Shown here: piece by piece, positions 1 to 36,747 of the stretch
Layout: each line of letters starts with the position of its first letter
How positions within the stretch are numbered: position 1 is the stretch's first letter
Source of the DNA: Trichosphaerium sp. ATCC 40318
Taxonomy: Eukaryota; Protista; Tubulinea
DNA: 36,747 bases
Assembly: GCA_038496445.1 (NCBI GenBank)
Contig: JALMLS010000604.1
Coordinates: 1-36,747 of the forward strand
Direction: 5' to 3'
Notes under the pieces: generated by a model
The model's input: the letters and a program-made list of their open reading frames with translations, nothing else
The model's database searches: none
What the model was told of the DNA's origin: nothing
Translations under genes and position numbers: made by a program

Positions 1-2636
1 CCTAAAAAAAACAAACATATGTCAACAGTGATAGTCGAAAGTCTAGGTTAGGTGAACAACAAATGGTAATACTCAAATGATTATAGATTTGACATATTGG
101 CACAACAACAAAAGCGAGGTTGCTGGTTCAGAGAGATGCCATAAATCAATTTTGTTTCTATTTTGTTTTTTGTTTTCAAAAGATTGTACCATTCTAAAGG
201 ATGCTTCAAATGTAATTCTTCCTCTGTCTTCGTCATAAATTTTATGATATTCATTCTCTCGAGCCAATAACCCTTTGGTGTTATGACTGCTGGTTTATGT
301 CGTGTACTAGATAAAAAAAACCAGTAAGAACTAAAAAACTTTTTTTGTCAAATACTCACGTGAACCGATGTTGATTCCATTTATACCTTGGGTATATAGA
401 TTTCATCATCCGATACATTGAATTTTTATACCTACAAAGTGGGATTATTAAAAACAAAGAAATTTGAAGTTTTAACAATTAAAGAGAAGTCAAAAAAACT
501 GAAGCTGATTTACAGGATAGTTGTTAATGTACTTGAGTAATATTTGAGAGCCACCCATTGTTCCAATAGCATTTGCTGAAACGTCATACCAATCACTTAA
601 TGACTTGAAATTGACGTGCTTGGCCATGCCTTCAAACCATGCTTTTTGAGTATTCTTTGCGTCCCAATTACTCTTTGGCGGGATCCTAATGCAAATGTAA
701 ATCTTGCAGCACAAATAGTTGAAAGTCACTCAGTACAACGTACTTAAAACGCCATGAATGCCAGTGAACGTAAGGATAAATAGCTTCTAACGATCTATAT
801 AATGACCCATACCTAAAGCAAACTTAGTAAGACAGCTTTTATAAACGGAGTGAATTGAGAAACTTGCTTTAAAACAAATTACGTTCTAAGAATGTGAGAT
901 CCTCCAGCCTTTGATACGTCTGCTGCTGTAACATCATACCAATCGTCCATTAGTTTAATATCTAGAACGGCTCCTATTTTACCAAGCCAAAGTAAATGAC
1001 TTGTTATAAGGTGACTAGGCGGTAGTTTCCTAGTATACTTGTAAGTAAAATGTTGTTTAAAAACACGAACTAATAGAATTCTATTGAGGCGTACCTATAA
1101 AGTCTTGGTATATTTTTCTTCCAGGTTAACTGAATTGGATATAGATTGTCTAAAACATTTGTGACAGAATTATCATACCTAAAGCACGTCCAATGAACAA
1201 CAACAAAAGCTCATATGACATAAACGGAAAAAAATAGGAAAAAGATGTCGCAAAGCTTACAGATTCAGAATAGGATTTCCTCCAGCACCAACAATATCAC
1301 TAGTTTGTTTTAATTCCCAATCATCTCTTGTTTTAACATTGAGAGTTTTTGCAATATCGTCAAACTTTTCCCTTTGATTCTTGATGTCATGCCAAAACTT
1401 TGTTGGAACACATCTAGTTAAATTTAATGTCAACAACGAAGCTGTTCAACAAAAAAATGGTAGTGAGAGATCTTAATATTAATACACACCTGAATTTCCA
1501 CGCAATCCAGGGATGCTCAGGGAAACTTGTTTTGAGCGCTGAGTACAGAGATCCGTGACTTTTTTTGAGTTCAATGAAGAAACTAGTTAATTTGTAGGCG
1601 TACTATTCAAGCACTGGAAGGCTTCTCAGACGTGTGATGGTAGCAAAAGTTACATCATACCACGCGTCATACGTTTTCATGGATAATTCAATCGCAATAT
1701 CATTCAACTTCTTTTTATGATTATCAAGGTCGCTCCAAGTATTTGCAGGTGAACAACTATAGAAAAAATATGAGTTTCAAAACCAAGCAAAATAAAACAC
1801 AACTCACACGAAGTTATACCCAACCCATTCGTACTCTGGGTATATGCCAGACAGAGAACTGATAAGCGATCCATTATATCTATCGTTTTAAGGTTCTTGA
1901 TAAACAAGAGTGTAGAGTTACCTGTTTATGATGTTACCTGCGTCATTTTCTCTAAGATCTTCCACAGTAACATTATACCAATCACTTAGTTTTTCTATCC
2001 CCAAGACCTCCCAAAGCTCATCATACCTCTTTCTTTGGTTTTTAACATCTTCCCAGTAACCTTGAGGCGCATTCCTTATAAATCTTAAGCTCCGAGAGCC
2101 ACAATAACAAAAATAAAAGGCTATTTTTACATCTTATTTTAAAAAAAGACTCACTGAAAGCGCCATGATTCCCAATTAAACCAAGGGTATGCCATGCTCA
2201 AAGCCTTTGATATAGATCCATTATGACTAACAGATTGTCAAGATAATCTTGGAACAGGTTAGACTAAGTTTTGTCAACGAACCAGTGCATGACAACACCG
2301 CCACCAATGTCAATAACATCATTTTTAGTAACTGAGTACCAATCTTCAAGCTGTGTCCTGTTATTTTACAACGTGCCAAACCAACTTATGTGAGTTGTAG
2401 TAAGTGCGTACTTGTAGAACATGGAGTTTTGGGCCCGCTGTTTCGTCAAAAAACTTTTGATGGTTTAAAGGGTCTAACCAGTATCCCGAAGGCTTTTTTT
2501 CGCGTGTGTGAGGTTCTGATACGGATTTGTTAGGAACGTTTATCGCTGCTGTCATAATACGTTAGTATCTTCGCTTTCGCACGTCATTACGTTGGTTAGT
2601 GGCCCTTTGGCTTATTTTACGTAACACATTATTCAT
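1..2636 (-). CDS. Multi-exon Trp-rich tandem repeat protein (at least 7 repeats of ~70-75 aa); 3' end lies outside the window
   Basis: Manual splicing gives MNNVLRKISQRATNQPAINVP..KPSGYWLDPLNHQKFFD..LEDWYSVT..HNGSISKALSMAYPWFNWESWRF, then NAPQGYWEDVKNQRKRYD..LSDWYNVT..YNGSLISSLSGIYPEYEW and further copies down to PKGYWLERMNIIKFM at ~270-190. GT-AG introns keep the frame throughout. Confidence 0.85.
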
Positions 2637-2794
2637 TATTGTTGTCCCTTCGATTAATTAACGCGGTTTCAAGCATTCCACGCGTATTATACATGCATAA
2701 AGCAAATGTACTGCTAATAAGCGACCTGCAATGTCAAAATGTTGGTACTTTGCTTAACGGGATCATAAGTCAGTGCTGACTCATTTTTCTCACG

Positions 2795-4338
2795 ATGAAC
2801 TACCTCTACGACACGCTAAATTATGCCACCGAACAACTGGCTTACATGGCGGGCATGCAACCGACTTTGGCGTCTCAATTTGTTGCAATTGCCGACAAAT
2901 TTACTAGCTTGCAAGAAGTAACCCAGGCACTTCGCCAATCTGGTCTAGAGTCATCAAACCGTACGTAAAACCAAAATTGCTAGTAGTTGTTAAATCATCA
3001 ACCAACTGCCTCTGGTGTATTTTATGCGCGTAGTATAAGCCATCAAAGCGTTAGTTAGTTGGTTTTAAATTAATGACTCAGCAAAACAAAAACCCGTTAA
3101 TGTCTATCACATAAAACGTATTCCTAACGTTTTTTAGTTATCATAGGCATAGATTACACAAAATCAAATACATGGACAGGTCAACGAACCTTTAACAACC
3201 AATGTTTACACGCTTTAAACGTACGTAATAAATAGGAACCTAACCGTGAACTAATATTGGCACTTACTACCTTACATAGCCAATGCCAAACATTTTAAAT
3301 CCGTACCAACAAGTAATAGCCATTTTAGGCGCTACACTTGCGCCATTCGATGAGGATGGTCTAATTCCAGTACGCCACAATATGTACTTACTATTACTCA
3401 TTACAGTTTGTAGGTTTATGGGTGAGTACGTGTTAACACGTTGAGTCTTTTGGTTCATAGATTACCGCACTTTTTTTTCTGACAAGTTTTTTTTTACTAG
3501 TTTTGGAGATCGTACTACTGCTGATAGAGCTGTTTTTCCTTTCTTAGAAGAAAGACCTTGTAATGGTTTTGAGGAAGTACTAGCAAGATACAGAGAAATA
3601 ACACCAAACGTAGAATTAAGTGGACCAACTTCGTTTGCTCCTTTAATAAGAGGTACTTGTACCACATTTCAAAAACTTTTTTTCCTGCACTTCTCTTTAT
3701 TTGTACATACTTTATACTTGTTGTCGTACTAAATTTAATTGGTATAGAAGCTATAAATATTGTAAAGCATTCAAAGGAATATCACATATTGCTCATCATT
3801 GCAGATGGTCAAGTGGTTAATAAGAAACAGACGGCTGATGCAATTATTGAAGCATCAAATTATCCGTTATCTATTATAATGGTTGGTGTTGGTGATGGTT
3901 CGTAGTTAAATATGGCATTAATGTTTACTTGTTTTACCTAACATATTTAAATTAGGACCATGGGATGAGATGGAAAAATACGATGACCAACTACCAAGTA
4001 CACATACAATTTTTTTTTGTGTTTTGTTTTGTGAAGCTGATTAAACAACCCTTGAATTCGGAGTTTGTTACTTTGAGTTGAAGGGAGTTCATGATGCTAT
4101 TTTTTTTATCGACACGTGATCAAACTGATATCGATTGACAGGGAGAAAATTCGATAATTTTCAGTTTGTTGACTTTCATAAAATAATGTCACGTGCCGAA
4201 AATATGGAGGTTGCGTTCAGGTAAATACCACACTTTTCTTTTTTTTGACTTTTTCAAATCTAACGGTACTTTAGTGTTGCAGCTTTGCAAGAAATACCTG
4301 ACCAGTTCGCAGCTATTAGCAAGCTTGGTATTCTTTAG
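2795..4338 (+). CDS. Copine/RGLG-type vWA-domain protein (no C2 or RING domain), 8 exons
   Basis: Spliced translation contains [90 protein letters not shown] and ALQEIPDQF, all copine vWA hallmarks. Ends KLGIL-TAG. Confidence 0.93.
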
Positions 4339-4851
4339 TCAAGTCAAGCTTTTTTATAATTTTGTACATTATTCTTGTGTTATAAAACGTAATCAAACAA
4401 GTGGTATTGTTTAGTTGTAAACTGTAAGTGTAAAAACATAAACTATTAATCTCTATGGTCATTTATTGTGTCAGTATAAACAAAGTTGCATGACATGCTT
4501 CATTATTGTTGCTACAAATTCTCAAACATTAAAAATTCTCGAGAACAACTGCACTAAAATTATTGCTTTATGCGAGAAAAAGACCACTACAAACGCTGGT
4601 GCTTCATGAGCTATTTGTTGTTTTCAAACACAACCATACAAATAAATGCTGCTCTCTTGTGTCGATGCCTTTCATAACATCAATTGCTACGACAAACCGC
4701 TGAGCGTAACAGTTCAACTATTTTTCAGAAGCATAAGTTAAAGGAAACAAAAAAAAAAGTTTGTTCCCTTTCGAGGTACAGAGATGTGTTACAAAGAATG
4801 AGTTTTAAAAGGATGAAGTTTATTCCTGGGAGCGGGTTCTTGCAGTCACGT

Positions 4852-5210
4852 TTAAGCTTTTAAATACCAACGTAGGACGGCTACAATAGCAAAGAAGAGA
4901 CCAGAATAAACATACAACGTCTTGCTCTTGTTGTAAGCGGCACACTTTACACTAGTTGTACATGAGCTGGGCGCATTCTCTCTCACAAAATCGCAATCAT
5001 AGCCTTTGCGAGTTGTACATACACACCCTAATGGACTCGGATTACAGCAGTAGAAACACTCAAGGTTTAATAAACAGTCGCTCTCGGAAGCATCTACAGG
5101 TTGGTTACAAATAGGCTTTGTAAATGACATCAGCAGTTACCTGGATCGCATTGTGCTGCGGTGTAAATAACAAATGTAATAACCAGAAGTATGATGAGTT
5201 GAAGTGTCAT
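4852..5210 (-). CDS. Small Cys-rich protein with signal peptide and C-terminal hydrophobic helix (2 exons)
   Basis: MTLQLIILLVITFVIYTAAQCDP, then a GT-AG intron, then DASESDCLLNLECFYCC..CVC..C..C..C..YSGLFFAIVAVLRWYLKA-stop. A minus-strand AATAAA lies at ~4819-4824. Confidence 0.75.
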
Positions 5211-5579
5211 GGTTGTTGTTCAGTTTAGATTTGAATAAAAAGAGAACCAATGGATTAAGTCAATACCCAAATCAAAAAACAATTGACCTTTTTGGTTTTT
5301 TAGCTTGATGATCAGGTACCCAACAACAAACAGACTCTCTATGCGAGTAGCGTTTTTAAATCAATAGGTTGTGTGGGTCACACTATTATCTAAAGCTATT
5401 ACAACTTAAACTTCAATTTTCAGTGGTTTTTTTTTTTCAGCTTATAGAATCACACAAGATAACGGGTCACACAAGCACAACAAAACCCGTTCTTGTTTAT
5501 AACTTTTAGCCATCAATGTTAACTACAGGATATAGAAAAACGTTCACCAAAAAAAAACAACAGAAAACTTCAATACCTT

Positions 5580-6715
5580 CATCGCCCAAGTCATGTATCC
5601 GAAGCTAAAAGCGATTATTGCCTTCCGCTTTCAATACATAAAAAACTAGCGCCTCAAGGTAACAATTCTGGTTGTTTGCGAACTCAAAATCACGTTTTAC
5701 ACAATGTGTGAACCTGTGAATTCAAAAATTCGCGAATAATTTTTAAGTGAAAAACGAAACTTGAGTGAATATTTACTACAAATTACAGTTTGTCACCAAC
5801 CACTAGTGACTGCTCCCTCACATGAACAATCTCAAAAATTTTGCCATCTCACTACAAACCACGAGACATTGAAAAACTACACTGTCACGTGTTTCAAAAA
5901 CAGAAATTACAAATAATTTCTCCAATTGCGTATCACGTGATACTATTTTATCAAAACGCGAATTGTCTCCAAAGCTTGAGTGAAGTGAAACATCATGATG
6001 CGATAGAACAGAATATAGCAACGCAAAAGTTTAGTTCCTAATCTGAAAACTACAAATGTTTCACAAACTATAGTTTCTCTAGTCTCGCATTCCAAACAGC
6101 ACGCTCCACTAAACGCGACAAAATATGAGCATAACCTTATCATCAGCGTGCAAGATATTGCCTTTGGTGTGAAGTAAAGCTGCAGGTGTGCCAACTTTGA
6201 ATCACGTTGTACCAACCCAAGAAGATCCCACACGAAAATTCTATGCACTAGTTTTTGAAAAATATAAGCGTACTTACGACCTTGGCACAGCCATTTCATG
6301 AGTGTAGGTTTAAAAAGTTCAGTTTTAGTTAAATGTCTGAGCGAGTAGATATCCCAATCAACTGTAATTTTATAAAACAACTGTCGCTGAGCTCTTTAAA
6401 AGACAGTTTGTTGGCCAAAACAGCAAATAGTTTATTGAGGTAACTAGAGTGACAGTAAAGCCATCACTAACACAAGTACTACGTAGGTGCCACAGTGCTT
6501 GGATAAAATGTTGGAACAGTAGTGGTTGAAGAGGATGGTGTTGTTGGTGCTTCTGTGTTAGGTGGAGCAGAAGTAGATGGTGATCCGTTGTAGGCTTCTG
6601 TGGTTGGTTAAGCAGTTGCCGATATAGAAGGAGAGTAGGTAGAAAGAGATAATGTAGTTGGATGCAGCGTTGTTGAAGGTAGCGTGGTTGGAGGTTGAGT
6701 TGTTGGTGAGGTACA
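5580..6715 (-). pseudogene. Decayed coding relics: a Thr/Pro/Ser-rich mucin-like stalk plus fragments resembling the Trp-repeat family
   Basis: 6713-6484 reads TSPTTQPPTTLPSTTLHPTT..SATA*PTTEAYNGSPSTSAPPNTEAPTTPSSS with an in-frame TAA at 6608-6610. Downstream are LFAVLANKLSFKELSD (frameshift) FYKITVD, GWYNV and FTHCVKRDFEFANNQNCYLEAL. Confidence 0.45.
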
Positions 6716-7126
6716 AAAATGCTAGGGTTTGGGAATAATGCGATGTCAAACTAGCAACAACATACGAGAACAGCAAAGGAGTTTTTACAGACGATCAACA
6801 GAGTTGGCTACAGAAAACGAAAAATTTGGAGCGATTAAGACTTTCCACGTCATGTGGTAAAGGTTTTTATCTGTCAAAATGAGATAGGCATTCCAACAAA
6901 ACGCTATTACAAGGTTAGTTTGCATCTTAACTGTTTGACACCTGGGTGCAACTGATAAATAACAGTCACTAATCACGTGACCTGTATGTTTACATCCATA
7001 GTGGTTTAGACGCCTAAAATATGCAGTATGGTCACAAAGTTTTGCCTGTAGTATCATCATGTTTCGAGGCCTCCTCGGTAGTAAACGCTTGTCAGAAACC
7101 CACAAAAAAACTTTACAATATCAAGT

Positions 7127-8972
7127 TTATTTAGCTCTACCTTTTTTTAGAACTGGGTTTTTTTCTAATTCATAACCTTTTAGTCCTACAAATGAATCAA
7201 GATCAGCATCTTTTTTTTCTGGATTTACAATGTCATTCTTAGTTTTTTCTGTTTTTTTCATTTCGACTTCACCCTTGTCTTTATTTTTCCCTTGTTCATC
7301 TAATGCTATGCGTAACTTAGTTTCCATTATGTACTCATTACATGATCTTATTATAAAAAGCATATCTTTTGAATCAAGGAAGAACTGTAAGAACTCTGGA
7401 TCCATCTTTGCCAAATTGACATTTTCAGCTGTACTTATATGAACCTTATTAATAGCCATCTGCTTTTTGTTTGCTATACATAACTCCATTGTCCCTAGTA
7501 ACCCTCTACCACTTATTGGTACAACTACCCTCTTTTTTTCTGATGAAGGAAGTCCAGGTTGAAGCAGATTCGCAAAAACAGGTTGGGTAAAAACAGCAAG
7601 ATACTTTGACTTTCCTTCTTCGTCGTATTCAAATGTGTCTTCTTCTGGTGAGAATCTAGTGGTTGCTCTTTCTCCGCGCGATGATATATAGTAGAATGTA
7701 GATGATAATATAGATTTAACGAACTACAAAGGAGTTAGAGATAGAGATCTTCAGACGGAAAAAAACGAGAAAAACAAAAGAAGATACAAAAGCTAAGAAC
7801 TTTCAAACTGACCTTGTCTCTTACTGTCTTTGATGTAAATTGTAGATTTTCCTCAAGCCTCAGAGACAGTAATGTAGATAGAAATGTTGGTGTATGTACA
7901 TAACTACGTGCAATACTAGGATCCTAAAAAAAATTAAAAACCAAGCAAGGAACATATTTTCGCAACTTACAATAGCTGTTGTAAAAACGCCGTTTATCAT
8001 TGGCACCTAGTACAATTAATAAAATAGTATAATAGATATGGATAGTACCAATCCAGGTCTCTTCGCTTGGCCAAGGATAGCGCTAGTCAACTGAATATCA
8101 GAGGCTGGTAGCAACAACTTTGAATCTTCAATCTACATTAAATAAGTTGAATACACAAGAGACAAAAAGATCAAGAAATCTCCTCTACGTACACCTTTAT
8201 TAGCCTTTCTAAAGTCTTCTACTAACTTCTCATGTGCTTTATTCTCCATCCAAGATTTAAAGGCAGTTTCAGAAGTGAACAGGAAAATAGTAGAGCGAAT
8301 AGTTAAAAACTTTACTGTATTCTCCATTGCAAGACCAACAATAAACCAACTAATATCATTTTATGTAAGCTACCTTTGGTACTCACCACGTGACTTTTTG
8401 AAAATTATTTACGTACTCTTTTAGTTTAGATAGAGCTTGTGCAACCATTGTAGGCCCAATAATTATCTTAAGAACATCGGGTTGCGAGAGAGGAGATGAT
8501 GGCTAAAATGACGTTTTAGATTATTGTTTTTTGAAAACTGCTTCGAAACAGTTTTGGAAGTTGTTTTAAAAGCGTACTACGCGTTTTTTAATTAGGGAGA
8601 AGCGATTAAGCTAATTATTGAGACGTATACACGTACGTCTGGTAATCCAATTTCCTTTCTTTGCTGTGACTTCTCTATAGTGTCGCAAAGGGATCTATGG
8701 CGCGTAAGGGGCCAGTATAGACGCGAAAATTACCTATACTCTGGACTTCGCCTACATTGGTTCAACTGATCCAGTGTTGACAGTACTGAACGTTGTCGCA
8801 CGGCATTAATGCCTTTATTCTCAAACTGGCTATTAACTTTTCTTATTTGCTCCTCAGACATTAACGAAGCTACAGTAATAGATCGCGACGGCGTTTTACG
8901 CTTGTTTAGGTCATTTACCCTTACACGCCTACCAGAGAAACATGACGCGTATTTACACGTACGTGGTAGCAT
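7127..8972 (-). CDS. Multi-exon protein of unknown function; C-terminal part weakly resembles the Coa1/Tim21 fold
   Basis: A chain of GT-AG-bounded open exons runs from an Arg-rich N-terminus (MLPR..RRVRVN) to ..VVVPISGRGLLGTMELCIANKKQMAINKVHI..KKGRAK-TAA. The gene is well supported; the product call is weak. Confidence 0.6.
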
Positions 8973-9228
8973 AGCCAACCACTTATTATGCGTATTTAGA
9001 GGTAATAAGAAAAAAAAGCATCAAGTGAATCCACCATTTAAGTCATGCTTACTAACCAACCAAACCTCCTTTTAATCCGCCAACCAGCCCTATCTGCGCC
9101 TGATAAGTCAACCCCCAAGCACTAAACCGAGTTTTAAAAACAAGCTTAAACTAAAAAAGAAGAAAGCAAACAAAAAAAGCGGTTACAAATAAATTCTATT
9201 TGGACTGAGTTCTATCTCGCTTGTATTA

Positions 9229-9877
9229 TTACTTTGGAGCTAAATTGACACCAACGCGAGGATTAGCAAAGCGACCCTTAGATGGTTCTAACTTCCCTAC
9301 AATACAATCATTAATTAAAAAAGATGTAGCTCGCAGCTTGAGATAAAACTTTTCTGCTCACAAGAAAAATCACGTGGTAAAAAAAAAATTTTCTGACTGA
9401 AAAAGAATGCGCGGTATCGTACCAGTTTTATGGTTGTACACCTGTCCTGCGCCTTCAATGCGTATTTCTCCAACCTAGAAAGAAAAATTCGTTAATGACG
9501 CAACACTATCGACATAGTATTACTACGAGTACAGTAACTAACGAATACACGTGGTGCAGTTAAAAAAAACTAAAAAAAGACGATAAAAAAAAAACTAATT
9601 ACAAAGAAATCGAGAATCTCCAAGCTCTTAGATGATATCATGCAGTATCCTCGCGGTATACGAATAAATAACTACGTACTTCAATTGTCTTTGGTAAACG
9701 AGCCATCTCCGCTTCGCGTTCGCGCTTCTTTGCTTCGCTCTTGGCCCTGGCTTCAGCTTTTATCGCTTCAACATCAACACCTCGTGCGTTCCTTGTACAC
9801 TTCTCGTGGTACGGTTTTCCGTCTACCATGACTTCTCCGAAGCATATGCTGTTCTTACAAAAGGTGCACCTCGACAT
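9229..9877 (-). CDS. Small protein (~106 aa) with a single LIM-type Zn finger and a charged helix (3 exons)
   Basis: MSRCTFCKNSICFGEVMVDGKPYHEKC (C-x2-C-x16-H-x2-C), EAIKAEARAKSEAKKREREAE, then VGEIRIEGAGQVYNHKT and GKLEPSKGRFANPRVGVNLAPK-TAA joined by canonical introns. Confidence 0.8.
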
Positions 9878-10341
9878 TGCGTGTGTTGTAGTGTAAAAAG
9901 AAAATTGAAGGTCAACGCTTGGCGTTGTCAATAGAAGAATATTCTGGACTTACCAAGTTATTCACAGACAATTGAAGAATTACCATGCCAACAAGAAGTT
10001 GATTAGAGGGTTGTGCAAAGTTGGGAGTGTGATAGAAAGTTTTTCATAGGAGATTTTAACGCGAAAACTTAGTTTGTTTTTACGAGGTTTGACTGCTGTT
10101 GATTTGCAAAATAAAACGCACAGAATACTACAAACAATGTCTTTGCCTTATCATCATGATACAAAGTGCAAGAGAAGTCTAACGAAAGCAGTCTTACGTA
10201 CGCATATTTCGATTTATTCTGCTAATCCACTTTTCGACTTTTTTTTTTGTTGAACTGGTGACAATAGTTGCTCTCGTTGAACCAATTGGCTTTGTTACAA
10301 CTACACTTCTAAACCATTTCCTAGAATCTTCAAGTTTTGAC

Positions 10342-11964
10342 ATGTTACTTCAAAACATCATGATCGTGTTGTCCAAAGTCATGGATCATTTGCGCTGTAG
10401 AGACATAGTTGCTTTATCGATTACATCAAACCTCTTCAGAAAAACAGTCAAAAGTCAGTTTAAACCACGAAATAAAGTTGTATCACTTGATGACATACCA
10501 GAGAAACAACTGAAATGCATCGATGAAAATTCTTCGAAATTATGCGATGTAGTAATTGTTGTCCTCAACGAAACAGTGCCTTTGTATAAAGTCAAAGTAT
10601 CTCGCTATGTACTTAGTATGAACTGTAGGTAAGTTTCAGAAAGTTTTAAATGTATTAGGTCGATACGGCCTCACACTTAATGAGCAAAGAGCTTTTTCTT
10701 ATTTTTTTCTGTAGGTATTTTTCGAATCTTTTCACAAACAACTTTGGTTCAAATGATGGTGTATTTCAGTATTTTCTCATCAAAGGCGAGACCGAAAACT
10801 CTTCGTTATTATTCTTGAATGCAATGGCAAGCGTCAACTGCTCAAAAGAGCTAGAAGATATTTCAAAAAACGAATCTTTTGATGACATTAAAGGTGTCAT
10901 AGTGAAGCTTGGACAGGTACGTCTAGTGAGTGATAACAGTGAATGTTTCGTGGCTTAAACGCACATACTCTTTTAATACTCACCTCGCGTTAGGTTGTCG
11001 AAAAAAAGAAGCAAACAGAATTATTTAAAAAAGTGACACCTATTTTATTACCTGAATCAATCGAATTGGTTGTTATGCTATATTCACTATTACTCGACCA
11101 GCCTACACCAGATTATATAGTCTTTCAAATTAACAAAGTGTTTCCAGATTTGAATAGGTTAATGGTGAAGATAACACAGAAGAGAATAAAGCTTAAACTA
11201 CCGAAAAATGTATTGCAAAAATGGGTACAAAAGTATGGCCGTTTAACAGGTGCTGAAGCCGTAAGCATGTGGTTCCTTGCTAGTATGTCGAAGCTATATT
11301 TAAAGCTCATTGATATACTAAGAATATTATAGGAATGGGTGGGCACCATGAATTCGCTCAGCTTGTTGAAGTCCATGTTACTTCAATGTTTGCTTTCTAT
11401 TTGTTTGTTTGCAAAAACACTCCTGAGCTACTTTGGTGGAACGACATATGGGGAGAAATAGTGACAAAGAAACAACTTAATGATAGCACATACATTTATA
11501 GAAACAACATTGGAGAAGACCCTGACAAGAGCACGTGAGTATAGCTTATATATTTCGCAACCTTTAACTCGTAGTACTATTTGTTTTTCCAAACTGATCC
11601 CTTTGTAAAAGCTGCTCAGTCAAACTTGTACTAGACAGGGCATCAAAAGATTCCATACAGGAAATTTATTGTGGAGGGTTCCTATGGTACTCCCTGGTGG
11701 TATTTCTTTTGTAATCTTGTCTTTCTTAGGTCTATTCGCACTTCACGAACCACCTGCACGGTCAAAATGCCTTCCAACATTGCTTGTCATATCATAGTAC
11801 CCAATTATTCGTGTTGGATCCGTTTTGATGGGGAAGAAGAAGAAGACGATGTACTTACGATTAAAATAAAAGATTTAAACAATCAACTTGTTGGGATCGC
11901 TAGTAACACAACAGAAGACCCATACAACAATATACATATTGGATTTATATGTGACGATGTGTAA
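10342..11964 (+). CDS. F-box-like + BTB/POZ + helical (BACK-like) + MATH-like protein
   Basis: N-terminal VLSKVMDHLRCRDIVALSITSNLFR (F-box-like), CDVVIVV..KVSRYVLSMNCRYFSNLF (BTB), and late IYCGGFLWSI (MATH-like). Exons join in frame through GT-AG introns. Confidence 0.72.
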
Positions 11965-12237
11965 ATACATAGGAATCGAAATAATGATGCCCGGTTCGTG
12001 CTGAGACAAGTCCGGCGTTGTAAGCTTCTTTTTAATGTCACGTGTACAAAATCACATTCATTCAGTAATAAATTGACATAGTCGGAATACACTGTAAAGA
12101 GCGTAGTTGCTTGTTATTAAAGTGTTAAACTATGAAGAGGCACTAACCCGGGTCAAACGTGGAACGTACTTAACGTTTATTAATAAAATAAAATAAACCC
12201 ACATAGAAAACTGCAGTAAAGCATTCTCTCCGCGCCA

Positions 12238-13182
12238 ATGAGTACTAAAGTGGATATATTGCTTCAAGCGCTAGTACAAGAGCTAGAAGAGCAAAAAAGG
12301 GACCTTGAGGATAAATCAACTTACTTGGAAGAAGCCATAGCGCAGTTAGATGACGAGAGACAAAGGATATCGCAGATAGCTAGGTCTTCGGACCTTATAA
12401 AGCTAAATGTAGGCGGAACACTTATGACAACGACTAGACGCACTCTGCGCCAAGTAAAAGGATCTTTACTTGATGTAATGTTTAACGGGCGATGGGAGGA
12501 GCAGCACGTTTTGGATGAAAATGGTCACGTGTTTTTGGATTTTAGCCCAACTTTTTTCGAGATTATTTTGGACTCATTAAGAGAAATGTCTATTTCGAAT
12601 TCAAATGTACCGAAGGCTGTTGTGAAGTTAAGTAGAGAAAACAGGAGATTTGCTGTACTTGCAAATTACCTCGGGTTAGTATCAACTACAGAGACAGTTG
12701 TTGATGACACTTTTGGCAAAACAACATCAATGGATACTAAGAATGGTGTTTTACATCACAAAGGAGTAAGGCTTGGTACAGCAATAGGAGAAATAGGATT
12801 TGATGAAGGAATTGTTGAATGGACTATAGAGATTATGTTCATAGGAGGTATGATGATGCTTGGTGTGTTAGGTGACTGTGATACCCATGGAGCCATTCGC
12901 AACTCTCATGGATTCCAGACAAATTATGCTTGGACATCTAGAAGCCAGTACATTAGAGGTCAGTACGTCAAGATCGATAAATTTGATAACTTCGTTACTG
13001 GTGATACAGTGAGAATTGTTCTTGATTGCTACAAATCAACACTTACTCTACACAACTCACGTCATATTCGCATGGAACCACCTGTCATCAAATTAACTTC
13101 AGGAAAAACTTGGCATCTCCACGCACACTTTGCTACTGGGGCTTCTTCAATAAAATTGGTAAAGACTGAACACTCATATTAA
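12238..13182 (+). CDS. KCTD/T1-type BTB protein with N-terminal coiled coil and C-terminal SPRY/B30.2-like beta-sandwich; intronless
   Basis: 314-aa ORF with IKLNVGGTLMTTTRRTL..GSLLDVMFNGRW..DENGHVFLDFSPTFFEIILDSLR. The C-terminus has GIVEWTIEI..MMLGV..GDTVRIVLDCYKSTLTL. Confidence 0.9.
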   Translation: MSTKVDILLQALVQELEEQKRDLEDKSTYLEEAIAQLDDERQRISQIARSSDLIKLNVGGTLMTTTRRTLRQVKGSLLDVMFNGRWEEQHVLDENGHVFLDFSPTFFEIILDSLREMSISNSNVPKAVVKLSRENRRFAVLANYLGLVSTTETVVDDTFGKTTSMDTKNGVLHHKGVRLGTAIGEIGFDEGIVEWTIEIMFIGGMMMLGVLGDCDTHGAIRNSHGFQTNYAWTSRSQYIRGQYVKIDKFDNFVTGDTVRIVLDCYKSTLTLHNSRHIRMEPPVIKLTSGKTWHLHAHFATGASSIKLVKTEHSY

Positions 13183-13518
13183 ATACTACATCATTGAAAT
13201 GGTGGTACATTAGTAAGTAGGGTAGGTATTTCAGTAAGCAGAAAAAAATAACTTAGAGAAAAACAATAAAACTGAGTTTCTATCATCACGTGGTAGTTAC
13301 CTACACATGGTCTATCAACTTTAATGCGGCAAATCCTTCCGTAATACAAGGGTTTTAGCCTTGTTTCAAAAAAATGGTTTAGAAGAGAAATTGATCTTTT
13401 TACTCGACTTGTCAAAAAAGGCTTGAGACTGATATTGACCTTCATACCCAACACGCTAGGCAAGGCGTTTCTATTCACAATTACAAGTGTATTTGACAAG
13501 TCGCCTCGAAAGCGCACC

Positions 13519-15504
13519 ATGGAGGCCGTTGAGGCCTCGTTACAAACAGTGTTCAAAAAACAGAAGCTTATGCATACCACAAAAGAGTCTGTGGCGATGT
13601 GGCTTGAGGATTGCAAAAAGTACAGAACGTTATTAGGCACAGGTACTGTTATTTGTACCATAGCTGTACGTGACGAGGTACTAGAGAACGTAAAAGATCC
13701 TAGACAGTTAGTAATCAACTCTATAAACGGTATGAGTAAAAGCGTTACGAGCGAAACAAGGAAACAGTTTTCAAAGGGTAAGTATACAATCTAAAGAGGC
13801 GTAGAAGTAACGCTAGCCTTTTTTTAAATATAAATTAAGTAGAATTTGCGCAACGCTCTTCAAAATAGATTAGTTACTGTTTACTTTATTTATTGAGGCG
13901 TAAAAAACCATAATCAGACCTTTTCTTTCCACCTAGAAACGTTTTTTTTGTAACCGAATTACAAAAAACATGTTTTTCTCAGTCTAGCGTGGATTAACAA
14001 TACTAAACTCCTGTAGGCCATAAAGAATTACATGTAGCCATCAACAAGCTTGGTAAATCAATCGATGAGGTAAACCACGAACGTAATTCTACGTTAAAAA
14101 AGTTGATATGTGCCTATGTCTCACATTGTTACTTTAAAAGGGGTTTGAAACAGACATCTTTAGAGCTTCTAGGGGCGTTAAGTTTCCAAAGCCGTTATTG
14201 AACAAAGCAATAGCGCATCACCTCTGTAGGGAGGGTATGGTAGACCTGGGCACTCAGTTCTTAAAGGTATGCGCCTAGAAGCGCTACTGTGATCACCGTT
14301 AGGAGATTTCGCCATTTTGATTAAAACTAAAACGGCTCTTTCGGTCAAGGCGCTTGAACTCACTTTTATTCTCTAGGAGTCCAACACAGAGATCCCAGAT
14401 GATATGAAGAAACCCTTTATTGATTTACATAGAATAATGGCTGGACTGAAACAAAGAAACTTACAACCTGCAATCGAGTACGAATTCAATTTTTGAACTT
14501 TTTTTTTCTTGAAGTTTTCTGAAAAGATTTCAGTTTTTGAGGTTTGTTTGTAACTCAAAAGCATCAAACTGTATTTTTATATGTTCTCTATAATAATGTC
14601 AATCAAGGTGGGCTGCACAAAATCGTGAAAACCTTGAGGAAAGTGGTATTGAGTTCGATTTTCACAAACTTCAATTTTTGAAGCTTTTGAGCGGTCAAGG
14701 TGGTGAAGCGTTGGTTTATGCAAGAAACCACTTTCATGTATTCAAAGAAAATCACATGAATGAAATAAGGTAGGAAATATTAAACATGGTTCACGTGGGA
14801 CTCACTTAAAAAAAGGCAACTGATGGGTGCTATGGTTTTCCAATTTAATTTTGAAGACTCACCTTACGTTAAGTTACTCGGACCCTCAGTAAGTTTTTTG
14901 TTATCTTAAATTATTACTGACGTGCTTAGGTGTGGTCAGAAACATGTACAAAATTTAGTAGAGTATATTGTAAGATGCTTGGATTAGCCGAACATTCTCC
15001 ACTTTACACTTGGTATGGCTTGTTGCATGTTTGTTTATCGCGTTTTTTTTGGTGTTTGTCTCTAATTCTGAGTAGTATTACTTCTGGCACAATTGCCCTA
15101 CCTCAACTACTAAAGGCAGCAGAAAAGTCAGGATCATTGGGCGCACACACGTGGATCAAATCTGATAGACTTCCAGTTGAGTAAACATAGTAACGCTTTG
15201 CTTTTAACTCTTTTTTTAGGTTCCCGTTCAAGGTCTGGGTGAGTATGGGAAATATCACTCTATATTTGCTTGCCCTGTTGCAAGGGAGCAAACAACGCCA
15301 TCTAATCCACCTATGCGTATACCTTGTGGTCATGTTATTTCAAAAGAGAGTCTAAAACGAATTACTGATAGAGATAACAGGTACCAGCTCCATTTCATTT
15401 CCTCTCTATTACTGTATGGATTATTAATTTTATTCGTTAGGTTCAAATGTCCATATTGTCCTAATATCGGGCATCCTAGTGATGCTCAGCAAGTGTACTT
15501 TTAG
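13519..15504 (+). CDS. RMND5: RMND5/Gid2 E3 ligase subunit of the CTLH/GID complex
   Basis: HKELHVAINKLGKSID, LisH (LLNKAIAHHLCREG), CTLH (NLQPAIEWA..EFDFHKLQFL), CRA (ALVYARNHF..EIRQLMGAM..GTIALPQLLK) and the degenerate RING YHSIFACPV..NPPMRIPCGHVISKESL..FKCPYCP-TAG. Confidence 0.95.
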
Positions 15505-15893
15505 TGTGAAAACAAATGTCAATAAAAAAAACCAGAAATTATGCAAGTTCGAATATCTTTTATAACTAGTAAGTAATTAGGCTTAAAGAGAATAGTCTGA
15601 TATAAATAATAAGAAGAGCTATTAGTTTATGCTTAGTCTTAAGCACATTGTCATCTAGAAGCTAATTGTCTAAAAATGGATGAATCTGTTCTATTCTTGA
15701 AAAATTCATATCTTTACAGAATGTAATGTAATTCGCACAAGTTCCGTGTATTGTTTTATGTACAATATACACGACATCAATGTGCTATTGATAGCCATTA
15801 AAATGTTGTCTTTCCTCCCAAACAATCACGTATTAGTTGTCTAGCTGGCGCAACGGTTATTCTAACGTATGTCAATTAAAAAAGTTGTTTATT

Positions 15894-16514
15894 TCAGTCA
15901 GCTGAAAATTGATCTAGTGGTGCTTGGACTTGTTTGTTATTTTTATAATTACAACGTGTTGCCAATTGACCGTCATCATACCACGAACTATACTCTCCTT
16001 CCAGTTTATCACTTACATAGTTACACTGTAAATTCAACTGTCCACTTTCAAACCAAGACATGTGCTCACCTTCTAGTTTACCATTGACATATTGACTTTT
16101 TTCGTAAAGTTGGCCAGTGTTATACCAACACCTATACTCTCCTTCTATTTTATCATCGACTTGATAACACTGCATAAATAACTTTCCATTATCATGCCAA
16201 CGTTTACATTCTCCATTACGCTTGCCATGAACCCAGGAATACTGACTAACAACAATGACTTTTGAACAAGTTTTTTTTTCTACATAAGAATCTTGCTGTT
16301 CGACTTGTTCAGTTGTTTGGCTATTGTAGTTCTTTATCTGAAGCCATTTTCCATGTCTTTTAAGCTCTACATCATACCTAGTATTCATTGCAGCCCTTTT
16401 TGATAGTAGTGGCCACTTTAGATACATTTCAAAGTCTAAATCAATTATATCAAGTTGTATCTCAACAGGAAGGCGTAATATGTAACTTTCGGTATCTGAT
16501 TGTCGTGATTTCAT
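15894..16514 (-). CDS. F-box-like + MORN-variant repeat protein; intronless
   Basis: 206-aa ORF with ILRLPVEIQLDIIDLD..LLSKR, then four ~24-aa repeats of the form G(E)xxxW(H/Y/F)xxG(K/Q)LxxxxxYVxxKLEG. Confidence 0.9.
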   Translation of the reverse strand: MKSRQSDTESYILRLPVEIQLDIIDLDFEMYLKWPLLSKRAAMNTRYDVELKRHGKWLQIKNYNSQTTEQVEQQDSYVEKKTCSKVIVVSQYSWVHGKRNGECKRWHDNGKLFMQCYQVDDKIEGEYRCWYNTGQLYEKSQYVNGKLEGEHMSWFESGQLNLQCNYVSDKLEGEYSSWYDDGQLATRCNYKNNKQVQAPLDQFSAD

Positions 16515-16930
16515 GTTATTACACTAGTTTGTGTCAGTAGAGGCAGTAAAAACGCATTGTTCAGTGTGTACGTTCTGAAGTGATGCCATACAAGGCGCTA
16601 TTCAAGACAAATTTGCAACGAAAACTGTTGTATTCATTGGGAACATTACATTAGATGGCTTAAGTCTTCTTTCACAGAAATTCAGTCCTGACCACGTGAA
16701 CGAATAGTACCAACGACAAATATTTCTTAACGAAATTGTAAATCCAACAGTATTCGTGCGAGTGGCCTACTACATAGCACAATGCCAGTCTCGCATTTTG
16801 CAACAATGTATTTTTAGTAAGTCTACTTTTCTACCTGAGATAGGACTACAGCGAAATGAAGCTCTAATAATTGTACAGAATACATGGAAACTGAAGTCAT
16901 ATAAAACAAAACTCTTAATTGTATTTGTTT

Positions 16931-17920
16931 TTAGAAATAAATATAGTCGCTATGCGACACATGTACATTGTTTTGATGTACTAATATTTGTGTACATACT
17001 GTACCATTACTAATGTTATAAGTATAGCTACAAAAGAGCCAAGTAGAGCACTACCAGTAGCCCATAGCTATCAAGAATTAATAAGAATAAACCAGGAAAA
17101 CGTGTTAAAGAAAACAATGTATTAGTGCGTACAGGCCAACAACAAGATGTCACTAATGCCCCACCTGGAAGAGTCTCATCTTGAATACTCGTAAATCCTG
17201 TGGCAAAGTATACTACAAAGCCAAGAAATCCGAGTAGCCTAGAATAAAAATGAGAGAGGAAAAACTCATCAAACAAACCGCTTCAAACTTGCTTACCCAG
17301 CACAAAGGGAGCAATATTTTATCGCTCTGGATAAGCGAAAACTACCTTTTTCGCTTGCACGTATAAAAGAAAGAACAGTGGTAACACATAGAAGCAAAAA
17401 AGCAAGCTTTGACAAAAGTTAAGCCAAAGTATTTTTGTGTTTTATCTTACCGCGTTGAATACAAACGCTACAATACCACCAATACCAGCTAAATGGTTGG
17501 TTGTTAGTATTTAAAGATAAAATGAGTTTAATTGCGTTAAAATGGAAGTTTTGTACCTATGAGGCTGAAATCCAGTAGAGTCCTTTCCTTAGTGGTTAGA
17601 GATCCACTCGTGGTATTCCCTTGAGTGACCTTCTCGTTTTGTTAGAACACAAACTTACTTAAATTGCTTTCTTACGTCTATTTCGAACCGTAACCATCCA
17701 ACTAAGCAAAACTATCAATAAATAATAATGGTTTACAAAAAACTAACCTTGGGCGCTGCCAACATCTGTGCCTACGCCTAACCATCCTTACAGGCGTTAG
17801 TAAGCACTATTTAAAAGAAGCAATACCCGATTGCCAAAAGCAAAGCGATAAGGCGAATAATAATAGCCCTATAACAGAGCAAACACCTGTGGTACAATGC
17901 GCAGCTGTTTCTTTACTCAT
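16931..17920 (-). CDS. Four-TM claudin/PMP22-like membrane protein (multi-exon)
   Basis: Spliced: TM1 VIGLLLFALSLCFW, then GWLGV..QVGWLRF, TM2 IGGIVAFVFNALAFLLLCV, TM3 AGLLGFLGFVVYF and TM4 LWATGSALLGSFVAILITLV. The last exon (HDYIYF-stop) is tentative. Confidence 0.6.
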
Positions 17921-18077
17921 TGTATTACAATTTAAAGTTAAGCAAACAGTCCACCTAAAGAGGAAGGTACAAGAAGAGCTCGCAATGCAGTTGGCTGAAT
18001 ATAGCACTAGCTACGAATTCGTGAACACTGTAGTTAAGTTAAGCATTTTGGAAGGGTCTTTGTAATACGCAGCTACA

Positions 18078-19302
18078 ATGGAAGCACCTATTCAAGAGTT
18101 ACCTCCTGAGGTGCTTTATCATATATTGCTTGATGTACCAAAACGTGCTATACAGAGATGTCTCCTAGTATCCAAGTTTATGCATTATTTCATTGCCACA
18201 ACTCCTGAGTGGCGTGTACGAATACGTTTAGTTAAAATTGTTAACTTACAATTAAACAGTTCCCAGCGCGTATTCATGCAGTGCCTCCGGGCTTCCACGT
18301 ACGAGATATAGCGATTACTAGCAGGAAAGAGGTAAACCGAATAATACACGCCGTTACAACTGGCCAAAAAAAAAAAACCGTTGCAGCGCCCATGGATGTA
18401 GTGTACTTACTTGTGTGTTGTAGATATTAGTCTTATTTTACGAAACACAGCATGTCCATTTCTACAGTGTACGATTCCAACGTCTCACAAAGATAAAGCT
18501 CGACAGTCGATACAACACGTTTGTCAGACCTTCAGCAATCGCTGTTGATCATAATGACGATATTTGGTTGATAGATGATACAGGATTCTGGAAACTGTCA
18601 AAACCAAAATCTGCTACTTTAAGTCATCCACATACAAAACAAAGAGTTCTCATTGGAGAAGGTGGTCAATGGAGTGATAGTGCACAAATGACAAATGATG
18701 GTGAGGGTAACATATATTACACAAAGTTGAACAGATTGAAATGTATAAAACGTGGCACAGGTCATCCAGAGTTTATTCATTCACTTCATCGCGAACAAGT
18801 TGTACCTTTCACAATTGACTCTGAGTCACGAGTCTTTCTCTTGAATGCAAGACGACAAGTCGTTGAGCTTTTGACTCCTAAAGGTCCTGTAGATCATACA
18901 AAGCTTGTAGGGACAGTGACAAATTCAATAGCAGGTCCGTCTTGGACTGTATTTGATATCAGTTTTTCTTAAAATAGTTTTTTTGTAGTGGATGGCGATG
19001 GCTATTTTTATACTTGTGAGCTTTTTAAGGGTATACGTAAGGTAAAGGACAATTGGAATGCTATCATACCGCAAACTCCGCGTAGTGTTATAAAAGTAGT
19101 TTACCACCGTGGCATGTTGTACGCAACTTTTGATGTTTTTTCAGAAAATAAAGAAAAATTACAATCAGAAAAAGCTAACTATAGCAGGTACATCGTAGAT
19201 TCTACTTGGGAAAGAAATAACAGGCATCAGGGAACAAAAGGAGATGGTTTGTATGTACTAAGGCTTAATGACACTGGATATTTTGAATCGGTAGTGACGT
19301 GA
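18078..19302 (+). CDS. F-box + NHL-like beta-propeller protein
   Basis: IQELPPEVLYHILLDVPKRAIQRCLLVSKFMH (F-box), then blades VRDIAITSRKEILV, RPSAIAVDHNDDIWL, MTNDGEGNIYY, FTIDSESRVFL and DGDGYFY. Confidence 0.85.
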
Positions 19303-19609
19303 TAATATGGAGGAGATATTTAGGAAGTACCAGATACTAAAACTGCAGAATTTTCTTCACTGTGTAAAGTAGAATTGTTGAAGGGTTTTTTTTGGCTCGA
19401 AGTTTTTTTTAGACGCAATCGACCTTTTATCTGTGTACTCTGTGCGTGAATCTACCGACATATGGCAACATTAGTATCAGAAGGGAGTACACCAAACATT
19501 CGGTCTGTTATTTTCCAAATCGATTCCCTAGCAATCAAAAGGGCGCGTGTAGGTTGTTTTTTGTTTAATAAACTAGAGACGTGCTTCTCAGTTCACGGTG
19601 AAATCAAAA

Positions 19610-22284
19610 ATGACGAAATTTCTAAAAAGCCATTTTTACGCACTCCACACAGCCTCAACATCCGCGGTAATCACCTTAATAAATTACAATGAGCGTGAGC
19701 ACAACAGACGTGCTACCGCTTTTTCGCCAGAGCACTCACCAAACCATGAAACCTCAATGGCCTTTGATCTTCAAACTTGTCGACCTAGTGATAGCAGATA
19801 CAAGGCGAGGGTACGTTATAGCTTTAGGAATCATTTGGCTGTATTTTTATCTTCGTTTGGCCGACGGTTTACATTTCTTTAAAACCGCGTTATAGAGCAC
19901 TTTGTTGCTTCTATAAAATAACTTTTCGTCTAACGCACAATTGTCATGGCTAATTATCATCTAAGAGCTGCTTTACTTGTACCACATATACAAAAGCAAC
20001 TAAAAGACAAGGATCCCGTATGCGTTTTCTTAACTCTATGTGTACGTTTCTCAGCTTTAATTTTTTATTACGAAACGCATTTAAACAACTCAGTCCTGAA
20101 GTACCCCTAAAAACCCCAAAAAAACATTTTGTGTTTTGGGTGAACCAAGTTTTTTTGTTGAACTTCGTTATCTACAAAAGTCACTAACACGAATTCTGTT
20201 AGGTTTTAGAAGCATGTATGAAGTACTGTGGCTCACCATTTCACGAGTTTGTTGCTCACCCGATATTCATGAAAGAAATGAAGAGCCTTGTTAAAAAGCG
20301 TTATACAAAGCGTAAGAGCGCTTTGAATGGTAAAGCGAACTTTAAAAATCTAATTGGACAGAAAGCAGCTCGATTGGTGCGTTTTTTTATTTTTTTTATT
20401 TTTTACTCATAGCGTGATATGTTGTTTGCTTTTAAAGTACTTCGTTGCTTATTTATACGGTAGATACGTCAATGGGGTGTTGGTTACCACGAGAAAAAAT
20501 TAAAATACAGAACATTCTACACAACGTACATGCAATTACTCAGAAAGGTACGTCATCGAAAACTACACTTGTTTTTGTTACCTTGACATTATTATATCCG
20601 CTGTAAAACCCTTTCTTGGCTTTTTTTTTTGTATTTTTTTTTCGCAATCCCAGAATTTCTGTTTTGTAACTCTTATGTTATTAGAATATTCAATTTCCTT
20701 ATGGAGAGGATGACAGTGTACCAGAGAAACCTGACGGTGGCAATTACGATAAAGTAGAGTCTAAAAAGAAGACAGGCAAAAAGAAGGGTACGTATCTTTA
20801 ACAAGGGTTTTTTTTTCGCATTTTCTTACGTTAATCAAGGTAAAGTGCCATTGCGTGTGAAAACTGAAGTATCAGAATCCCGTGAAGCTATTAAACGACT
20901 CAGAGAGGTCTTTAAAGGTGTCACATCTACACAGCAAGCAAGAAACAGCGATATTGTGCGTATTAACGAGAAAAAAACCAGCTGGTTTTTTGTTTATTAT
21001 TTTCTCGTGCGCGTGGTGGTTTACTTATGTTTGTAGGCAAACAATATTGCTGCTAGGCTTGTAAAGAAGCAGGAAACAATGACCACTCTTGTTAATGAAT
21101 TTATGGGTAATGAAGTCGCTTTGGATTTGTTGTTAAACGTTAATGGCGAGATCTCTGGTGTACGATATAACAAAACTTTTTTTTGGAGTTTGTTGTTTTT
21201 TGGAGCGCTTACGCGTTATAGGCCTTGGCATTTTATAAAAAGAAGAGAGGTGAGAGTGTAGAAGATGACGCTAGTGATACTAGTGAAGTGTCAGATGTTG
21301 ATGAAGAGAGTGTATGTATTTTTGCAATTTTTTTTTCTTCTGTTTATTTCGTTTGTTTGCGTTCTTATTTGGTTGTTTAGGTTCGTGAAGGCGAGTTTGA
21401 TGCTTTACACAACTCTCGTGCTAAGAGAAGACAACAAAACAATCCGTTATCTAATCAACAAGCATCAAAGGGCCAAAGAAAACGTAAACCTAAAAAATCC
21501 GCTGCTGGTCCTGCAGCAATGAATCCATTTGATATGTTCAATACTGCACCTACACCAAGTACCACTACTGGATCTAGCCTATTAATGGATATGAATCCAC
21601 TTCAACCAAGACCTATTACAAACAGAGTACCAGTTGCCAACCCTCAAGTACGCGTGGTTGTTAAATGAAGTTGACTCGATGCTTTTTATTTTTTTGACGT
21701 TTGCCGTTCAGCTGATTTATTCTTTTTTTTAGCAACCTAGTCTTAATGCTACGCCATTCTTACCTACTCAACCTAATGGAAATCAACCACCTATTAATAC
21801 ACAATTGCACCATACAAATGTTCCTAATGTTGCTGGTCATAACCAACAACAACAAAGACCTCCAAAGAATTTCAACTTTTCTATTACTCATGGTAACGTA
21901 TTTAATACGAATCCTACACCAGCTCAGAGACAACAATTCCAGCAACAACAGCAATTTCAACAACACCAACAGTTCCAACAACAGTTTGGTGGTCAACAAC
22001 CTTTTATGACGTCACAACCTTTCCAACCTCAGTTCGGTTCTCAACCTGTTGCTGTACCACAATCTCAATTCGGTAATGGTCAAATGTACAGTCAACAACC
22101 TCAACAACGCCCAAGACCACCAATGCTCGCAAAAGCCTCGGTAAGTCAAAAAAAAGTCATCAGTTTTCTTTAGCTTACTCTTTTTTTGTAGAATAACTGG
22201 TCATCTTCTCCTGCTGTTCCTACTGTAGGTAGTGCTCCAGCTGCAACAAAGAATGATTTATTTGGAGACTTGAATCCTTTTTAA
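19610..22284 (+). CDS. TOM1: TOM1/TOL-like VHS-GAT endosomal ubiquitin adaptor
   Basis: VHS: PQWPLIFKLVDLV..HIQKQLKDKDPVCVFLTLCVLEACMKYCGSPFHEFV. GAT-like: LVNEFMGNEVALDLLLNVNGEI. A Q/P-rich tail ends DLFGDLNPF-TAA. Confidence 0.85.
21925..21985 (+). repeat. Imperfect CAA/CAG-rich repeat encoding (QQF/QQQQQF)n
   Basis: caacaattccagcaacaacagcaatttcaacaacaccaacagttccaacaacagttt inside the TOM1-like tail. Confidence 0.8.
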
Positions 22285-22670
22285 GTGGTCATGATGGAGT
22301 TTCAAAAAAAAACCAAAAACAAAACAAGAAAAAGACGTACTGAGCCCATCACAACTATTTATTTCAATGTGAAAAAGAAACCTTGAAAATATCCATAAAA
22401 TCCAAAAAAAACACCCATTAAAAATTGTAAAAAGAAGGTGGAGATGGTATGTCACAAGAAAGTACAAAAAATAAATTTATTTCAAGAATTGGTTTTCGTA
22501 TTGTATCCATTTATATCAATATTGAACACGTACGTAAGCATGTGGCGACACTGATGACACTGTGGTTATAGAAGCTCGAACAAAGACAAACAGTTGTTAA
22601 ATTTTGACTTTTTTTTTCTTCTTTACTTTTGTTGCTTTGTGTTTAACACCGCACGTGTACAAGGTTAAAA

Positions 22671-24618
22671 ATGAATCCTATCATTCGCTTCCTTGTTGTT
22701 AGTGTCGGTTTTATGACCGACGCATACGATTTATTCGTTATTGGCATGGTATTAGAAAACAGAAACTTTTCTTTATGTGACATTTCTTAGGTACTCGTTA
22801 TTATTGGACAAGTAAGTCCTGAAGATGATTCTACAGTCGCTAGTAAGTTGTTTGTATTATTTAGATTGTATAAGCGTATTCGCTTATTTTATTGCTATAG
22901 AGACTGCTATTGCTGCTGCTGTATTAGCTGGAGCAATGTCTGGACAGCTTTTCTTTGGTTTCACTGGAGATTTATTTGGAAGAAAAGTTATGTTCTTATG
23001 TACTTTGATAATGATCATCGCTTTCGCTATTTTGAGGTACATACACTCGTATCCAAGTCTTTAAGTATTTTTTTTTCCATTTCCCATTGCATATTTTAGT
23101 ACGTAAACTTCGTAAACAATACAAATACATTGTGCGTAGTCACGTGACCTGAAAAAACGAAAAACAACTTTTTTTAGTTTCTCAGTTTCGCTACGAAAGT
23201 TCGAACTAAAACCTAAAATAAAAGTATTGTAACACGTGTTTTTTCAGTGCCTTTGCCTTTAAAATATCAGGGCATTTCTATTACATACTCGCAACATGGC
23301 GTTTCTTCCTTGGAATGGGTATTGGTGGTGAGTACCCTCTATCAGCGACAATTTCTGCGGAATCTTCTTCAGCAAAGTCGAGGTAGCAAATTTAGAGTTT
23401 GACCATTGTTCTCGCGTTTAATTAAATATTAGGGGTATGGCCATGGCAGGTGTATTCTCCATGCAAGGCGTCGGTAATTTCTTAGCGCCTTTAGTGGTTG
23501 TAATCATTCTCGTCATCAAACCTATTCCTTTATCATATGTATGGCGAATCGCTCTTGGTTTTGGAGCTATTCCTTGTATTCTAACTGCGTACCATCGGTA
23601 CGTTTGTAGCCATAGGCAATGTTATGCATTCACCTAACTCTATGAGATGTTTAGGTTCCAGTTACATGAGTCTTCTCATTTTCAGCACTCGAAAACTGTC
23701 GCTGCATCATCGAAGATAAAAACAAACATTCCAAAACTTCTTTGGCGTTATAAATGGACACTTCTTGGAACAGCTGGAAGCTGGTTCTTATTTGATATTA
23801 CTTTTTACGGAAACGGGTTATTCAAAGCAAGTACCCATAAGACCTGACATGAAATGAAGTTGTTAACAACTTCTTTTTTTAGGAAACTGTTGTGCAATAT
23901 TTATTGGGTGACTCTAAAACTGGACCTCGTGATAAGTCAATTCAAACAGCAGAAGCTTCACTCATTATAGCAGCTATCGCACTTCCAGGTACCTTGTGAA
24001 TACAGAAACCGTTTATGTTAAAAAGCCTACACGTGTCTCCCGTGGTACCAAGTGGAGAATGTTCTAACAAAACGCTAATAGGATACTGGATTGCTATTCC
24101 TGCAGTTGAATATATTGGACGTAAATACCTTCAGTTATTTGGGTTTTTCTTTATGGCTTTAACTTTTCTTATGATGGCTATATTCTATGAAGAAATTAAG
24201 AAACGTCATACATTATTTGTTGTATGTTATGGACTTACATTCTTCTTTTCAAACCTTGGACCAAATACAACAACTTTTATTGTACCGGGAGAAGTTTTTC
24301 CAACAGAAATAAGAACAACTTGTCATGGTATTTCAGCAGCTGCTGGTAAAGCTGGTGCAGTATTGGTACGACTCCCTTATATCTCTTAGAAGTAATTTGT
24401 TGTTTATAACGTCTTAGGGTGTTGCTATTTTTGAGACTTTGTCAAAGAAGTATGGTTATGCTTTCATGTTCTATTTATGTGCAGAAGTTGCTGCAATGGG
24501 TGTTGTTACTACATTGTTTTTAATACCTGAGTATAAACAAAGAGCACTTCGTACTGAGGCTATATCACCATCGGATGATACCACATCTATACAAACTGCA
24601 AAAGCTTTACTAGATTAG
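22671..24618 (+). CDS. PHO84: MFS inorganic phosphate:H+ symporter (PHO84/PHT1 family)
   Basis: GFMTDAYDLF, GQLFFGFTGDLFGRK, WRFFLGMGIGGEYPLSATISAE, VFSMQGVG, LLGTAGSWFLFDITFYG and FFSNLGPNTTTFIVPGEVFPTEIRTTCHGISAAAGKAGA. Confidence 0.95.
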
Positions 24619-25102
24619 CAAGTTGTTGGCAGTAACGAAAAAAAAAAACCACATTGTAAACATGGTCTGAGATTTTTTTTATAAACAAGTTTGCAACAGC
24701 ATACCTATTATTATTAGATTTTATACTGCAGTAACGGTTAACTTATAGATTCTTTGTACTGTTTTGAATAGACGTACATACACTGGTCTTGATAGAGTGA
24801 ACGGGTTAAATGTTAACTGGCAACTTTTATTACATTGTTATTAAGCCTGTCGTCTGTTATCGTTCGGTACAGGCTAACTATGTACCTAACCTATCTCATG
24901 TCTTGTTTCTTTGTTATGTATTGAAAACGCCTTTGTATCACGTGATTGCAAACATATTAAGTAAGATATCAAAAAGGTTAAGGCAGCGTTAAATTTAGCA
25001 ACAAACACAATGAAAGCGCCTACAAACGCGAAAAATGATGGTGAATCGAACATGGGTGCGTTTTACGCATAAATAGACTTGTTTATTGTTTAGAACTAAC
25101 TT

Positions 25103-26929
25103 ATGGAAGAAACGACTCCGATAATCATATCTATGGGCTCTAGTAATATCGTAGCCGGTTTTAGTAGTTCTAGCGCTCCCCATACTATATTTCCAACCGT
25201 GATAGGTACTAATAGCGCCCAACACGCACAAGATAGCGCAAAAAACACAACTGGTACGTTGATTTATGATTCCCATTAAACAAATTCAGATAATCTCGTA
25301 TTTGATTTTTGCACATTGCCTCAACGCAAAGCTCTATATACCTTTTGTTTCATTCCTCGTTACACGCAAAATGCATGATTGCGTGCCATTGTGAGCGGCG
25401 GATAAAGACACAAAAGGGTTACACAGGGCGAGTTGTTTTTTGTCAACGTTCTATGAGATTATAGTTTGTATTATGTATCTATATCCGCTTACAAAGAAGG
25501 AAGGTACTTATATTGGTGAAAATGCTTTATCAAAGAGCGACTTATTGAACTTGTCATACCCAATACAAAACGGACAAGTTACAAACTGGGAAAGTATAGA
25601 GCGTATCTTGGATTACACGCTTAAAACCGAGATGCGTGTAGAAGCTAATGAACACCCTGTTTTAATTATGGATACACCAATGTCGTCAAATACTGATAGG
25701 TATGCCTTTTTTGACTTTGAAGTTTTGTGCATTCCTGAAATTTTCTTTTTCTCATCATATCGTCAATGTGTGATTTTTGTTGGTTTTTTTTTTGACTATC
25801 AGTACTGTTTTGGTTACACCAAATAGAGAATGATATTTCTTGTTTGGGGAAGGTTCTTTTGTTTTTTTTCTTTCATGCGAATCTTGTTGTTTACGTCTGC
25901 TAGAGAAAAGTATATCGAGATGCTGTTTGAAACTTTTGAAGTGCCATACTTTTATATATCTTTGGAAGCTCCTTTTGTAGCGGCTTGTAGTCAAACAAAT
26001 AGAGGTTTGATAGTCTCATCTGGAGGTGGTGTTACGAGCTATGTTCCTCTGTACGATGGAAAGATTGTAACAGACTCAATTGGAAAAGCTGCATTTGGAG
26101 GTAAAGATGTAACAAAGTATTTGACTGGGCTTCTTTGTGAAGCTGGTTATGAGTTCAATACATCAAAAGGTATTGATATTGTACGTGATATAAAAGAAAA
26201 ACATGGATATGTCGCTGCCAAGGGATATGAAAGCGAACTTGAAGTGTTTAAAGATAATAATCAGAAGACATACGAGCTTGACGATGGCAGTTGTGTAACA
26301 GTTAAAGAAGAGCGTATGAAGTGTGCTGAGATTTTAATGGATCCTAGTATAGCTGGTGTTAATGAACAAGGTATTTCTAAGGGAATATACAACACTGTAA
26401 TGAAATGTAAAAAGAAGATGCGAAAGGTACACAAAGAACAATTTCTTCTTCTTTTTTTTTCATGTCAGATTTTGTTTGACGTTTTTCGCTTTTTGAGCTA
26501 GGTCTTCTAGTTTTCTCAACTATGTTTTACAATCAATATCATAGTTGGGTTTTACAGGAAGCTTCATTCTTGGTTTTTCCGCAAATATCAATCGCACATG
26601 CCATTGCAAAACGATTTTAATTGTAAAAAAAGCGATTTCTGCTTTTATTATTCACTAGCTTGTAGGAGCTATTTAGAAATATTGTACTTGCTGGTGGTAA
26701 TACAATGCTACCTGGACTAGCCGATAGGATTACTTTTGATCTAAAAAAACTAGCTCCAAAGGCAAAAATTAATGTTAAAGCAACTCCAGAACGAAAACGT
26801 TCATCATGGATTGGAGCATGTATTGTTACATCTCAAGTTGGTTTTGACTCTAAATGGATCGAGAAAAGTGTCTACGATGAGTATGGTAAAGGAATAGTAC
26901 ACCAAAAGTGCCAAAATTTTATCTTATAA
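25103..26929 (+). CDS. Divergent actin / actin-related protein
   Basis: IIISMGSSNIVAGF..APHTIFPTVI, YPIQNGQVTNWE, EHPVLIMDTP, EMLFETFEVP, GGKDVTKYL, IVRDIKEK, YELDDG, NIVLAGGNTMLPGLADRI, PERKRSSWIGA and YDEYGKGIVHQKC. Confidence 0.93.
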
Positions 26930-27332
26930 CTATTCAAATATTGAAACAATAAAGAAAGCAGGAACCAAGTTATTCTTCACTTATATACTCTCATGTTGCC
27001 TTCTACGTTCACGTGCGTTGCTGGCTTTCATGCATTTTGTTAACAATCGAATGGACTATGTTATCAACCACGTTATCACATACATTAAGGGGCGTACAAA
27101 AATCCCTCGACAGATTCAGGATTTCGGGTTCACCCGAAGTATCGATGACAGAAATCTATCAGCACGTGGTTGATACTAGCCTCATTGTCTTTTCTAGAGC
27201 ACCATTTAACACCTCCCATTTCCTATGAATTCGTGGATATTATAACAGCACTATGTGTCACTGTGGTGTTCGGGTCGGCACGTGTATGCAGTATTAAAAA
27301 CTGTACCCTACACGGATAGCAAGTCTTGCAAA

Positions 27333-28330
27333 ATGCGTTTTATAACTATTCTTATCGTTCTATTAGTAAACAGCACAGTATCTCAAATCAGTTTCGAGGC
27401 ATGTCATATGCTCTTTTTTCTATTTCTTGTGATAACCCAAATCACCTTAGGTTTATTCGAACACTGACTGTTCCGGTCAACCTTTCAAAACAGTCGAACG
27501 TAGTTTCAACACGTGCTATGGAGAAACTAATTCTCTTCCAACATTCATGACTGTCAATGCTATAAAGTACATAGACTGTCCGAGCAGTTCTGAAGTACGC
27601 AGTTAGTAGGGCTAGTTGTCATGTTTACTTAATGTTTAGCTCGTCTACCGCATATATAATGACACAGAAAACTGCGAACAGCTCTTTGAGGAAATAGACG
27701 CTCGTACAGATCCAACATGGTGTGTAGTAGCAGCACCATTTTCATACATTATCAAATGCACACCAAATCCCATGCGTAAAATGTTATCAAATATCAAAAA
27801 AAAAAAAGCGCACGCGCCGACATCTACTTTAGTCTCCTGCTCCGCCACTCTCTATATTTTCGGTCGGATACTTGAACCAAGATTGTAGCGGTGAACCTTC
27901 GATAATAACAAACTATACGAGTGGAGAATGCGTCACCAATGATGGAGACCCTTTCGTTGTGACGTGCCGTTTTGTATGTATTTATTGTATGAGTTGCATA
28001 GTCCTTTTTACTAAACTATAAGCTCAGGGTCAATTAAAAAAGGCTCTGTACAGTAGTAGTAATATTGAATGTTCAGGTGATCCTGAACGCATTGAGGTTA
28101 ACTTGTACACACACTGTGAGGTATCAAACGAACTGGGAGTATCAGGGCGAGTTGTGTGTTCTGAGAGCTCCAACTACAATCCACCTCCTACAGGCTCAAC
28201 TACTCCTTCTTCAAATCCCTGTTCTTCAACACCTTCTTCAAAAACAAAGAGAAGCAGCACAACCACGATTTCCTCTCATTCTTTGTTTTATGCTATCATT
28301 CCTGTGGTGTACATGTTGTTAAAATGGTAA
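27333..28330 (+). CDS. Secreted, probably GPI-anchored protein with four Cys-triad repeats and a Ser/Thr stalk
   Basis: Signal peptide MRFITILIVLLVNSTVS; repeats VYSNTDCSGQP, IYNDTENCEQL, YLNQDCSGEP and YSSSNIECSGDP; PPPTGSTTPSS stalk; hydrophobic C-terminus LFYAIIPVVYMLLKW. One splice junction is out of phase (see findings). Confidence 0.78.
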
Positions 28331-28904
28331 CAAGTCGACATTGACAAAAACAATATACTATCGCAATGTATACCTTTTGGTGAACTAAACAAATAAACTA
28401 TTTGTGCAAATAGTAAAATGTAGTAAGCTTATGTGCATACGGTCGCTGTAGGTTAACAGTCACGTGATTTTATTCGTAGTCGCATTAGCTGTTTGGCACA
28501 ACTCCTACCGACAACATGTTTTAGACTTATAAAACTGCTACAAATTTACTTACACCAACAGTTGGTGACAATGTTATTTTACTAGAGTTCATACTTGCTT
28601 ACTGACTTTAGTAACAGATGAAAGTATTAACAAACGATATACAAACAACTAATATCAAAGCGTTTGCAAGGGGCATCTGTAATTTACACGTGTTTGATAT
28701 GGATATTACCATCAAATTAACTGGAACTCTGAAATTGATTTGACATATAGCTTTCATTTATCGGGAATACAAGTTAAAAACTGGCGCTTAATTAAACGCT
28801 ATTCATCAAGTACGTTCCAAATTTGTTTGACAACACAAGAAGATATGATCGCCTCAGGAATCCTTTTTATTTTTGTACATTTTAAGACTCCTTATGCTAT
28901 TTTT

Positions 28905-31900
28905 TTACACCCTTCTTTTCCTTAACCAGCTCCAGTACTTCTTCTGAGTCTCTTGAACCTTAGGAAGACATAGTTGCCTTAATTCAGCCATAGAAAACCT
29001 CATCTTCTTTCGTGGACGAACAGGTTTACTTCTTTCTCTGTTTATCAAATTTTGTTGTAATTGGCTATCTTCTCTTTCATCTTCATCCTTCCCTTCTCTT
29101 TTTCTTTTTCGACTTCTGGATACACTTGCCTTCTGCTGCACAGGTATCTTGTATGTCAATGAATCAGGCGTAGAGATAACAACATGATCTTGAACTATGA
29201 CAGAAGTAGCCGAAGTACCTTTCTTTGTAGTAGTACTTTTCTTTTGTTTTTTCTTTAAAATTGTCATAGAAGATGTACTATCATCTGATGGTTTATCCTT
29301 TCTTTTTCTATTGTTATCACTGCTTCTATCATTAAACAGTTTTTTAGCCACTTTCTTTTTCTTTGTTTTTGCTGTAGCCTTTGTTTTTGTTTTCCTCGTC
29401 TTTTTCTTCGAAGAGGGTGAAGGAGATATATCGTTTAGTCTTCCTTTAGTGATAGTATACGGTTTTTTTTTAGGAACCACTTTCTTGGCTTGCCGTCTGC
29501 TTTTTTCCGCTTCTTTTCCTCCTTCTCTTTCTTCTTCTTCTTCTTCTTCTTGTTCTTTTGATGTTATTTTTGATTCTAAAGATCTTACTTCATCTATAAA
29601 ATCTTCTTTACCATCATCACTTTGTTGAACATCTTTGGTTGGATCAAAACGATCATCTTGTGTAGAACAATCAACATGTTCTGCCATAAACTTACTTATG
29701 ACATCCTCCATTTTAGCAGAATTATTTTGAGTTAATGGTTGGTACTCGCTTCTTTGTTGATTTCCACTTGATGAGGGCGTATTTTCTAAAGATGAGTCTT
29801 GGCTATCTTCTATGATTATTGCCATTTCATCGTTGTCATTTTTGTCTTTTCTTTGTTTTTTTCCTTCTTTGCCAAGAATAATACCATACTGTTCTCGAGC
29901 AAGTATTTTTACAATATTAGATACTTTTTTAGATACACTATCACGTGTAGGTTTATTTTCTGTATCACTACTTTGTTCCTAAAGAAAAAAAAAATTAAAC
30001 AAAAAAAATCGGAAGAAGGGTCAAGTTCTTTTTGTGGAACTGTTGTTTTTGGTACTGTCTCTTTGAGTTATTGGTTTCGTCGAAATTGTAACGTACTTGT
30101 TCATCATTATCACCGCAAAAATAAGCAAAAAGTTTCTCACGTAAGTCATCTTCATCAAACTTGTTTTCGCCGTGAAAGTAAGCTCTTAGTTGTGAGCTTA
30201 AATTATCTTCATCAATATCCTCTAACTCTGGTTCTCTTTCCTCTATAGCAAAACCTTCATCTGAATTACTTAGACTAAAAACATCTACATTATCAGGGTC
30301 AGGGTTGATGTCTTTGCTTGAACCTCTTTTCGTTTTGTCAACTTTCTTGTTTTTTTCTTCTTTTTCTTCATTTTCTTTGTTTGCGATTCCAACATATTCC
30401 TCCTCGCCAAGGAGAGGTGACATGCTCTGTATAGCATGAGGTCCATCATTAAAAACATTATAACTTGGTTGATGAGCCATCATACTCACAGAGGAGTCAT
30501 CAACACTTGGTGCAATAATTTTAGGCACGTCTTCATTTATCTCTACTTCTTGCACTTCATCTGGAGAAGAATTTTTCCCACATGTGGCTGGTTGTGTTGC
30601 TTCGTCTGTTTTGTTCTGTGGTGTCTCTGGAATTACTTGAGGTCCTGTACTTTCGGGCGTTGATTGAGTTTTCTGAGATTGTGGTGTCTCGGGAATGACT
30701 TGATCAGATTCAGATTCGTCTATAGAATTATTATCTTGTTCTTCGCTGTACTGAGTCAACTGAAAACCACCAACTTGAGTAGTTGGTTCATTATCTTCGT
30801 TATCTTCATAATCTACAAGCTTTTCATATTCAACATCGTCGTCATCTACATCATCTACCTCTGATTTCTCCGAGAGTTGACTTTCTTCACCTTGGATTTT
30901 TTTTAGTACGAGCAGAAACATTATGGACTTTACCTGATGCCACGGCATCGTAGTTGGGCGTAGATTTAGCCGCATTGCTCGTTTTTCCTGTTGCGACGGA
31001 TTTATTTGAATCTTGAGAGGCACCACTAGGTGTTCCAGGAGTATTTTGGCTTAGGTCTACAGCAGCATTCAAGTACTTTTCGGGGTTTTCCATATCTTCG
31101 AAGTCCCCATCAAGGTCGAGCTTTTAAAAAAATAAGATTTTAGAGCGCGTAAACGGTTTAAAGTTTACGTACGCTTCCATCGAAAACCCACGTTGGATGG
31201 TTCTTCATGAAGGCTGGCTGTGTACCCTGCAAAAAAGCCTTAAGAATCACGAAACAGATGTGGTTGGTTTTATCAAAACGCTTACTTGAGTATCTGTTGG
31301 CGCATCTGGCTGTGATGCAGGAGGCTTCGGTGCCTTTTCAGGCGTAACAACATCCGCAGGTTTCCAACCTGAGAAAAGTAAATAAGTCAGTCACAACGTT
31401 CGTTGCGTACCATCTAGCTCGTCTAATGCTGTGGTTTGGTCTGGAGGCGGATAGCAATCAGATTGACTTAGAACCTAGCGTCACAAAATTAGTTTTAGCA
31501 CCAAGATGCCTTGAGAACACGTACATAGTTTGGTGGAGCGACAGCATCATTATTTATAGCCTGAGAGAGCATATCGGCGATTAAACCCATACCTTGAGAC
31601 GGCACGTCTTCCTCTAAAACGAATTTAACGTCTCGCGAGCTTTTTATTGGTTTGCTTTCGTGTAGAAGCACTCTAGCTGTACTCTACAAAAAAAAAGTTG
31701 TTCTCACGTACTGTCTCTACAAAAATATTTGAATAAATAAACAACGTATGGCGCGTTTTTATGGCGTACTTGTCTTTTTGAAGTTGGGCGCGAACACGAG
31801 CAAGGCTCTCGAGCATTTTAGGTTTCCCGACCACATCTTGACCCTCACACCCGTGGAATGACAACTTACGTATCTCAACCAAGTAGTTTTTGTAGTCTGG

Positions 31901-32255
31901 TGCGATTTTAACGTCATGGTCTTGAAGGGTTATCAAGGCTCCGTATGTGGTGTTTAATGGTATATTAGGGTGTTCTCTGGGAATTGTTAGAACTGTCAAA
32001 CAGAAATGTCTGTTTACTTACGTTGTAAAGTGCTTCACCGCTTCTGCAGTGAGTATAGCATGTACTTGGTGATACCCATCGGAGATAATAAGCCGAGCAT
32101 AGGGAACTTGTTCATTTGGGTATGATTGGTACTTATATCGTTATAACGGTTGAGGTTAGAGCGTGTACCTTTACTATTTGAGCATTTGGGCTGCACAGTG
32201 GTTTTACACCATCAAGCGTTTGCGCGGCGATCCACGCATGGTTTAAGAATTGCAT
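28905..32255 (-). CDS. ACD: Probable shelterin subunit TPP1/Tpz1/Est3-family OB-fold protein with a long disordered S/TQ-rich tail
   Basis: Exons 32255-32169, 32131-32022 and 31976-~31770 give MQFLNHAWI..AQIVKY..ARLIISDGYHQVHAILTAEAVKHF..GALITLQDHDV..LVEIRKLSFHGCEGQDVVGKPK. A later exon gives DCYPPPDQTTALDELDGW. The frame continues through the 343-aa and 306-aa ORFs. Confidence 0.75.
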
Positions 32256-32467
32256 TTTGGACACTACTAGGCCATGGGAGCGTCAAACGAATTAAACCGC
32301 CAATTTTTCTCATAGCTGTAAAGGCTCAACCTGTAAAAAGAACTTTAAAATCGCGTGTTTGGGCTGGTTAGCTTTTTGTGCCTGAATAAGGATGTACATT
32401 TGATTAATTTTGCCCGACAACTACAGAAACGGCGCTAAATTGCAACACTTGCGTCAAGACAATAGAA

Positions 32468-33307
32468 ATGGCAACGAATAATTCAAAAAAACACGTGGTG
32501 TAAGTGCGAAAGTACAGTATTATTGATTGACGCCTACAAAGGTAGATACGGAAGCGTTGACGCTTCAGTCGCTACCAGCAGATGTAATAAATCTAGTATT
32601 CCACATAATAGATGTAGCAGGCTTTGTACGCTACCGTGAGCTATCTGTGGTATTTAGAACTGGTATTGGCACCTCACCCATTCGTTAACGGTGCGTTTTT
32701 GATTCCCAGAAGACCATGTACACCACAAACAGTCTGAATGTCGAAAAAGGAGTTTACCGTTGTTGGCTCTTATTTGGAAGTTCAAGATCCTGAGAAACCG
32801 ATTGGAGACGCAGATTCTGTAGGCCCAAAGTTGTGCCTTATATCACTCGCAACATAAAGAACTCAAACCATCACCTATGCACAAGGTGCAGCATATCTAT
32901 TCGACGTTCTTATATTTGAGTGTTGTTAACAAGAGTTTGTTATGAAGCTGTAGGATGTGGTATGGAATCTCATTCTGTTTTCTTTCTTTTTTTGGTTTCT
33001 AAGCTTACTTCTAATCAAAAACTAGGTCCTGGAGGCTATCTTGAATGATTGGTATTAAGAGATCAACTACTGGTTAGAGAGTGTGCTTTGAGCGTTATGT
33101 TCAACACATTTGGATGTACGAGATAAGGCAAGACAATACATTAAACGCTGTGTTGCACGTGTTGTAGCACTCCTACATGAAACGAACGATACTGTAGCTA
33201 TTCGCCTAGTACACTGCGTTCCATTGTTAGAAAAACTGATTGCAATATTTGTTTCAGTTGTTTCAACGCCCTCTGTACAACAGAGTGTCCCGACGCACAT
33301 GACTTAA
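32468..33307 (+). pseudogene. Probable F-box + helical-repeat pseudogene
   Basis: LQSLPADVINLVFHIIDVAGFVRYRELSVVFR (F-box) at ~32563-32660. The downstream frame has stops at 32855, 32927, 32951, 33056 and 33089 around an intact GT-AG intron (32960-33025), then LDVRDKARQYI..LLHETNDTVAI. Confidence 0.55.
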
Positions 33308-33387
33308 ATTGCGTCTTGCGAATAACCAGGCTGTCTGAAAAAAGTTTTGTTTATTTTGTATTTTTCAGATGGTGTTTTATACTCTCT

Positions 33388-35237
33388 TTAAGAAAACCAC
33401 TGTGCAACATCTACTTTTGGGTTATAAGCAGCTGGTATTATTTTCATAACATCTGTTAATGATATAACACCAGCCAACTCAGCATTATTCTTCACCTATA
33501 AAGAGAGAAGTTCAGAAACTTTTGAAATAAAAAAGCAAGAAAAAAAGAAGTTTAGTTGATGGTTATTGCCGTACCCATACACGATGTACTTTTGTTGCAG
33601 CAAGCTTTAATAGTACTGTCTCAAAAGGATCAGAAATATCAACTGTTATAGGAGGCCTGAACTCAGAAACTTGACATGAGATAAACTCCAAAACAGGCAA
33701 CAATAGAGATGCAAAGTTTCTTGTTGAAATTCTTCTGTGTGAGTTTTTTTTTTTTGGTGTACCCTTAGGTCAGATATAGACAAGTTCGCTAAGAGAGTCC
33801 CTTCATTGTCTACAATTGGAAGAGCTGATTTATTATTCAGGTATAGCATATAGAAAGCTTCTATCGTAGGGGTAGTGTAGTTAATCTAAAATTAAAATAT
33901 GTTATTTTCTTTGGATAGCAAGTAGTGTTGATTATAATGTTTGGTTGTACCTTAAGTAATGATCCTGTTCCGATTGTTCCTATACCAATATTCATTACAG
34001 TCTCTCTCTTAGCGTACTTTGAAAGATGAGAAACGTTTTTGGCAAGATATCTAACAGCATTAGTAATTGAAAAAAATGAAGAAGTGGTACGAGAAAAATG
34101 CTTTGTTGCCTGGTAACAGACGCGTTTATTTTAATTTTAGTAGTGTATTTACGTACCTGAGAACAGTGGATTGACTGAGTATGCTTGTTAGCTTACCATC
34201 TTTCCCAACAGCAACACGATGAATCCCTTTTTGAAAGTCGTCTATTTGTTGACAACATTAGAACATAATCTGTTTTCACACGTATTGACGTACTAAGAAT
34301 CTGAGAGAGTGGCGTGTCAAATTCGTATGCATTGTAGACAGAACTGGTGTCACCTAGATAAAATACGTCAGCATATCGAAGGTAGCCGAAAAGAAACCAG
34401 AGTACCTAAAGCTGTCAAAACTGTAGTTGTCTTTAAAATGCTTGATTTCACTTGTAACTCTGTAACATTTGTAGTGTAATCTCTCCACCATTCTTCAACT
34501 GTAGTCTAAGTACGTGTAAGTATAATTGATAGGCTCCTTTCTTGATATGCCATGAAGAGAAGAGAAAAAGCGTCGTACGTATTTATCTTTCGAGTAAATC
34601 TTTAGGATTACTCTCAAAATATCAAACATATCAATGAACCCTCTGTAGCTTGGAAAACCAAGACCCTATCATAAATCCGTTAATACGACTTTAATTTTAG
34701 AGTCTTTTATCGTACATCCTCAACGACAGGAGCCGATAATATCTTATTGTCAGCAAGAACCTAGAACTACTTTAACAATCCATATGAAAATTGATTGATT
34801 TAATGTTGTTTGCGTGCACGTGAAAAAACTTTGATTTTCTGTATTTTTTGGGCTTGTATAAAAATGAACCTTACTTTTATTGCATCAGCGATACTTGATG
34901 TGGCGTTAATCGTTACCTTTGAGAAAAGTAAGAAAGGCCTAAAAAACAATGGAAAAAAAACCACAAAATTATACCAACGGTTTCTTCTCTTCAGCAGTGA
35001 GCTTTCCGGCAGTTGCCCACGATAGTAAGCGCTCCATGGAAGGAGGGTTTTTGAACTGATCTGTTTAAAAGGAAGTTAGTAAGATACAGAAACATCAAAT
35101 ATTGATAAAAAACAGCTCATAATCAAAGTTTAGTGCGTTAAGAGCAGACACGTGCCTAGCACAGTTTTTTGTTTTTTAACGGCCGCTTGCTCCTCTGTGC
35201 TTCGTTCTCTCTTTTGTCCGGTGACTTCAGTGTTCAT
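33388..35237 (-). CDS. Four-CBS (Bateman) domain protein, AMPK-gamma/SDS23-like
   Basis: VLADNKILSAPVV..GFIDMFDIL, KGIHRVAV..ILSQSTVL, NNKSALPIVDNEGTLLANLSISDLR and LAATKVHRVWV..GVISLTDVM. Confidence 0.9.
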
Positions 35238-35477
35238 TGTTAACCAGATTAGTCGTTATTTGAGTTGCTCTTTTAAACTTTGAGGTTCTTTTTAAACGGA
35301 CTTGATTTTTCTTGACTTTTTTGATTCCGATTTCTTAGTGTTCTTATTCTTACATTTCTGTTATGTATTTTTACTAAAATCACGATTTGATGCTTATTCT
35401 GAAGTCTTTGATACTTGTTGAGTAATTTCAAAGTCATGATGGGCCATGATAAATGTTTGTTTAGAATTACTGTTGGT

Positions 35478-36747
35478 TTATTCAAAAATTGATTTAACAA
35501 ATGATTTTACATCTCCTTTTTCTATATCAAACTCCAAGAAAGCCTTCACGATACGTAATTTTGATTGATGTTTACGACCAGCATCTAATGGCTCAATGGT
35601 TTCATTACGCTGTAATAATATAGCAACATCATTTGCTCTATCAAGAATCTCTACAGGAACACCTATAACAATTACTATCACATGGTCAACAAGCAGGGCA
35701 GCAAGAATCAATCAACAACGTTACATAGAACGCATTTACAATAACAGACAGTATGAAAAAGCAACTGTGAACAAACAATTGGTTGAACAAAACAAATTAA
35801 AGAAAATTGCTCACCTGCAACTTTAGCGCAATAGTGTCCAAAACTGTTGTTTGACACGCCTTTCCTCACCCTTTTATTGGATATTTATTATCATATTAAC
35901 AAGAGCAATATGGTACTTACTTGTATAGGTATACTACCTCGGGTAGAGGGAAACTATCTTTCAAAACAATATCCATAGCCATTCTTTGTAGGTTACTATT
36001 ATTAGGCAGCAAATCACCTTCAAAAAGCTCATAGAAATGAGTTGATATAAAAGTCTTTGGGCAGTCATTTCCTTTAGCCAAAAGGTGTCTAATGGTTGCA
36101 GTCAGAAGTGCAACTCCATCTGTATTCAAAGTAAGAATAACACTAACAAAATACAGCCAAGTATTGACTTACCAACTGGATTTGTTCCTTTACCGAACTC
36201 ATCAATAACAAGCAAGGATTTAGGTGTGGCAAATCTCAGCATTGTAGCTATTTGTTGTGTATCTATCATGAACGAGCTTTTATTCACTGAGACACTTTCG
36301 CAGCTATGTACACTAAAAAAGAACACATATAAGAAAGCATCAGAATGACTAGTATTATTCTTCTAGTACCGAGTAAATATCCTATCTGTTAGACCTATTA
36401 TTGCCGCTTCAGCAGGGACAAAACATCCAATATGAGCCATGTACGTAATAAGTGCAACCTGCGGGGAAAAAAAAAAGTAAGAAAAAAATAAGAACGCAGT
36501 TTAATTTCTACTACAAACTTACTTGCTTTAAATATACGCTCTTCCCTTATAGAAGTAACTCTATTAATACAAACTAATTATAAAGGAAGAATACAGTACC
36601 TGAAAAGTTTGCACCAGTTACAAGTTGCATACAGCCCTCTCTACATGAAAAGTTAACTAACTCTTAAGATTTTGAAAAAACAAAAAGTTGATCACCTGTC
36701 TCGTGCCACAGCTGTATCGTTTGGTATGAAAACATTAGAAACACAAA
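35478..36747 (-). CDS. MSH5: MutS homologue 5 (meiotic), C-terminal ATPase domain; 5' part lies outside the window
   Basis: [88 protein letters not shown] and CP..STHF are typical of MSH5. Confidence 0.93.

Follow-up and report, generated by a model that had tools for sequence, protein, structure and literature searches.

A spliced gene for a probable TPP1/TEBP-beta-family OB-fold protein in the amoeba Trichosphaerium sp. ATCC 40318

TPP1-type proteins pair with POT1 at chromosome ends and link the protection of those ends to the recruitment of telomerase; work on them has covered animals, fungi, and ciliates. Does the minus strand of a 36,747-nucleotide stretch of DNA from Trichosphaerium sp. 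ATCC 40318 (hereafter, the window) encode such a protein, and how much of the known architecture does it carry? A preliminary description, made from the DNA letters, had proposed a hidden homologue of TPP1 and Tpz1 at this locus, with an OB fold followed by a POT1-interacting motif. For amoebae and Heterolobosea, our literature search found no report on either TPP1 or POT1, and Myler et al. noted that PF10341, the Pfam TPP1 family, occurs in several unicellular organisms (PMC8653790). The data below indicate that the gene is a recognizable new member of the TPP1 family rather than the founder of a new kind of system. The known range of the family takes in both opisthokonts and ciliates, so that a member in an amoeba is to be expected and is no surprise. 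Such a member identifies a likely POT1 partner and a usable bait for the other components of the end-protection complex in a lineage that has received little study.

Gene structure and transcription

The gene lies on the minus strand and begins with an ATG at 32255, with an in-frame stop immediately 5' of that codon (Table 1). To establish its structure, we compared the contigs of three public runs (X1, X2, and X3) with positions 29400-33000 of the window. X2 and X3 represent one sample, their contigs are 100% identical to the window, and neither is recorded as RNA. These contigs are interrupted by precise gaps at 32132-32168 (37 nt), 31977-32021 (45 nt), 31475-31524, 31369-31410, 31227-31285, 31121-31172, and 30891-30933; being spliced and colinear with the window, they derive from transcripts. 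The gene is real, transcribed, and spliced, with 10 exons taken from the spliced contigs, and an 11th is probably present.

Table 1. Exons of the TPP1-like gene in the window, with their content and the basis for each
Feature	Coordinates	Strand	Content	Basis
Exon 1	32169..32255	-	Residues 1-29; begins MQFLNHAWI, ends AQIVK	X2 contig joins 32169 to 32131
Exon 2	32022..32131	-	Residues 30-66; contains LIISDGYHQVHAILTAEAV	Both flanking joints in X2 contigs
Exon 3	31770..31976	-	Residues 66-135; contains GALITLQD and VEIRKLSFHGCEGQDVVGKPK	Joints in X2/X3 contigs
Microexon, 5 nt (AGACA)	31712..31716	-		X2 contig has TGTCT (+ strand) between 31613 and 31770
Exons 5-7	31613-31525, 31474-31411, 31368-31286	-	Residues about 137-215; exon 6 (31474-31411) encodes DCYPPPDQTTAL	Contig joints
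Exons 8-10	31226-31173, 31120-30934, 30890-30097	-	Acidic, S/T/P/Q-rich linker	Contig joints
Probable last exon	28905..29978	-	357 codons, lysine/arginine-rich, with NLS-like runs	Predicted junction

The reading frame requires the 5-nt microexon, which is flanked by ..GTAG and GTACGT.. and separated from its neighbors by introns of 53 and 98 nt, and which the preliminary description did not mention. The peptides quoted in that description are present on the minus strand, and its exon joins match those of the spliced X2 and X3 contigs, including the joins of exon 6. All introns in the contig-supported set are of the GT..AG type and measure 37 to 98 nt. They are very short, and five of these nine introns open with GTACG, not GTAAG.

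The 3' end of the gene requires a further step. The contig-supported joints alone yield a protein of 593 aa with a stop at 29995-29997. A consensus donor (GTACGT) at 30096, however, shares its phase with a T-rich acceptor (CTTTAG) at 29979, and from that acceptor the frame runs on without a stop through 357 codons, as far as 28905. No contig spans the resulting 118-nt junction (30096-29979), and one X3 contig covers 29400-29512. Judged from its splice signals and open frame, this intron is likely to be real, in which case it would fuse the basic open reading frame to the rest of the gene and yield a protein of 917 aa.

Two further sets of contigs bear on relatives of this locus. Contigs from X1, a different organism, are 90-95% identical to 30621-30865, within the acidic exon, where they have 18 extra nucleotides inserted in frame after 30850, and contigs from the same run also match 32545-32961, upstream of the gene; these two matches indicate that a related organism carries the locus. 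Within X3, one contig is only 90-95% identical to the window over 31302-31463, and its 42-nt skip is displaced by 4 nt. This sequence form points to a putative second expressed allele or paralogue of the TPP1-like gene.

Family identity of the N-terminal domain

Exon 2 alone, a peptide of 36 aa, matched TPP1 (PF10341; E 3.8e-4, 20.7 bits) and TEBP_beta (PF07404; E 1.7e-3), and these two families were its sole matches among 24,736 Pfam models. When the query was a peptide of 54 residues spanning the junction of exons 2 and 3, the match to PF10341 reached 32.0 bits (E 1.3e-7), against a curated (gathering) cut-off of 26.5, over profile positions 58-107 of 158 (50/158, or about a third of the profile). 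TEBP_beta scored 23.8 bits (E 4e-5), below its family cut-off of 26.6, and no Pfam family besides these two matched the 54-residue peptide. A phmmer search of 177,635 PDB sequences with the same peptide returned 11 matches, all of them to human TPP1/ACD or Sterkiella TEBP-beta, with one of the human TPP1/ACD sequences filed as a CST-STN1 chain. The best of these matches (E 0.006) covers 49 residues without gaps, has 18 identities (about 37%), and falls at TPP1 chain positions 53-101; it aligns the central strands and helix of the OB domain of human TPP1 (ACD; PDB 2i46, 7tre chain C). TEBP-beta of the ciliate Sterkiella nova (PDB 1otc, 1pa6) is the second-best profile and was matched in the PDB at E 0.2-0.56. 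Neither exon 1 nor exon 3 alone found anything relevant in Pfam or the PDB, and exon 2 alone matched TPP1 only weakly in the PDB (E 1.4), behind designed armadillo repeats.

These matches make the gene a member of the TPP1 family, and we consider it very likely that its first ~135 residues as a whole fold into an OB domain of the TPP1/TEBP-beta/Est3 family. Est3 and Tetrahymena p50 belong to the same OB superfamily as TPP1 (PMC7338525). On this assignment, exon 1 is predicted to supply an N-terminal helix and the first strand of the OB fold, exon 2 appears to encode the core 'LIISDG...' strand and helix, and exon 3 would contribute the remainder of the fold, including a predicted C-terminal helix. 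The OB fold of the TPP1/TEBP-beta class claimed in the preliminary description is supported by a PF10341 score above the cut-off and by matches to solved structures that include only TPP1 and TEBP-beta. The comparison with RPA70N that it proposed came out in favor of TPP1, with no Rep-A_N match in Pfam and no RPA70 chain among the PDB matches. Its view that the homologue is hidden and hard to detect was an overstatement, in that a standard Pfam scan recovers the TPP1 family once the exons are joined.

Language-model features from the Atlas place exon 2 near RPA70N fragments (0.87), TEBP_beta (0.86), a TEBP_beta/TPP1 cluster (0.80), RMI1_N_C (0.79), and BRCA2 OB1 (0.78), all below the 0.9 that this tool calls reliable. 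All of these neighbors are OB folds, so that the features support a predicted OB class for exon 2 without discriminating within it. The same features of exon 3 led to prenyltransferase, which we dismissed as noise.

Relatives of the gene were sought in much larger collections. An exhaustive phmmer search of 1.84 billion representative proteins with exon 3 found no relatives, in a library that does not hold this genome's own protein. Its four matches were spurious, falling on zinc-finger, LRR, and other repeat arrays in which a short part of the query was matched up to 11 times. Metagenome contigs scanned with exon 3, with confirmation by tblastn, likewise contained no relative.

A surface of the OB fold would be expected to engage telomerase. 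We compared its TEL-patch positions with those of human TPP1, using a numbering that we take to be that of the 90-250 crystal construct. One of the five positions covered by the alignment is conserved, the equivalent of E168, while the human residues E169, E171, R180, and L183 are replaced by H, N, A, and T. Conservation of the TEL-patch residues does not extend beyond mammals (PMC8653790), and the comparison therefore carries little weight.

The region after the OB fold

Short hydrophobic stretches follow the OB fold, the first two at about residues 145-157 and 181-189 and another around 220-232. The segment encoded by exons 5-7 (31286..31613) matched no family; adjoining the OB fold as it does, it is a candidate POT1-binding region by analogy with better-known members of the family. 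In Tpz1, the Pot1-interacting segment is a run of 28 residues that immediately follows the OB fold and makes up three short helices; its human and ciliate counterparts differ markedly from it (PMC9333443). The POT1-interacting segment of animal TPP1 is poorly conserved beyond vertebrates (PMC8653790). Across Tpz1, TPP1, and TEBP-beta, such segments are short and helical, and each is specific to its lineage (PMC9333443, PMC8653790). Since the known segments are lineage-specific, position is the sole argument for a POT1-binding role here. The exon 6 peptide is, by its position, one among several POT1-binding candidates in residues 137-235. The preliminary description had read it as a POT1-interacting motif of the form C-x2-P-x2-Q-x3-L; we found no such defined motif, and only the location after the OB fold fits.

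Beyond the hydrophobic stretches, the protein becomes a long, acidic region that is rich in S, T, P, and Q, low in hydrophobicity, and probably disordered. It contains an excess of S/TQ sites, with 15 observed against 5.3 in shuffles of the same composition (P about 2e-4), and 14 of the 15 fall between residues 142 and 394. The linker also contains a duplicated QVIPETPQ unit and, near its end at residues 530-555, a doubled L-x-AYF-x-G motif. Pieces of the tail matched no Pfam family and contained no further OB domains. If the 118-nt intron is real, the protein may also have a basic, NLS-like C-terminal part; the 357-aa piece that would form it found no homologue and no Pfam family.

This order of parts is familiar. 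TPP1 and Tpz1 have an OB fold, an adjacent partner-binding segment, a linker that varies and is probably disordered, and binding motifs at the end (PMC8653790, PMC9333443), and the amoeba protein, with its OB fold at the N terminus, short hydrophobic segment, and long linker, fits this layout. Human TPP1, like the amoeba protein, continues from its OB fold into a long linker of low hydrophobicity; the human segments that bind POT1 and TIN2, however, have no detectable match in the amoeba protein, whose tail, unlike that of human TPP1, is acidic and rich in S/TQ sites. For fission yeast Tpz1, the layout described in the literature begins with an OB fold, continues at once into a short segment that binds a partner, and ends in further partner-binding motifs (PMC9333443); no Tpz1 chain was among the PDB matches. 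With TEBP-beta, the amoeba protein would share a lysine-rich C-terminal tail if the 917-aa model is right. The tail of TEBP-beta is basic.

Proposed role, alternatives, and neighborhood

The reading that we favor, with a probability of about 0.7, is that this gene encodes an OB protein of the TPP1/TEBP-beta/Est3 family that works at chromosome ends as the partner of a POT1-like single-strand telomere binder. Action at telomeres together with POT1, a function suggested by analogy with the family, is by itself probable, somewhat less so than the membership of the domain in the family. The protein would sit at chromosome ends, with the short segment adjoining the OB fold binding the POT1-like partner. 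The long flexible tail might carry additional partner-binding and regulatory sites, including the doubled aromatic motif, and its S/TQ cluster would suit it as a substrate of ATM/ATR-type kinases. A basic C-terminal end, which is probably present, would serve nuclear targeting. The spliced contigs establish the structure and transcription of the gene, and the Pfam and PDB matches place its OB fold in the family; action at telomeres, binding to POT1, recruitment of telomerase, and control by kinases are predicted by analogy.

A TPP1-family OB protein could alternatively be a subunit of the telomerase holoenzyme, as are Est3 and Tetrahymena p50, and not a telomere-bound POT1 partner or bridge. 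The same PF10341 and PDB family signal would be expected of such a subunit, ciliates have both telomere-bound and telomerase-bound paralogues, and the second transcript form in X3, at 90-95% identity, could be taken for a pair of this kind. That second copy may be merely the other haplotype, however, and the architecture tells against a telomerase subunit: budding yeast Est3, a telomerase component, comprises only an OB fold, with about 180 aa in all, whereas the amoeba protein extends into a very long tail of 450-780 aa, as in TPP1 and Tpz1. We regard a telomerase subunit as unlikely. Equally unlikely, in our view, is that the domain is a generic OB module of the RPA70N or RMI1 type, making protein contacts in DNA replication or repair with no link to telomeres. 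The RPA70 N-terminal domain (PF04057) is also a small N-terminal OB fold for contacts, the 'hydrophobic-SDG' strand and the G-x-P at the end of the barrel have apparent counterparts in RPA70N, and the nearest named Atlas clusters of exon 2 include Rep-A_N, RMI1_N_C, and BRCA2 OB1 at the values given above. This proximity in language-model features is not matched by profiles or structures: Pfam Rep-A_N and RMI1_N_C gave no match even at E up to 10, the PDB matches include neither an RPA70 nor an RMI1 chain, and none of the DNA-binding domains of RPA70 follow the OB fold.

It could also be argued that the resemblance to TPP1 is a chance similarity in a lineage-specific orphan protein, given that relatives went undetected in representative proteins and metagenomes and that the matched stretch is short. 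An E value of 1.3e-7 with a score above the curated cut-off makes this highly improbable, as does the fact that the sole Pfam matches are two related telomere families and that an independent search of the PDB returned the same two.

A bolder version of the favored reading is doubtful. It would take the host to be a deep-branching amoeba and the protein to be a full-architecture TPP1, in which the OB fold faces telomerase, the next segment binds POT1, the S/TQ cluster answers to checkpoint kinases, and the tail is basic. Were it true, the POT1-TPP1 module and its kinase control would date to the last common ancestor of eukaryotes, and the gene would be a first handle on shelterin in the host lineage.

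Elsewhere in the window, the neighboring pieces of open reading frame encode familiar domains of other kinds. A divergent actin/Arp domain at 25440-26501 (+) had no database relatives at E 1e-10, and a sugar-transporter domain lies at 24015-24389 (+). A BTB_2 domain is found at 12238-13182 (+), and MORN repeats are found at 15894-16514 (-).
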